DNA from: TPA_inf: Saccharomyces
Lineage: Eukaryota
Direction: 5' to 3'
DNA: 64,000 nucleotides
Assembly (NCBI GenBank): GCA_000146045.2
Contig: BK006942.2
Location: 224,001 to 288,000 of the forward strand
Made by a program: the position numbers and the translations under genes
Part shown: in pieces, positions 1 to 64,000 of the stretch
How the letters are laid out: each line of letters opens with the position of its first letter
Position numbering within the stretch: the first letter of the stretch is position 1
The notes under the pieces: model-generated
Databases searched by the model: none
What the model was told of the DNA's origin: nothing
The model's input: the letters and a program-made list of their open reading frames with translations, nothing else

Positions 1-2019
1 AAGGCTCCTCTTCCGATACTTTGACAATCATCTGTAGGGTATACCTGAGAATGCTCAGTGTCTGAGAACTCGACGTAGATGATATAGTTTGCGAATTGCT
101 TTTAGATTGTAATTTGTCAAATATCATTAAGAGCCCTTGAACAGACAAATCTGTCTTTCGTTTGCATTCTGCTACTGCTAATATAAGAGCGTCTGTACTT
201 TTTTCATCTTCAGACGACTTTATCTTCTGGAGGCACGTAAGCGCTTCCTCTGTTTTATCATCCGCTAGAAAAGACTGCAACATCAAAAGTTGACACAGAG
301 GAGATTGTCTATCTACTTCGTCCATATCCTGATATACTCTAACTGTGTTGGAATAGTCTTCAATTTTGTTATATACGACTTGTAGAGCCCTTTGAATTTT
401 CCCCCGGTCGGAATAATTTTGACTGATAATATCTTTGAGTGCTAATTTGTAAAATCTAATACTAACAACGTATTTTTCCATCTTTTCTAACTTTTTTCCA
501 GTATTCCATAATAAAGTTATTATGCAAGAGATAGCATGTTTGGTGAGGGGTTCTGAAACTATTCTTTCCATCTGTGTGCTAAAATTCTCTAAGCTTTCCG
601 CTATCTCGGAATCATTCATTGTTTTTGATTGTGTTGTAATTAAAAACCTGGAGCAAATGGCTTTTCCTAAGAATTTACTATCATTCTTAGAATTCAGTTT
701 ATTGATTAACAAATAATCGAGACACACTATAGAGAATTTGGTGTTCATTTTTGATAAGTCATTGATAGAAGCTATGACAGCTTGAAAATTGGATATTACA
801 TCTACTGACATAATCATTCGCATGAGAATTTCCTCTATGGTTTCTGCCGGATTTACGATATTTCTCCGTTTAGTTAAATTGATAGCCAATATAAAAGGGT
901 CCACTTTGTTTGGATATTCATTTTGCAAAAGACTTAAATAGTGATCACATTGTTCAAGTTCAGAAGCTTGTGGGTGTCCTTCAACCAAACAATTTGCCAT
1001 AAAAATCAAAACTGAATACTTTAAATTACTATAATCAGTATGAGATTTTAAATTTTCCACAGGTAACTCCAAATATTTTTCCACATCCTTCAAAAAAGAA
1101 ATTATATTTACGTCTACTAACTGAGTTTCAGGATTATTAATTTCTTTCAACATAACTGTGGAATTATAGATCATTCTGCATAATTCGATGAGCAAATCTG
1201 CGTCCATATATTTGGAATTATCAGTGATGTTTACTTTTGCAGTGTAAATATTTGCTGTATCCAGGTCATTTTCCGAAAGATATAATTGAAAATTTACCAA
1301 GTAAAACTCGAACGTCAGTTTTTTAAACTCAGTTTTCTCTTCATTGGAGAAACTTTCCACATTCTCATTGATTATCTGTAAGTATTTCTCTGAATGCTGC
1401 TGTGTATTAGTTATTAAATCGTCAAAACGATACTCACTAGCGCTTTTGAAAGAACTGATATAACATTTGAAGTTCCGTAGGAGGTTGGTGTTTGTCCGAA
1501 ACAAAGCCTCATGGATGGAGAGAAGCTTGGTTGCGAAAATCTTACATTTGCAAAAGACTTCATTAAAATATTTGTCTGAAGCTTTTTCAGCTTTCATAGC
1601 AATAGTCAACGAATTCCATAGACTTGATGCTGCATTTTCCAATTTCAGGATAAGTTCTTCGTCTAATATAACTGTAGTGGTTCTGAATGATCTATCATAT
1701 TTTTCTGCAATGGGATACAATGCGCTTATTTTATTATCTACTGTAATCAAATCGTTTTTCTCTAAATTCTTAGCCGCATAAACTTGCGATGTTATCCAAG
1801 TTGCAGTTTCTTTATATTATTAAAATAATAAAGCTGTTAGTTGCTATTGCTCGTCCAGATAAAAGTTAATAAGGGTATGTTTTGCATTTTGTTATATACC
1901 GCATAACTCGACCAAAGTTTTTCTAAAAGTGGAGTTAACGTTGTGGTCTGACATTGAAACTTGTTGATCACTTTAGAACATAGCCTTTTACTAATATTAC
2001 TAGAAGTGTCATTATTCAT
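1..2019 (-). CDS. SPO22: SPO22 (ZIP4), meiosis-specific; two exons. Exon 2 = 1..1809 is partial, since the gene's 3' end lies beyond the window start. Exon 1 = about 1900/1908..2019, with ATG at 2019-2017. A short intron carries a branch-like AACTAAC at 1841-1835 and a 3' AG at 1811-1810.
   Basis: The minus-strand frame is open from 1816 down to position 1. Its translation (YKETATWITSQVYAAKNLEKNDL...) is recognisable as SPO22. The 60-aa ORF 1837-2019 (MNNDTSSNISKRL...) ends at the TAA of the branch motif, which is typical of an intron-interrupted first exon. A URS1 element lies just upstream. The exact 5' splice site is ambiguous (see finding). Confidence 0.8.
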
Positions 2020-2070
2020 GGAACACTCACTAAAAAGCTTCGCTCTTTTCTCTTTTTATTTATTTGCAAT

Positions 2071-2080
2071 TAGCCGCCGA
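2071..2080. promoter_or_regulatory. URS1 (Ume6 site); its reverse complement is TCGGCGGCTA, an exact consensus match, about 55 bp upstream of the SPO22 ATG
   Basis: tagccgccga read on the plus strand. The adjacent gene is an early meiotic gene. Confidence 0.6.
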
Positions 2081-2403
2081 AGTTTGTATTCCGTACGAAA
2101 ATGAAAATGAACCAGGTAACAAATCTGGTGAAATCACCATTAAACATATAAAAAACAGGATGAATTAGTGTGAAAATTATATAAAAGCCGCTGGTCCAAG
2201 AAGACGTGATTTACAAGACATATACAGGACCCAAAGAAATGGATTTCACTCATGATTATTTCCATTGAAAATCAGATGATTGGCCTTTCATTTTCTTCTT
2301 GAACCAACTGAATTTTGAATGATTGCCCCCCTCAATTTAAAGCGCCAGGTTATCAAAACTTTCAACACACGCTAGTCTGTTGAAAGTAAAGGGAAGATCT
2401 ACG

Positions 2404-2438
2404 TGTGAAGTGATATATGTTTTTAACCTGGGCGGCTA
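2404..2438. promoter_or_regulatory. HOP1 early-meiotic promoter elements: UASH-like TGTGAAGTG (2404-2412, embedded in an Abf1-like ATCACTTCACACG on the opposite strand) and URS1H TGGGCGGCTA (2429-2438, 173 bp before the ATG)
   Basis: Both motifs are present verbatim. The distance to the HOP1 ATG at 2602 matches the described -173 URS1H position. Confidence 0.7.
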
Positions 2439-2601
2439 AATTGTACTTTATATATAGTTGAAACAACAGAGAAAGGGCAGGATAAAGAAAGAAATTGACT
2501 GCAGTTTCCTATGATCATATTTCATTTTTGTAATTAACAATATAATATAATACACTTATAAACGGTTTAAAAACAGCTTTATCTCAGAAAAGTCAGGAAT
2601 T

Positions 2602-4419
2602 ATGTCTAATAAACAACTAGTAAAGCCAAAAACAGAGACAAAGACAGAAATAACTACTGAACAGTCTCAAAAACTGCTCCAAACAATGCTCACAATGTCT
2701 TTTGGTTGTTTAGCCTTTCTCAGGGGGTTGTTCCCTGATGATATATTTGTTGACCAACGGTTTGTACCGGAGAAAGTTGAAAAAAACTACAATAAGCAAA
2801 ACACGTCTCAAAATAACTCTATCAAAATCAAGACATTAATTAGGGGCAAATCGGCTCAAGCAGATTTATTACTGGATTGGTTGGAGAAGGGAGTTTTCAA
2901 ATCCATTCGTTTAAAGTGTTTAAAAGCCCTATCATTAGGTATATTTCTAGAGGATCCCACCGATCTCCTAGAAAATTACATTTTTAGTTTTGATTATGAC
3001 GAAGAGAATAATGTCAATATTAATGTAAACTTGAGTGGCAATAAAAAAGGGAGCAAAAATGCCGACCCAGAGAACGAGACAATTTCTTTACTAGATTCGA
3101 GAAGGATGGTTCAACAGTTAATGAGACGATTTATCATAATTACCCAATCCCTGGAACCTTTACCCCAAAAAAAGTTCCTCACTATGAGGTTGATGTTTAA
3201 TGATAACGTCGATGAAGATTATCAGCCGGAGTTGTTCAAAGACGCGACTTTTGACAAAAGAGCAACTTTAAAGGTCCCCACAAATTTAGACAACGATGCT
3301 ATTGACGTCGGTACTCTGAACACGAAGCATCATAAAGTTGCTCTTTCTGTTTTGTCGGCGGCAACATCCAGTATGGAAAAAGCTGGGAACACGAACTTTA
3401 TTAGAGTAGACCCCTTTGATTTAATTTTGCAACAACAAGAAGAAAATAAACTTGAAGAATCTGTTCCTACAAAACCCCAGAATTTTGTCACAAGCCAAAC
3501 AACCAATGTGCTTGGAAATCTTTTAAATTCTTCGCAAGCAAGTATACAACCAACTCAATTTGTTTCAAATAACCCAGTCACGGGCATTTGTAGTTGCGAA
3601 TGTGGATTGGAAGTTCCCAAAGCAGCCACCGTGTTAAAGACTTGTAAAAGTTGCCGTAAAACACTACACGGCATCTGTTATGGCAATTTTCTACATTCGT
3701 CAATTGAGAAATGCTTTACTTGCATTTTTGGACCTTCCTTGGATACTAAATGGTCTAAATTTCAGGATCTTATGATGATTAGAAAGGTTTTTAGGTTCTT
3801 GGTGAGAAAAAAGAAGGGATTTCCGGCCTCTATAACAGAACTCATTGATAGTTTTATCAACGTCGAAGATCAGAATAACGAAGTAAAAGAGAGAGTTGCA
3901 TTCGCCTTATTTGTATTTTTCTTAGATGAAACACTATGCCTCGATAATGGGGGAAAACCTAGCCAAACTATTAGGTACGTTACGAGCTCTGTACTCGTTG
4001 ATGTAAAGGGAATTGTCATACCAAATACTAGAAAGCAACTGAACGTAAATCACGAATATAAATGGCACTTTACCACCAGTTCCCCTAAAGCCGAGAGCTT
4101 CTATCAAGAGGTTCTGCCTAACTCAAGAAAACAAGTCGAGTCGTGGTTACAGGATATCACTAACTTAAGAAAAGTCTATTCTGAAGCTCTTTCTCCGTCG
4201 TCAACCCTACAGGAGCTTGATCTTAACTCAAGCTTGCCTACGCAAGATCCAATAATTTCTGGCCAAAAAAGGAGACGTTACGATCTTGATGAGTACTTAG
4301 AGGAAGATAAAAGCTCAGTTGTTAATGATACGATAAAAGCAAAAGATTTTGATGAAAGTGTACCAGCAAAGATTCGCAAAATCAGCGTCTCTAAAAAGAC
4401 TTTGAAAAGTAACTGGTAG
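2602..4419 (+). CDS. HOP1: HOP1, meiotic chromosome-axis HORMA-domain protein with a Cys-rich zinc finger (CSCECG...CKSCRK...HGICYG)
   Basis: 605-aa ORF with ATG verified at 2602. Sequence is recognised and the length matches. Confidence 0.95.
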   Translation: MSNKQLVKPKTETKTEITTEQSQKLLQTMLTMSFGCLAFLRGLFPDDIFVDQRFVPEKVEKNYNKQNTSQNNSIKIKTLIRGKSAQADLLLDWLEKGVFKSIRLKCLKALSLGIFLEDPTDLLENYIFSFDYDEENNVNINVNLSGNKKGSKNADPENETISLLDSRRMVQQLMRRFIIITQSLEPLPQKKFLTMRLMFNDNVDEDYQPELFKDATFDKRATLKVPTNLDNDAIDVGTLNTKHHKVALSVLSAATSSMEKAGNTNFIRVDPFDLILQQQEENKLEESVPTKPQNFVTSQTTNVLGNLLNSSQASIQPTQFVSNNPVTGICSCECGLEVPKAATVLKTCKSCRKTLHGICYGNFLHSSIEKCFTCIFGPSLDTKWSKFQDLMMIRKVFRFLVRKKKGFPASITELIDSFINVEDQNNEVKERVAFALFVFFLDETLCLDNGGKPSQTIRYVTSSVLVDVKGIVIPNTRKQLNVNHEYKWHFTTSSPKAESFYQEVLPNSRKQVESWLQDITNLRKVYSEALSPSSTLQELDLNSSLPTQDPIISGQKRRRYDLDEYLEEDKSSVVNDTIKAKDFDESVPAKIRKISVSKKTLKSNW

Positions 4420-4659
4420 CGAAAACCGAATTATATTATGCTCATCATTTAAACAGGCACTTCTTCAACAGATTGAAGAAAGTGCTTTAAATATACCTAA
4501 TTTCTCTTTAGCGAGGATTTGCTTAAAATAGTTTCTTTATACAATAATAATGAATAATAAAGTGACGTTACTTCCCCCCAGAGTTTTTTTCTGCCTGTCA
4601 TGGTCTGTCATGGTGAATATTGATCGAAGGAAGAGTGATCGCTCCGTAAATCTAGATGA

Positions 4660-5994
4660 TCAGCATTCAAACAAACCTCCCTCTGAATCACTAATATCAC
4701 TTCTATCGTTAACTTCATCTATGTCCATATCGTCACTGCTTTCATTATTGATAATAGTCGCTGTATTGTTTCCACCGCTATACATTAGTGGATTACCTTG
4801 GATAATGTCTTTCAAATCCGTGTTTTCATTTTTTAGTTTATCTATAACCTCGTTTATCATGGTGCCATTTCTGCTAATTTCGTTAACAATACTTTGTAAA
4901 ATAGAACTATCCTCAAAGTGTATCACGTCCCCGTCAATTTCGAAATTTAACTGCCCTGATATTATTAACTTTGTCAATTCTTCCTTAATATCCTCCAAAT
5001 CAATACCTAGTGTAGATGATAAATAAGAAAACTGTAGCTTTTTTGATATCCTTAAGTAAAAGAAATATATTTTGCACCTCATGATAACAGCAGCCGACGA
5101 CGACCAGCTAGGTTCCAAAAAAAGGCTTTCCATGCATATTTTATTTATTTCACCATGCCAAATTTTGAAAAATTTGTTGAAATTAGTGTTTATCAACAGT
5201 TCGAGACAATTAACCAATAAGGGTGTCATCTGAAAAAATTGCTTTAAATCACTCAAATAGATAAAATCATCATAATTATCCAAAGGTATTGAAATAAGTA
5301 CGGATATATTCACCATCATTATAAACTCCTCTTTCGATATAAAATTCATGCAGTCTAAGTGTTCTGACAGAACTTTCAATGTTAAAGGTTCCGAAGTCAT
5401 CATTGTAAAAAATTTTGTGCAACAGTCAAAATACCTTTCCTGAAGGAAATATGAGACGCAAAGCAACATTTGTATCCTGAGAAGTGAGAAGGAATCATCT
5501 TGAACAACTTCATGACTTATCCGATCTTTTTCCATGGAATTTAACATATCAAAATTTTTACGGCCTTGAATGATATTTTTCACATTATATTCTATTTCTT
5601 CAATGCCTTTGAAATTCTTGCATAGTAGGGATATTTGGGTAATTTTTTCTAAATGCTGATATCGTTTAGTCAATGGAACCTCTTCTGACTCCATTTGAAA
5701 TATTGCGTTCTGAAAATTATGTGAAATTATATCTCGTGCGATGTTTTCATCGAATCCTCCAAGCAATGAAAAATGAGGTTTTCCTACTAGTTGGCTGTTT
5801 AGTAGGCTCACAGGTCTTAATCCGCTCTCTTCTACCAAAATTTCCAAATAGGGAGTGCTTGTACACTGGACTTCCTGTAAATAACTAATGCCTTGCATGG
5901 CCCATCGTTTTCGTTCCTCTTTCTCGCCATAATTGATAGAAAGTAAATGACCAATGCGTTCTATCAATAAAGGTCCTTTAGCGCCATGAAACAT
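4660..5994 (-). CDS. PCI8: PCI8/CSN11, PCI-domain protein (COP9 signalosome-like / eIF3-associated)
   Basis: 444-aa ORF with ATG verified (plus-strand cat at 5992-5994). Position between HOP1 and MAM33 is as expected. Confidence 0.85.
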   Translation of the reverse strand: MFHGAKGPLLIERIGHLLSINYGEKEERKRWAMQGISYLQEVQCTSTPYLEILVEESGLRPVSLLNSQLVGKPHFSLLGGFDENIARDIISHNFQNAIFQMESEEVPLTKRYQHLEKITQISLLCKNFKGIEEIEYNVKNIIQGRKNFDMLNSMEKDRISHEVVQDDSFSLLRIQMLLCVSYFLQERYFDCCTKFFTMMTSEPLTLKVLSEHLDCMNFISKEEFIMMVNISVLISIPLDNYDDFIYLSDLKQFFQMTPLLVNCLELLINTNFNKFFKIWHGEINKICMESLFLEPSWSSSAAVIMRCKIYFFYLRISKKLQFSYLSSTLGIDLEDIKEELTKLIISGQLNFEIDGDVIHFEDSSILQSIVNEISRNGTMINEVIDKLKNENTDLKDIIQGNPLMYSGGNNTATIINNESSDDMDIDEVNDRSDISDSEGGLFEC

Positions 5995-6271
5995 GAGTTT
6001 TTAGATGTCGAGAAGCTGCCTGTTGCCAACTATTTTATTGTGCGGTTCAAAATTGTTTTTGTCTGCACGTTATGCCCTTTCAAAAATTAATCTATTGAAT
6101 TTAGGGGCCAGTCAGAAGATAAGAAAAAAGGAAAATGTTATCATTGTTAAAAACATAAAGTTGTTGAAAATGTATTAACATGTGTATTATATATATAAAT
6201 TATTTACAGTTAAATTTGACTACAAACTAAGTAACCCCGAGTCGCGAAATAAAGCAAAGGTATCTTGTTTC

Positions 6272-7072
6272 TTAGTGGAAAAACTTCTTCATCTTTTCCA
6301 ACCAAGAAATATACTCGTTATTCTCTTTGAACTCGGAATATGCACTAATGAAAGAGGCTAGCTCTTCATTGACACCTCTACTTTCCAAATAAGCTTCCAG
6401 AGATTCTTGTAGTTCTTCGTCCAAGTTTGAAAAAGGTGGGCCATGGTATACCAATTCTCTTGTTATTTCGGCCTCAGCAGACTGATTCAAAGCAGCATCA
6501 ACTGAGGGGTATGGAGTAGCACTATCAACATAAAATGAACCTTCCTGTAAATTCATTAGTAATTCAAATGAGACTGCAGGTTCGCTTGCGCTTTCTTTAG
6601 AAATAACAACATTAACGTTGGCAAAGTTGTCTGATAAAGCATCAAAATCATCCTCATTAATGCCGTCTTCATTTTGCTCGGTATTTTCATCCATTGCGTT
6701 GTTGTAAGGCAGATTAGCAATCTGAGCTACGTCAAAAAAAACATGAACTGTTTCGCCTGATTCGGTTCTTCTAACTATTTCAGCTTCATTCTTACCGGGT
6801 GTCTCTACTAATGAGAACTTATATTTGTTCAAAAAGTCATTAAATGAGTCTAACGACGTTGACTCTGGTAACGTTTCCTTCTCAATTTTCAATTCAGATT
6901 GCAAAATATCACCTACTCTTTGGGTCTCTTGGTTCCTCATGATTGCAGCGGGTGTGAAACATCTCTTAGAGTTAGCAACAGTAAAAACTCTCCACGATGA
7001 TTTTACTACGGCTGGCTTGGGCGTAGTCAAAATGCTTCTAGTGACGGCACGGTTAACGCTTCTTAAGAACAT
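6272..7072 (-). CDS. MAM33: MAM33, mitochondrial acidic matrix protein (p32/gC1qR family)
   Basis: 266-aa ORF with a very acidic C-terminal half. ATG verified. Confidence 0.9.
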
Positions 7073-7552
7073 TATTTGTTATTTGTTAGTATATGTGATA
7101 GTTTATGTATCTTTGGTAAATGAAGTTAACCTTTACTAAAATAATGTGTTAACAAAATCGATCCCTATCAACTAAAATGCTCCGGATTGTTGTGCTAAAT
7201 ATCCAATTCGCGTTGGTTTTATTTTACTGGAAAATTGAAGCACCGCCGGGTATTGGTAAAAAGTGTATAACAGGAATCGCAATAGTAATATAAAATAATT
7301 TAACAACATTCATTCGCTCTTCCACCCACTTCTTAATCTTAATACATGATACGATTACTCTTTTTGAAGTTTTGAGGTTTTTGCTTTATAATTATGCAAA
7401 AAAAATTGTTTACGTAGCTGTACAACCTACATAGAAATATGAATTATATTATGAAGGGTTCGATGATGAGGAAATAAAAAGGACAAGATGAACGTCAAAA
7501 AAAAATAGTCGGGGACATAACCGATACAAATATGTGTATACTTGAGAACTTC

Positions 7553-8369
7553 TTAATCAGCGTTACGACGAGCAACCTTTTTGGCCAATCTTTTACCAGT
7601 ACCAAAGATCTTCTTGTCTCTGTTCTTCTTTTGCTTTCTTTGTTGTCTGGAAGCCTTTTCAACCTTTTCAGCCAAACCGTATCTGACTAATCTGTAAGTT
7701 GGTTCGAACTTCTTAGCTTCGGCAACAGAGTTGTAGACCAAACCGAAACCAACAGATTTACCACCACCAAATTGGGTTCTGAAACCGAAAACGGAGACAG
7801 CGTCCTTTTCAGCCTTGTAGACTTCAGCTAATTTTTCACGTAATTCATCCTTGGAGACATTAGCTCTGTTTGGGTGCAAGACGTCAACAACGAATTGCTT
7901 TCTGGCCAACAATGGGTTGGAGATAACCTTTCTGGTACGAATAGTGACAGCGTCAGACTATAAAAAATAAAATGAATGGAAGCAAAGCTCACCAGTCATT
8001 TTTAGCAGAATACGTTAGTAATCTAAACAGAACAATTAATCAGAAAAATAATCCAGAAACATTACAGCAGTACTTTTTTTTTTATTCTTTCCAACCCTGG
8101 GAATTTGTTCTCGCTGATCTTACGTTACTGAGGAATACACAGAATAAATATTAGCATTATTGCAATTCTTGTGTTTTAGCCGTAAAGTCCTTTAACCAAT
8201 TTGTATTTTAAACTTGTGGCACCAAACGTATCACTAGATCTTTTTTGTTGGAAATTTCTCCCGTGATTGTATTGTATTTATACAGCCACCCATAATGCTA
8301 TAACCGGAATAGAGCTTACTTGCAGTCTGTTTCAATTTCTGCTGGTTCAGTACAAGTTCGACATACCAT
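7553..8369 (-). CDS. RPS24B: RPS24B, ribosomal protein S24. Spliced as complement(join(7553..7957, 8367..8369)). Exon 1 is the ATG alone. The intron spans 7958..8366 (409 nt): GTATGT at 8366-8361, TACTAAC at 8010-8004, and a TAG acceptor ending at 7958.
   Basis: Exon 2 translates as [36 protein letters not shown]...RRNAD. An ATGGTATGT is found 409 nt upstream with a canonical branch point. The protein is 135 aa. Confidence 0.93.
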
Positions 8370-9056
8370 TTTTATTGATCTTCTGTAGGTACCTTAGCGT
8401 TTGCAGTGAGCTTCGAATAAGATGGCTTAAGAAAAACAACTAGCTTACGCCATTGTCTCATCACTACAACTGTTTAGCTACTAACTTGCTTGACATCCAA
8501 AGAGCAGGCCAATCACTAGAGAATGTCTGGGATCACTCAGATGGGTACACACAAGGCAGTGGATGTGGTTGTTACCGCCACGACTAGGGTCACTCTCTAC
8601 CGTGAATTTCGAAATTTCGCGAACTGAGTGCGCCAGCTAGCCATTGCTACCAAGCTAACAAAAGGATCAGGCTGCCCAAACGGACGTAGACTCACTGGGC
8701 TCCGTCTAGAGAATGACACGAAACCTCACTCGTTGTTTCCTTCCGAGTGATTAACTAGACGGGAATACTGCCTGGAAATTTTTTCGGAAGAGAAAGTTTC
8801 GAATTTTAGTTATTCAGTTTCCCGAAAAAGGAATAAAATATGTACAGATGTAGTTGATCAAAAAAAAGTCTATGGACATCATTCCTACTGAAGGCACAGC
8901 TAGTACCTTATTTATTGCTGATGCTTTAGCAGATTTAATCAACTGTCAACAGCAGTGATATTCATAAGATTGTTAAATAATAACAATACACGAATGAAGG
9001 GAAAACTATACTATGTTATATGTAATCAGTGAACTTTTTTTTTTTCTTGTATATCG

Positions 9057-11474
9057 TTATTGCTTTTCGAATTCTAATACAAACCGCCTCATCAAAGTAG
9101 GTTCGCGATCCACACCGTTGGCCTCCATGTTACGGCGGTATTCATGTAACATTTCCGTAGCCTGTTGTACGATCTTCTTTCTTTCTGAGCTACTCACATC
9201 TTTCCTACACTTCAATATTCCTACCAGTAAATCTATGCGCGAGTCCCAGTATACTTCAAGATACTTTTGCCAAATATCTAATATGCTATCTATCGGCTCA
9301 CAGCTTAGGTCCATGAAGAACTCCATTACAGTAAAATTTTGTGTAATTAGCGTATCCTTGCTTTCATTACCATCCAGCACCTTGACAAAGAGCTGATAAA
9401 AAATTTCAAAATCCCTCTTCATCGCCTCTAAAAACTTATTGTTTTTGTTTTTGAATGAATGCTCGAACGATAAAGCAGTCAAAAATTTTATAATTGTCTC
9501 ACCAATAACATTGTCTATGAAGTTCACGAACAGCACAGAATTCATCTGAGGTTTGATATCCAAAAGATATTCATCTAGTGTGTCCGCAATTTGCTGCGCT
9601 TGGCTCCCCATATACCATGTCTTGCTAAAAATCTCTTGGTAGGGTTTTCTCAGATCATCGAACATCAATGTGATTAGGCCTAAAGAACTGCACTGAGCAA
9701 CTTCAGCAAAACCATCTAAAGTGCCCTCCAAGTGATTTGTAATTTGCTTCTCATAAACTTTAGAAACCAGTTTACCATACTTGGATGAAATGGCAACGGC
9801 ATAGTCCGCAGCTTTCATTTGGTCGTTTGATACAGCAATTAAGTATTCCACCAAACCTCCTGGACACTCATCTTCAGGAGTTATACTCTCTGGATCTATA
9901 TCATACTTGTGATTGTAATTGATTTGCTTTTTGATTTCTTCACTTATTTTAGAAATCCAGTTTTTTTGCCTCTTTGTTAGTAGATCACTGAACCTTTCAA
10001 CCACACCCACAAGTATTTTGGCCTGATTAGTACCTGCAGCCACTTCCACTTGCTGTGTAAACATTTGAAAACAAGTCTTAGTACCATCAAGAAAAAGCAA
10101 TCCATCTGAATCAGAATGTGGCGGGGTACTTCTTTCCAAGAATACATCAAATTCTGCTTTTTCTAAATTACCTATCCACTCGGTCATTTTAACCACTATC
10201 AAATTCAAATAGTCTTTAAATAGTGTTTCCTTTTCTTTATCGCCGATGACAGATTTGACTTCGCTTTTGGTAAATCCAAAATCTTGCTTAAGTGTATCTT
10301 GAAACGTCTTATCGAATGCAAGAATATCAAGAATAATAATGGTCTCGGGTTCGGACTCCACGAGATCCGTAATTAATGAATGCAATTCCTTATAGTATTG
10401 GTCAAAGTATACTTCAAATATGTTCCAATGTGGTGGACAGCAGTTGGCAATATGTTCCTTTACAATAATCAATTCGTTGAAAATCCAATCCATGTTATCA
10501 AGAACATCAAATTTTTGATCACCAACGTATTTTTCTCTCATTTCACCAAACATTTCAGAAATGGAATTATTTATACCATTTATTAGAAAATGCTTGTAAC
10601 CTCGAGGTGCTGTTCTTGTTGAGATGGTACCGCTCATTATTTCTTGGTATAATCCCTTGTTTGTCGGATATTCTATAACTTTGGGTGTCTCATCTTGTAA
10701 CCTTGCGGTGTTTTTGCTATTTGGAAGTTTTTTAATTGAGGATTTTTCTATTTCAATTTCTTTCTTCTTGATTATATTTCTGATAGCTTCAATTCTCAAA
10801 TCTTCCCTTTCTTCTAGGTCATAAATTTTAAAAAGTCGAATTGCTAAAGATATTTGCTCAGCTCTGGCCATTTCTACAATATCGTAAGTTAAGCCGTCCA
10901 GCAATTTATCAAATTTTGATATTATTCCGGATAATCTTGAAAACAATTTCATGACTGTACGTTGTGCATCTTCAGTTGCTTCTTTAGCCATAACAACAAC
11001 CTGCTCTTGAAAGTCGCGTGCTGAAGTTAATAGGAAATGAATTTCCAAAAGATGGGGACAACCAGTTTCCAGGGCATCTTCCGCTAATTCCGCCACTAAT
11101 AGTCTTTCTATATGCTCCATTAGTGCAACAAAGTTATATATTCGATCATAAATCGATGATGTCGTATTGACCGTTTCATAAAGTTTTGTGGCTCGGAAAA
11201 GTATATCATAACGATTAATTGCAAATCGATTATCATTACCCAATTTATTAACTTCATTGATTTGTTGTTTGATTGAAGTGACCGAATTTTTGGACAGATT
11301 CAGTAGTTTGAGGGATTCTTCGACTTCGCCATAGTATTTGTCTGATTCTTTATTCAATTGGTATTCTACAACGGATTTTTCTTTTAGCAACTGTTCCTTA
11401 ATATCTCGTACCCTTTCAAGTGATAGATCTCCCTTTATTAAATCACAAACTTGCTGCAAGGGATCTGAAGACAT
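9057..11474 (-). CDS. SEC6: SEC6, exocyst complex subunit
   Basis: 805-aa ORF with ATG verified. Recognised sequence and correct neighbourhood. Confidence 0.93.
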   Translation of the reverse strand: MSSDPLQQVCDLIKGDLSLERVRDIKEQLLKEKSVVEYQLNKESDKYYGEVEESLKLLNLSKNSVTSIKQQINEVNKLGNDNRFAINRYDILFRATKLYETVNTTSSIYDRIYNFVALMEHIERLLVAELAEDALETGCPHLLEIHFLLTSARDFQEQVVVMAKEATEDAQRTVMKLFSRLSGIISKFDKLLDGLTYDIVEMARAEQISLAIRLFKIYDLEEREDLRIEAIRNIIKKKEIEIEKSSIKKLPNSKNTARLQDETPKVIEYPTNKGLYQEIMSGTISTRTAPRGYKHFLINGINNSISEMFGEMREKYVGDQKFDVLDNMDWIFNELIIVKEHIANCCPPHWNIFEVYFDQYYKELHSLITDLVESEPETIIILDILAFDKTFQDTLKQDFGFTKSEVKSVIGDKEKETLFKDYLNLIVVKMTEWIGNLEKAEFDVFLERSTPPHSDSDGLLFLDGTKTCFQMFTQQVEVAAGTNQAKILVGVVERFSDLLTKRQKNWISKISEEIKKQINYNHKYDIDPESITPEDECPGGLVEYLIAVSNDQMKAADYAVAISSKYGKLVSKVYEKQITNHLEGTLDGFAEVAQCSSLGLITLMFDDLRKPYQEIFSKTWYMGSQAQQIADTLDEYLLDIKPQMNSVLFVNFIDNVIGETIIKFLTALSFEHSFKNKNNKFLEAMKRDFEIFYQLFVKVLDGNESKDTLITQNFTVMEFFMDLSCEPIDSILDIWQKYLEVYWDSRIDLLVGILKCRKDVSSSERKKIVQQATEMLHEYRRNMEANGVDREPTLMRRFVLEFEKQ

Positions 11475-11723
11475 CTTAGTAACTAGATACTTGATAATAT
11501 CTCTGCTCTCGGCCCAATTTTACTTCTTTTCCTGCTTCCCTACGGGTGTTCTTAAGGTGCACTAGTTGCTAGAGTTTACAGTATGTTTTCTTATTTTCCG
11601 ATCCCCAAAGCTCGGCAAGATTAAGAAAAAAAGGCTAGCTGTACATAAGATTAATAACATCGTATTAATGAATCTATCACTTCCAGGCCCATTCTATGTA
11701 TAGTATGTAAATATGTATTTAGA

Positions 11724-13760
11724 TTATGATACGCCTGGTTCAGGCTTTTGCCACATTCCGTTCGGCCACTGTAAAACTCCTGCATTCGTATAGTCACCTC
11801 TATTCGTTGGAGACCGTACAGAGGCACGAGCCACTCTTAAATACAAGTCTATTGTCCCGTTAGAGGCATCAAGAGCATCGTCCATCATTTGAGCAAGTGC
11901 TGGATTCTCCATCCGAAGAACATCGATACTCACAGTCTCATTCTTGCCTACGTACACTTCCACATCGTTCAAAAGTAATGAAAAACCGTCGATGTTTCCT
12001 ATTTGATCAATTACTGGATCAGTTGCATTTAGATGCCACGACAGAGAATGGTTTTGATCGTCGTTAAAATCCAGTATAGGTGGCTTCAAAGAAGCACCTG
12101 CTTCTCCTCTTAACAAGGCCGTATCTGTCTCAACTATGCTTGCAAAATCCCATCTTGCTACACCAGACAGAATTAACCCGACTAAAATTCCTTGGAACAG
12201 ATATGCAGATGATCCTCTCGTGGCACAGCCTGGAACCAGTATAGAACCTAAGATGTAGTGATGTATCCTCAAGTTCAGTCCCGGCAAAGATCCCAAAGCT
12301 ATTAATCCGCCAATGAAACAAATGTATATTTTAAAATACTTTTTGAATCTTCCTGATTTCCAGAGTGAATAAGCCTGTATAACTGCGCATGTAAGAATAG
12401 TGGCTGCAATAGATCCCACAGCAGTCAGTGCTCCAGCCTGCTCTTTCAAATCCGTCGTCGTAAGTCTATCAACAGGTAATCGGTCAAATGTGACATTATT
12501 TGAGATTCCCAACCAAAATGTGGGGTACCAAAGTATTACTTTTGCTATGGGCGATCCATTTTCTAGTGTTCTTTTCACCGCACTCTTCCAAACGACGTAT
12601 AAAACAAAGCATAAAGGTAAAAGTCTTTGAAATCCCACACTGAAAAGCTCATACACGCTAGCTGGGTCATGTGCATCCGTTAGTAATGGAGGGTCTAGAG
12701 ATAATACAAGAGTCCAATAGCCCACTATCGTGTTTATCCAGTACCCGTAAATACTGTCATACAAATAAAATATTGGCAGTCCAAAAAGCATATTCAATGC
12801 GACCACAGCTGCTCGAGGATCATAACAGCCCGACAGGATACCGCCTTGTATATCTCTGAATGAATATGAACCGGGAAAAAATGAATTGAATGCTACTGAA
12901 AACCCAGTGTTATACATTCCTTTTTTTGATGGAAAAGAATTTTGGGCCCCTTGCATAGAAACTTTGGTACAGCCACCGTAAAATGGTGAGATAACACCTG
13001 CATGTACTGCAGAGGCGCATGGAAACGAGTCACTTCTATAAGGGTAGGACACGACCATCGGGTCTTCTTCGCTAAACAGGGCACCTCCGCCAATTTCATA
13101 CCCTGTATATTTGACTCTCCTATTCCCTACGGCAATGGCGGAGTATGTCCATCCACCTCTATCACACAGTGCTGGACATCTGATCATGTATTCTTTATTA
13201 TCAAGTGGACCGCAGTTTTTAGCATTTAAACCACATTCGTTATTGGTACCCTCCCAGTTCAAGTAGGAATTGCAACTTAAAGACAATATAGGAATCTTTT
13301 CTGAGCCATCATTTGGATGGAAGTATGGCGGCTTGATAAGATAGGGGTATATGAGAGAATAAAAAATGCGCATCCAAAAGCAGCAGTACACAATCAGTAG
13401 CAACAGTCGTATCAACTTACTTGGTATTTTAGTTTTGAATGTAGTCTGCGGAAAATCATCTATCTTCTTCAGCCATCCCCAACGTTTAGGAAAGCTAGGC
13501 GGTTCGTCACTTGGCTCAACAGGGCCATTCCAAACTCTTTCAATAAACTTTTGTATAGGATGTTTCCTTTTTAATAGTAACCATTTTGACTTACTGTTTT
13601 CTCTCCCTTCTTCATCAAGCATACTTTCCATGTCTGTATTGGAAAAGTTCTGCAGTTGTATAGACTCAGTCACACGGTGCTGTCCATCGCAATCACTTGA
13701 AACGCCAGGGTCTGTGGCTTCCCACGTTGTGTTAGCATTATCATCAAAATGCACACCCAT
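11724..13760 (-). CDS. YIL067C, uncharacterised multi-pass membrane / secretory-pathway protein
   Basis: 678-aa ORF with ATG verified. Has hydrophobic segments and a Cys-rich lumenal-looking region. Confidence 0.85.
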   Translation of the reverse strand: MGVHFDDNANTTWEATDPGVSSDCDGQHRVTESIQLQNFSNTDMESMLDEEGRENSKSKWLLLKRKHPIQKFIERVWNGPVEPSDEPPSFPKRWGWLKKIDDFPQTTFKTKIPSKLIRLLLLIVYCCFWMRIFYSLIYPYLIKPPYFHPNDGSEKIPILSLSCNSYLNWEGTNNECGLNAKNCGPLDNKEYMIRCPALCDRGGWTYSAIAVGNRRVKYTGYEIGGGALFSEEDPMVVSYPYRSDSFPCASAVHAGVISPFYGGCTKVSMQGAQNSFPSKKGMYNTGFSVAFNSFFPGSYSFRDIQGGILSGCYDPRAAVVALNMLFGLPIFYLYDSIYGYWINTIVGYWTLVLSLDPPLLTDAHDPASVYELFSVGFQRLLPLCFVLYVVWKSAVKRTLENGSPIAKVILWYPTFWLGISNNVTFDRLPVDRLTTTDLKEQAGALTAVGSIAATILTCAVIQAYSLWKSGRFKKYFKIYICFIGGLIALGSLPGLNLRIHHYILGSILVPGCATRGSSAYLFQGILVGLILSGVARWDFASIVETDTALLRGEAGASLKPPILDFNDDQNHSLSWHLNATDPVIDQIGNIDGFSLLLNDVEVYVGKNETVSIDVLRMENPALAQMMDDALDASNGTIDLYLRVARASVRSPTNRGDYTNAGVLQWPNGMWQKPEPGVS

Positions 13761-14098
13761 TCAATTCAATGCTAAATGGTCTATCTCTCACAAGTCTAAT
13801 ACTGGTTGAATTGTGCCTTAGTTATTTATATAATTGAATGTATTTTGCGATTTTACACTCTTTACGGTATTTAGCTGTTTTCTTCTACACCCCAGAGTAA
13901 TTTTTTTGCGACGGTAAATCTGGAAAATAATCATAGAATACAATGAGAAAGAATGTAAAAGAAATAATTTTATTAGCGTACATGATTGTGTATATGTTTT
14001 GTTTAAAAAAGTTTATTTAAAAAAGGTCTTAATACATACTAACGAAAAGAAACCGCTCCAAGTTAGATAAGGAAAGGGAAAAATGCCACCAGAAAGAA

Positions 14099-16708
14099 TC
14101 AACCGGAACATGACTCACAAGCTTCTGGAGTAGGAGCAGTACAAGCAATCACCTTTTCATTGTAAATGTCACATTTCTTCTCGTCGGAATCTTCTTTTAT
14201 TGTTTCCGTTGGAACTGCTGGGGCAACACTATCTTCCAATTTCACATTTGACATGGCACTCGACACCGATGATTGTTCGGATGGAACTGGAGATGCATCC
14301 TTCTCATTATCTGAGCTTTCGGTAAGCGCAGATGCCGCCTTTTGTTCAGAGAATTTTGTACCCTTTGGAACATAAACTGGACGATCCAATTCTGAGACGG
14401 AAGCAATATGTGTAGCGGCTTGATCGGCAACCTCTTGATCAATGGTAAATTGAATAGCAGCGGAGGCGGCTTGCGTTCTTAAGTAGTACATACCAGTTTT
14501 TAAACCCTTCTTCCAACCGTAGAAATGCATACTAGTAATCTTACCCATTGATGGTGCTTGCAAGAAAAGATTCAAGGAATGAGACTGATCGATGTAGATG
14601 GCACGATCAGCAGCCATATTGATAATGGTCTTTTGAGAGATTTCCCAGACGGTTTTGTATAATTCCTTCAATTCTTGTGGCACATTTGGTAAGCCTTGAA
14701 TAGAACCATTTTGTGTAATTAGATATTGTTTCATACTATCATCCCAAATACCCAGGTCGACTAAATCACGTAGTAAATATGGATTAACAACTTGGAATTC
14801 ACCAGACAGGACACGACGAGAGTACATGTTTGAGGTCACTGGTTCGAAGCATTCATTATAACCAAGAATTTGGGAAGTTGAGGCGGTTGGCATTGGTGCC
14901 ATAGTCAAAGAGTTTCTTAACCCATGTTTAACAATGTCCTTTCTTAAGGTTTCCCAATCCCACATGCCAAATGGTTTAGCGTTCCACATATCGAATTGTA
15001 AAATACCCTTAGAAGCTGGAGAACCTTCAAAAGTAGAATATTTACCTTCTTTTTGGGCCAATTCACAGGAGGCTTCAAGAGTAGCATGGTAAATAGTTTC
15101 GAAGATTTGTTTGTTTAGAGTTTGAGCTTCTTCCGATTCAAAGGGTAGACGCAACATCATATAAGTATCGGCCAAACCCTGGACACCAAGAGCAATAGGT
15201 CTATGCTTCATATTTGAATTTCTAGCCTCGGGAACTGGATAGTAATTACGGTCGATAACTCTGTTCAAGTTGTGAGTAATGACTTTAGCAATCTCGTGTA
15301 ATCTCTCGAAATTATAGCTTGCAGTTTTACCATCTTCTGAAACCTCAACGAATGCTGGTAGGGCAATAGAAGCTAAATTACAAACTGCAGTTTCATCCGG
15401 GGAGGAATATTCGACGATTTCACAACATAAATTAGATGATTTGATAGTACCTAAGTTCTGTTGGTTTGTCTTCCTGTTACATGCGTCCTTATAAACCATG
15501 AAAGGTGTACCTGTTTCTGTCTGTGCTTGCAAAATGGCATACCACAACTTTTGGGCTTTAATTGTTTTACCACGACCTTCTCTTTCGTAACGAGTATATA
15601 GTTCTTCAAATTCATCACCCCACACATCATCTAAACCTGGGGCAGCACTGGGCGAAAACAAAGTCCAAGGCCCATCCTCTTGAACACGTTTCATGAAAAG
15701 ATCAGGGATCCATAGAGCAGGGAACAAATCTCTTGCACGAATTTCTTCCTTACCATGTGTTTTTCTGATATCGACAAAGTCGAAGATATCTGCATGCCAT
15801 GGCTCCAAGAAAAGGGCGAAAGCACCAGGTCTCTTGTTACCACCCTGGTCCACATAACGGGCAGTATTATTGAAAACACGAATCATAGGAATCAACCCGT
15901 TTGAAGTACCGTTGGTACCAGCGATATAAGAACCTGTGGAACGGATGTTGTTGATATGAAGACCAACACCACCTGCAGTTTTGGAAATCATAGCACATTC
16001 TTTCAAAGTATCATAAATACCTTCGATAGAGTCATCCTTCATGGCAATTAAGAAACATGAAGACATTTGAGGATGTGGCGTACCAGCGTTGAATAAAGTT
16101 GGGGAAGCGTGAGTGAAGTATCTTAACGACATCAAATTATAAGTCTTCAGCACAGATTCGATATCGCTACCATGGATACCTAGCGCCACACGCATTACCA
16201 AATGCTGAGGACGTTCTGCCACTTCACCGTTCAGTCTTAGCAAGTACGAACGCTCCAGTGTCTTGAATCCGAAATACGTATACTGGAAATCCCTATCGTA
16301 CACGATGGCCGAGTTCAAAGTATCTTTGTTTTCCATGACAATGTTGTAAATTTCGTCCGAAATCATAGGAGCATGCTTTCCAGTAGCTGGGTTAATCCAG
16401 TCGTGTAAATCCTCAATAACTTTGGAGAATTGCTTTGTGGTTTGCTTATGTAAGTTAGAGATGGCGATTCTAGCGGCTAGAGTGGCATAATCAGGGTGCA
16501 CAGTGGTCATGTATGCACATGTTTCAGCTGCAAGATTGTCCAGCTCAACGGTAGTAACACCGGAGTACACACCAGAAATAATACGTTGGGTTACCTTAAC
16601 AGCATCAATACGGTTTGGGTCTAAACCGTATGACAAACGGGTGATACGGGAGGTAATTTTATCGAATTGAACGGGCTCTTTGCGGCCGTCTCTTTTAATA
16701 ACGTACAT
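14099..16708 (-). CDS. RNR3: RNR3, DNA-damage-inducible ribonucleotide reductase large (R1) subunit
   Basis: Start placed at the conserved [18 protein letters not shown] (plus-strand cat at 16706-16708), giving 869 aa. The 926-aa tracked ORF begins at a GTG. The C-terminal CxxC tail is present. RNR3 is told apart from RNR1 by specific residues (MYVIK, ...EACESCSG). Confidence 0.93.
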
Positions 16709-16962
16709 TTGTGTGGGAGTATTTGATTTATTGCTGCTGCTATTCTTGCTTGTCATATTTATTTCAACTTGGATATGAGATGAGAGAAAGGCAAGGAAGA
16801 AGGCAAAAGAAGGCAAAATAGCAGTGCGTTTATATACGTTTTGCAGCAGAACACGAAACAATATAAAGAACGCTGACACGAAAAACGAAACGCGTCAGCA
16901 TCTCACAATACAGTATTACGATTTAACAATAGACTATTGTTTTTTTCCCATCTTGTCGTTTG

Positions 16963-17089
16963 GTCCTCGCCATGGCAACCGGGTTTTTGCCCCTTTGAGC
17001 AGCGCCTAGGTGTCGTTGCTGCGACAACCACGAAAAAAAAAAAAAAAAAAAAACAAAAGAACAACGGCACGCAATGTTGCTGTGACAAC
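16963..17089. promoter_or_regulatory. RNR3 damage-response (Crt1/RFX) X-box cluster. Strong site tcGCCATGGCAAC at 16967-16979. Two weaker sites: GTTGCTGCGACAAC at 17015-17028 and GTTGCTGTGACAAC at 17076-17089. An A22 tract lies between them (17034-17056).
   Basis: Three RFX-type palindromic motifs lie 260-380 bp upstream of the RNR3 ATG. This matches the known one-strong, two-weak X-box architecture. Confidence 0.65.
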
Positions 17090-17307
17090 CGTAGGCAGAT
17101 AACTTGGCTTTTTTTACTACTTTAGGAAAATTAGCAGCCAAGAACGAGGGCTTGCTCTGCTACCTAGTTCAAACTGAAACAAGCCTTCACTTTCTTTTCT
17201 TTTCTTTTTTTTTTTATCTAACAACTGAAGATTAAATGATAAATGTTTACGCGTGCGTGCGATTCATTCTTATGTATGTACGTATGTGCTGATTTTTTAT
17301 GTGCTTG

Positions 17308-17775
17308 TTACCTTCTCTTGTTTCTTAAGAAGAAACTAGCCACGGCCACAGCGCCGGCTAGTACGCCTCCAGCGACGACAACACCCTTGAGTGTTTCCTT
17401 CTGGATCTTATCCTCTACCATACTCTTCAAAGCGCCCACCTGCTTGTTATTACGCTCATGCTCAAATAAAGTGTCTACATATCTCTTCGCCATAGAGTAT
17501 TCACCGAGTTTGTAGCAACCTATGGTCAGATAATATAGGCATTCTCGTCTACGGGACTCGGCCTCTTTGTAAATGTCTGTGAGGATTTTCACACCAAGCC
17601 TTTCGTCATTCACGTCAGTGGATTTGATCAGCCCCCATGCGTAGTTAAACCTTGACTGTATGGTAGCGGTGGGCCCCCCCTCGGAGACGACTTGCTGGCG
17701 CAGAATCTCCAGCTGCTGCGGATAGAGTGGTTCGTATGCGTCCTTAAGAGTTGGCCAAAAATCTACTTTGGTCAT
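17308..17775 (-). CDS. FIS1: FIS1, tail-anchored mitochondrial fission TPR protein
   Basis: 155-aa ORF with ATG verified and a C-terminal TM segment followed by basic residues. Confidence 0.93.
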   Translation of the reverse strand: MTKVDFWPTLKDAYEPLYPQQLEILRQQVVSEGGPTATIQSRFNYAWGLIKSTDVNDERLGVKILTDIYKEAESRRRECLYYLTIGCYKLGEYSMAKRYVDTLFEHERNNKQVGALKSMVEDKIQKETLKGVVVAGGVLAGAVAVASFFLRNKRR

Positions 17776-17942
17776 ACTTATGTTGTATGGCTGTGCTCTG
17801 ATCTGTGCTTCTATGTGCCGTTTTTACGCAAGGTATATGATAACTTCTGTGCAGAATAGTGGCAATGGCAGCTTTGCTTTGAAAGGGGTCCAGCCTAGCC
17901 CGCTTGCGGTGTTCCGGCATAAATGCGCAAAAAGATTGGTTC

Positions 17943-18716
17943 ATGAAAAGAAGTGAAAAAAAATCGATGAGCTCAGCTCTTAAGAACGGTATTATGGAAC
18001 GAACTCAACCCGAAAAGGTAGTACAGATGCAGGGCACGGCAGATTTGAGCACTTCGAAACTTGGTACGAAAAAATACTGGGATGAACTGTATGCCCTGGA
18101 GCTGGAGAATTTCAGGCGGAATCCGCAGGATACCGGGGACTGTTGGTTTAGCGATAGCGATGCTGAACAAAAGATGATTGATTTTCTGGTAGATAACATT
18201 GGTGCGTACAGAATTTCTGAGAATGCTTCTGTTGTAGACCTCGGTACAGGTAATGGACACATGTTATTTGAACTGCATCAAACGGAATTCCAAGGGAAAC
18301 TGGTCGGGATAGACTATTCTGAGGAAAGCGTCAAACTCGCTAGTAATATAGCCGAGGCCACCGGTGTTGACAATTTCATCAGTTTCCAGCAAGCAGACAT
18401 CTTTAGTGGTGACTGGAAGCCGGGAAAGTATGACATTGTGTTGGATAAAGGGACCCTAGATGCCATTTCATTGAGTGGCATGAAGATCAACGGTAAACTT
18501 GATGTAGTCGATGTATACGCCGGAGTAGTGGAAAGGATTTTGAAAAAAGACGGTATTTTCTTGATCACTTCTTGTAATTTCACACAAGATGAACTAGTAA
18601 AGATCATAGAGACTGATAATTTGAAAATGTGGAAAACAATAAAATACCCTGTTTTCCAATTTGGCGGGGTCCAGGGTGCGACCATATGTAGTGTAGCATT
18701 TGTTAAACAAAACTGA
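17943..18716 (+). CDS. EFM4: EFM4/SEE1, SAM-dependent lysine methyltransferase (eEF1A). Motif I is VVDLGTGNG.
   Basis: ATG at 17943 gives 257 aa. The tracked ORF has an in-frame ATG 13 codons upstream at 17904. Confidence 0.85.
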   Translation: MKRSEKKSMSSALKNGIMERTQPEKVVQMQGTADLSTSKLGTKKYWDELYALELENFRRNPQDTGDCWFSDSDAEQKMIDFLVDNIGAYRISENASVVDLGTGNGHMLFELHQTEFQGKLVGIDYSEESVKLASNIAEATGVDNFISFQQADIFSGDWKPGKYDIVLDKGTLDAISLSGMKINGKLDVVDVYAGVVERILKKDGIFLITSCNFTQDELVKIIETDNLKMWKTIKYPVFQFGGVQGATICSVAFVKQN

Positions 18717-18760
18717 TTTGTTTTTATCTTTGATTTATTTTTAACGTTATTTCTCTTTAC

Positions 18761-19744
18761 TTATTTAGGAACGGATTTAACTATAATGTTATACAATTCA
18801 TCCGTGGTTTCCTTCTTACCAGTCTTTATGGCGTACTGTGCAGGATCACCGTTATCATCTACTGCTAGTAATCTTATGAATTTTTCGCTTTGCAAAGAAC
18901 CTGTAAATCCTTTTTGCACAGTGAACCCCTTGACCAGTTGGATGTTTAAAATGACTTTTAAGATACCACGAGACCTCATAACAATACGCGTCTTCTCGAC
19001 GTCGTCCTTACTTTTATTGATTTTGATGATACCAACACCTCTTTCCTTCCAGCCTTCTTTTATGTTGGAAAGTTGGTACAGCTTCGCATTGACTTGATAT
19101 ATGCACTCCTCAGACTCTTCACCAGACTTGACTTCCTGTTTCTGCAATTTGAGGGGTTTTGGTTTGTCTTTTGTATCTTCTGAGGCATTCGCTAGTTGTT
19201 CAGATCCACTATGGACTTTATCTTTGTCAACATCAGTAGCTTTCTTTTCACTTTCAGAGTTATTTTCTGTTTTGTTTTTCAGTATGTTGAAGCCGCTGCC
19301 AAATGATAAACCTGAACCAAATGCAAATGGCTTCTTTGTTTTGCTGTCAGAGGCTGGTAAACTTTCAGTACTGGTAGTTGCATCTCCATCTTTCGTGTCC
19401 TTTTTGGCAACACCAAACCCAGTTCCAAATTTAGATGCGGCACCAAACACGAATTTATCCTCCTTTTTGTCATCTTCCACAATACCAGATTCTACGGTCT
19501 TTCCGTCGTCAACCTTGATCTTCTTATGCGATGGTTCTTGGTCTTTTTTACCTTCCTCCTTTTTCTCCTCATCATTTTTATTGGGTGCTTCTGATTTGTC
19601 ACTCGTTTCTTCCGCTTGTTCATCCTGATCTTTTTCCCTCGGTCTCTTAGGAGTTCCATCTAGTTTATCGATAGGATTTTCAACTGCAGTTTGTTTCACC
19701 TCAGAATTTTCCCTGGCTGCATTGCCACCATTGGTCTCACTCAT
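18761..19744 (-). CDS. YRB2: YRB2, nuclear Ran-binding protein with FG repeats (FGxGF) and a C-terminal RanBD
   Basis: 327-aa ORF with ATG verified. Confidence 0.92.
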   Translation of the reverse strand: MSETNGGNAARENSEVKQTAVENPIDKLDGTPKRPREKDQDEQAEETSDKSEAPNKNDEEKKEEGKKDQEPSHKKIKVDDGKTVESGIVEDDKKEDKFVFGAASKFGTGFGVAKKDTKDGDATTSTESLPASDSKTKKPFAFGSGLSFGSGFNILKNKTENNSESEKKATDVDKDKVHSGSEQLANASEDTKDKPKPLKLQKQEVKSGEESEECIYQVNAKLYQLSNIKEGWKERGVGIIKINKSKDDVEKTRIVMRSRGILKVILNIQLVKGFTVQKGFTGSLQSEKFIRLLAVDDNGDPAQYAIKTGKKETTDELYNIIVKSVPK

Positions 19745-19997
19745 GCTCTCAAAGTTTATGCGTACTTGTTTTGTGCAAATTGATTTGTTGACATTTTGGT
19801 TTGAGTAGCAACTGAGCTTTTTAAAATCCAGGCATTTATATCTTCAACCTCGCCAAACAATGTCAATTTTTTTAAAAAAAAACTCAATACCTACATCACC
19901 GCGAAATGCCTGAAGTAAAAGCATATAACAAACGCGACCCTTAAAATTACGTATATATATGTATATTTCTTTATACTAAGTTTTACTGGGCAGAGTA

Positions 19998-20462
19998 TCA
20001 TACAGTTCTTCTATCCGATATATAATGAACGATAGGTGTGACACCACTGACTTGAGTAATTCTTTCCAGCCACGCAAGCAAGACACCCCCTTGTTTCTGG
20101 CCCTGAGGTACGGACATTCCTTTGTAGAGATACTTTACCAGCACGTCCCTCTGAGAATCACTCAAATTTTTGATTACATTACCAATATCGGCTTGCCTGA
20201 CTTGTGTCAATGCTTCAAGGACGCTCTTAAAATATTGCTCCTTTGTTGGAGCATCTGCACTGTATGGAGGATCGGTTGTGAGTAATTGAACGGCTCCCAA
20301 AGAGTCACCACTTGTGGCAAGCGAGCGCAATTGATTCATTCGAGGTTGTAATTCTTGTAATGTGACAGTAGTTTCGTATGGTGGTACCAGATCGGCAGCG
20401 GTTAGTCTGCCACTCTCTGGATCAAATGCATCGATGTCAATTCTCCTCCAATCGGCTTCCAT
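19998..20462 (-). CDS. ARC15: ARC15, Arp2/3 complex 15-kDa subunit
   Basis: 154-aa ORF with ATG verified. Confidence 0.92.
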   Translation of the reverse strand: MEADWRRIDIDAFDPESGRLTAADLVPPYETTVTLQELQPRMNQLRSLATSGDSLGAVQLLTTDPPYSADAPTKEQYFKSVLEALTQVRQADIGNVIKNLSDSQRDVLVKYLYKGMSVPQGQKQGGVLLAWLERITQVSGVTPIVHYISDRRTV

Positions 20463-20656
20463 TGCTTGATCGTTCGCGTGTGTTGTGTTGAGTCTTCTCT
20501 GGTCTCCTTTGCTATAGTATCTTGTGTTAAATGCGGGCTGTTTTTCTCTTATTTTGTTATAGGGGCAAAGTCTGAGAAAGGGAAAAAAGTATCCAAATTA
20601 ACTGATGTGCGGGTAATCATAGACAACAAGTAGCAGAGTTTAAGTATTACTTATAT

Positions 20657-21559
20657 TCAATAGTCGGGCGCTTCTTTGGGAGCTGGTTGAGACTCTCGAG
20701 TCCGTGAGTTTCTAGATTTATATACAGAAGTAACAGCAGCAGTAGGAGTGGCGGCGGAGAGCAATGGCCTGTTTCCACGGTACCTCGCGTCCAATGTGGA
20801 ACTGCCGTATCTATCAGCGCTATATGCGGAGGAAGAAGTTTCCCTGCGTGGCAGCCTGGGAGCATAATTTCTTTCGGCGGGATTTGATGTACTTGCGCTT
20901 GCAAACCTTCCTGGAAGCCTGCTGTCTCTGTTGGAATAGCCTCTGCCTCCTAGGCCGCCGCCCAATCTTCTTGGCTTGAAATATTTAACGGTTCTGCCTC
21001 TTTCTATGTCGACTATGCAGATTCTGTCTTTGATTTGGATACCTCTGTGTACTCCAATCTCCTTGAATGCCATTTTACTACTTATTGGGTCTTTGAAAAC
21101 TATGAAGGCGTAGCCTTTACTCTTCTGGGTTATCTTGTCCTTGACTATCCTAATTTTTTCGATCTCGCCAAACTTAACAAAATACTTTTGCAGTTCAATT
21201 TCGTCAAGATCGTATGGTAGCCTCCCAATAAATATCGTTCTGTAGGGATCTGTGTCCTTGATATGAGGGTCAACGTTAGGATTCCAATTTTGTAGTCTCC
21301 GGTCTAACAATTGAGCATTTTTGATCTTGGAAAGTTTGATGTCTTCGTATCTTTGGAGATGGTTGTTTGGAGATCCTTCAGGAAACTCCTCCATATAGTG
21401 CTTCAAAGAGGTTGATAGTAAGTTTGCAACGCCAGTGATATTTGGATTTGTTTGTCTCTTCGCATATGGGTAATCGGTTGGTCTTTTGTAAGATAAAGGT
21501 GGCCTTGGCTTGAAAAGTCTCGACACGTCGTCTGGATACTTGGATAGATTATAATTCAT
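20657..21559 (-). CDS. SNP1: SNP1, U1 snRNP 70K protein (RRM: TIFIGRLPYDLDE...KGYAFIVFKD)
   Basis: ATG at 21559 gives 300 aa. The 301-aa tracked ORF starts one codon earlier at a TTG. Confidence 0.92.
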   Translation of the reverse strand: MNYNLSKYPDDVSRLFKPRPPLSYKRPTDYPYAKRQTNPNITGVANLLSTSLKHYMEEFPEGSPNNHLQRYEDIKLSKIKNAQLLDRRLQNWNPNVDPHIKDTDPYRTIFIGRLPYDLDEIELQKYFVKFGEIEKIRIVKDKITQKSKGYAFIVFKDPISSKMAFKEIGVHRGIQIKDRICIVDIERGRTVKYFKPRRLGGGLGGRGYSNRDSRLPGRFASASTSNPAERNYAPRLPRRETSSSAYSADRYGSSTLDARYRGNRPLLSAATPTAAVTSVYKSRNSRTRESQPAPKEAPDY

Positions 21560-22219
21560 CAAGGTTGAGGTGCCGATTACTTTTTTAAGGTTTCCTTTCG
21601 ACAGTCGATGACCGTGCTGTGTGTCATTATCTTGCAGTTCTTTTTTTCTTCAGATGCGTTAATTTCCTACGAAGGGCGCATACAATGGTGCTGATGGGAT
21701 TTATGAGCAAAACAAGTAGGCGAGCAAGACATGAACGAAATTGTAATGAAGCGTACTTCCTTTTCCCTACAACCTTAAAAAGGTCTCACTGATATATCCA
21801 TTCGCAATAATGACAAGATTTTTGCATGGGACTTCTTTTTTTCTTTTGAATAAGTCGCGTTATAAGGACAAAACATTAAAAAAAAATATGTATTGATTCA
21901 CTGATTTATATATACAGAAGTAAGTACCGGGGTACCTAAATATACGCATAAAAGTCTCTTTCTTTTTTTTTTTTTTTTTTTTAGCTTCCTACATTTCGTT
22001 AATAATATTATATAGATTATATTTATATTTAAGAAAAGTAATATCAGCATATTATGAATAGACAAAAAAGTCTAAGGTCAAGATTTATTAAATGTTAGAT
22101 TATTAAGATTACAATTAACAACATTTGTTGTTACTTCATAAAATTTCGTTACTTCATAAAAGAACTACAGTCCCCCACTTCTAAATGAGTGGTTGTAGGG
22201 GTTCATATACCTCCCATAC
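21520..22219. repeat. Copy A of a diverged direct duplication. It covers the SNP1 5' end, the SNP1 upstream region, and an RGI2-like 3' end. It is homologous to 23395..23945.
   Basis: Long colinear matches seen by eye, for example gcgttaatttcctacgaagggcgcatacaatggtgctgatg... versus gtgtttaattatctacaaagagggcacacacaatagagctgatg..., and taagtcgcgttataaggacaaaacattaaaaaaa versus taaggtcgcgttgtgacgacaaaacattaaaaaaa. Identity is about 70-75% by eye, not computed. Confidence 0.7.
22181..22219 (-). pseudogene. RGI2-like C-terminal fragment (...EPLQPLI-stop) truncated by the delta insertion
   Basis: The reverse complement of ctaaatgagtggttgtaggggttc reads EPLQPLI*. This is identical to the last 7 codons of RGI2 at 23902-23925. 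Confidence 0.5.
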
Positions 22220-22552
22220 TGTTGGAATAAAAATCAACTATCATCTACTAACTAGTATTTACGTTACTAGTATATTATCATATACGGTGTTAGAAGATGA
22301 CGCAAATGATGAGAAATAGTCATCTAAATTAGTGGAAGCTGAAACGCAAGGATTGATAATGTAATAGGATCAATGAATATTAACATATAAAATGATGATA
22401 ATAATATTTATAGAATTGTGTAGAATTGCAGATTCCCTTTTATGGATTCCTAAATCCTCGAGGAGAACTTCTAGTACATTCTACATACCTAATATTATTG
22501 CCTTATTAAAAATGGAATCCCAACAATTATCTCAAAATTCACCAACTCTTCA
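22220..22552 (+). mobile_element. Solo Ty1/Ty2 delta LTR, 333 bp (TGTTGGAATA...TCTTCA), flanked by a perfect 5-bp target-site duplication CATAC (22215-22219 and 22553-22557)
   Basis: Recognisable delta sequence including the Gag start ATGGAATCCCAACAATTATCTCA. A TSD is present on both sides. Confidence 0.9.
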
Positions 22553-22826
22553 CATACATACCTGCGGTAGCAAGATAGGTACACTTTTTCTACGTTTCAC
22601 GAAGGTAGCGATAGGTACCTCACTCATTGTAGGTGCGGGGGTAGCGATGGAGGTTTCTGTACCATTACCACCACAGCCACTATACTCACGTAGTGAAGTC
22701 CCTAGCGTGGAATTGTGTGGTATCGTTGCTATCTGTCGTTCGCCACCCTCGGTATATCCAACGTGCAGGCCAATATCACTCTCTAAGAAAATCGTATCAG
22801 GATTGGTACGGACAAACTCTTCATAG
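22392..22826 (+). CDS. YIL060W, a 144-aa ORF that initiates inside the delta LTR. Codons 41-48 are the Ty1 Gag N-terminus MESQQLSQ, and the ORF continues into flanking DNA. Likely an LTR-derived chimeric ORF.
   Basis: ATG verified at 22392. ORF is in frame with the LTR Gag ATG at 22512. YIL059C (22550-22915, minus strand) and YIL058W (22902-23198, plus strand) overlap or abut it and look non-genic. Confidence 0.4.
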
Positions 22827-23394
22827 CCTACGTCGAAATCAAATTCTGCTAAAGCTGTGACTGTAGTTAAACCTAAAACCGCGATTATTGCTTGAAAAAC
22901 TGTGGAGAAATTCATGATGGACGGTCACGTTCAGGGTCTGAGAAAACCACTCATTCCTATGTCCCATGTGGTTGGTTGCAATTTGCTGCTATATATACGA
23001 CTTGGCTGTAGAGAGATCTACGTAGGATGTGTCCACTATCAAGGGGGGTTTACCAACGTTATCTTCTATTTTAAGTGCTCAAATGAAGGTTGCATTATAT
23101 CCCTGGCAGTTTTCCCGGCAATTTTGCCGGCCGCTTATAATAGTCATGGTGAAAGGATTGTTGCTTGTTGTGGTTGCAACATGACAGTTGCCTACTAACT
23201 AAATAATAATCAAAGTCAGTTTCTCAACAATGGAAAACCTGTTGTGACCTTATCGAAGTAACAACATCGTATAATAATTAATCTGGAAAAAATACCATAG
23301 TTACTGCCGATACAGGTCTACGTGACTTACTGACAAACAGACTGAGTGACTACGAGTCCAGAAATTTAGTATACCATATTGTCGCTTCTTCTTA

Positions 23395-23435
23395 TAGCCC
23401 AGCTCCAGGTCTGGATACGGTTCTGTATAACTCGT
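23395..23435 (-). pseudogene. Decayed SNP1 N-terminal fragment with the start codon mutated to ACG; the YPD codons are retained
   Basis: Minus-strand ACCTTAACGAGTTATACAGAACCGTATCCAGAC aligns with SNP1 ACCTTGATGAATTATAATCTATCCAAGTATCCAGAC. Confidence 0.4.
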
Positions 23436-23945
23436 TAAGGTTTAAGTGTCCGGCAATTTTTTTGAAGTTTCATTTCTTCACTCGATGACCAAGCCGTGTG
23501 CCATCTTTTCGTTTTCTTTTTTTTCAATGTGTTTAATTATCTACAAAGAGGGCACACACAATAGAGCTGATGAGAACCCATGAGCGAAACAAGTAGAAAA
23601 GCAAGACGTAAACGGAATCATGGTGGTGTGTACATTTCTCTTTTTTTATTACACCAAGAAAGCTTAATTGGTACGTATTGTTCGTGATAGTAGCATGAAT
23701 CTAGCGTGGAATTCTTTTATTTAAGGTCGCGTTGTGACGACAAAACATTAAAAAAACCACATGTGTTGATTTGTAGACTTGTATACACTCCAGTAAGAAG
23801 GTGCACACCAAAATACATGCGCATATAAATTATTTTATATAGCATGCTATATTTCGTAAATTCATAAAATTTCGTTAATTCATAAAAACAGCTCCCCAAA
23901 CTTAGATGAGTGGCTGCAAGGGTTCTGTCTTGTAATCAACATCTA
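23395..23945. repeat. Copy B of the diverged direct duplication. It covers an SNP1-like 5' fragment, intergenic sequence, and the RGI2 3' end. It is homologous to 21520..22219.
   Basis: See copy A. The two copies are in the same orientation. Confidence 0.7.
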
Positions 23946-24396
23946 CCATTGCGCCATCGTGTTTACATACAACTTCGACAGACACCTTGAATTTCTTGGC
24001 GTTCAACTCCGTTTCTTCGCCATAATTCCAAACAATCCGGTCAAAGGATTCCTGCTTTTTCTTATCGTGGAATTTCAATTCTGGCTTGTTGATAGCGGTT
24101 TTGATGTCCTTTAGCAGGTGCTTCTCAACATGCTGGTGTAAATGGCGAACAAACTTCTTAGAGTGCGAATTGGCAGTCTCTTTGATCTTTTCCGGATCAT
24201 CATGCGCATCATGCAGGACAAAGGGTGGATAGTACTTCAGTTGGCAATGGACATGGTCGAACTCTTGATCTTCCGTCTCACCCTTTAAATATGTTTCAAA
24301 ATCATGCAAATCCTCAAAAACCTTTAAGGACTCACCACTTTTTGTAGTGATGGTGGACATCTTAGGACCCTTTGCTTTCTTATCCTTTTTCGTCAT
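23902..24396 (-). CDS. RGI2: RGI2, respiratory-growth-induced protein
   Basis: 164-aa ORF with ATG verified. Confidence 0.9.
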   Translation of the reverse strand: MTKKDKKAKGPKMSTITTKSGESLKVFEDLHDFETYLKGETEDQEFDHVHCQLKYYPPFVLHDAHDDPEKIKETANSHSKKFVRHLHQHVEKHLLKDIKTAINKPELKFHDKKKQESFDRIVWNYGEETELNAKKFKVSVEVVCKHDGAMVDVDYKTEPLQPLI

Positions 24397-24849
24397 TCTT
24401 ATTATTTAAAATACTTTGTTATATACTGTACGTTGTTTCGTTTGCACTTAATCGTGTTTCGACAGATAGGTGAATCAAGATCTACCTTTACGCGAAAGAT
24501 ACGAAGAATTGAGAAGGAGGTGCAAGGGAAAAGGGCAATAGAGGATTGGGACAGCCGATGCTTATATACGGACGATTGCCAACCGCCGAAAAGGTTCAAG
24601 CCAAGAACAAAAAGTAGAGAGAATACCCCAACAATAGCATTTGATGGCTAAACGGCAGTGCCCGTTAATACTATTCAAATTATACCCCGCATTAATAATT
24701 CCTGTCCCTTTAGTCTCGTCCTTCAGCCGTATAGCCGCAAAACTTCGTTCAATGATTTCATGCCATCATTACACCGCGAGTCGTGGGTGCATTGTAGTTT
24801 ATTACGAAAAGTATCTACAATACTTGCTTAAATAACCTACATTGTTTTA

Positions 24850-24931
24850 GGCACTATGGCCGAGTGGTTAAGGCGACAGACTTGAAATCTGTTGGGCTCT
24901 GCCCGCGCTGGTTCAAATCCTGCTGGTGTCG
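24850..24931 (+). tRNA. SUP17: tRNA-Ser, anticodon UGA, with a long variable arm. Probably SUP17 / tS(UGA)I.
   Basis: Sequence GGCACTATGGCCGAGTGGTTAAGGCGACAGACTTGAAATCTGTTGGGCTCTGCCCGCGCTGGTTCAAATCCTGCTGGTGTCG. It has an A box TGGCCGAGTGG, a B box GGTTCAAATCC, an anticodon loop CTTGAAA, a foldable acceptor stem, and a downstream T-run terminator. Confidence 0.9.
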
Positions 24932-25990
24932 TTATTTTTTTATTTTTATTTTTTTTTTATCGCTTACTGATTATCAGATATCTTCGACAGCCTCACACAG
25001 ATTGGTGATCACGCACCCATAATCATTTCTTCGGGCATGCTCCTATTAGCCACGGTTCGCAGAATAATCTGCGCGATGTTATTCACCAAGACCGTGGAGT
25101 CTCCTTTTCGGTGGGATCCGCTTATATCCGTATGCGTCGGTTGCTTTCTCGGGGAAAGGAAAAGGAGAAAGCCCGGATAACACGACACAAGAGTCATTCG
25201 TTATGCACGGACACAGGGAATCGTGCGGAGCCGGGGATAAGAGGCCGTGCTAATTTCCGCGGAACATCGGAATGCAGTGGACAAGTGCCCTGAGAACAAG
25301 CGGCGGGCGGGTAGCTGCCACGGAATAGGCGCCACGTTTCCGTGGGTGACTATGACTTTTGATCGATTCCATGTTGTTTTGCCCTGAATTCTGCGCCCCT
25401 CGGAGAAGTTTCTTTTCTTTTTTATCTCTTTTTCATCTCTGACCTTCGTTTCCTTTCATATAGACTACGCAGCAGAATCATGGCAGGAGCTATTAGCTGA
25501 GTGGGCAGATTACGTTTGCGCACTGTGCATTGTGACAGATTATATTTGCTTCGCTTCTCCCTCTTACTTCTTCAGCATAAGTGTAAGCCATATGTTCCCT
25601 GAAATCTTTCTACCGTCGTCTTCTCTTTTTTTTTTTTTTACTATAAATCAATGTGCTCTCTTCCATGATTCTTGCCTTTTGGATCTTCGGTACTTGTGTG
25701 GGTGAGAATGGTGTTATTGAGTCAATTCAGGTCAGCTTGGTTCAGTTCTAATCTAGCCCTTTCCCTACTATACAAATACTACTAGCCTTTTTTTTTCTCT
25801 CTCTTTCTCTATACCACTACCTCTTCCTCTTCCTTTTTTTTCTCTTCTTTTTCTATTGTCCCCATCGCATCTTAGCATAAACGCATCCGCATTCCCTTCC
25901 TACATTTTTCTTTTCTACTAGTTATAGCTTTAAAACCTTCTTTATTCTCTTTCTACCTATTCTTCTTCGTTGCTTATATCCTATACACAT

Positions 25991-27913
25991 ATGAACGGTC
26001 CTCCAACATTCACTCAATATAGAATAAATAAGTTTTCTGGGAATGGAGCAACTCATAAGATTAGAGAATTACTCAATTTTAATGATGAAAAGAAATGGAA
26101 ACAGTTTTCGAGCAGAAGGCTGGAGCTGATAGACAAATTCCAACTAAGTCAATATAAGGCAAGCGAACAAGATCAAAACATAAAGCAGATTGCTACAATA
26201 TTAAGAACGGAGTTTGGATACCCTGTAAGCTGCTCTAAGGAATTCGAAAAGTTAGTCACTGCTGCTGTGCAATCAGTGAGAAGGAATAGAAAACGATCAA
26301 AAAAACGCTACGCTCTCAGCATAGCCAATGGCAGTGGCGGCAATGTCAACAACAGCATCTCGTCAAATTCTACTTCTGACGACGAGATCTCTCCGTCGAT
26401 CTACCAGCGCTCCAATTCGGACTTCCTGCCTAGTTCTAATTATGCTGCAGATTTCCAGTTTTCAAACAAGTTCCAGCCTCTCATGAGTCACCAGAGTCAT
26501 AACGGAACCATTTTTCCAACCGTGGGCACCCAAAATGACTCATCTCCATCGGTTACTTCGACCCAACAAAAGTATAACGATATAGTCACCATGCTAGTGC
26601 ACGATCTTGTTACGAATGTCGTACCCCTATCAGAACAAGCTCTCAAGGACCCATATACTGGGCCAAACCTGTCACATTTTGCTACGTCTTCACTCAGCCA
26701 GCAACCTAACATTACCACAAACATCCCGATAGATTCTACCGTGCCATTTTTCCTGAGGGAAAAGTTACTCCTACAAATCCAAAGATCAAGAACTTGTCAG
26801 GACATTTCGCAGGCTGCAGGATCCATTGATATATACGCAAATCTGGAGATTTTGGGTGAAATGTCAATCCGAATGTCTATTGCATTCGTTATCGAACGAT
26901 TTTTCTCCAACTTGGTCTCTTCTTCAATGAAGTATATCACTGCCAAGACGTGCTCTCCTGAAAATCTGGCTTTGTTGTCTCAAAGACTGTTCGGTGCCGC
27001 TACAAGACATAACTTATCTCATTTCCCCGCGGCTCAGGTACAACTAAGGCTACTGTATTTGGTCATAGGTGGTATTGTCAAGGATTTTGGCTTCGACCCC
27101 ACGCTTTACCCTTTAAGTGAAATCATACATCATATTGTGATGGTTCAGTATCCTTTGGCTAGTTCCTGTGCGTCAGAACCACCATCATCTTCACCTAACA
27201 AGAGGGTTAAGAGAAGCCCTCCTGTCGTTTCAAGTGACGTTATGTTGAATAATAATAACACTCTATCGAATAGAGCTACACTTTTAACTACGCTACCAAT
27301 GAAGCCTCAATCGGCCAATAAAGATGTTAATCGCAGAGTGATCATTAGATTTAATGATCGCGAGCAAGCCTTTACTTTCCACCAGTTGAGCAATGGACCA
27401 CCCACGGTGTCTGAAGTTTTGGAAAACTGTAAAAATTTATTTAATATTATCAACAAGAACAAGAATTTTGGTATTTTCCATAACGATAACCTCTTGAACG
27501 ATGAAAGTTTGGCAAAGTTATTTGATTCCTTTTCCACGAGCGAGATTCATCTCGTAATTAAGGACATTTCCACCATTCCACTACAAGATGCAAAAATACC
27601 AGTGCCCATTACGTTGCCCAAAATGTCATGCATAGGTGAAAACCCCTCTATGCCTTCTATTCCATTGGTACCACAAGAAAAAGATGATCCAAAAAAATCA
27701 AGCTTAACTGCCTTTGATAACATCCTTAATAGGATCTCTAAATCGCCAATGAATGAAGAAAATAGCAACACTACTTTAAACACTGGCACCTCCACCTCCA
27801 ACACAAATAATAATGACCACAACGAGTCTGTGCCAGCGCCATACGTTACAAAGAACAAAAATTCTTTTCAAAATGGCAATTTACCACAGCCGGTTTTCCA
27901 GCCTTTACTTTGA
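25991..27913 (+). CDS. VHR1: VHR1, biotin-responsive transcription factor
   Basis: ATG at 25991 gives 640 aa. The tracked ORF starts 7 codons earlier at 25970. Confidence 0.85.
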   Translation: MNGPPTFTQYRINKFSGNGATHKIRELLNFNDEKKWKQFSSRRLELIDKFQLSQYKASEQDQNIKQIATILRTEFGYPVSCSKEFEKLVTAAVQSVRRNRKRSKKRYALSIANGSGGNVNNSISSNSTSDDEISPSIYQRSNSDFLPSSNYAADFQFSNKFQPLMSHQSHNGTIFPTVGTQNDSSPSVTSTQQKYNDIVTMLVHDLVTNVVPLSEQALKDPYTGPNLSHFATSSLSQQPNITTNIPIDSTVPFFLREKLLLQIQRSRTCQDISQAAGSIDIYANLEILGEMSIRMSIAFVIERFFSNLVSSSMKYITAKTCSPENLALLSQRLFGAATRHNLSHFPAAQVQLRLLYLVIGGIVKDFGFDPTLYPLSEIIHHIVMVQYPLASSCASEPPSSSPNKRVKRSPPVVSSDVMLNNNNTLSNRATLLTTLPMKPQSANKDVNRRVIIRFNDREQAFTFHQLSNGPPTVSEVLENCKNLFNIINKNKNFGIFHNDNLLNDESLAKLFDSFSTSEIHLVIKDISTIPLQDAKIPVPITLPKMSCIGENPSMPSIPLVPQEKDDPKKSSLTAFDNILNRISKSPMNEENSNTTLNTGTSTSNTNNNDHNESVPAPYVTKNKNSFQNGNLPQPVFQPLL

Positions 27914-28041
27914 TAAAAATACAAAACAAAATTGTCTACATACATAACTGCCTAATACACATTCTACACAATATTTTTTTCTTTTTCAATTCGCGTACAT
28001 ATTTATGTAAGATAAAATAATAATATCCTCTTAATCCATGC

Positions 28042-29925
28042 TTAGAACTGCTGCCGTTGATTTTCAAATTCATCCTCGTCAAATGGTGGCAGTTCCATTA
28101 CATGAATTTTGTACCCCAGTGAATATTCCTGGTCTTGTAAGGATTCGAACGTCAAATCAGACAGCTCTTTATCGTGGAACCCAACAATGGCATTATACAC
28201 AATTGTGCTAACTTTAAAGTATTTCGCCTTGCTATCACCTTCGGAGTCAGAGACGTTTCCACTTTGTGCAAAAGTAGTTGGCAAATTTCTATTAAACTCC
28301 TCTAATTCATCTTCCGGTAATTCAAACCTCAGTAGAGTTGCTTCTTCATGATCTTCATAAACCCCTACATAGAATTCCCTTGTATTATTGATAGATGTTC
28401 GAGGTCCGCCATTTGTGTATGTGCTATTATTTGCACTCCCGTTGGTGTTCTCATTTTCTGATATCTTTAGAGCGTCCATAGATTCATTGAGTAAAGATGC
28501 TTCGTTTTGTTGCTGTAGAAACTGTCTTTCCTGTAGTCTTAATAGCTTGGGGCATTTCAGTTTTATAAAATCTTTTAGAACTGTCCATCTTAGCCTTCCA
28601 AATTTTTCCAATTGTCCTTTCTCTTTAATTTCAATAACTGTGAACTTCTCTTGGTTCATTAACTCATTGAAATCAGACTCTGATAATTTCTCCAAGAATT
28701 CTATAGGTATATAGGGTGGGAAATTTATGATCTTCAGCTGCCACATACCTCTATTCGTCATTTGTTTTCTAAAGCTTTTCTCGTTAAAGATATGCTTTAA
28801 TCTTTTGTGATTTATTTGAGTTTGTGAAGGTGTAATTGTTCCACCATTCTTTGCTTGGAGGGCACGGTCATCACCATTCGTACTTGTAGTGGGAATATTA
28901 CCATTATTATTGGAATTTGAGGCCATGTTCAAGTTGTAAAGGGCAGATATTTCGTTATAAGAGGGATTTATCTTATTGTTCCTTAAGGAGAGGTGATGCT
29001 GCTGAGAAAGACGAGGGCCTGTGCCAGTATCTGGATTCCTGGGGCTATTATGCATGTATTTTTGAAACTGGCTTTGGTTCTGGTGATAGAAATGCCGACG
29101 ACGGGGATAGTGTGTAGGGGAAGCAAGTGGACCACCAGCAGTAGCAGCAGCTGTTGGTGAAGGTAGAGTAGTTTGATAGGGCATCTGCATATTAGGTACC
29201 GTTCCCGGAGGAGCACCCAACATAGGTAGCATCGAAGTCGAAAATGGACCATGAGGCGGGGGAGCAAGAGGTGGCACACCAACAGGTACGGGAACAGGCG
29301 TGGGCAATGGCGTTATGTTCTCATTCTTTCGAAGGCTCACTTCAGGAGAAAAACTGAAAAATTGAGAAGGTGGGGTAGAAGCGGATGGTGGCTGCGGTGT
29401 CACAGATGAAACATGGCTTGCATATCGAGGAGAAATAGATCTTTTAGTTTCATCGGGAGCACTCCGGACGTCATTGTTGCTATCACTGATTTCTGGATAT
29501 CGCAGTGAAGGAGAATCATTAGTGTACGGCAACAGGTAAACGAACAGATCATGATAATCCCATTGGTAGGTGTTCAAAGTAAGTAGTAAGTTTTCCAGGG
29601 ACTCGTTATCTATCGAGTTCTTCAGAATGACAATGCAACTCTGAAAAGTAATAAAAGGAGGAACCATGGAAGTCATTGGAGGCAGCATTTTCACCTGTAA
29701 AATATTGGTATGGTATATGATTCCGCCTATCAAATATTTTACCTGGGCCCAAGTCTTGCCCGGAGGGAGATTATCAATCCTTATGGGAATACCATTTGAC
29801 TGCGAGTACGTCTTTTTCCTAGGAGCAGCTTTTGTGCTTGCTGTTGAGCTTTCGGTCGCAGAACGGGCAACAAAGGCACTGGCTGAAGCAGCCGACTTGG
29901 CACTATAGTGTGGTTCTAGAGTCAT
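28042..29925 (-). CDS. YIL055C, uncharacterised protein that is Pro/Ser-rich in its central part
   Basis: 627-aa ORF with ATG verified. Confidence 0.85.
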   Translation of the reverse strand: MTLEPHYSAKSAASASAFVARSATESSTASTKAAPRKKTYSQSNGIPIRIDNLPPGKTWAQVKYLIGGIIYHTNILQVKMLPPMTSMVPPFITFQSCIVILKNSIDNESLENLLLTLNTYQWDYHDLFVYLLPYTNDSPSLRYPEISDSNNDVRSAPDETKRSISPRYASHVSSVTPQPPSASTPPSQFFSFSPEVSLRKNENITPLPTPVPVPVGVPPLAPPPHGPFSTSMLPMLGAPPGTVPNMQMPYQTTLPSPTAAATAGGPLASPTHYPRRRHFYHQNQSQFQKYMHNSPRNPDTGTGPRLSQQHHLSLRNNKINPSYNEISALYNLNMASNSNNNGNIPTTSTNGDDRALQAKNGGTITPSQTQINHKRLKHIFNEKSFRKQMTNRGMWQLKIINFPPYIPIEFLEKLSESDFNELMNQEKFTVIEIKEKGQLEKFGRLRWTVLKDFIKLKCPKLLRLQERQFLQQQNEASLLNESMDALKISENENTNGSANNSTYTNGGPRTSINNTREFYVGVYEDHEEATLLRFELPEDELEEFNRNLPTTFAQSGNVSDSEGDSKAKYFKVSTIVYNAIVGFHDKELSDLTFESLQDQEYSLGYKIHVMELPPFDEDEFENQRQQF

Positions 29926-30542
29926 TATAAAGCAAGCGTATTGTAAGGAGAGACAGCAAACTCTCGTGTATCAGCCAACTGAACTGGAGGCCAAGACCAA
30001 TCTAAAAAAAAAAAAAAATGAAAGAAACAAGTGTGGGAGGAAGTCTTGTTAACTTAACAGTTAAGCAAGCGTAAAAACCTTTAGGAAAGCGCACGAAAGA
30101 AGGCCAACATTACGACTATGGAATAATACAATGCACACAAACAAAAGGTAACATTTGAAAAATGGAGTAGAGAATATATTCCATTCCCCTAATTTTTTGC
30201 GGGTCTTCCAGGGCTGCGAACCCATCGCTCAAAACAAGCGCAGTGTCAATTAAGACATCATTGAACTAAAACGGAAAATTTGCTTGCGCCACACACCCTG
30301 GTCAATCGTACCAAGGGATATCACTCTGTACGGGTGGGAGGAAGGCGCGGCAATTAGAATGTGTGGGTGCGGAAGCTCGCCGCTCCCATCAAGAGAGTGG
30401 AAGACGTATGGTCTGGGTGCGAAGTACCACCACGTTTCTTTTTCATCTCTTAAGTGGGATTCTTACGAAACACGTCACAGGGTCAAAAGAAAGAGAACAA
30501 AAGCAATATTGTAATTGTCTCAGTCCACGGCAATGACATGGC

Positions 30543-30860
30543 ATGGCCCCGAAGGCTTTTTTTGTCTGTCTTCCTTGGGTCTTACCCCGCCACGCGTTAA
30601 TAGTGAGACAAGCAGGAAATCCGTATCATTTTCTCGCATACACGAACCCGCGTGCGCCTGGTAAATTGCAGGATTCTCATTGTCCGGTTTTCTTTATGGG
30701 AATAATCATCATCACCATTATCACTGTTACTCTTGCGATCATCATCATTAACATAATTTTTTTAACGCTGTTTGATGATGGTATGTGCTTTTATTGTTCC
30801 TTACTCACCTTTTCCTTTGTGTCTTTTAATTTTGACCATTTTGACCATTTTGACCTTTGA
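30543..30860 (+). CDS. YIL054W, 105-aa low-complexity hydrophobic ORF of doubtful coding status
   Basis: ORF is present. It contains ATCATC and TTTTGACCA micro-repeats and a poly-Ile/Thr stretch. Confidence 0.3.
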   Translation: MAPKAFFVCLPWVLPRHALIVRQAGNPYHFLAYTNPRAPGKLQDSHCPVFFMGIIIITIITVTLAIIIINIIFLTLFDDGMCFYCSLLTFSFVSFNFDHFDHFDL

Positions 30861-31114
30861 TGATGTGTGAGTTCCTCTTTTCTTTTTTTCTTTTCTTTTT
30901 TCCTTTTTTTTTCTTTTCTTACTCTGTTAATCACTTTCTTTCCTTTTTGTTCATATTGTCGTCTTGTTCATTTTCGTTCAATTGATAATGTATATAAATC
31001 TTTCGTAAGTATCTCTTGATTGCCATTTTTTTCTTTCCAAGTTTCCTTGTTATGAAACGTTTCAATGTTTTAAAATATATCAGAACAACAAAAGCAAATA
31101 TACAAACCATCGCA

Positions 31115-31867
31115 ATGCCTTTGACCACAAAACCTTTATCTTTGAAAATCAACGCCGCTCTATTCGATGTTGACGGTACCATCATCATCTCTCAACCAGC
31201 CATTGCTGCTTTCTGGAGAGATTTCGGTAAAGACAAGCCTTACTTCGATGCCGAACACGTTATTCACATCTCTCACGGTTGGAGAACTTACGATGCCATT
31301 GCCAAGTTCGCTCCAGACTTTGCTGATGAAGAATACGTTAACAAGCTAGAAGGTGAAATCCCAGAAAAGTACGGTGAACACTCCATCGAAGTTCCAGGTG
31401 CTGTCAAGTTGTGTAATGCTTTGAACGCCTTGCCAAAGGAAAAATGGGCTGTCGCCACCTCTGGTACCCGTGACATGGCCAAGAAATGGTTCGACATTTT
31501 GAAGATCAAGAGACCAGAATACTTCATCACCGCCAATGATGTCAAGCAAGGTAAGCCTCACCCAGAACCATACTTAAAGGGTAGAAACGGTTTGGGTTTC
31601 CCAATTAATGAACAAGACCCATCCAAATCTAAGGTTGTTGTCTTTGAAGACGCACCAGCTGGTATTGCTGCTGGTAAGGCTGCTGGCTGTAAAATCGTTG
31701 GTATTGCTACCACTTTCGATTTGGACTTCTTGAAGGAAAAGGGTTGTGACATCATTGTCAAGAACCACGAATCTATCAGAGTCGGTGAATACAACGCTGA
31801 AACCGATGAAGTCGAATTGATCTTTGATGACTACTTATACGCTAAGGATGACTTGTTGAAATGGTAA
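31115..31867 (+). CDS. RHR2: RHR2/GPP1, glycerol-3-phosphate phosphatase (HAD family; DVDGT motif)
   Basis: ATG at 31115 (MPLTTKPLSLKINAALFDVDGTII) gives 250 aa. The tracked ORF extends 33 codons further upstream in frame. Confidence 0.92.
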   Translation: MPLTTKPLSLKINAALFDVDGTIIISQPAIAAFWRDFGKDKPYFDAEHVIHISHGWRTYDAIAKFAPDFADEEYVNKLEGEIPEKYGEHSIEVPGAVKLCNALNALPKEKWAVATSGTRDMAKKWFDILKIKRPEYFITANDVKQGKPHPEPYLKGRNGLGFPINEQDPSKSKVVVFEDAPAGIAAGKAAGCKIVGIATTFDLDFLKEKGCDIIVKNHESIRVGEYNAETDEVELIFDDYLYAKDDLLKW

Positions 31868-32225
31868 TTTTCTTTTATTTTTTTGATAAAACTACTACGC
31901 TAAAAATAAAATAAAAATGTATGATTTCCCTCCATTTCCGACCAATTGTATAATTTTATATCTGCATGACTTAATAATATAATATAATACTTATAAAATA
32001 CGAATAGAAAAATTTAAACCGATGTAATGCATCCTTTTCTTTGTCGTCTTCGGATGATCTGCCGTGACAGGTGGTTCGCGCAAATCAAGCTGGTTTAGAG
32101 AATTTAACACAGAAATAAAAAAGGAAGATTCAATCTTCGTTTTTGTTTTATATCTTACTATAAAAGTGTTTTTTTTTAGTACGACGAGAAGTTAGAGTAA
32201 TTATAAAAGGAATGCTTATTTAAAT

Positions 32226-33063
32226 TTATTTCTTAGACTTCTTTTCAGACTTCTTAGCAGCCTCAGTTTGTTCCTTAACGACCTTCTTAACAATCTTTTG
32301 TTCTTCAATCAAGAAAGCTCTGACGATTCTTTCCTTGACACAGTTGGCACATCTGGAACCACCGTAAGCTCTGGAAACAGTCTTGTGGGTCTTGGAGACA
32401 GTAGCGTATTGTCTTGGTCTCAAAGTGGAAATACCTTGTAGAGCACTACCACAGTCACCACACTTTGGTCTAGTAGCCAACTTCTTAACGTGTTGGGCAC
32501 GCAAGATACCACCTGGGGTCTTAACAACCTTGATTTTGTTAGAACGGGTGTTGTCTGTACGTAGTAAAGAGAAAATTTTCCCATTAATGTTAGTAATCAC
32601 TTCTTTATTATCCTATGATTTAAGAACTTGAGTGGGATTGCTCCATATGAAAAGTATTTCGGCGTTGCTGAATGAATATTATCTCATTTCAATCTTTCAA
32701 CAGCGGAGAAAAATTCATTTTCCATTTGGGTCGACCAAGGTCTTCCACTTAGAAACTGAAGTCAACTTATTGCTGTCCACATTACTGGATACTGTTCGTT
32801 CATGCTGTCTAATGTTTTAATGTCATGCCAATATATTTGAAAGTTCTTGCATAGTTGATTCCCCTATCGATGATCTGGTTCTTCCTATTTCTAAGTGGTA
32901 CGCTTCTCTAAATAGCACTCGTTCGCCTTTTAACCTCATTTTCCCACAATGAAAGTTCAAAATAAGTTCATAATAAGTTCATAATAAGTTTTCATGAAAA
33001 CTCAAAAAAATAGTTCAGTAACATACATGGATTTCTTCTTCTGAAAGTAACACGTTGAGCCAT
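32226..33063 (-). CDS. RPL34B: RPL34B, ribosomal protein L34. Spliced as complement(join(32226..32554, 33027..33063)). Exon 1 is 37 nt. The intron spans 32555..33026 (472 nt): GTATGT at 33026-33021, TACTAAC at 32595-32589, and a CAG acceptor.
   Basis: Exon 1 is ATGGCTCAACGTGTTACTTTCAGAAGAAGAAATCCAT followed by GTATGT. Exon 2 reads (Y)NTRSNKIKVVKTPGG...KKSKK. Total is 366 nt, giving 121 aa. Confidence 0.93.
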
Positions 33064-33504
33064 TTTTAGGGTTGTTCGTTGCTAATCTATTCTCAGTTTC
33101 AATCAAAGTAAATTGAATCAAAAGAATATAACAAGTGCCAAATACTATGTACTACCCGTTATTTACTACTTACAACTAATAAGTTCATCAACTTTTACGT
33201 AGAATGCTATTGAAACATTCCAAACTTACCCACCAGCTGCGATGAAACGGCTCCTGAGAGCCCGTTACCATACCGTCTGAACGGGTGCTGGGGCCACTGA
33301 CAGGAAGAGGAAGAGTTAGAATTGTTACTGGCTCCTCCCCCAGGCGTCAATTCCATCTCCTCCCAGAAGGACGGTCTCTCTGCCCAAAGGAATGAACTTT
33401 CATGGGAAGGGACAAATGAAGCGGACTATTGTCGGAAGCGGGACCTCCGAAAGCAAATGAAAGTAAAAATTCAAAAATTCAAAAAAAAAAAAGCTGAAAG
33501 GAAA

Positions 33505-33517
33505 ACACCCAAACAAC
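33505..33517. promoter_or_regulatory. Rap1-like site ACACCCAAACAAC about 450 bp upstream of RPL34B
   Basis: Matches 10 of 13 positions of ACACCCAYACAYY, in a ribosomal-protein-gene promoter context. Confidence 0.35.
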
Positions 33518-33842
33518 ACACGGTATGTGACGACATCTGTACACCGCAAAGTTGTGACGAAAACACAGTCACAGTTTTTTAGAATTTATGATTAGAGTGT
33601 TCAAGAAAATAAGTTCCAACACGTAATAGGTTTCTACCCCTGTCTTGTAACATTGATACAAGTAGAGGGAAACTCCCCTCACATTTTCTACAACGGCAAG
33701 AAACTGATTCTGAAACTCCGTAAATTCGTTTCTTTTCTTAGTTAAAATCTTATATACGCTAAAGAATGCTACTAAAATGTTTATAAATGTACACTCCTCG
33801 GTATCGCAAGTGGAAAAAAGGCAGTAAAGAAGTTTCAATCCT

Positions 33843-34280
33843 TCAATTCTTTTCAACAGCGATAACTTCCATTTCTAAATCAACATTCAAAGGTAAGGAA
33901 GCAACACCAACACAGGATCTTGCAGGCTTATGGGTGTGGAAGTGTTTGGCGTATACAGAGTTGAATTCGGCAAAGTTTTTCATGTCAGCCAAGAATACGT
34001 TGACTTTGACTATATTGTCTAAAGAAGAATTACTTTCTGCTAAGATATTCTTAACGTTTTGAAAAACTTGTTCGGCCTTCTCAGAGATAGAACCTTGAAC
34101 AGGCTTGTTATCTGGAGTATAAGGGATTTGACCAGACACGTACACAAAATTGTTGGCCTTCATAGCTTGGGAGTAAGAGGCGGCAGCGGGTGGGGCCAAC
34201 TTGGTGCTGACCGGGGTCAATGTTGTTATACCCCTCCTCAAGACTGGAGCTGTTCTCAAAACGGAATTTCTTAAAAACAT
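33843..34280 (-). CDS. MMF1: MMF1, mitochondrial RidA/YjgF-family protein
   Basis: 145-aa ORF with ATG verified. Confidence 0.92.
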   Translation of the reverse strand: MFLRNSVLRTAPVLRRGITTLTPVSTKLAPPAAASYSQAMKANNFVYVSGQIPYTPDNKPVQGSISEKAEQVFQNVKNILAESNSSLDNIVKVNVFLADMKNFAEFNSVYAKHFHTHKPARSCVGVASLPLNVDLEMEVIAVEKN

Positions 34281-34912
34281 TATTGGTAATATATTTGTGT
34301 GTATGTGTTGTCCTTTTTACCTGTAAATCTCACACAATTTACTAGCTAACCTAATTCTTATGCATGTGTAAGACCCATTTAGTCATATGTATTTATATAT
34401 ATCAGGGGATCCATACGGTGTGTTTTTCGCTGGATGAGCGACAGAGGCGGAATCGCATCTCCGCAAATGAGAGCGTACACAGGAGCAAAGTGAATAACGT
34501 CCTTCAATGATAGAGACTTATCCAATAAGCAGCACTGGTCTTCTAAGATCACCGCCTGTGCACTTTTCTACGGGCTCTTTTAATTGTATAACATGGACAG
34601 TGATCATTGCATTTTGCATCCATAGGCATACTATGGCTTAAGGTATTACTATCTATCGCGCCTAATCTCTGGGAGTTTTGAGGCCGGTTTCGGAATCTCG
34701 GTATCTTGCGATGGGTCCAAAACGGTGTAAACAAAGCAGGGGATAGCAGCGCAGGCTTCAACATCTCAAACCTTTATATATACAAAAAGTATATCTATAT
34801 ATTCATCTACGGTTCTTAAAATAGTACAACAAAAGTTAACAGACATTAATTACTGTAATCAGACTAAAGCAAACCGAGCTAGAACGAACGACTGCTTACA
34901 CTAGAGAAAAAT

Positions 34913-35770
34913 ATGGAGCTAAGTTCACCATCAAAAAAAACCACAACATCGCCAATAAATATACCAGGGGGGAATAGAGATAACCTAATAATCGGACCAC
35001 ATTCTCACAGCTTCAAGACCGATCCATTTTCAAGTAACAATAGTAGTTTGCTGTCCAAAATATCTACTAACCCCAGTTTGGAAAGCCCTTTCTCTTCGAA
35101 ATCTTTACTAGATTGTTCTCCTGTACAAGCTGTAAAGAAGTCTTTAGAGTCGGAAGCAAAAACGCATAGCCTGGACGAGGAGACAAATGAACAGACTGAT
35201 GTAAAGATCTTAAACATAGCAGACTTTCCCACAGATGAACTCATACTAATGATAAGTGCGCTACTCAACAGAATTATAACAGCAAACGATGAAACTACAG
35301 ATGTCTCACAACAAGTGTCGGATGAGACCGAAGACGAACTCTTAACTCCAATCCTTGCTTTCTATGGAAAGAATGTTCCAGAGATAGCTGTTGTTCAGTA
35401 CTTAGAGAGAATTCAAAAGTACTGTCCCACCACAAATGATATTTTTCTTTCTCTCCTTGTATATTTCGATAGAATCTCCAAAAATTATGGGCATTCTTCT
35501 GAGCGTAATGGTTGCGCAAAGCAATTATTCGTCATGGACTCCGGGAACATTCATAGATTGCTCATAACAGGTGTCACAATTTGCACGAAGTTCTTGAGTG
35601 ATTTTTTTTACAGTAACTCTCGATACGCCAAGGTTGGAGGTATTTCTTTGCAAGAGTTAAACCATTTAGAATTACAATTCCTGATACTATGTGATTTCAA
35701 GTTATTGGTTTCAGTCGAAGAAATGCAGAAATATGCAAACTTGTTATATAAATTCTGGAACGACCAGTAG
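34913..35770 (+). CDS. PCL7: PCL7, Pho85 cyclin
   Basis: 285-aa ORF with ATG verified. Confidence 0.9.
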   Translation: MELSSPSKKTTTSPINIPGGNRDNLIIGPHSHSFKTDPFSSNNSSLLSKISTNPSLESPFSSKSLLDCSPVQAVKKSLESEAKTHSLDEETNEQTDVKILNIADFPTDELILMISALLNRIITANDETTDVSQQVSDETEDELLTPILAFYGKNVPEIAVVQYLERIQKYCPTTNDIFLSLLVYFDRISKNYGHSSERNGCAKQLFVMDSGNIHRLLITGVTICTKFLSDFFYSNSRYAKVGGISLQELNHLELQFLILCDFKLLVSVEEMQKYANLLYKFWNDQ

Positions 35771-36157
35771 AATGCTGTCCTGCATATTATTCATGCCCTT
35801 CCCTTACCGTTACTCGTATTATACATATCAATTTCTGATTTACGTAACGCGTACATATCGGTTATATTTAAATAATTTAATATTCCTTTTAAATCAGTGG
35901 TTTTTCATATTAGTAGCATTTCTCCTGAAATGATAGCTATTGCAATAGAATGAAAAAAAAAACTTTTTGCCCAAATAAATCATAATCTACCGGTAAAGAG
36001 AAATTCGGTCCTTGTTCTATTCAGTATTATGCTTTCTCTTTTTTTTCCAAAATGAGAATTAAGGACGTTTCGAAAAAGTAAAAATATACCAAATGTGGAA
36101 TATAAATAGGTTTATCGGCGGACCGATCTGGCTTAAAACGTAGAATCTACCAGTCCA

Positions 36158-36919
36158 ATGTACTTTGATGAAGAACAATTGCTAAAATATACTATATATG
36201 CCTATAGATTATCCTTTTTTGTAGGCATTTGCTCACTTTTCATAGCAAAAAGTTGTCTACCAGAATTTCTTCAATATGGTAAAACCTACCGGCCCAAAGA
36301 GAATTCAAAGTACTCAAGCATTTTAGAACGAATCAAGAAGTTCACAGTTCCAAAGGCGTATTTTTCCCATTTTTACTATTTGGCTACCTTTCTATCCTTA
36401 GTCACCTTATATTTCTATCCTAAATTCCCCATCGTTTGGATCATATTTGGACACTCATTGCGCCGACTTTATGAAACGCTTTATGTACTACATTATACAA
36501 GCAATTCTAGGATGAATTGGTCCCATTATCTAGTCGGTATATGGTTCTATTCCGTACTCTTGTTAATTCTTAATATATCACTGTACAAGAACTCCATTCC
36601 AAATACGTTAAACATGAATGCTTTCATCATATTCTGCATAGCATCTTGGGATCAGTACAAAAATCATGTTATTCTGGCCAATCTGGTTAAATATTCGCTG
36701 CCAACAGGAAGGCTTTTCAGGTTGGTATGCTGTCCTCATTATCTCGATGAAATAATCATTTATTCTACTCTGTTGCCCTATGAACAAGAATTTTACCTAA
36801 CACTAGTTTGGGTAATCACAAGTTTGACTATATCCGCATTGGAAACAAAAAATTATTACAGGCACAAATTTAAAGACAATCACGTAGCCCCCTACGCCAT
36901 AATACCTTTTATAATCTAG
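36158..36919 (+). CDS. DFG10: DFG10, polyprenol reductase (steroid 5-alpha-reductase family), multi-TM
   Basis: 253-aa ORF with ATG verified. Confidence 0.9.
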   Translation: MYFDEEQLLKYTIYAYRLSFFVGICSLFIAKSCLPEFLQYGKTYRPKENSKYSSILERIKKFTVPKAYFSHFYYLATFLSLVTLYFYPKFPIVWIIFGHSLRRLYETLYVLHYTSNSRMNWSHYLVGIWFYSVLLLILNISLYKNSIPNTLNMNAFIIFCIASWDQYKNHVILANLVKYSLPTGRLFRLVCCPHYLDEIIIYSTLLPYEQEFYLTLVWVITSLTISALETKNYYRHKFKDNHVAPYAIIPFII

Positions 36920-37436
36920 TAATGTGCACACTAGGGCATTCATATACATATATATATAGACGCGGTAAAGAACCACTTTACTTTCACTATTATCACTTTA
37001 CCACTAATTAGACAGCAAAGGCTCGTATACGTGTCATTAAAAACGAAGGTAAGGCCATACCTTTTTGAGGCAGTTGGAAAGAGTAAATACTGGCACAGTG
37101 GCTAAGACCTATCACTGCCAAACAAAAGGTTAGACATCTTGGGAATTTCGGACACATTCGTTACTTAAAACGAGGACCAAAATTACTCAATACCTATTTT
37201 TTATTTAATATTTTAGGCATTGTTTCACCTGAATTTGCTGCTATTAGAAGCCTGATCTACGCAATAAAAGATTTCATCTGGATTTTTGAAGCTTATACAG
37301 TACTCAACAATCAGCTTATTAACAGCAATATACCGTTAAGCAATTGAGAAAAAGTAACAATCAGAGCACTTGTGTGGCATAACGTTAATCTGAAAAAGAA
37401 AGGGGTATCAGTGTGCACGGAAAACTTCAGAGACAA

Positions 37437-40400
37437 ATGCCTAACCCTCCTTCATTTAAGTCACATAAGCAGAATTTATTCAACTCCAACAATAATCAAC
37501 ACGCAAACAGTGTAGATTCTTTTGACTTACATCTCGACGATTCATTTGACGCTGCTTTAGACAGTTTACAAATTAATAATAACCCAGAACCACTTAGTAA
37601 GCATAACACTGTTGGAGATAGGGAAAGTTTTGAAATGAGAACAGTAGATGATTTAGACAATTTTTCTAACCATTCTTCGGATTCGCATCGTAAGTCTTCA
37701 AACACAGATACCCATCCTTTGATGTATGATAATCGCCTCTCGCAGGATGATAATTTCAAATTTACTAATATTGCTTCGTCACCACCGTCGTCTTCAAACA
37801 ATATTTTTTCAAAAGCCCTCTCATATTTAAAAGTATCTAACACAAAAAACTGGTCCAAGTTTGGTTCACCCATAGAACTCAGTGATCAACACATCGAAAG
37901 AGAAATACATCCAGACACGACTCCTGTGTACGATAGGAATAGATACGTTTCGAATGAACTATCTAATGCCAAATATAATGCCGTTACTTTTGTGCCAACC
38001 CTATTATATGAACAGTTCAAATTCTTTTACAATTTATACTTTTTAGTAGTTGCATTATCGCAGGCCGTTCCTGCACTAAGAATAGGGTATTTATCATCGT
38101 ATATTGTACCTTTAGCATTTGTGCTGACAGTAACCATGGCAAAGGAAGCTATAGATGATATTCAGAGAAGGAGACGTGATAGAGAGTCAAACAATGAACT
38201 GTATCATGTAATAACGAGAAATCGTTCCATACCAAGCAAAGACTTAAAAGTTGGAGATCTCATAAAAGTCCATAAAGGTGATCGTATTCCCGCTGATTTG
38301 GTTCTTTTACAATCAAGTGAACCATCAGGCGAGTCATTTATCAAAACTGACCAACTAGATGGGGAGACTGACTGGAAACTACGTGTTGCCTGTCCCTTGA
38401 CCCAAAATCTATCTGAAAATGACTTAATTAACAGAATTAGTATAACAGCCTCTGCTCCTGAGAAATCTATTCATAAATTTTTAGGTAAAGTTACCTATAA
38501 GGATTCCACTTCAAACCCTTTGTCTGTAGATAATACTCTATGGGCGAATACTGTTCTAGCTTCCAGTGGATTTTGTATTGCTTGTGTCGTCTACACTGGC
38601 AGAGATACTAGGCAAGCTATGAATACAACTACAGCTAAGGTTAAAACTGGCTTATTAGAGCTAGAAATTAACAGTATTTCCAAGATTCTTTGTGCATGTG
38701 TTTTTGCCCTGTCAATTCTTTTAGTTGCATTTGCCGGTTTCCACAATGACGACTGGTACATTGACATTTTGAGGTATCTGATATTGTTTTCTACCATCAT
38801 CCCTGTCTCTTTAAGAGTTAATTTAGATTTAGCCAAAAGTGTTTATGCACATCAGATCGAACACGATAAAACCATTCCTGAAACAATTGTTAGAACGAGT
38901 ACAATTCCAGAGGATTTAGGCCGTATTGAATACCTTCTAAGCGACAAAACAGGGACGCTTACTCAGAATGATATGCAATTGAAGAAAATACACTTGGGTA
39001 CTGTATCATACACGTCGGAAACATTAGACATTGTATCCGACTATGTACAATCTCTGGTGAGCTCTAAAAATGACTCTTTGAACAATTCTAAAGTTGCCTT
39101 ATCAACAACAAGAAAGGATATGTCTTTTCGTGTACGTGATATGATTTTAACTCTAGCAATTTGCCATAACGTTACTCCCACTTTTGAGGATGACGAACTT
39201 ACATATCAAGCGGCATCACCTGATGAAATTGCTATTGTTAAATTTACCGAGTCGGTTGGCTTATCTCTTTTCAAAAGAGATCGCCATTCAATTTCTTTAT
39301 TACACGAACATTCTGGTAAGACTTTAAATTACGAAATTTTACAAGTATTCCCATTTAATTCTGATTCTAAGCGTATGGGTATCATTGTTCGTGATGAGCA
39401 ATTGGATGAATATTGGTTTATGCAAAAAGGGGCCGATACTGTCATGTCAAAAATTGTGGAAAGCAATGATTGGCTAGAGGAAGAAACAGGTAATATGGCT
39501 CGTGAAGGTCTACGTACTTTGGTTATCGGTCGTAAAAAATTAAACAAGAAAATTTACGAGCAATTTCAAAAAGAATACAACGATGCCTCTTTGTCAATGC
39601 TAAATCGTGATCAACAGATGAGTCAAGTTATCACCAAGTATTTAGAGCATGATCTTGAATTATTGGGTCTAACTGGTGTAGAAGATAAGTTACAGAAGGA
39701 TGTGAAGTCCTCTATCGAGTTATTAAGAAACGCAGGTATCAAGATTTGGATGCTGACAGGTGATAAAGTTGAAACTGCTCGTTGTGTTTCCATAAGTGCA
39801 AAATTAATATCTCGTGGCCAATATGTTCATACGATAACAAAAGTCACAAGACCGGAAGGTGCATTCAATCAGCTGGAGTATCTAAAAATCAATAGAAATG
39901 CTTGTCTTTTAATAGATGGTGAATCCCTGGGAATGTTTTTGAAACATTACGAACAGGAATTTTTTGATGTCGTGGTTCATTTACCCACTGTTATTGCTTG
40001 CCGTTGTACACCTCAACAGAAGGCAGACGTTGCTTTGGTAATTCGTAAAATGACGGGCAAAAGGGTATGCTGTATTGGTGATGGAGGTAACGATGTTAGT
40101 ATGATTCAATGTGCAGATGTTGGCGTAGGGATTGTGGGTAAAGAAGGTAAACAAGCTTCTTTAGCTGCTGATTTTTCTATAACGCAATTTTGTCACCTCA
40201 CCGAATTACTATTATGGCATGGTAGGAACTCTTACAAAAGATCTGCTAAATTGGCTCAATTTGTCATGCATAGAGGTTTAATCATTGCAATTTGCCAAGC
40301 GGTATATTCCATCTGTTCGTTGTTCGAACCTATTGCTCTTTATCAAGGTTGGTTAATGGTCGGTTATGCTACCTGCTATACAATGGCTCCAGTCTTTTCA

Positions 40401-40892
40401 TTAACTCTTGATCACGATATCGAAGAGTCATTGACTAAAATATACCCAGAATTGTACAAAGAATTGACTGAAGGTAAGAGCTTATCATATAAGACGTTCT
40501 TTGTTTGGGTTCTATTATCGCTATTCCAAGGTTCTGTAATTCAATTATTTTCTCAGGCCTTTACGAGTTTATTAGATACTGATTTCACAAGGATGGTTGC
40601 TATCAGCTTCACTGCTTTGGTTGTAAATGAATTAATAATGGTTGCCTTAGAAATCTACACATGGAATAAAACAATGCTCGTCACTGAAATTGCTACTTTA
40701 CTATTTTACATTGTATCGGTTCCATTTCTTGGCGATTATTTTGATTTAGGTTATATGACTACCGTAAATTACTATGCTGGACTTTTAGTTATATTACTCA
40801 TCTCGATCTTTCCTGTCTGGACGGCAAAGGCAATTTATAGAAGGCTACATCCTCCAAGTTATGCAAAAGTGCAAGAGTTTGCCACTCCATAA
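37437..40892 (+). CDS. NEO1: NEO1, P4-type ATPase (phospholipid flippase) with DKTGTLT and GDGGNDV motifs
   Basis: ATG at 37437 gives 1151 aa. The 1159-aa tracked ORF begins at a GTG at 37413. Confidence 0.93.
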   Translation: MPNPPSFKSHKQNLFNSNNNQHANSVDSFDLHLDDSFDAALDSLQINNNPEPLSKHNTVGDRESFEMRTVDDLDNFSNHSSDSHRKSSNTDTHPLMYDNRLSQDDNFKFTNIASSPPSSSNNIFSKALSYLKVSNTKNWSKFGSPIELSDQHIEREIHPDTTPVYDRNRYVSNELSNAKYNAVTFVPTLLYEQFKFFYNLYFLVVALSQAVPALRIGYLSSYIVPLAFVLTVTMAKEAIDDIQRRRRDRESNNELYHVITRNRSIPSKDLKVGDLIKVHKGDRIPADLVLLQSSEPSGESFIKTDQLDGETDWKLRVACPLTQNLSENDLINRISITASAPEKSIHKFLGKVTYKDSTSNPLSVDNTLWANTVLASSGFCIACVVYTGRDTRQAMNTTTAKVKTGLLELEINSISKILCACVFALSILLVAFAGFHNDDWYIDILRYLILFSTIIPVSLRVNLDLAKSVYAHQIEHDKTIPETIVRTSTIPEDLGRIEYLLSDKTGTLTQNDMQLKKIHLGTVSYTSETLDIVSDYVQSLVSSKNDSLNNSKVALSTTRKDMSFRVRDMILTLAICHNVTPTFEDDELTYQAASPDEIAIVKFTESVGLSLFKRDRHSISLLHEHSGKTLNYEILQVFPFNSDSKRMGIIVRDEQLDEYWFMQKGADTVMSKIVESNDWLEEETGNMAREGLRTLVIGRKKLNKKIYEQFQKEYNDASLSMLNRDQQMSQVITKYLEHDLELLGLTGVEDKLQKDVKSSIELLRNAGIKIWMLTGDKVETARCVSISAKLISRGQYVHTITKVTRPEGAFNQLEYLKINRNACLLIDGESLGMFLKHYEQEFFDVVVHLPTVIACRCTPQQKADVALVIRKMTGKRVCCIGDGGNDVSMIQCADVGVGIVGKEGKQASLAADFSITQFCHLTELLLWHGRNSYKRSAKLAQFVMHRGLIIAICQAVYSICSLFEPIALYQGWLMVGYATCYTMAPVFSLTLDHDIEESLTKIYPELYKELTEGKSLSYKTFFVWVLLSLFQGSVIQLFSQAFTSLLDTDFTRMVAISFTALVVNELIMVALEIYTWNKTMLVTEIATLLFYIVSVPFLGDYFDLGYMTTVNYYAGLLVILLISIFPVWTAKAIYRRLHPPSYAKVQEFATP

Positions 40893-41114
40893 TTCAATTG
40901 GTTTGGATTTTTCTTGTTGCTTCAACGGATTATCTTAAAAAAATCTATCATATTTCAAAATATAAATTCTTATTTTTACAAAGAAGATATAGATTATGCA
41001 TAATATTATTTTGTTACATTTTTTTTCTTTTACTTTTTATTTTCTTTTCTTTGTACTTCCTCAAATAAGCATCTTTAGCAGGTTAACAATAGCAAATATC
41101 ATGTCCAGCCCAAA

Positions 41115-43823
41115 TCACATAATACTTTCCACTTCACTTTCACTATCTGTTTCGGGAGACCTATCATCCACGGTATTGACAGTTGGTCTTTGGAAATCAG
41201 TTGCATGTGCCCAAGGAATGGATCTCGAAATGTTCTCAAACACGGAGGACCTTCTTCTGAAAGTCCCACGGTAAGCGGGCATAGGTTCGGCAAAACTGTG
41301 AGGATTATTGTCATGTGAAGGCGTGATAGGTATGTCGTTAAGTGATGAAAAGGCTTTTGAACCCAAATCACTACTATCCATAGAATCATCACCGACCTGC
41401 GCAATTGGATAAGGCAGAGGAGCGTCACCGGTAACCCTGAATAGGTGAACATTGGCAACATGTTCATTTTCGACTCTGAAGATGATCCAAACGAATCTTC
41501 TTAAAACCTCCAAAAGGGCCAATATAAACGACGTCACAGCACTCTGCTGAATTGTTTGAGGAGCAATTGCGTATACAATCCACTCAAATCTAATGAGGAT
41601 ATCCCAAATCATAGCAAAGTAATAAACTAACTTCCTACTGAATGAATAACTGCCGTTTTCCCAATTTTTTTTACCAGCTAAATACAAGTCGTCTCTTAGC
41701 AACCAATTGTAAGAAGTAGTATTGTGAGCAAAGGACCAATCCATAACTAAATCCCAGGCGGAAGTAAGGATCGAATTCAACGTAGCGCACACGATAAAAG
41801 GGGTTCTCCTTTGTTCAGAACGGTCTGACAATCTGTAAGCACAAAGTGTGGCATTATACGCTATACCCAAAGTGTATTTCGCCGCGTTCAAAAGATGAGG
41901 GAACCAATCACCGGAATCAGCAAATCTTCGTAAACATTGCATGAATCTCCAATAACTTGGTAAACATGATAAAACACCCATTGCTCTGGAATGTGAAGAG
42001 CCACATAGATTGTTGGGCGTATGAGAGTAAACACAGAAGAACATGGCAATATCGGCAATAGAATACGTCAACGAACAAATAATATCTCCCAAAAAGAAAT
42101 CACCAAACTCAACAGGGAAAAAACCAGACATCATCAGTCTAATAAGAGTAACCACCAGCCATTTTCTAGTGTGTACAACTTTGTCCCAATATGGAATTAG
42201 ACCAGAGGGACATAAAAATAAGAAAGACACAATACCAATATATAAAAAGCCTAAGGGTGTGAGCTTCTCCAAAGCGAAACTTAACATGGAACAGACCGCA
42301 CAAGGTACTATGAAGAATGTCAAGAAATACAACTTGAGCGGAATTTTACTCGTGGCAAAATCATTGTTGAAAAATTGCGTACCATTCTTGGATTGAATCT
42401 CACCCAGCATAATAAATCTATAATTAATCCCGGTTCTATGCCAGATAAAACAATTAACAAGAAAGAGAAACGCGATCAACAAAACCATGTACCAACCACC
42501 CCACAGTGGGAACAGAATCTTGTGCGTAAATGACGTTTCTTCAGAGCTAATGCCCAAATACAAAGTGTAAGTGATCAAAGTCATTGACACACCTATGCCC
42601 AGCCCGACAACCAGCATCTGCACAATCGATCTGTTGTTTCTATGAACCATTTGTTCGGAGATAGAGTACTGAATGGTCAATTTCTTCAACTTATGGGTAT
42701 TGTGCTTCCTGTCCTTAGGCGAATTGGTCAACGCAGTGGTGAACCACTCGGTGATCTGCGTTTCCAACCAAGTGATGGGCTCTTTGTCTCTTTGGGCGGA
42801 AGAGAGCTCCGAAGTGGGTGTTGGTTGCGAACTGGTTATTTGTTGCATCTTCTGTGCCACCAACTGCACGTTGGCATCCGCGTGCTTGAAAAGGGTGTAG
42901 TGGGTCCTGGCGTACGACATGAACGTGGTCAGCTCTCTTGTGTGACACGTTTTGTCGAATTTCTTGACCATTTTACGGAACCCGGTGACGTTGATATCCC
43001 GGAACGATTTGACCAATTGCAAGTACAGATAGTACTCGATTATAGCGTTGCTTAACAAGTTTCTAGCCTGGGTTGTCGTCATAGTCTCCAGAAAAGAAGC
43101 GCCAAAAGCAAACGTCTCGCGGCCTCTTGAGGACGCATCCTGTCTCAAGTCCTGTAGCAGAGAAAATCCACGTTTGGGCCACGATGGCAGCAGCCTATTG
43201 TCCTTAAGAACTTTCTGACAGTACGCTAGCAGCGACAAACGCGGCTTCTTGGCCTCTTTGGTGCAGGGCATTGACCCATACATAACAGACCGGCTATCGC
43301 TGTCGATGCTATTGACCCTGGAGTCAGAACGACCAGCAAGCCCTGCCGCATATAGACTCGTGGACATGTCAACATTCGAACTAGACCGGTTCAAGTTGTC
43401 GCGCTCATAATTCTTCTGCAGCGAGTAATAGTGCAGTTGCGACTGTAAAACCTCAAACTTCTTGTCGCACTCCTTTAGCAACCAAAGGTAAAACTCGTTA
43501 CACTTACTCAACTGGAACGAGATCAACCAGTCTTCAATGAAGTCAGCAACGAACTCCCTCTGCAAAGCAGAATAGTCCTTCTTGAACGCAGGTCCGGAGC
43601 GATAGTCTCCGTCGCTGCGACTTTTGCCGGGCTCTCTCTGCTGAAATGCAGTCTGGTATACCGACACAGAGGGCATCCAGCTCCGGTAGGAGCTGGATTG
43701 CTCTTCTTCGGCATCCAGCTTCTCCTTGTAGCGGCGAAGCTTCTTCTTGCCGACCTTATAATCAATATATTTGTCCCTCCATTCCGGGATGGCAGACTCG
43801 GTTAGATGGTCAGCAAACTTCAT
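41115..43823 (-). CDS. SYG1: SYG1, plasma-membrane protein with an SPX N-terminal domain and an EXS C-terminal domain
   Basis: 902-aa ORF with ATG verified. Confidence 0.92.
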   Translation of the reverse strand: MKFADHLTESAIPEWRDKYIDYKVGKKKLRRYKEKLDAEEEQSSSYRSWMPSVSVYQTAFQQREPGKSRSDGDYRSGPAFKKDYSALQREFVADFIEDWLISFQLSKCNEFYLWLLKECDKKFEVLQSQLHYYSLQKNYERDNLNRSSSNVDMSTSLYAAGLAGRSDSRVNSIDSDSRSVMYGSMPCTKEAKKPRLSLLAYCQKVLKDNRLLPSWPKRGFSLLQDLRQDASSRGRETFAFGASFLETMTTTQARNLLSNAIIEYYLYLQLVKSFRDINVTGFRKMVKKFDKTCHTRELTTFMSYARTHYTLFKHADANVQLVAQKMQQITSSQPTPTSELSSAQRDKEPITWLETQITEWFTTALTNSPKDRKHNTHKLKKLTIQYSISEQMVHRNNRSIVQMLVVGLGIGVSMTLITYTLYLGISSEETSFTHKILFPLWGGWYMVLLIAFLFLVNCFIWHRTGINYRFIMLGEIQSKNGTQFFNNDFATSKIPLKLYFLTFFIVPCAVCSMLSFALEKLTPLGFLYIGIVSFLFLCPSGLIPYWDKVVHTRKWLVVTLIRLMMSGFFPVEFGDFFLGDIICSLTYSIADIAMFFCVYSHTPNNLCGSSHSRAMGVLSCLPSYWRFMQCLRRFADSGDWFPHLLNAAKYTLGIAYNATLCAYRLSDRSEQRRTPFIVCATLNSILTSAWDLVMDWSFAHNTTSYNWLLRDDLYLAGKKNWENGSYSFSRKLVYYFAMIWDILIRFEWIVYAIAPQTIQQSAVTSFILALLEVLRRFVWIIFRVENEHVANVHLFRVTGDAPLPYPIAQVGDDSMDSSDLGSKAFSSLNDIPITPSHDNNPHSFAEPMPAYRGTFRRRSSVFENISRSIPWAHATDFQRPTVNTVDDRSPETDSESEVESIM

Positions 43824-44028
43824 CTGATACGGTGCTATGGTAAAGCCCTTCCATTGCTGCCAACTGAATTAAAAAAAAAAAAAAAATAACTACCAACCAT
43901 CAAATCAAACAAAACAAAACAAAAAAGCAAAGGAGAAAACCCATCTTGTACATGTACAGTCCCAAACTGTTGCGAAACCGTGCGATGATGTTCATGGAAC
44001 TTGCGTCAAATAAAACCGCATCCCGTCC

Positions 44029-44035
44029 CACGTGA
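44029..44035. promoter_or_regulatory. CACGTGA (Cbf1/Met4-type) motif in the SYG1-MET30 divergent region
   Basis: Motif is present. MET30 is a known sulfur-regulon member. Confidence 0.4.
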
Positions 44036-44473
44036 CAAACGGCACCCAAAATCCGTTCTAGAAATGCCTCACACCCACACCGATGATGGGCTTCCGACTC
44101 GATGACTACCAACACATAGCCAGCCGCAGCGGCTGGCAGCATGTGCATGATAATGATAAGTGATGATGAATGATGGTGATAACGATTTTGAACAAATGGC
44201 TGCAGCGATAGCAACTAAGGGGATGGAAAGACAGATCTGGGAGAGATAACTGCAGGGTGTGGCACGGCAACACAAGGCTATTGTATTGCACTAAACGGGC
44301 AAGAAGCCATGATGTGCGTCTGTATCCCAAAAAAAAAACTAATGGATTGGCGCGTGTACTATATATATTCATATGTCGTGTGTTTGTATATGTGTGGGAG
44401 TGATTGTGCGTGTATATGTGTGTTGGCGTGTGTGGTACAATGTGTGTGTTTTAATGTAGAAATGAGGTTGTAG

Positions 44474-44480
44474 CACGTGA
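44474..44480. promoter_or_regulatory. Second CACGTGA motif, 177 bp upstream of the MET30 ATG
   Basis: Motif is present. Confidence 0.45.
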
Positions 44481-44650
44481 TCGGGAAGCCACAGTTTGCG
44501 CGGAGATATTTTATTTTTTTTCATCAGCGTAAGAAGAAAGCAACCTTGCAGTCTGTATCGTAAGAGAAGACTGCAGTTAAAGAAGTTTAGAGAAGAGGCT
44601 TGAGTATCGGTAAAGGGGTGTGTGTTTGGTGATTTATAAAGGAGAAGGGC

Positions 44651-46573
44651 ATGAGGAGAGAGAGGCAAAGGATGATGAGTTTCGAGGACAAGGACAAGGA
44701 CGACCTTGACAATAGTAATAGTAATAACAGCAGTGAAATGACAGATACGGCGATGATGCCACCATTAAAGAGATTGCTTATTACGGGCAGTAGCGATGAT
44801 TTGGCACAAGGATCATCGGGTAAGAAGAAGATGACGATGGCGACGAGGTCGCCATCGTCATCACCCGATTTGGCGACAAACGACAGCGGCACTAGGGTAC
44901 AGCCATTGCCAGAATATAACTTCACCAAGTTCTGCTATCGGCATAACCCGGACATTCAGTTCTCACCAACTCATACAGCGTGCTACAAGCAGGATTTGAA
45001 ACGAACGCAAGAGATTAATGCTAATATCGCGAAGCTACCCCTGCAGGAGCAATCCGACATCCACCACATTATCTCGAAGTACAGCAATTCCAATGACAAG
45101 ATACGGAAGCTGATTCTGGATGGGATCCTATCGACGAGTTGCTTCCCACAGCTTTCCTACATTTCGTCACTCGTTACACACATGATCAAGATCGACTTCA
45201 TCAGCATTCTGCCGCAGGAGCTGTCGCTGAAGATCTTGAGTTATCTGGATTGCCAATCTCTTTGCAACGCCACGAGAGTGTGCCGCAAGTGGCAGAAGCT
45301 CGCGGATGACGACAGGGTATGGTACCACATGTGCGAGCAGCACATAGACAGGAAATGTCCCAACTGTGGCTGGGGGCTGCCTCTTTTGCACATGAAACGT
45401 GCGCGGATACAACAGAATAGTACAGGATCTAGCAGCAACGCAGATATCCAGACGCAAACTACGCGACCTTGGAAAGTCATCTACAGAGAACGGTTCAAAG
45501 TGGAGTCAAACTGGAGAAAGGGCCACTGCAGGATTCAGGAATTCAAGGGCCACATGGATGGTGTGTTAACGCTCCAGTTTAACTACAGGCTTTTGTTCAC
45601 AGGCTCGTACGACTCCACCATAGGTATATGGGACTTATTCACGGGGAAGCTAATACGAAGGCTCAGCGGCCATTCGGACGGCGTCAAGACATTATATTTT
45701 GACGATAGAAAGCTGATTACGGGCTCGCTCGACAAGACGATCCGTGTTTGGAACTACATAACCGGTGAATGCATTTCCACGTATCGAGGCCACTCGGATA
45801 GCGTTCTGAGCGTAGATTCATACCAGAAGGTTATCGTTTCCGGCAGTGCTGACAAGACGGTCAAGGTATGGCACGTGGAGTCCAGGACATGCTACACCTT
45901 GAGAGGCCACACGGAATGGGTTAATTGCGTCAAATTGCATCCGAAAAGCTTTTCATGTTTTAGTTGCAGTGACGATACCACAATCCGAATGTGGGATATC
46001 AGGACCAATTCATGCCTAAAAGTGTTCAGGGGTCATGTAGGGCAGGTGCAAAAGATCATACCGCTTACCATTAAGGATGTAGAGAATCTAGCCACCGACA
46101 ACACTTCTGATGGCAGCTCTCCGCAGGATGACCCAACAATGACTGATGGTGCAGACGAATCAGACACACCGTCGAACGAGCAAGAAACTGTCTTAGATGA
46201 AAACATACCTTATCCAACACATCTACTATCTTGCGGACTGGATAACACAATCAAACTATGGGACGTCAAAACCGGTAAATGCATAAGAACACAGTTTGGG
46301 CACGTGGAAGGTGTTTGGGACATCGCCGCTGACAACTTCAGAATTATAAGTGGTTCTCACGACGGAAGCATTAAGGTCTGGGACTTGCAAAGCGGGAAGT
46401 GTATGCACACGTTCAACGGTCGAAGACTACAAAGAGAAACTCAGCACACACAAACACAATCCTTGGGTGATAAAGTCGCCCCTATCGCTTGTGTTTGTAT
46501 TGGAGATTCAGAATGCTTTAGTGGTGATGAATTTGGGTGCGTAAAAATGTACAAATTCGATCTCAATGATTAG
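44651..46573 (+). CDS. MET30: MET30, F-box and WD40 substrate adaptor of SCF
   Basis: 640-aa ORF with ATG verified. Has an F-box (LPQELSLKILSYLD) and WD repeats. Confidence 0.95.
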   Translation: MRRERQRMMSFEDKDKDDLDNSNSNNSSEMTDTAMMPPLKRLLITGSSDDLAQGSSGKKKMTMATRSPSSSPDLATNDSGTRVQPLPEYNFTKFCYRHNPDIQFSPTHTACYKQDLKRTQEINANIAKLPLQEQSDIHHIISKYSNSNDKIRKLILDGILSTSCFPQLSYISSLVTHMIKIDFISILPQELSLKILSYLDCQSLCNATRVCRKWQKLADDDRVWYHMCEQHIDRKCPNCGWGLPLLHMKRARIQQNSTGSSSNADIQTQTTRPWKVIYRERFKVESNWRKGHCRIQEFKGHMDGVLTLQFNYRLLFTGSYDSTIGIWDLFTGKLIRRLSGHSDGVKTLYFDDRKLITGSLDKTIRVWNYITGECISTYRGHSDSVLSVDSYQKVIVSGSADKTVKVWHVESRTCYTLRGHTEWVNCVKLHPKSFSCFSCSDDTTIRMWDIRTNSCLKVFRGHVGQVQKIIPLTIKDVENLATDNTSDGSSPQDDPTMTDGADESDTPSNEQETVLDENIPYPTHLLSCGLDNTIKLWDVKTGKCIRTQFGHVEGVWDIAADNFRIISGSHDGSIKVWDLQSGKCMHTFNGRRLQRETQHTQTQSLGDKVAPIACVCIGDSECFSGDEFGCVKMYKFDLND

Positions 46574-47160
46574 GACCTGTGTGTGGTCTTTTCTTGGTCA
46601 AAAACATCCGTAGTACCTCGAATATATATGCTTACATATATAATGAAAAATACATAATAGCATTTTACATTTATTTTATTTCCAGGAAAAAAATAAATCG
46701 CTAGCGTATCACTAGCCTTTTCCATCTTCAGTTTTTTTCCTTCCTCTTTTTCGTCTCGATAAAACTCTTGACCATTAGATGCTATTACTCCCCCACGGAG
46801 CCCTTCCCACGCTAAGGGGGATGTCAAGGGGGGGACTGAAGATAAAGCTTATTATATTGACGGCGATGATGAAGAGGGCGTACGCATAAAATGTCGTACA
46901 AGATCCATAATCTGCAATATTGTTCCCTCAACAGTACTAATAAATCCAAAGGGCGAAGGTACTTTATTATATAAACGCGCACGGCCATTGTATATAAAGG
47001 CGATTACATAATAGAATACTTATCGATTCCGTAATCCTTGAAATATAGAATATACATAAAATAGACAAGAACCCAACAGTTGAGGCGCCAGCTTTGGTAA
47101 TAGCTTAATAATAAATAAAAAAAGATAATATAGCTAGCTAGTATTATTGCTTTTATCCGT

Positions 47161-48777
47161 ATGGCCACCACCACGCAACCACAAAATATACTGATGGATG
47201 AACCTTTAAATCTTCCTAATAACAGTGCCCACAACAATAACTATGGAAACATAAATGCGAATATAAGAACTTTTGCTGGTATGAGCATGCACATGCACCC
47301 TGCCAGGCTGAACTCTCTGGAGTTTTTGCACAAGCCCAGGAGACTATCTAATGTAAAACTGCACAGATTACCTCAGGACGAGCTTCAAAGAAATACGGAC
47401 ATGAATAAGGGAATGTATTTTAATGGGAAACAAGTTCATGCCCATCACCCGTTTATAAATTCTGGAGCGAACTTTAACGCACATCATCAAGACGTCAGTA
47501 AATTAGGCGAGGAGGAAGACGAAATCTCTCCTCTATCACATGATAATTTCCAGTATGAATCCGAGGAAAATGGTAATCCTTCACCTCCCATTTACAAGAA
47601 ATCTGGAGAACTGGTTAAGAGTTCATTAAAAAGAAGATCCAAGTCCCTACCCATTACTCCCAAATCTATATTCAACAAAACTGGCTCTAAGAGTAAACAT
47701 GTCAATTTAGATCATGTAGATACTAGGCTATTGCAAAGAAGTAAAAGTGTCCATTTCGATCGTGTTTTACCAATAAAGCTGTTCAATGAAAATGAGAAAC
47801 CCATAGATGTTGGCAAACAAATGGTTCAACAAGATGTTCTGAATTTCAAGCATAAGCCTTTGACGAGACTAAGTGCCCTTAATGGCGGTAGTGATAGCGT
47901 ACCTATAGAAGATTTACTATCTGAAAACAACCAAAACGAATATGGAGATACATGGCTACAAAACCCGAAGGGTGTATTCCTATTTGGTACAAATTCTAAT
48001 AATCGTAGAAATAAAAAAAAGAAGTTTAAACTAAGTGACGATGACAGTGATATTGAAAATGACAATGATAGTGACGACGCTATAAACCGTTTAGTAAGGC
48101 AACAAGACAAAGACCAAGCTCATCTTGCGCACGGGTTGAAGAATTTGTTAATAAACGATGACGACGATTATTTAGAAACAAGAACAAATTCTGCTAAATC
48201 AGGAGCCAACTTGTTTATTGGAAACTCTAAAAGAATTGTTGGTCTTTACAACAAGAACTTTCCAATATTAAGTGACAGGAACCGTAAGAGTTTAAAACTT
48301 AACATATTTCTGAATCTTTCCCGTGGAAGGCCCGTTTTTTTGCAAGAAATTACGCTACTAACTGGCTTCCACAACATGGTTATAATTGGCAAAGTCTTTG
48401 TGAAAAACATATACTTTGATAAGAAGATTATCGTAAGATATACATGGGATGCATGGAGAACTTTTCATGAATCAGAATGCGTGTATTTTTCTAATGCCAA
48501 TGGCATCTTACCAGGAAGCAATATGGATATTTTTAAGTTCTCCATTGATGATATACACAATCCAAATGATAAAGATAGCAATATATCACAATTGGAGTTT
48601 TGTATTCAATACTTAACTTGGGGCGTTGATCGTTCTAGGAAGGAATATTGGGACAATAATGATTCGGCAAACTATAAAATTGACGTGGTAACGAATGAAA
48701 CGAGGACAGGGCCCACAACAGACGTCAATGATAACTACGAGATGAAACATAGTCTTTTCAGAAACCCATTCCATTAA
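47161..48777 (+). CDS. PIG2: PIG2, PP1 (Glc7) glycogen-targeting subunit (CBM21-like)
   Basis: 538-aa ORF with ATG verified. Confidence 0.9.
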   Translation: MATTTQPQNILMDEPLNLPNNSAHNNNYGNINANIRTFAGMSMHMHPARLNSLEFLHKPRRLSNVKLHRLPQDELQRNTDMNKGMYFNGKQVHAHHPFINSGANFNAHHQDVSKLGEEEDEISPLSHDNFQYESEENGNPSPPIYKKSGELVKSSLKRRSKSLPITPKSIFNKTGSKSKHVNLDHVDTRLLQRSKSVHFDRVLPIKLFNENEKPIDVGKQMVQQDVLNFKHKPLTRLSALNGGSDSVPIEDLLSENNQNEYGDTWLQNPKGVFLFGTNSNNRRNKKKKFKLSDDDSDIENDNDSDDAINRLVRQQDKDQAHLAHGLKNLLINDDDDYLETRTNSAKSGANLFIGNSKRIVGLYNKNFPILSDRNRKSLKLNIFLNLSRGRPVFLQEITLLTGFHNMVIIGKVFVKNIYFDKKIIVRYTWDAWRTFHESECVYFSNANGILPGSNMDIFKFSIDDIHNPNDKDSNISQLEFCIQYLTWGVDRSRKEYWDNNDSANYKIDVVTNETRTGPTTDVNDNYEMKHSLFRNPFH

Positions 48778-48949
48778 AGAAAAAAACAAAAACTAATAGT
48801 ATTGTTTTACATATACAAAAGAAAAAAAAAAGATAAGAATACGTACTTTCTATTTTTATTTGAAGGTCATTTTCTTTATATAAAATAATATACTGGAATG
48901 ATGTTCTTTTTGTTGCTTTCTATATTTGCTTTCTTTTTTTACTTTTTAT

Positions 48950-49846
48950 TCAACTCCAGACGTTCTTAAATAACTCGTTATCATCCAATGAAATGTTAGA
49001 ACTGGAATTTGAATTCATACTATTATTATTTGTAGCGGTAATTCCAGTGTTCACGAATGGTGACGGAGTATTACAAGGCTGAGGTGTCGTGGAAGTGAAA
49101 AATGAGTTCTGGCTTTGAGTCTGGGCAGAAGGTTTTGAGTATAAAGATAAAATGGATTTTTTCAAATCGTTCCTTTGCCCAAATTCACCGACTCTGTTGC
49201 CAGTCTTGGTATTAGCAGCACCTATGCTTGTTGCAGAACTAGTTACACTTGTATTAGATGTAGTCTTAGAAAGCGATGAAACCTGTAGGTTTAATAAGCT
49301 CGTATTACTCCTTGAGGTGCTTAATAAGTGGGAAGGTGGTTGTGTTTGCGTCTTTTGTAATGAATTTGAGCTCTGGTCCAATCTTGCATTCGAAGCAGGC
49401 AACGAATGATTCGCAGACGGCTTATGCAGAACTGGTTCAGTAGAATCATTTAACCCTTCAATACTGGAGAGGTCACCAATCCACTTCTTATATTCATATT
49501 TATTCTTGATGAAATTTTGTAAACTGCTCGTATCAGTGATTTTCCTCTGTTTCAATTCATCAGCCAAAGTAGCTTCGTAGTATGAGTTAGCTCTTAAATT
49601 GTTTTTGAACTGTATCAGTTTCACCAAATGTTCTTCCTTCCATGTATCCAGATCAACAGATTTCACTTTCGAAATGTGCGTTCCCAATGATCTATGTATA
49701 CCAGCACATTTAATGCAAATGAAAACACCAAGTGACCAGGAAGCCCAGCGTGGATGTAGTTGCGCCTTACAGTCGGCACAATGACTGTTTCCTGGATCGC
49801 GTAAAAGAGCACTTAATGCCTTCTTGACTGGGACTGACGTCGACAT
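48950..49846 (-). CDS. AGE2: AGE2, ArfGAP (CADCK...CIKCAGIHR zinc finger)
   Basis: ATG at 49846 (MSTSVPVKK) gives 298 aa. The tracked ORF extends 40 codons further upstream in frame. Confidence 0.88.
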   Translation of the reverse strand: MSTSVPVKKALSALLRDPGNSHCADCKAQLHPRWASWSLGVFICIKCAGIHRSLGTHISKVKSVDLDTWKEEHLVKLIQFKNNLRANSYYEATLADELKQRKITDTSSLQNFIKNKYEYKKWIGDLSSIEGLNDSTEPVLHKPSANHSLPASNARLDQSSNSLQKTQTQPPSHLLSTSRSNTSLLNLQVSSLSKTTSNTSVTSSATSIGAANTKTGNRVGEFGQRNDLKKSILSLYSKPSAQTQSQNSFFTSTTPQPCNTPSPFVNTGITATNNNSMNSNSSSNISLDDNELFKNVWS

Positions 49847-50071
49847 CGCTTGTAAATTGCCCCACGTTCTATGCTCCTTTGTACAGTTGAAGCAAGTATT
49901 ACCTTTACTTTTGTTACTATTAGTACCGATCTTATACGTATTATCGAGTCGAAAATCGTCCAGCACGAAATATGGAAACGGTGCGTTTAGGTGACTAAAC
50001 TAAATAGCGTATATATTATATATGTTCCAATCTATATATATATATATGGCACTCTGTTACAGTTCCTTATC

Positions 50072-52292
<2,221 letters not shown>

Positions 52293-52524
52293 ACTACCGT
52301 GAAGGCGTCTTGATACCACGTCTTCCAGTTATGGTCTTGACTCACCAATGTTCTCAGTTTAATGTTGTTTGCTTCATACTGGCAGACATTTTCCCTTATT
52401 ACCGTGAGAAGCGAGCGGTGGATTAATCGGGATGTCAAAAACAAGAAAATTGCAACCTTCTTCACCTATAACCTATATGATTTGTAGGCAGAGGAGTGGA
52501 ATAAGCAACAAATCATAGTCATCA

Positions 52525-53505
52525 ATGTCGTTTAATGCCTTCGCCAGCTCTTTGAGCAAGAAATTACAGGAAATATCCACAAGTGTTTCCGAAAAAACCC
52601 AGGAATTGCCCAGTTTGGCGCAATCCACCCAAAGAATGGTCCAGGAACGTTTGGGCCAGGTGACGGACATCTCCCAATTGCCAAGAGAGTACACAGAGCT
52701 GGAAGATAAGGTTGACACCATCAAACTGATTTACAACCACTTCTTGGGTGTAACTGCTATCTACGAAAACGGATCGTACGATTACCCTAAATACATCAAC
52801 GAATCCGTCAACGAGTTTTCAAGAAGCGTGGCTTCCAAGTTGACAGAGTTGACTCATGCTACATCTGCGTCTGAGGCACAAAACATCTTAGTTGCTCCAG
52901 GCCCCATCAAAGAACCCAAGACGTTGAACTACGCCCTCAGTAAAGTGGCTTTGAACTCCAGTGAATGTTTGAACAAGATGTTCCCCACCGAGGAACAACC
53001 CTTGGCTTCGGCACTCTTGCAATTCAGTGATGTGCAGGCTAAGATTGCTCAAGCTAGAATTCAACAAGATACCTTGATTCAAACCAAATTCAATAAAAAT
53101 TTGAGGGAAAGGCTCTCTTTTGAGATCGGTAAGGCCGATAAGTGCCGCAAGGATGTCCATTCCATGAGATTAAGATATGACGTGGCAAGAACTAACTTGG
53201 CAAACAACAAGAAGCCAGAAAAGGAAGCTTCCTTGAGAGTCCAAATGGAGACTTTGGAAGACCAGTTTGCTCAAGTCACTGAAGACGCTACTGTGTGCTT
53301 GCAGGAGGTTATTTCTCACGCTAACTTCAGTGAAGATTTGAAGGAATTGGCCAAGGCTCAAGCTGAGTATTTTGAAACCTCGGCTGGCCTAATGAAAGAG
53401 TTCCTATCCAACTCATTTGCGGAAGAGCCGGAAGCAAAGCCTGAGGTTGCAGAAGAAGAAAAGCCACAGACAGCTATCTCTATGAATGACGAAGACGACG
53501 CTTAA
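52525..53505 (+). CDS. GVP36: GVP36, BAR-domain Golgi vesicle protein
   Basis: 326-aa ORF with ATG verified. Confidence 0.9.
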   Translation: MSFNAFASSLSKKLQEISTSVSEKTQELPSLAQSTQRMVQERLGQVTDISQLPREYTELEDKVDTIKLIYNHFLGVTAIYENGSYDYPKYINESVNEFSRSVASKLTELTHATSASEAQNILVAPGPIKEPKTLNYALSKVALNSSECLNKMFPTEEQPLASALLQFSDVQAKIAQARIQQDTLIQTKFNKNLRERLSFEIGKADKCRKDVHSMRLRYDVARTNLANNKKPEKEASLRVQMETLEDQFAQVTEDATVCLQEVISHANFSEDLKELAKAQAEYFETSAGLMKEFLSNSFAEEPEAKPEVAEEEKPQTAISMNDEDDA

Positions 53506-53722
53506 TAGCCGCCCTGTTCTTGTCTTTCTCTCTCCTTCTCTATATATATATATTTACTTAATACAATATCATATTCTCTAGTGTCGTACGAATATTATCA
53601 TTTATTTGCTGGCTTTTGTAGTGAGTATATTTTTTGTAGAGAAAATATAATTACTGGAAGAGAAAAAGCTACTGAAAAAAATTTCGTAACAGTCACCAAA
53701 GGGCAAAGTGAGCAACCCAAAA

Positions 53723-54139
53723 ATGGACGCTACTCAACCGCAATACGAACTATCCGTAGTAACACAATGCCTAAAGTCTGCCATTGACGTCATCCAATGG
53801 TTGATTCCTACTATTACTAAGTTCAGCCAATCACACCCGTTAGTTTTCCAACTATTGTTTATTTTCTTCACATTTTATGTCTTTTACAAGTTGTTGATGA
53901 ACTTCATTACTCTGGTCAAAAGATTCCTGTATTTGACGTTGGTAGTAACATGTATCGGTATTTATATGCGTGGTTCGCAGCAGTTTTTGACTGTGGACCT
54001 GTTGAATTTCTACAATTTCGTCATGTCAAATAGATACTACGCATTTAAAATTTATACTCTGTTTATTAATGCCCTGGAAAGAGAAATCAACACTGTTTAT
54101 CATTTGGCGCAGATGAAAATGGAACAGTTGCTTAAATAG
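53723..54139 (+). CDS. APQ12: APQ12, small nuclear-envelope / ER membrane protein
   Basis: ATG at 53723 (MDATQP) gives 138 aa. The tracked ORF begins at a GTG at 53708. Confidence 0.85.
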   Translation: MDATQPQYELSVVTQCLKSAIDVIQWLIPTITKFSQSHPLVFQLLFIFFTFYVFYKLLMNFITLVKRFLYLTLVVTCIGIYMRGSQQFLTVDLLNFYNFVMSNRYYAFKIYTLFINALEREINTVYHLAQMKMEQLLK

Positions 54140-54425
54140 AGCGAAACGCCTCTGCTTACTCGGAACATCTTAAAGTAATTACATATCTTAATTTCTAAAT
54201 ATTCATATAGATAAAGAACGTTTTTTTTGCTAGATTCCTCCCCTAGTCACTATCAAATATTGAGCTATTTTTGGTGACTTGTGTTTTCCAAATTATTCAT
54301 TACAATTGTGACTTGATTTCTGAAGTTTTAAGAAAAATTGCAAACTAAGTTATTACAAGCGATTTATCCGGTCGCGATTGAAGAACTGAAAACAACAGCA
54401 GCAGCATTGTACCAAGAATCCCAAG

Positions 54426-55847
54426 ATGCTCAGGTGTGCGGTCAAGAAGTTTGCATATTTTGCCACCTTCCTCACTATCGTCGCTAATATTTACATCTAT
54501 ACTTATCCATCTTTCCATCCAGAACAGTGTTCATGGAACTGCTCTAACAAGAACGCACCACTACAGAAAGATTTGACTTTTGTGGACAAAGTGAAGAATT
54601 ACTTCAGTGATGTTCGAGAGCAATGGCATGGTAGCCATGCCTCTGCAGGTAACGATGAGGATATTCATATTTTGGCCTTCGGTGATCCTCAGATTAAAGG
54701 CATCTGGCCAAAGACGCCATATGTGTCCCGATTAGATACATACGGTAATGACTACTATCTTGGTCACATCTATGATATGATGCAGCAGAGACTGAAGCCT
54801 CAGGTGGTGACTGTTATGGGTGATCTTTTCTCCAGTCAATGGATCGGTGATTCCGAATTCCATAATAGAACGAAAAGGTATATTAGCAGAATTTTCAAAA
54901 GAGACCCAACTTCTATTGAAAATATCAAACAACAGAACCTCGATGAGAAAGGTCAATATAAGGCGAATTGGCCTGAATGGGGAGACCGTTTTAATGAGAT
55001 TTTAGACAATGTCAAGGAAAACGAGGCTGATAATCAAGAACTTTCTTTTGGGTTTGGTTATGAAAATATCCACTCATGGAATCCAGACTTGGAAGACTTT
55101 TTAATCATCAACATCACAGGTAATCATGATGTAGGTTACTCAGGCGACGCGACTTATCAACATATGACAAGGTTCCACGACCTTTTCGGTAAGGACAACT
55201 ATTGGATTGAATACGAAACCAACACTACCCATCCTTGGAGAATTGTAGTGTTGAATGATCTTTTACTAGAAGGTCCCGCTTTACAACCAGAATTTGTTGA
55301 AGCTACTTGGATCTTTTTAAACCAACTAAATGAACGTAAATTCAATGGTAGTACTGTTTTGTTGACGCATGTTCCATTTTACAAGCGTGAAGGGTTATGC
55401 GTTGATGGCCCAGACACTAGGTATTATCCAGATGCCCATGCCCCAGAATCATATAAATCTGGGCTTTTGAGATCCCAAAATCATTTGAGTGAATCCGTTT
55501 CAAATCAAGTTTTGAATATGATATTTGAAAATGGGAAGCCAGGTATCATATTAACTGGTCATGACCATGAGGGCTGTGAAACAGTTTATAATAAAAAATC
55601 TACATCTACTTGGGAAGCGACTAAAAATATCGAAAGTGACGTTTTCGTTAAAGAAATCACAGTTAAGTCTATGATGGGTGAATTTAATGGGAATACTGGT
55701 TTGGTTACAGGACACTTCAACACAGATTCAATGACTTGGGAGTGGACTTTCAGTTTATGCCCATTCGCTATTCAACATGTTTGGTGGTTCGCTAAAGTGT
55801 CCCTGCTCGTCACCATATTCACTTGGTCCTCGCTACTATTTGTCTAA
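54426..55847 (+). CDS. TED1: TED1, ER metallophosphoesterase (GHDHEG) acting in GPI-anchor remodelling
   Basis: 473-aa ORF with ATG verified. Confidence 0.9.
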   Translation: MLRCAVKKFAYFATFLTIVANIYIYTYPSFHPEQCSWNCSNKNAPLQKDLTFVDKVKNYFSDVREQWHGSHASAGNDEDIHILAFGDPQIKGIWPKTPYVSRLDTYGNDYYLGHIYDMMQQRLKPQVVTVMGDLFSSQWIGDSEFHNRTKRYISRIFKRDPTSIENIKQQNLDEKGQYKANWPEWGDRFNEILDNVKENEADNQELSFGFGYENIHSWNPDLEDFLIINITGNHDVGYSGDATYQHMTRFHDLFGKDNYWIEYETNTTHPWRIVVLNDLLLEGPALQPEFVEATWIFLNQLNERKFNGSTVLLTHVPFYKREGLCVDGPDTRYYPDAHAPESYKSGLLRSQNHLSESVSNQVLNMIFENGKPGIILTGHDHEGCETVYNKKSTSTWEATKNIESDVFVKEITVKSMMGEFNGNTGLVTGHFNTDSMTWEWTFSLCPFAIQHVWWFAKVSLLVTIFTWSSLLFV

Positions 55848-56141
55848 ACAAAAAAGAGTAAAGAAGATAAAACTCCTGTATAGAGATTTATATTAAATGT
55901 ATGTATATATATGCATATACTGCTCTTCAAATTGCTTATGTTTTATAAACATTGACATCGGGGTTCCACACATCAAGATAATCATTATAATACCTTAGAT
56001 TGTAAAATGTTTACTTACTACTTTAAAATAACTATAAATAAAATTAAAAATCAAATTAAAAATCAAATTATACTGCCATTAGCACTGATTTTTGTTGTTT
56101 TTGTTTTAAAGGGATGCACATTTTTTTTTTTTATGTTATTA

Positions 56142-58652
56142 TCATACACTAATTTTTCCCTGTTTCAATTGTTTCAAGAGCTGCTTGCCGTGAGAAATTT
56201 CTTGTTTTTGTTGTTCTAAAGTTACATTACTCTGATCATTAACATTGTTATTGTCAACACTCACATCACGGACCTCAGACGCTGTATCTACCGGTGGCTG
56301 CAAAAATGAATAATCCAGTCTGAAGTTAATTTTATCAATTACTGTCCAATCGTCCAGTTTAAAAATTTTGTAATCACCAACTTCGCAAATTTCATTAAAA
56401 AACTTGACCTCACCTTGTCTTAAAAACCACATTGTACCATCCTTTGAAACTTTCCAATCCCTCTCATTTAGAATCTTGTATGCAATCTCCCTTTCTAAAG
56501 GAGTAATAGCAAAATAATAGTTATAAAATAACGAAAACATTTCTAAAGTTCTGAAATTTTCTAGAATTTTGGCATAAATTGACGATGAATCTTCTTTCAG
56601 CCTTTCGGAGCCTATAATAATATCACGCAACGAACAACGCATAACGTCCCACTGTTGAGTAGATCTGAATGCATCCAAGGGAGATGGTGGATTAACTCCT
56701 TGCGGTACTTCGACCAGCCTGGAAATTTCACACATATCACGAGACCTTTTGTACGTTATTTTCGATTCAATTTGACTATTATAGAGTTCAGAACTCATTA
56801 TGAATTCTTGCACACCACTTGGTAGAAGTAAAGTTTCAAAATCACTTACAAATTCTTTTTTGATTTCATTTGTCTTAGCTTCTCTTTGTTCCAAGCTTAA
56901 ATATTTCGGTGTGCTTGGTTGTTCTTCTTCCTCTGGCTCCGTCTCTGAATCCCTATCCGATTCAAAATCGTCATCGAATACTCCAAAAGTTGGCACTTGC
57001 AATTTATTTCTTTCTTCTGGTGACTCTTCCTCCTTCTGCTCCATAACCTTCTTAGTTGTGTTCTCAGGCCCATTTTGGTTTACCGTAGTTGCAACTTCAT
57101 GTTCAGACTTTGGATTTGTCGCCAAGGAAACTAAAGGATGATGTGAGGAGCTCATATTTCTATAGAAGGCCTGATTGTTTTGATGCACAGCAGCCGCCCC
57201 AGCAGCCAAAACAGCAGCGGCCGTTGCTGCTGAAGATGATGCGCCGGTATTGTCAGGTTGTAAAGACAAAGATGAAGTAGATAACTTAGGTGTATTCAAC
57301 GCACTACCAATCCTGCTGTTAGCGTTGGATGATGTTGTAGTAGCAGCAGCAGTTGTTGGAGTCTTTGTTGAGGTATTGGATATGGTGGACGATGCAGAAG
57401 TGACTTTTCTATCCTTTTCTACCGCTTGTGATGCAGCAACGGCCCATTTTAATTCACCAGCAGGTTTTGCTGGAAGAGTAGCAGGTTTCAATGTAGTGGC
57501 ACCAGTAATACCGTTTGGAGTTTGATGAATATGTGTATGTACATTTGTTGGAGTTTCTGGTGTAGCTGAACTTGGTGATTTTTGCAATGACGGAAGCAAA
57601 TTATCAGCACTGCTCCTGGGACTCTTTATAGAAGTTTTAACAGCCTCTTCAGGCTTTGTTGCATTATGGATAGGGGAAGATGAAGGACTTCTTTCCGTTT
57701 CTTTTGAAGCATCAGCAACGGGAATGACAGGTGACGGCGTAGAAGAGGGACCAGCAACGGGTATAGCTGCACCTGTTGCATTTTTTGCCGCAAGTTTAGC
57801 AGCCTTTTTGGCTTCTCTTTCCAATTTTCTTTGCTCCTTTTTAGAAAGTTTTGATATGTCCTGCAGAGATTCATTAGCATCCGATGTATTGTTATCTTCA
57901 GCATTTTGTGAAGCAAAATACTGGGCCACCTCATGAGCAATGGCTTCGTTACTCTGTAAATTCAAACCGTCATAAATAGTTTCATCCTCTACGAAATCTG
58001 GATCCTGATTTGACTCCACGAAGTAATTTATATCGTCCTGCACGTTTTTAACATCTTGGGGGTCCAATTCCTCATTGGCTAACAATCTCAAGGCTAACTC
58101 CATCTGCTGTTGATGCCACCTATACCTCGCTTGAAAACGCTTATATTGTTCCTTTTTTTCATCATTTGTCGTAGATGACGTTTTCTTCTTTTTATTAAGA
58201 AGTAAAAGCTTGTCAATTTCCACTTGTAGGGAATCGTATTGCCTTTCCAGCTCATCGATCATTTGGGAAAGGTACTCAGATATATCTCTCCTTTCCCTTT
58301 CTTGCGGGTCTAAAGTCTCTGATTTTTTCAGGCTAATATTAGAGTATGCTTTTTCTTTGGACGCCTTCTCTACAGCCTTATACTTTTCCATCGCTATTTC
58401 TACAGACCTTCTGTAATCTAGAAGAGAATCTTTATCTTTAATATCGGGTGAGCTTTGCCATGATTTTATCTGTTCCCTTAGCCTTTGCAGCTTTTTGACT
58501 TCTCTTTTTAAATCCGACTCTAGCTTGTCCTTTTGGGAAGGATTGTTTGTGCATGATTCATGTCTTTCGTAATAGCTATTGAAGATTTCTAAACCTTCGT
58601 TAATTTTTTTAAAGACCCTATCGACCTCCTGCTGTAATTTTCTATGAGCCAT
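56142..58652 (-). CDS. NOT3: NOT3, CCR4-NOT complex subunit
   Basis: 836-aa ORF with ATG verified (plus-strand cat at 58650-58652). Confidence 0.92.
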   Translation of the reverse strand: MAHRKLQQEVDRVFKKINEGLEIFNSYYERHESCTNNPSQKDKLESDLKREVKKLQRLREQIKSWQSSPDIKDKDSLLDYRRSVEIAMEKYKAVEKASKEKAYSNISLKKSETLDPQERERRDISEYLSQMIDELERQYDSLQVEIDKLLLLNKKKKTSSTTNDEKKEQYKRFQARYRWHQQQMELALRLLANEELDPQDVKNVQDDINYFVESNQDPDFVEDETIYDGLNLQSNEAIAHEVAQYFASQNAEDNNTSDANESLQDISKLSKKEQRKLEREAKKAAKLAAKNATGAAIPVAGPSSTPSPVIPVADASKETERSPSSSPIHNATKPEEAVKTSIKSPRSSADNLLPSLQKSPSSATPETPTNVHTHIHQTPNGITGATTLKPATLPAKPAGELKWAVAASQAVEKDRKVTSASSTISNTSTKTPTTAAATTTSSNANSRIGSALNTPKLSTSSLSLQPDNTGASSSAATAAAVLAAGAAAVHQNNQAFYRNMSSSHHPLVSLATNPKSEHEVATTVNQNGPENTTKKVMEQKEEESPEERNKLQVPTFGVFDDDFESDRDSETEPEEEEQPSTPKYLSLEQREAKTNEIKKEFVSDFETLLLPSGVQEFIMSSELYNSQIESKITYKRSRDMCEISRLVEVPQGVNPPSPLDAFRSTQQWDVMRCSLRDIIIGSERLKEDSSSIYAKILENFRTLEMFSLFYNYYFAITPLEREIAYKILNERDWKVSKDGTMWFLRQGEVKFFNEICEVGDYKIFKLDDWTVIDKINFRLDYSFLQPPVDTASEVRDVSVDNNNVNDQSNVTLEQQKQEISHGKQLLKQLKQGKISV

Positions 58653-59028
58653 GTCGATCGACTAAACATACAATGAATCTTCAAAAATCTAAATTTGAAA
58701 ATGAATAAATAAATGTGCTGTAGATAATAGCTTTTGATTTTTTGTCTTGACACAATGAGACTTCTCGTTAAAGTCAAACCAAAAGGAGATGAACAAAAGA
58801 AAGTTCGAAATATCAACAAAATGCTTTAAAAAATGTAGAAGCAAAGTTATTAATAACTTTACAAGCGCCTTAGTCAGTTTATTGATCTGTAGGTCAGTAG
58901 GTTTTAGAGATTACGCACAGATGAAAGTGAATTAAGCTACTATTACATAAAATCAAGGTATCTTTCACAAGTTTTTCACTCAGCGAAAATTGCGAGACCG
59001 CTCGTGGAAGGTGACGATAATACGATAC

Positions 59029-60999
59029 TTACAACTTTAATATTATAAATATAAGCATGTGGTGGAACAATATAGTCAGGCAAACTGCTAAAAGTCCCCA
59101 CTTATAAACAGTGTGTAAAAAGTACGTTTGTTTTTGCTCCTTATCCTTTATTTGGCGTTTTGACAGTGAAGACAATGCCGCTACCGATGCGTTGGTTATA
59201 TTAATTCCTCGATTAATTATACCATATTTTTGAATGTCCAGTGCAAATGAAGAATTTGTATTCGTAACTTCGTATGTCGGTAGGAAATACTGACCCAGGA
59301 ACTCATTAATTGAATCGCTGCCTAACAGAGGCTCAACCTGCAGGTCTATCCCCTGCCAATTTTGAGAACTCTCATTAAGATATTTTTCAAACTGAGTGTT
59401 TGTGTCGTTAACCCAAAGATTTAGGATGTCCGTTGATTGCACTTTCAAATTGGGGTCAGTTTGAAGGCTTAAATTTGCTGTAATGAACTTTTCATTCACT
59501 TCCATTTGGAAATTTTCACACAATAATGATACGCTGTCATTAATGAAACCCTCTATCGTAGTTGTTATATTTCCATCTGTCCAAACTTCCCTTTTGTATA
59601 GCGAAGGTCCCGCTCTTTTGTGGAATGTAGGCAAACTGGGTACTTCAAAGTTTGTTAATCGCGTCACTATCTGCCAATGAATTAATAACATCAAAAAACC
59701 AAACAGCCACAGGTGAGCCCCATTTGAGATTATCCACCAGTTACAGTAAAATAGTTTTGATTTTTTGACTTTTTTGTCATCGATTTTTTCTGGTTCTCTT
59801 TTAAATATTTTTTGATTGATAAGCTTTGTTAATTGGTAGGGAATTGGATAAAGTGTACTGAGATTCAGAGTAGTAATTAAGCTTTTCAAAACTTTGTTGT
59901 ATTTAGTAAAATTGGTTTGTCCTGTCAGGCCATTAATTTGGGACATAACCAGGTTTACTTGCTGATTTTCCAGCTGAAACAGAATTCTTTCGATTGCCAT
60001 GAGCAAAATCACAAATGCAAAGTACATGACTGTGAAAATTATTGTCATTCTCTTACATTTACGGAAAACGTGATTTTTTACTGCACTTAGTACACTGTTT
60101 TCCTCGCTATTTGTTTTCAGAGACCGTTTAATTATTGAAGTAGACGATGTAACCTCGGTACTCCCCCCAGATAAAATGGAAATTTCATTCTGTAAGTTTG
60201 CAGTAAAGTTCCTTTTCAACTGAAGCCAGTCAGTGGAATTTCGTAGAAAATTCAAACTTAAGGTACTAGAGGTATCTAATTGAGTAGAAAAGTCAGTGAT
60301 AGTGCCATTGAAGTTCTGCAATGATTTCAATTTCCTTGAGTAGTTCCCAAAAATACTGTCAAACATGGAGTAATTTAACAGTAGGTTTGATGCCATTTGT
60401 GAAATGGAATCCTTATCAATGGTCATTGCGTCTTCTGATATTTCATTCCATGTGTCATTTATCAGCTGTGATTTAGTGAGTAGTTCGTTAAAAATTGTAT
60501 TGTTTACCTCAAGAACTTCCTTAATCAATTCAGTTTCCAAACTTATTTGGTCGTTGATAAGTTTTTGTTTATTATCCAGTATGTCGTCTGTGTATGACTT
60601 GAATTTTTCTTGCATATCCGTACCTACCGTAGATTCAATACTCCGTAGTTTGCTTTCGAAATACTGATCAATTGTATTATCAATGAATGTTTTATTTAAA
60701 GAGTAACTGTTGGCAGAATATATGGCATGCTGTGTTGTGACTGCTGTCATTGTGGCCGTTGTTGTGGCCGTTGTTGTGGCTGTCGCTGTAGCAGTTGAAA
60801 TAGATGCAAAGGTTGAGACGGTATCATTTCGTTTGACCTGTGCGTGAGACATTTTTGCCATTGTAATGTCAATGACTGAAAAGGAACCCCAAATAGTTAA
60901 AATAACAGAAGTAAAGAATATCAGTAATAGAGGATGGAAAATACAACTAAAAAACCTCTGTGGAAGTGATAAAGGTTTAATTATGTGTACATTGTTCAT
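59029..60999 (-). CDS. PRM2: PRM2, pheromone-regulated multi-pass membrane protein
   Basis: 656-aa ORF. Confidence 0.88.
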   Translation of the reverse strand: MNNVHIIKPLSLPQRFFSCIFHPLLLIFFTSVILTIWGSFSVIDITMAKMSHAQVKRNDTVSTFASISTATATATTTATTTATMTAVTTQHAIYSANSYSLNKTFIDNTIDQYFESKLRSIESTVGTDMQEKFKSYTDDILDNKQKLINDQISLETELIKEVLEVNNTIFNELLTKSQLINDTWNEISEDAMTIDKDSISQMASNLLLNYSMFDSIFGNYSRKLKSLQNFNGTITDFSTQLDTSSTLSLNFLRNSTDWLQLKRNFTANLQNEISILSGGSTEVTSSTSIIKRSLKTNSEENSVLSAVKNHVFRKCKRMTIIFTVMYFAFVILLMAIERILFQLENQQVNLVMSQINGLTGQTNFTKYNKVLKSLITTLNLSTLYPIPYQLTKLINQKIFKREPEKIDDKKVKKSKLFYCNWWIISNGAHLWLFGFLMLLIHWQIVTRLTNFEVPSLPTFHKRAGPSLYKREVWTDGNITTTIEGFINDSVSLLCENFQMEVNEKFITANLSLQTDPNLKVQSTDILNLWVNDTNTQFEKYLNESSQNWQGIDLQVEPLLGSDSINEFLGQYFLPTYEVTNTNSSFALDIQKYGIINRGINITNASVAALSSLSKRQIKDKEQKQTYFLHTVYKWGLLAVCLTILFHHMLIFIILKL

Positions 61000-61134
61000 C
61001 TTTGCCGTACTCTTAGTTTTATCGAAAAGTGGTGTAGATTTTCAGCTACTTAAGCCATGTTAGTGTTCTAGTTTTTTGCTTTACATGTTATATAAAGGGC
61101 CAAGATAGCATATGTAAATGTTTTATTACTGGGC

Positions 61135-61141
61135 TGAAACA
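61135..61141. promoter_or_regulatory. Pheromone response element TGAAACA, about 135 bp upstream of PRM2
   Basis: Motif is present in the PRM2-CST6 divergent promoter. Confidence 0.4.
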
Positions 61142-61665
61142 TTTTTAAAACATTTTTCAATAATGTGCTGTTATAACCGTACAAGGACGGTTATAATTCT
61201 GAATTAAAATGCTGCACCGAATGAAAATACCAATGTTCTTCCAAACCTATTGGCGAAAATTAAGATAAGCTGTCGCCTCTATAATCAAGAATAATCTCAA
61301 CTATTATAAATATTATTCCCAGAAGTTGAAATTGTGACACATTTGAGTAATATCACCTTACACGGAACATAGTTGCCCCCTTCTCCGAAATTGCTGACAA
61401 TGATAATCGGGGATTCAATGACAATGACAATGAAGGCAAAAGATTTTCATATTGTACTCTTGTTTTTTGAGTTATCACTTTCAAGTACCTTCTTGTTAAC
61501 AGAAATAGAACCGCTATAGAGGTTATCGTGTATACGTATCTGTTGGTGTTTCTAAATCAAAAACTCGCTTTTAAAGCAGTCTTTCAATTGGAAGATTCAA
61601 AAGGATCTAAAAAGATCTAAAGTAGTAAAGAAAAAAGTATAAGCCCACACCTTTTTGGTAGGATA

Positions 61666-63429
61666 ATGTTTACTGGTCAGGAGTATCATTCCGTAGACTC
61701 TAATTCCAACAAGCAAAAAGACAACAATAAACGTGGTATTGATGACACATCAAAGATCTTGAATAATAAGATACCGCACTCTGTTAGTGATACTTCTGCC
61801 GCCGCCACCACCACTTCTACTATGAACAATTCTGCTTTAAGTAGATCCTTAGATCCTACTGACATAAACTATAGCACAAATATGGCTGGTGTGGTTGACC
61901 AAATACATGATTATACTACTTCCAATAGAAATTCTTTAACCCCACAATATTCTATTGCAGCTGGAAACGTCAATTCGCATGATCGGGTTGTTAAACCCAG
62001 CGCCAATTCAAACTATCAGCAGGCTGCATACCTTCGACAACAGCAACAGCAGGATCAGCGACAACAGTCACCCTCTATGAAAACTGAAGAGGAATCCCAA
62101 CTCTACGGTGATATTCTGATGAATTCTGGTGTCGTACAGGATATGCATCAGAATCTGGCCACTCATACAAATCTGAGCCAACTGTCGTCTACCCGTAAGT
62201 CCGCTCCGAATGATTCTACTACAGCCCCGACTAATGCGTCCAACATCGCCAATACGGCTTCTGTGAACAAGCAGATGTATTTCATGAACATGAATATGAA
62301 TAACAACCCACATGCCTTGAACGATCCATCCATCCTGGAAACATTGTCGCCATTTTTTCAACCTTTTGGTGTTGATGTAGCACATTTACCTATGACGAAT
62401 CCACCAATTTTCCAAAGTTCTTTGCCTGGATGCGATGAGCCAATTAGAAGAAGAAGAATATCAATCTCTAACGGTCAAATAAGCCAGCTAGGCGAAGATA
62501 TTGAAACTTTGGAAAACCTGCACAACACACAGCCGCCCCCGATGCCCAATTTTCACAATTATAATGGTCTGAGCCAAACTAGGAATGTATCAAACAAGCC
62601 GGTCTTCAACCAAGCAGTGCCGGTTAGTAGTATTCCACAATACAATGCAAAAAAAGTTATTAATCCCACGAAGGACTCCGCATTGGGTGATCAGAGCGTT
62701 ATTTACTCGAAAAGTCAGCAGCGAAATTTTGTAAACGCGCCATCAAAGAATACTCCAGCGGAGAGTATAAGTGATTTGGAAGGCATGACGACGTTTGCGC
62801 CAACTACTGGAGGTGAAAATAGGGGCAAATCTGCACTTAGGGAATCTCACTCTAATCCTAGCTTCACTCCAAAATCTCAAGGATCTCATTTAAATTTAGC
62901 GGCGAACACACAGGGAAATCCAATCCCTGGTACTACGGCATGGAAGAGAGCAAGATTGTTAGAAAGAAATCGAATTGCAGCTTCGAAATGTAGACAAAGG
63001 AAAAAGGTTGCGCAGCTGCAGCTCCAAAAGGAATTTAACGAAATTAAAGACGAGAATAGAATTTTACTGAAAAAGTTAAATTACTATGAAAAACTAATCT
63101 CTAAATTCAAGAAATTCTCCAAAATTCATTTACGTGAACATGAAAAACTAAATAAAGACTCAGATAATAATGTTAATGGCACTAATAGTAGCAACAAAAA
63201 TGAAAGCATGACTGTGGATTCATTAAAGATCATTGAAGAACTTTTAATGATCGATTCAGACGTTACAGAAGTGGATAAAGATACTGGTAAGATCATAGCC
63301 ATCAAGCACGAGCCATACTCTCAACGTTTCGGAAGCGATACTGACGATGACGATATAGATCTCAAGCCCGTAGAAGGTGGTAAGGATCCAGACAACCAAT
63401 CATTACCCAATTCTGAAAAGATAAAATAA
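61666..63429 (+). CDS. CST6: CST6/ACA2, ATF/CREB-type bZIP transcription factor (basic region RNRIAASKCRQRKK)
   Basis: 587-aa ORF. Confidence 0.9.
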   Translation: MFTGQEYHSVDSNSNKQKDNNKRGIDDTSKILNNKIPHSVSDTSAAATTTSTMNNSALSRSLDPTDINYSTNMAGVVDQIHDYTTSNRNSLTPQYSIAAGNVNSHDRVVKPSANSNYQQAAYLRQQQQQDQRQQSPSMKTEEESQLYGDILMNSGVVQDMHQNLATHTNLSQLSSTRKSAPNDSTTAPTNASNIANTASVNKQMYFMNMNMNNNPHALNDPSILETLSPFFQPFGVDVAHLPMTNPPIFQSSLPGCDEPIRRRRISISNGQISQLGEDIETLENLHNTQPPPMPNFHNYNGLSQTRNVSNKPVFNQAVPVSSIPQYNAKKVINPTKDSALGDQSVIYSKSQQRNFVNAPSKNTPAESISDLEGMTTFAPTTGGENRGKSALRESHSNPSFTPKSQGSHLNLAANTQGNPIPGTTAWKRARLLERNRIAASKCRQRKKVAQLQLQKEFNEIKDENRILLKKLNYYEKLISKFKKFSKIHLREHEKLNKDSDNNVNGTNSSNKNESMTVDSLKIIEELLMIDSDVTEVDKDTGKIIAIKHEPYSQRFGSDTDDDDIDLKPVEGGKDPDNQSLPNSEKIK

Positions 63430-63789
63430 CAAAGTTTTGGTGAGCACAACGGTGTTTCATTCAAGAATGATAAGGACAACTATATATGTAATATACGTGT
63501 ATAAATACTCGAGCTGCATCCTTTCTTTTCTGCCGTTATTATTTCGTTTAGTTACTACATTTATGGTATAAATTACCTTTAAGACATTATTATTTTGCAT
63601 GTATGAAATTTGCTCGTGTCAACCCCTTAGTCCTCCTTGCCTCTGTTGTATGGAGGAAGCCCTTTAAACCTGTATTTAGTTTTTTAAATCTATTAGAATT
63701 AAGTACAATTGTACAGATGGTAAAAAAAAGTAATCGTTATATCGTTTGTCAGTGATTTTTTTTTTTTTATTTCATTCATTATTTATTTC

Positions 63790-64000
63790 TTATTTTTCAA
63801 TTTGTTCCCTTATTGGGGCAAACCACGGGTGTCCCATCGCTTCCTTAGCAGTTAATCTTTCTTGATGATCATATCTCAAAAGATTGTCAATAAGGTCAAT
63901 AATTTCATCGTTGCCGCTTAAATGTTTATTACCATCATTGATGAATCTATGCCAAGGCTTTCTGATGTATTGGTCCATATCGTAAAATTCTCTCGGTAAG
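63790..64000 (-). CDS. CKA1: CKA1, casein kinase 2 alpha catalytic subunit; C-terminal part only, gene continues past the window end
   Basis: The ORF 63790-63978 ends [13 protein letters not shown], and the open frame continues to the window edge. Confidence 0.85.

What the first reader, a model, noticed from the sequence alone, without database searches (positions are those of the whole stretch)
21520..23945. Diverged direct duplication of the SNP1-5'/RGI2-3' block, with a delta LTR and the YIL060W/059C/058W ORFs between the two copies
Two segments of about 0.5-0.7 kb (roughly 21520-22219 and 23395-23945) are clearly colinear and in the same orientation, at roughly 70-75% identity by eye. 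Copy A sits next to the real SNP1 and ends in a decayed RGI2 C-terminus (EPLQPLI-stop). Copy B begins with a decayed SNP1 N-terminus (ATG mutated to ACG, YPD codons kept) and ends in the real RGI2. This suggests an old tandem duplication of an SNP1-RGI2 junction block. Reciprocal loss then left one functional copy of each gene, and a Ty1 later inserted into copy A. The poorly supported ORFs YIL060W, YIL059C and YIL058W occupy the decayed middle.
Basis: seen in the sequence. Interest (0 to 1): 0.6.

Follow-up and report, generated by a model that had tools for sequence, protein, structure and literature searches.

The report
Old duplication flanking an inserted gene
Two diverged copies of the short stretch between the yeast genes RGI2 and SNP1 really do flank a small inserted gene (YIL059C); this records an old duplicating insertion that related yeasts never had or have lost, which is an ordinary kind of rearrangement that I did not find described for this locus.

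Summary
The repeat is real. Window 21531-22204 (copy A, next to SNP1) and 23409-23925 (copy B, next to RGI2) are colinear and direct: 66-74% identity, E=3e-50, 106 bits against at most 29 for shuffles. The window is S. cerevisiae chrIX 224001-288000.

- The 0.87 kb between the copies is not decayed SNP1 or RGI2. It is a separate cassette carrying YIL059C, now a Verified secreted-protein ORF, with paralogs beside tRNA genes on chrVII and elsewhere.
- Both breakpoints lie inside the genes: RGI2 codon 158 and SNP1 codon ~108 (shown by S. mikatae, not codon 10). One intact gene therefore remains on each side, and no reciprocal loss is needed.
- S. kudriavzevii, S. arboricola, S. eubayanus and S. 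paradoxus have a single 440-511 bp spacer.
- Copy A branches outside copy B plus S. paradoxus, so the split predates that speciation. S. paradoxus most likely lost the insert by repeat recombination.
- The delta (22220-22552, CATAC duplication) is a later insertion that is polymorphic among strains.
- Divergent Chinese S. cerevisiae carry another haplotype, with a truncated LTR and a 346 bp repeat at 93% identity. The origin of S288C's copy A (old paralog or introgressed block) is unresolved.

Modest interest.

The parts
20657..21559 (-). SNP1 (YIL061C) coding sequence. Its first ~108 codons (21237-21559) belonged to the block that was originally duplicated.
   Evidence: ORF list. Named Snp1p hits at 99%. 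The S. mikatae relic matches window 21337-21237.
21531..22204 (-). Copy A, the SNP1-linked copy. It contains the working SNP1 upstream region, a copy of the RGI2 3' flank, and the RGI2 tail relic. It is deeply diverged ('A-type').
   Evidence: blastn and MAFFT against copy B. The NJ tree places it outside copy B plus S. paradoxus.
21955..22120 (.). AT-rich insertion of about 150 bp and a poly(T) run, found only in copy A.
   Evidence: This stretch is gapped in copy B and in all six other species or strains in the alignments.
22181..22204 (-). Relic of RGI2 codons 158-164 plus the stop codon (EPLQPLI*).
   Evidence: Translation and comparison with 23902-23925. It is absent from the L013-type haplotype.
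22215..22219 (.). Left copy of the 5-bp target-site duplication CATAC.
   Evidence: Sequence. Empty-site alleles L021 and L022 have a single copy.
22220..22552 (+). Solo Ty1/Ty2 delta LTR, 333 bp, with TGTTGG...TTCA ends (listed as YILCdelta3 in the synIX paper).
   Evidence: A 97% identical copy sits beside tV(AAC) in L008. Wacholder and Carvunis call it a Ty2 LTR. It is absent from L013, L021 and L022.
22553..22557 (.). Right copy of the target-site duplication CATAC.
22550..22915 (-). YIL059C, 121 aa, with a signal peptide. Its stop codon TGA is the last 3 nt of the delta.
   Evidence: ORF list. Ribo-seq, mass spectrometry and TargetP evidence in PMC10721188. Changed from Dubious to Verified. 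The ORF is 142 aa or 160 aa in haplotypes without the delta.
22392..22826 (+). YIL060W ORF, antisense to YIL059C. Its first ~54 codons are LTR sequence, including the Ty Gag start [11 protein letters not shown].
   Evidence: ORF translation. It has 0.48 ribo-seq reads per codon against 14 for YIL059C.
22558..23300 (-). Cassette 'Y': YIL059C with its upstream TATA region. It is paralogous to a chrVII segment between MTC3 and VRG4. Bases 22205-22219 are its 3' end, separated from the rest by the delta.
   Evidence: 79.5% identity to L008 and 75.5% to L009 over ~717 bp, with a conserved TATATATAGCAG motif. The paralog is found in L023-L026.
22902..23198 (+). ORF corresponding to the dubious YIL058W, antisense within the YIL059C promoter region.
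   Evidence: ORF list only. No support was found for it as a gene.
23301..23419 (-). Segment 'X', of unknown origin, lying between the SNP1 relic and Y. It includes the 10-mer GTATCCAGAC at 23410-23419.
   Evidence: Present in L013 and S. mikatae but not in the chrVII paralog. It has no other match in the window.
23420..23436 (-). SNP1 relic: codons 1-3 (ACG AGT TAT) fused to codons 106-108 (ACAGAACC).
   Evidence: The S. mikatae relic keeps codons 1-7 and ~78-108 ahead of the same ACAGAACC-GTATCCAGA junction.
23437..23925 (-). Copy B, the RGI2-linked copy. It contains the working RGI2 3' flank plus a relic SNP1 upstream region ('B-type'). It is the ortholog of the single S. paradoxus spacer.
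   Evidence: 83% identity to S. paradoxus, against 70-78% for copy A. Mosaic map and tree.
23902..24396 (-). RGI2 (YIL057C) coding sequence.
   Evidence: ORF list. PF10843 and named Rgi2p hits.
24850..24931 (+). tRNA-Ser(UGA) gene. Ty elements target the upstream side of such genes, which fits the LTR history at this locus.
   Evidence: ARAGORN. It is syntenic in S. mikatae.

Best explanation
The two segments are the flanks of an old duplicating insertion. In the ancestral Saccharomyces arrangement, RGI2 and SNP1 are neighbours on the same strand, separated by a spacer of about 0.45-0.5 kb. Before S. cerevisiae and S. paradoxus separated, a block running from inside the 3' end of RGI2 (codon 158 in the S288C haplotype), through the spacer, to SNP1 codon ~108 became duplicated in direct orientation. 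A foreign cassette came to lie between the copies: X plus Y, where Y is the YIL059C gene with its own TATA region. Both breakpoints are inside the genes, so the outer copies remained intact: RGI2 with copy B as its 3' flank, and SNP1 with copy A as its promoter. The inner ends were truncated fragments from the start, namely the 7-codon RGI2 tail and an SNP1 5' piece that was later shortened by internal deletions. After that, the copies diverged or exchanged sequence by gene conversion, depending on the lineage. S. paradoxus lost the insert and one copy, most simply by recombination between the direct repeats. A Ty delta inserted recently into the 3' end of YIL059C in the S288C lineage. Steps that are shown: the repeat; the single-copy state in outgroups; the position of the breakpoints; the independent origin of the middle; the polymorphic delta; and copy A branching outside copy B plus S. 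paradoxus. Steps that are inferred: a one-step origin (tandem duplication with a captured fragment, or single-crossover integration of a circle carrying the block plus cargo, either of which gives this product); pop-out in S. paradoxus; and use of the duplicated RGI2-type 3' flank as the YIL059C terminator.
For: The repeat is real and significant. There is a single spacer of 511, 477, 440, 457 and 478 bp in S. eubayanus, S. kudriavzevii, S. arboricola, S. paradoxus CBS432 and a second S. paradoxus lineage. The locus is expanded and carries the same SNP1-relic/X/Y junction in S. mikatae IFO1815 (1761 bp) and in divergent Chinese S. cerevisiae (2204 bp). The S. mikatae relic keeps SNP1 codons 1-7 and ~78-108, which places the breakpoint at codon ~108. 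Homology ends abruptly, and Snp1 and Rgi2 show no similarity to the middle. The middle has paralogs at other loci. In the trees, A+B monophyly has 0.8% and 13% bootstrap support, while copy A outside copy B plus S. paradoxus has 67% and 77%. At the sites that distinguish A from B, S. paradoxus carries mainly B states in the central and proximal spacer and a mixture of A and B states in the RGI2-proximal part. Conversion tracts between the copies are visible in L013, L021 and S. mikatae. Empty-site alleles for the delta exist.
Against: Bootstrap support for the key node is only moderate, and the RGI2-proximal part of the spacer is unresolved (91 columns). The S. mikatae locus is partly S. paradoxus-like (SNP1 96.2% to CBS432), so its possession of the insert does not independently date the event before the S. 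mikatae split. The L013-type haplotype and S. mikatae share a truncated LTR joined directly to the second spacer copy and lack the RGI2 tail and the first half of copy A. If that form is ancestral, S288C's full copy A needs a separate explanation. Sequence flanking the structural difference differs by only ~6-7% between S288C and L013. In the L013-type haplotype the two copies are kept 93% alike, which makes it harder to see how A and B drifted to ~30% divergence in one genome.
Confidence: 0.6

Rival explanations
1. S288C's copy A is not a paralog that has resided at this locus since the event. Under this view the ancestral inserted haplotype is the L013/S. mikatae form, with order X-Y-Y'-truncated LTR-second spacer half-SNP1. 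Later, in the lineage leading to most S. cerevisiae, the Y'-LTR-spacer stretch was replaced by a diverged RGI2-3'/spacer block. That block was copied from another lineage's single-copy locus, by introgression or repair in a hybrid. It joined to the end of Y by illegitimate recombination and crossed over near the SNP1 start.
For: L013 and S. mikatae share the same truncated LTR and the same junctions at 82-84% identity, and both lack the RGI2 tail, the first spacer half and the AT-rich insertion. Y' extends 65 bp or more past the S288C junction in L013, S. mikatae and the chrVII paralog, so the S288C junction between Y and the RGI2 tail is secondary. All five differences in the RGI2 tail relic are silent relative to S. 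cerevisiae RGI2, as expected if it was recently part of a working gene. Copy A branches outside copy B plus S. paradoxus. Flank divergence between the two haplotypes is only ~6-7%. Interspecies exchange at this very locus is seen in S. mikatae.
Against: No donor was found. Copy A is only 48-79% identical to every species sampled. The last ~130 bp of A-type sequence before SNP1 is shared by S288C and L013, and the SNP1 coding sequence shows no foreign signal. Compared with S. mikatae RGI2, the tail has one non-silent difference, so the 'all silent' argument depends on the comparator.
Confidence: 0.27
2. A larger tandem duplication contained whole SNP1 and RGI2 genes. Reciprocal pseudogenisation followed, and the middle (YIL058W-060W) is what remains of the decayed copies.
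For: S. mikatae shows that the SNP1 relic was once longer, reaching codon ~108. Y' shows that the S288C junction on the RGI2 side is secondary, so more RGI2 sequence could once have been present.
Against: The non-coding parts of the repeat still align at 66-74%, yet identity drops to background exactly at the breakpoints. Six-frame searches of the middle with Snp1 and Rgi2 give E>1. The middle is homologous to a chrVII segment and to a third locus, and it encodes a translated protein. In both S. cerevisiae and S. mikatae the SNP1 relic ends at the same codon-108/X junction.
Confidence: 0.06
3. The flanking repeats were produced by a mobile element. Y would be cargo of a Ty-associated or retroposition event, with cDNA captured together with LTR sequence. 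The 0.5 kb repeats would be an oversized target duplication.
For: All three Y-family loci lie beside tRNA genes and LTRs. In L013 there is a 30-nt poly(A) run ~190 bp after the ORF, followed by a truncated LTR. The chrVII copy abuts a delta.
Against: The homology between the chrIX and chrVII copies includes the promoter and TATA region upstream of the ORF, and it stops ~115 bp before the poly(A) run. This does not fit a processed transcript. The paralogs share no common termini, and the other two loci have no SNP1 or RGI2 flanks. Ty integration makes 5-bp duplications, not 0.5-0.8 kb ones (established knowledge).
Confidence: 0.1
4. The duplication is recent and specific to S. cerevisiae, and it diverged unusually fast. 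Alternatively, the similarity arises by chance from A/T-rich sequence.
For: Copy A has many unique substitutions (20, 36 and 17 in three sub-regions), most of them derived relative to the outgroups.
Against: A+B monophyly has 0-13% bootstrap support. Copy B is closer to S. paradoxus (83%) than to copy A (65-71%). The same junctions occur in the S. mikatae assembly at 78-84% identity. Shuffles reach at most 29 bits against 106 observed.
Confidence: 0.02

Closest known systems
YIL059C as described by Wacholder and Carvunis 2023 (PMC10721188) and the SGD R64.5.1 update (PMC11430078)
   Same: It is the same gene and locus. [quoted passage not shown]
   Different: They do not mention the flanking duplication of the RGI2-SNP1 block, the SNP1 and RGI2 relics, the chrVII paralog or the alternative S. 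cerevisiae haplotype. Here S. paradoxus has no insert at the syntenic site.
Single-crossover (Campbell-type, YIp-like) integration and direct-repeat pop-out in yeast (established genetics, from my own knowledge)
   Same: The product has the same form: homology block, cargo, homology block, with the flanking genes intact. It is expected to be lost by recombination between the repeats, as inferred for S. paradoxus.
   Different: No circular intermediate is known or testable here, and the event is natural and ancient. A tandem duplication with a captured fragment gives the same structure.
Microhomology-mediated segmental or tandem duplications in S. cerevisiae (e.g. Koszul et al. 2004; Payen et al. 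2008; cited from memory, not checked here)
   Same: These are direct intrachromosomal duplications with breakpoints inside genes, and the junctions sometimes carry inserted or templated sequence.
   Different: Those are laboratory-selected events of tens to hundreds of kb. This one is under 1 kb, is millions of years old, and has a gene cassette at the junction.
Ty1/Ty2 solo LTR insertion (delta; YILCdelta3)
   Same: The 22220-22552 element has the LTR sequence, a 5-bp target duplication and presence/absence polymorphism.
   Different: It is only a late passenger and did not create the 0.5 kb repeats.
Ty1-mediated retroposition of cellular genes (e.g. Schacherer et al. 2004; cited from memory, not checked here)
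   Same: A poly(A) run and an LTR fragment lie downstream of the cassette in the L013 haplotype.
   Different: The promoter is included in the copied segment, and the homology does not run to the poly(A) run.

Membership tests
Direct segmental (tandem-type) duplication | Two colinear copies in the same orientation with similarity above chance. | tested here: met
   E=3e-50; 106 bits against at most 29 for shuffles; five in-register repeat families.
Direct segmental (tandem-type) duplication | Single copy at the orthologous site in outgroup species. | tested here: met
   S. kudriavzevii, S. arboricola and S. eubayanus have spacers of 477, 440 and 511 bp.
Direct segmental (tandem-type) duplication | The copies are each other's closest relatives, i.e. 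they arose in the lineage that carries them. | tested here: not met
   Copy B groups with S. paradoxus, and A+B monophyly has 0-13% bootstrap support. The split is therefore older than the speciation, or copy A is foreign.
Whole-gene duplication followed by reciprocal loss | Recognisable remnants of the lost gene bodies lie between the copies. | tested here: not met
   tblastn of Snp1 and Rgi2 against the insert gives E>1. Only 7 RGI2 codons and a fragment of SNP1 up to codon ~108 are present.
Ty1/Ty2 solo LTR (delta) | An LTR of about 330 bp with TG...CA ends and similarity to other deltas. | tested here: met
   333 bp with TGTTGG...TTCA ends; 97% identical to the delta in L008.
Ty1/Ty2 solo LTR (delta) | A 5-bp target-site duplication and an empty site in other strains. 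| tested here: met
   CATAC on both sides. L021, L022 and L013 lack the LTR; L021 and L022 keep a single CATAC, and the empty-site junction was read directly in L021.
Transposon cargo with target-site duplication | The same element termini, each with its own flanking duplication, at several insertion sites. | tested here: not met
   The chrVII and L020 paralogs share only the ORF core with or without the promoter. They have no common ends and no flanking repeats.
Processed retrocopy (Ty-mediated retroposition) | The copy starts at the transcript, lacks the promoter and ends in poly(A). | tested here: inconclusive
   Poly(A)30 plus an LTR fragment are present in L013. However, promoter and TATA homology is included, and the homology ends 115 bp before the poly(A).
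Whole-genome-duplication ohnolog relic (RGI1/RGI2) | Divergence comparable to WGD pairs, and presence across post-WGD species. | tested here: not met
   Non-coding identity is 66-74%, and three post-WGD Saccharomyces species are single-copy.
Interspecies introgression (for copy A) | Near-identity to a donor species' allele. | tested here: inconclusive
   No sampled species is closer than 79%. S. jurei and other lineages could not be retrieved with these tools.

The most novel reading that the evidence does not exclude
S288C's copy A (22204 to ~21650: RGI2 tail, RGI2-type 3' flank, AT-rich insertion and diverged SNP1 upstream region) may be a piece of an unsampled Saccharomyces lineage's RGI2-SNP1 locus. 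It would have been grafted onto an older LTR-bearing insertion haplotype. If so, the laboratory strain would carry a cryptic inter-species mosaic that supplies both the SNP1 promoter and the 3' end of a young secreted-protein gene. YIL059C itself would belong to a small gene family that moves between tRNA-proximal sites.
Probability: 0.25. Interest if true: 0.5.

Novelty: new member of a known kind. Interest (0 to 1): 0.3.

Why it matters
It gives a concrete structural history for how YIL059C, one of the few 'dubious' yeast ORFs recently promoted to Verified, came to sit between two conserved genes. The cassette is flanked by duplicated regulatory DNA. It lies beside a copy of the RGI2 3' flank and downstream of a relic SNP1 promoter.

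It shows that the published 'homologous locus' in other species is not simply syntenic, because S. paradoxus has no insert at this site.

It warns that deletions of YIL058W-YIL060W remove sequence lying between a functional promoter copy and a functional terminator copy.

It exposes at least two old structural haplotypes and active gene conversion at a locus in the reference genome. The direct repeats also predict spontaneous pop-out deletions. None of this changes a major concept. It is a tidy case study in locus evolution.

Tried and rejected
1. I searched the middle for decayed SNP1 or RGI2 coding sequence, using tblastn with word size 2 and E up to 1000. Nothing scored better than E~1.
2. 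I looked for other copies of X+Y within the 64 kb window and found none.
3. I searched 1.84 billion representative proteins and the 5.8 billion protein set for distant relatives of YIL059C. Only Saccharomyces copies turned up, plus one repetitive 242-aa protein at E=2e-5 that I regard as spurious.
4. My first reading of the delta coordinates (22211-22545) was off by 9 bp and was corrected from the ruler.
5. My by-eye idea that copy A simply retains ancestral states was only partly borne out. Most A-unique states are derived: outgroup bases match the other state 56 times against 23.
6. I tested for a foreign signal or acceleration in the S. cerevisiae SNP1 coding sequence and found none.
7. I considered a retrocopy origin because of the poly(A)+LTR in L013. 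I rejected it as the main model because promoter homology is included and the homology stops before the poly(A).
8. I tried to obtain S. jurei. The candidate SNP1 hits P0092 and P0095 are of the S. uvarum/eubayanus type, and no S. jurei locus was retrievable.
9. A literature search for a described SNP1-RGI2 duplication returned nothing.
10. The S. jurei genome paper reports only a few small S. paradoxus-like fragments and does not list this locus among them.

Full report
WHAT THE WINDOW IS. YIL059C is given as chrIX:246550-246915 in PMC10721188, and the identical ORF lies at window 22550-22915. The window is therefore S. cerevisiae chrIX 224001-288000. All of the following genes are on the minus strand.
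- SNP1: 20657-21559.
- YIL059C: 22550-22915.
- RGI2: 23902-24396.
tRNA-Ser(UGA) lies at 24850-24931 on the plus strand.

The repeat finder returns five in-register direct-repeat families with spacings of 1877, 1877, 1872, 1726 and 1721 bp. blastn aligns 21530-22003 with 23409-23879 (66.4%, E=3e-50) and 22123-22204 with 23849-23925 (74.4%, E=2e-11). The best HSP is 106 bits, against a maximum of 29 for 200 shuffles. Copy A carries about 150 bp of extra AT-rich sequence and a poly(T) run. Its end reads EPLQPLI-stop, like RGI2.

The delta LTR occupies 22220-22552 and is flanked by CATAC on both sides. Two independent S. cerevisiae contigs, L021 and L022, align straight across the site without the LTR. 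In L021 the junction reads as the uninterrupted sequence with a single CATAC. The LTR is therefore a simple, polymorphic, late insertion. It sits in the last codons of YIL059C, supplies that ORF's stop codon, and supplies the first ~54 codons of YIL060W.

THE ANCESTRAL STATE IS ONE COPY. I used SNP1, RGI2 and ARC15 orthologs to fetch loci from other species. RGI2 and SNP1 are adjacent, with a single spacer, in all of the following.
- S. eubayanus: 511 bp.
- S. kudriavzevii: 477 bp.
- S. arboricola: 440 bp.
- S. paradoxus CBS432: 457 bp.
- A second, divergent S. paradoxus lineage: 478 bp.
S288C has 2342 bp between the two genes, or 2004 bp without the delta.

THE MIDDLE IS NOT DECAYED SNP1 OR RGI2. 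Identity falls to background exactly at the ends of the repeat. Six-frame searches of the middle with Snp1 and Rgi2 find nothing (E>1). Instead, about 760 bp of the middle is 75-79% identical to a segment between MTC3 and VRG4 on chrVII. This 760 bp, which I call Y, comprises YIL059C and its upstream region with a conserved TATATATAGCAG motif. The chrVII segment lies beside tV(AAC) and a delta in several S. cerevisiae assemblies, including one genome that also has the chrIX copy. S. paradoxus CBS432 lacks it at that site. A third, 71% identical, start-less copy sits next to the 5' half of a tRNA-Ser-like gene in another contig. YIL059C itself has ribo-seq, mass-spectrometry and signal-peptide support and is now Verified.

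WHERE THE BREAKPOINTS ARE. In the S. mikatae IFO1815 assembly the RGI2-SNP1 interval is 1761 bp and contains the same X-Y insert. Its SNP1 relic has three parts in order:
- 27 bp of SNP1 upstream sequence;
- codons 1-7;
- after a TCCAAG microhomology, codons ~78-108.
It ends ...CCC TAC AGA ACC | GTATCCAGA....

The S. cerevisiae relic is A(C/T)G AGT TAT | ACAGAACC | GTATCCAGAC. That is codons 1-3 fused to codons 106-108 at the same junction. The duplicated block therefore originally reached SNP1 codon ~108 (window ~21237). Their 10-nt identity to SNP1 codons 7-10 is unexplained.

On the other side, the S288C copy starts at RGI2 codon 158. Both breakpoints are inside genes, so the duplication by itself leaves one intact RGI2 and one intact SNP1. 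No reciprocal loss is required.

AGE AND RELATIONSHIPS OF THE COPIES. Copy B is 83% identical to the S. paradoxus spacer. Copy A is only 70-78% identical to S. paradoxus and 65-71% identical to copy B. Neighbour-joining trees rooted with three outgroups give the following.
- Central SNP1-upstream region (213 columns): copy A lies outside the group formed by copy B, S. paradoxus and the S. mikatae second copy (67% bootstrap), and A+B monophyly has 0.8% support.
- Last 95 bp before SNP1: copy A again lies outside (77%), and A+B monophyly has 13% support.
- RGI2-proximal part: unresolved.
At the 153 sites that distinguish A from B, S. paradoxus carries mostly B states in the central and proximal spacer, right up to the SNP1 start, and a mixture of A and B states in the RGI2-proximal part. 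The split of A from B therefore predates the split of copy B from S. paradoxus. The simplest reading of the single B-type spacer in S. paradoxus is loss of the insert and copy A by recombination between the direct repeats. This is inferred, not shown.

A SECOND HAPLOTYPE COMPLICATES THE STORY. Divergent Chinese S. cerevisiae assemblies (L013-L015) are about 98-99% identical to S288C from RGI2 through Y. After Y they differ. They continue into Y' (about 250 bp, homologous to chrVII for another ~65 bp, with a 30-nt poly(A) run). A truncated LTR follows and is joined directly to the last ~20 bp of the RGI2 flank. Then come the SNP1 upstream region and SNP1. This haplotype lacks the RGI2 tail, the first half of copy A and the AT-rich insertion.

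In L013 the direct repeat is only 346 bp long and 93% identical. The second copy is B-type, except for the last ~130 bp before SNP1, which is A-type as in S288C. S. mikatae shares the same truncated LTR and junctions at 82-84% identity. Conversion tracts between the copies are visible in three places: L013 and L021 copy B, the S. mikatae SNP1 relic, and the chrVII copy in strain CFC.

Two things follow. The S288C junction between Y and the RGI2 tail is secondary. And either both structural forms are old, or S288C's copy A was acquired later from a diverged source.

Evidence favouring later acquisition:
- Sequence flanking the structural difference differs by only 6-7% between S288C and L013, against 31% between S288C and S. 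paradoxus.
- All five differences in the RGI2 tail are silent relative to S. cerevisiae RGI2.
Evidence against later acquisition:
- No donor was found; copy A is at most 79% identical to any sampled species.
- A-type sequence next to SNP1 is shared by both haplotypes.
- The SNP1 coding sequence shows no foreign signal.
I leave this open. I give 0.6 to the ancient-paralog version and 0.27 to the grafted-block version.

A CAVEAT ON DATING. The S. mikatae assembly is S. paradoxus-like from the second spacer copy through SNP1 to the SNP1-ARC15 spacer. Its SNP1 coding sequence is 96.2% identical to CBS432 and 89.6% to S288C. The regions from VHR1 to RGI2 and from ARC15 onward follow the species tree. 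The insert in that assembly may therefore have come from a S. paradoxus-related lineage. The event is securely older than the S. cerevisiae/S. paradoxus split, but not securely older than the S. mikatae split.

MECHANISM AND CONSEQUENCES. The product has the form block-cargo-block with intact outer genes. That is what either of two events would give: a tandem duplication that captured a fragment at its junction, or single-crossover integration of a circle carrying the block plus cargo. The data cannot separate these. Ty involvement is suggested by the tRNA-proximal position of all Y copies and by the LTR fragments. The copied segment includes the promoter, however, so a processed-transcript origin is unlikely.

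Functionally, SNP1 uses copy A as its promoter and RGI2 uses copy B as its 3' flank. In the S288C haplotype, YIL059C ends right against a second RGI2-type 3' flank, which probably serves as its terminator (inferred). The synIX design deleted YIL058W-YIL060W.

COMPARISON WITH WHAT IS KNOWN. The gene and its odd phylogenetic distribution are published. The searchable literature contains no description of the flanking duplication, the relics, the chrVII paralog or the alternative haplotype. The phenomenon belongs to well-known classes: small segmental duplication, direct-repeat loss, gene conversion and LTR insertion. I therefore rate it a new member of a known kind, with modest interest.

Noticed in passing
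L010 (S. mikatae IFO1815 chrIX) ~6585-8000; equivalent to window ~21890-20550: About 1.35 kb spanning the SNP1 upstream region, SNP1 and the SNP1-ARC15 spacer is S. paradoxus-like. The SNP1 coding sequence is 96.2% identical to CBS432 and 89.6% to S288C. Flanking genes follow the species tree. This looks like a short introgression tract.
   Followed up: partly
L008 5654-6433 (S. cerevisiae chrVII, between MTC3 and VRG4); also L009 and L023-L026: A paralog of the YIL059C cassette, 75-79% identical at the nucleotide level and mostly pseudogenised, lies beside tV(AAC) and a delta. It is absent at that site in S. paradoxus CBS432 (L012). In strain CFC its ORF core is identical to the chrIX copy, which indicates a gene-conversion tract that restores a 121-aa ORF.
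   Followed up: partly
L020 356-798 and 1120-1152: A third copy of the YIL059C core, 71% identical and lacking a start codon, comes from a synthetic-metagenome contig of unknown species. The contig ends in GGCCGAGTGGTTAAGGCGA, the 5' half of a tRNA-Ser-like gene. All three family members are therefore tRNA-proximal.
   Followed up: no
window 22392-22552 and 22550-22552: YIL060W begins inside the delta LTR and includes the Ty Gag start [11 protein letters not shown]. The YIL059C stop codon is the last three bases of the delta. Without the delta the YIL059C ORF is longer: 142 aa in some S288C-type alleles and 160 aa in L013-type alleles.
   Followed up: yes
window 23410-23419: GTATCCAGAC is identical to SNP1 codons 7(3rd base)-10, but it lies after the codon-108 junction in both S. 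cerevisiae and S. mikatae. It could be coincidence or a short templated insertion from a template switch.
   Followed up: partly
window ~23470-23530 (copy B), compared with L013 4380-4440 and L021: S288C keeps paradoxus-like B-type sequence here, while L013 and L021 carry an A-type tract. This is evidence of gene conversion from copy A into copy B within S. cerevisiae.
   Followed up: yes
L013 5551-5580: A 30-nt poly(A) run lies ~190 bp downstream of the YIL059C homolog, bracketed by an imperfect short direct repeat (GTATAAGTTGTGGC / GTATAACTGTGGC). S. mikatae lacks the ~230 bp between these repeats.
   Followed up: partly
protein tables (non-Saccharomyces genera): Locus-tag numbering suggests that one annotated gene lies between the RGI and SNP1 orthologs in several other genera. 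Examples are NCAS_0E03280/0E03300, KAFR_0L00950/0L00970, Ecym_4324/4326 and HG535_0F03810/0F03830. Its identity was not examined.
   Followed up: no
window 21959-21981: A run of 21 T (poly(A) in gene orientation) sits inside the copy A-specific AT-rich insertion. It is absent from copy B and from all other species.
   Followed up: no

Follow-up and report, generated by a model that had tools for sequence, protein, structure and literature searches.

The reading frame annotated as YIL060W on chromosome IX of Saccharomyces cerevisiae is a chimera of LTR and flanking DNA and not an ancient gene, and as annotated it is judged here to be an annotation artefact rather than an LTR-driven gene. Taken as a whole, the evidence makes it highly probable that YIL060W is a spurious antisense frame lengthened by the LTR and that YIL059C, on the opposite strand, is the real gene. 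For this reading, the LTR, its empty site, the insertion polymorphism and the anatomy of the ORF were established in the present analysis, while the asymmetry in translation and mass spectrometry (MS) detection is taken from the literature. The window referred to throughout is the whole stretch of DNA analysed, 64,000 nucleotides in length; adding 224000 to window positions 22550-22915 yields the published coordinates of YIL059C, chrIX:246550-246915 (PMC10721188, Table 1), which fixes the identity of the locus. Its features are the following.

22215-22219, no strand: left target-site duplication CATAC, read directly; empty-site alleles have one CATAC only
22220-22552, plus strand: solo delta LTR assigned to the Ty2 type by its match to the LTR in contig L008, 333 bp, TG...CA
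22220-22459: U3 of the LTR
22386-22392 (LTR nt 167-173): U3 TATA box, TATAAAA
22457-22462: XhoI site of the LTR, with the start of R at 22460 (equivalent of Ty1-H3 nt 241)
22512 (LTR nt 293): Gag ATG of the LTR
22553-22557, no strand: right target-site duplication CATAC, read directly
22392-22826, plus strand: YIL060W, annotated ORF of 144 aa from the ORF listing, ATG at LTR nt 173
22512-22826, plus strand: 104-codon sub-ORF from the Gag ATG, an ATG downstream of the nt-241 start-site equivalent
22550-22915, minus strand: YIL059C, 121 aa, 366 nt, from the ORF listing, protein features and literature
23902-24396: RGI2-like ORF, a neighbour of the locus
24850-24931, plus strand: tRNA-Ser(UGA), at about 2.3 kb the Pol III gene closest to the LTR and so a context for Ty targeting (ARAGORN; Rfam RF00005)
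A SNP1-like ORF (U1-70K) is a further neighbour of the locus.

The LTR runs from TGTTGGAATA at its left end to CAACTCTTCA at its right end (window 22220-22552) and has the termini (TGTTGG...CTTCA) and the length (333 bp, within the expected range of about 332-338 bp) of a delta element. A preliminary description of this DNA had placed it between identical CATAC pentamers, and this is confirmed to the base. The empty site, with a single CATAC and no LTR, is found in contig L001 and in three chromosome-scale assemblies of S. cerevisiae, L002-L004, and the uninterrupted site of L001, CCTCCCATACATACCTGCGG, equals exactly the window minus the LTR minus one CATAC. Because all four carry this exact empty site, the CATAC repeat is not a chance match. 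The same description took the element for a clean solo LTR whose 5-bp duplication is intact, which the empty-site alleles likewise bear out: the LTR is followed by the duplication, after which the sequence is collinear with that of the empty site, and no internal Ty sequence adjoins it. Since the duplication is intact and internal Ty sequence is absent, an origin by LTR-LTR recombination would fit. A second delta copy was not found within the 64-kb window by a repeat search with a 12-nt seed, which returned no repeats at all; further occurrences of TGTTGGAATA at 346 and 20929 were rejected as chance matches. An identical LTR copy with the same CATAC flanks is present in L009, and an Rfam search returned no match other than tRNA.

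An LTR at L008 2602-2934 aligns with all 333 of the 333 nt at 99.1% identity (3 differences). Before it lies the 3' end of a Ty pol, and after it comes a gag ORF (PF01021 TYA) whose product is 100% identical to proteins named YDR034C-D-like. In P0021, the same LTR variant as at 22220-22552 runs into Gag sequence that is 100% identical to proteins named YDR034C-D-like and 95% identical to YDR261W-B-like. Both YDR034C-D and YDR261W-B are Ty2 elements by SGD nomenclature. The LTR of L005, whose Gag start reads MESQQLHQNPH, is 97% identical to the window LTR across the first 323 nt, and the same start is found on the Ty2-type Gag P0037. As the matching LTR is contiguous with a Ty2 gag, the LTR at 22220-22552 is, judged by sequence match in a comparison that included no labelled Ty1 LTR consensus, a Ty2-type delta and not Ty1. 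PMC10721188 names the LTR at YIL060W a Ty2 LTR, and SGD does likewise. The preliminary description had referred to a canonical TYA1 start at 22512, in frame with YIL060W. This ATG does lie in frame, 120 nt downstream of the ATG at 22392, and opens MESQQLSQ, but it is a start of the Ty2 type; in the same way, alignment confirmed a Ty delta LTR but not the Ty1 assignment.

With other Ty1/Ty2 delta solo LTRs of S. cerevisiae the element shares the TG...CA ends, the length of 333 bp, the 5-bp duplication, the U3 TATA box, the start-site equivalent at nt 241 (XhoI), the Gag ATG at nt 293 and an insertion polymorphism between strains. Unlike typical delta LTRs, it lies inside the last codons of a coding gene and not in an intergenic landing zone, the tRNA gene being about 2.3 kb off. 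Its U5 variant opens MESQQLSQ, whereas the other Ty2-gag-linked LTRs sampled (the L005 LTR and P0037) open MESQQLHQNPH.

The insertion is young; it is present in S288C-like strains and missing from many other S. cerevisiae strains. The exact 144-aa YIL060W occurs on 16 chromosome-scale contigs and the exact 121-aa YIL059C in 28 blocks of the sequence collection (23 contigs read), and after the YIL059C stop the antisense LTR is matched base for base in eight of the ten contigs listed. The 124-aa form of YIL059C that goes with the empty site comes in at least 13 distinct variants, from many S. cerevisiae assemblies, S. pastorianus and VIN7, and a 160-aa allele is found in a second strain group or haplotype. 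Two database entries on this strand carry misleading labels or lengths: P0043, a protein of 124 aa from the YIL059C strand, bears the name "YIL060W-like" in VIN7, and P0001 (L001 1574-2002), a 142-aa "protein" from a contig whose real product is 124 aa, reads TGA as Trp, probably owing to a TGA=Trp code used by a metagenome gene caller. Assemblies L002-L004 also contain LTR insertions right beside tRNA-Ser(UGA) (L002 1739-2073; window junction 24838/24852). These are absent from the window, so that Ty insertion polymorphism at the locus runs in both directions.

YIL060W begins inside the LTR, as had been described, with its ATG at LTR nt 173, and from this nucleotide to the end of the LTR the frame contains no stop codon. 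The ORF is split into 53.7 codons in the LTR and 90.3 in unique DNA. Codons 1-53 are LTR-encoded and codons 54-144 run antisense to YIL059C, so the earlier figure of about 90 codons of unique DNA was accurate, but their antisense relation to a gene had been overlooked. In the LTR-less alleles (L001-L004) the frame holds only a 59-aa ATG-initiated ORF within an open stretch of 97-99 codons, which falls below the 100-codon cutoff of the original yeast genome annotation. Conservation of the ORF independent of the transposon was not found: no homolog spans the unique part, and PMC10721188 reports a fully aligning homolog in no species. The database relatives of YIL060W (n=33) each cover at most 61% of the query, all at the LTR-encoded N-terminus only; past this part they continue into unrelated flanks or, in P0021, into Ty2 Gag, and YCL021W is among them. 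As only the LTR part is shared by the 33 relatives, the read-out frame is a generic property of this LTR type. Pfam gave zero matches for YIL060W, the 104-aa sub-ORF and YIL059C. Like other ORFs that open in a delta LTR (YCL021W; P0006-P0038 from strain annotations), YIL060W thus has the same LTR-encoded N-terminus followed by locus-specific, unrelated sequence. It stands apart by its unusual length of 144 aa, which it owes to a flank that is antisense to a real coding sequence, and by a "Verified" status gained via whole-ORF deletion phenotypes. When the codon order of YIL059C was shuffled, the antisense frame ran without a stop for at least 90 codons in 4.2% of shuffles (0.3% in random DNA) and for at least 47 codons, the number needed to pass 100 aa, in 23% (4.6% in random DNA). 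Given these frequencies and the large number of solo LTRs in the yeast genome, one long LTR read-out is unremarkable.

The YIL059C product has a signal peptide at residues 1-23 (cleavage after ...TALA and before EFDFD) with means of 1.6-2.0 in a 15-residue Kyte-Doolittle window and two N-glycosylation sequons, N68 and N84, from which we infer that it enters the secretory pathway. It also has a dibasic KR site at residue 107. In the LTR-bearing S288C background, ribo-seq gave 14 reads in frame per codon of YIL059C, at the 88th percentile among noncanonical ORFs, and one MS peptide, a single spectrum match, starts exactly at the TargetP-predicted cleavage site, E24 (PMC10721188). The same study found an intact YIL059C homolog in S. 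jurei, and put translation of YIL060W about 30-fold below that of the opposite strand, low but not zero, without MS detection. YIL059C is included in a list of lectin-binding yeast proteins, and its status was changed from Dubious to Verified in SGD R64.5.1 (2024).

The LTR sits 9 nt upstream of the natural YIL059C stop. The empty-site form of the protein ends in ...VCMGGI (124 aa) and the LTR-bearing form in ...VCM (121 aa), and the TGA stop used in S288C is made up of the three terminal bases of the LTR (22550-22552), read as their reverse complement. Most YIL059C alleles have an intact ORF, of 124 or 160 aa; truncated ones of 76, 94, 117 and 131 aa occur as well. YIL059C therefore looks dispensable, since truncated alleles exist, and it also looks young. 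A HMMER search of 1.84 billion representatives returned no YIL059C relatives outside Saccharomyces, apart from one repetitive 242-aa protein (E=1.9e-5) that is probably spurious, and an AlphaFold2 model built from an 8-sequence alignment was unusable (pLDDT 37.6, pTM 0.30). Polymorphism counts cannot discriminate between the two frames because the third codon positions of both fall on the same bases (window coordinate = 2 mod 3); synonymous/nonsynonymous counts against L002 are 6/4 in YIL059C and YIL060W alike.

The case for YIL060W is built entirely on deletions of the whole ORF (PMC10721188). A yil060w deletion takes out 277 of the 366 nt of YIL059C (76%), so the deletion phenotypes filed under YIL060W would most plausibly belong to YIL059C or to marker effects. 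The preliminary description had suggested the LTR or neighbouring promoters as their source, but YIL059C, which is translated, detected by MS, equipped with a signal peptide and largely removed by the deletion, is the better explanation. Wood et al. reportedly mentioned both YIL060W and YIL059C in 2001. A 2025 preprint proposes YIL060W as dubious, and the Sc2.0 synIX design deleted both ORFs. A closely similar case is YFR035C / YFR035W-A (Wacholder and Carvunis 2023), an antisense pair wrongly assigned in annotation, in which the longer annotated ORF is barely translated, the opposite ORF has ribo-seq and MS support, and deletion phenotypes cannot separate the two. What sets YIL060W apart from that pair is that its additional codons come from the LTR of a transposon.

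A Ty2-type LTR inserted 9 nt before the stop of YIL059C, at the cost of three residues, and it thereby supplied a new stop codon and, presumably, the start of the 3'UTR. The stop-free frame of the LTR, which extends from the U3 TATA box through R and U5 and includes the Gag AUG, is joined here to a stop-free antisense frame of YIL059C, with a 144-codon ORF as the outcome, longer than the real 121-codon gene. Early annotation practice applied a 100-codon threshold and favoured the longest ORF. Under this practice the chimera would have been called a gene, YIL060W, and the real gene "dubious"; PMC10721188 also suggests that the longer ORF was preferred. It appears that the spurious ORF could beat the real gene only because the Ty2 LTR had added 53 codons.

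The segment that carries YIL059C is flanked by diverged direct repeats (21550-22204 and 23426-23925) that are 68-77% identical and were detected by blastn only, the 12-nt-seed search being blank. Each extends between a copied RGI2 3' end and a copied SNP1 start codon region, so the whole RGI2-SNP1 intergenic region is tandemly duplicated around the YIL059C segment. The two repeats share 93% identity in L002-type strains, suggestive of gene conversion between them. At 23350-23550, a hypervariable patch in repeat A', S288C is about 85% identical to L001 and L002, and the flanking genes are 99-100% identical. Downstream of YIL059C, the L002-type haplotype (L002 4375-4879) differs from S288C by about 70 bp of extra homology to a chrVII copy described below, beyond which come 30 nt of poly(A) and the remains of an old LTR in inverted orientation, which match delta at 75% identity and directly adjoin the SNP1-proximal repeat.

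This chrVII copy is a paralog of the YIL059C segment, about 805 bp long and 75-79% identical, that occupies a chrVII-like locus, with MTC3/tRNA-Val on one side and VRG4 on the other; PMC10721188 makes no mention of it. It spans 351 bp upstream of the coding sequence, the coding sequence itself and about 70 bp downstream, and is present in L005 (3654-4433), L006 (326-1108) and L020-L023. In five of the six contigs it is a pseudogene, frameshifted, with the ATG out of frame and one or two stops. In L005 its central part has been gene-converted to the chrIX-like sequence; the ORF of this copy is 121 aa long, with the signal peptide destroyed. A third copy (L007 356-798), 71% identical and with ATG changed to ATA, lies on a synthetic-metagenome contig and ends beside a tRNA-Ser-like 5' fragment. 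Together with the chrIX segment these copies make up a small dispersed family. An LTR-like nature of the segment of about 0.8 kb was considered and rejected, its homology boundaries being fuzzy and TG...CA ends and duplications lacking. A tentative and on balance doubtful reading would be that the segment, with its promoter, coding sequence and short tail, is a mobile or repeatedly captured unit and not a resident gene, brought in, as its position between two diverged tandem RGI2-SNP1 copies would suggest, by a duplicative, possibly Ty-associated, event, and that the polymorphic LTR is a natural cis-variant of it. If true, the Ty2 LTR would change the C-terminus and 3' end of YIL059C and could drive antisense RNA into it.

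The preliminary description had interpreted YIL060W as an LTR-promoted, LTR-initiated chimera rather than an ancient gene. That it is a chimera and not ancient stands, the LTR-less frame being a 59-aa ORF, but promotion by the LTR does not. The YIL060W ATG at 22392 overlaps the tail of the U3 TATA box (TATAAAATG, 22386-22394; the Ty1 U3 has TATAAAAC at the equivalent site). In Ty1, transcription starts at the XhoI site (nt 241 in Ty1-H3). The corresponding window position, 22460, which is placed from the homology with Ty1-H3 rather than by measurement on the solo LTR itself, lies 68 nt downstream of the YIL060W ATG, and promotion of the annotated ORF by the LTR is thus excluded. Of the ATGs at nt 173 and nt 293, the internal one at nt 293 alone is downstream of the LTR start, and an LTR-initiated RNA could encode the 104-aa ORF from 22512 only. 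Initiation at this Gag ATG, which had been considered earlier, finds no support in published ribo-seq (PMC10721188). YIL060W resembles the LTR-promoted chimeric genes of mammals and plants, with their domesticated LTR promoters, in that a promoter-bearing LTR faces host sequence and provides an in-frame retroviral-type start codon; unlike them, it starts upstream of the LTR start site, and its read-through is antisense to a gene and not into an exon. It is very improbable that YIL060W is nonetheless a real, expressed protein from a young chimeric gene promoted and initiated by the LTR. Such a gene would agree with an ORF that is intact and identical on 16 assemblies, with an LTR that retains its TATA box, R-start equivalent and in-frame Gag AUG, and with a ribo-seq signal above zero. 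However, the annotated AUG precedes the LTR start site, translation is about 30-fold under that of the opposite strand with no detection by MS, the same LTR frame enters unrelated DNA at many other loci, and the ORF is missing in LTR-less strains and has no Pfam match. Furthermore, solo LTRs are without the downstream TYA activating sequences. U3 itself has been described as a weak promoter (PMC9283973). These objections apply equally to a true sense/antisense pair of overlapping genes with both strands functional; although the YIL059C and YIL060W frames are both open in S288C, chance could well leave the antisense frame open given the codon content of YIL059C (4% for 90 codons or more, 23% for 47 or more), and we give such a pair hardly any credence.

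It also seems unlikely that the solo LTR acts as a non-coding regulatory element, which would start antisense RNA at about 22460 and send it convergently into YIL059C, with the plus-strand ORF incidental, and which, by replacing the stop and 3'UTR of YIL059C, would cause expression to differ with and without the LTR. Its promoter does point into the 3' end of YIL059C, whose stop is LTR-derived, and as the insertion is polymorphic, natural allelic contrasts exist. However, YIL059C is well translated in LTR-bearing S288C, at the percentile given above, so interference is not strong.

Reading YIL060W as an LTR-lengthened, spurious antisense frame of YIL059C matters mainly for annotation hygiene. 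Doubt on YIL060W is already published and its substance is in SGD, and the understanding of Ty biology and of yeast gene content is unchanged. What is added to the published reassessment is that a strain-specific Ty2 LTR contributed 53 codons to the antisense frame, and that the same LTR gives YIL059C its stop in S288C. The phenotypes filed under YIL060W, namely those in plasma-membrane electron transport, glycogen storage, chemical-genomic profiles and loss of heterozygosity, would accordingly be re-read as effects of YIL059C or of the locus.
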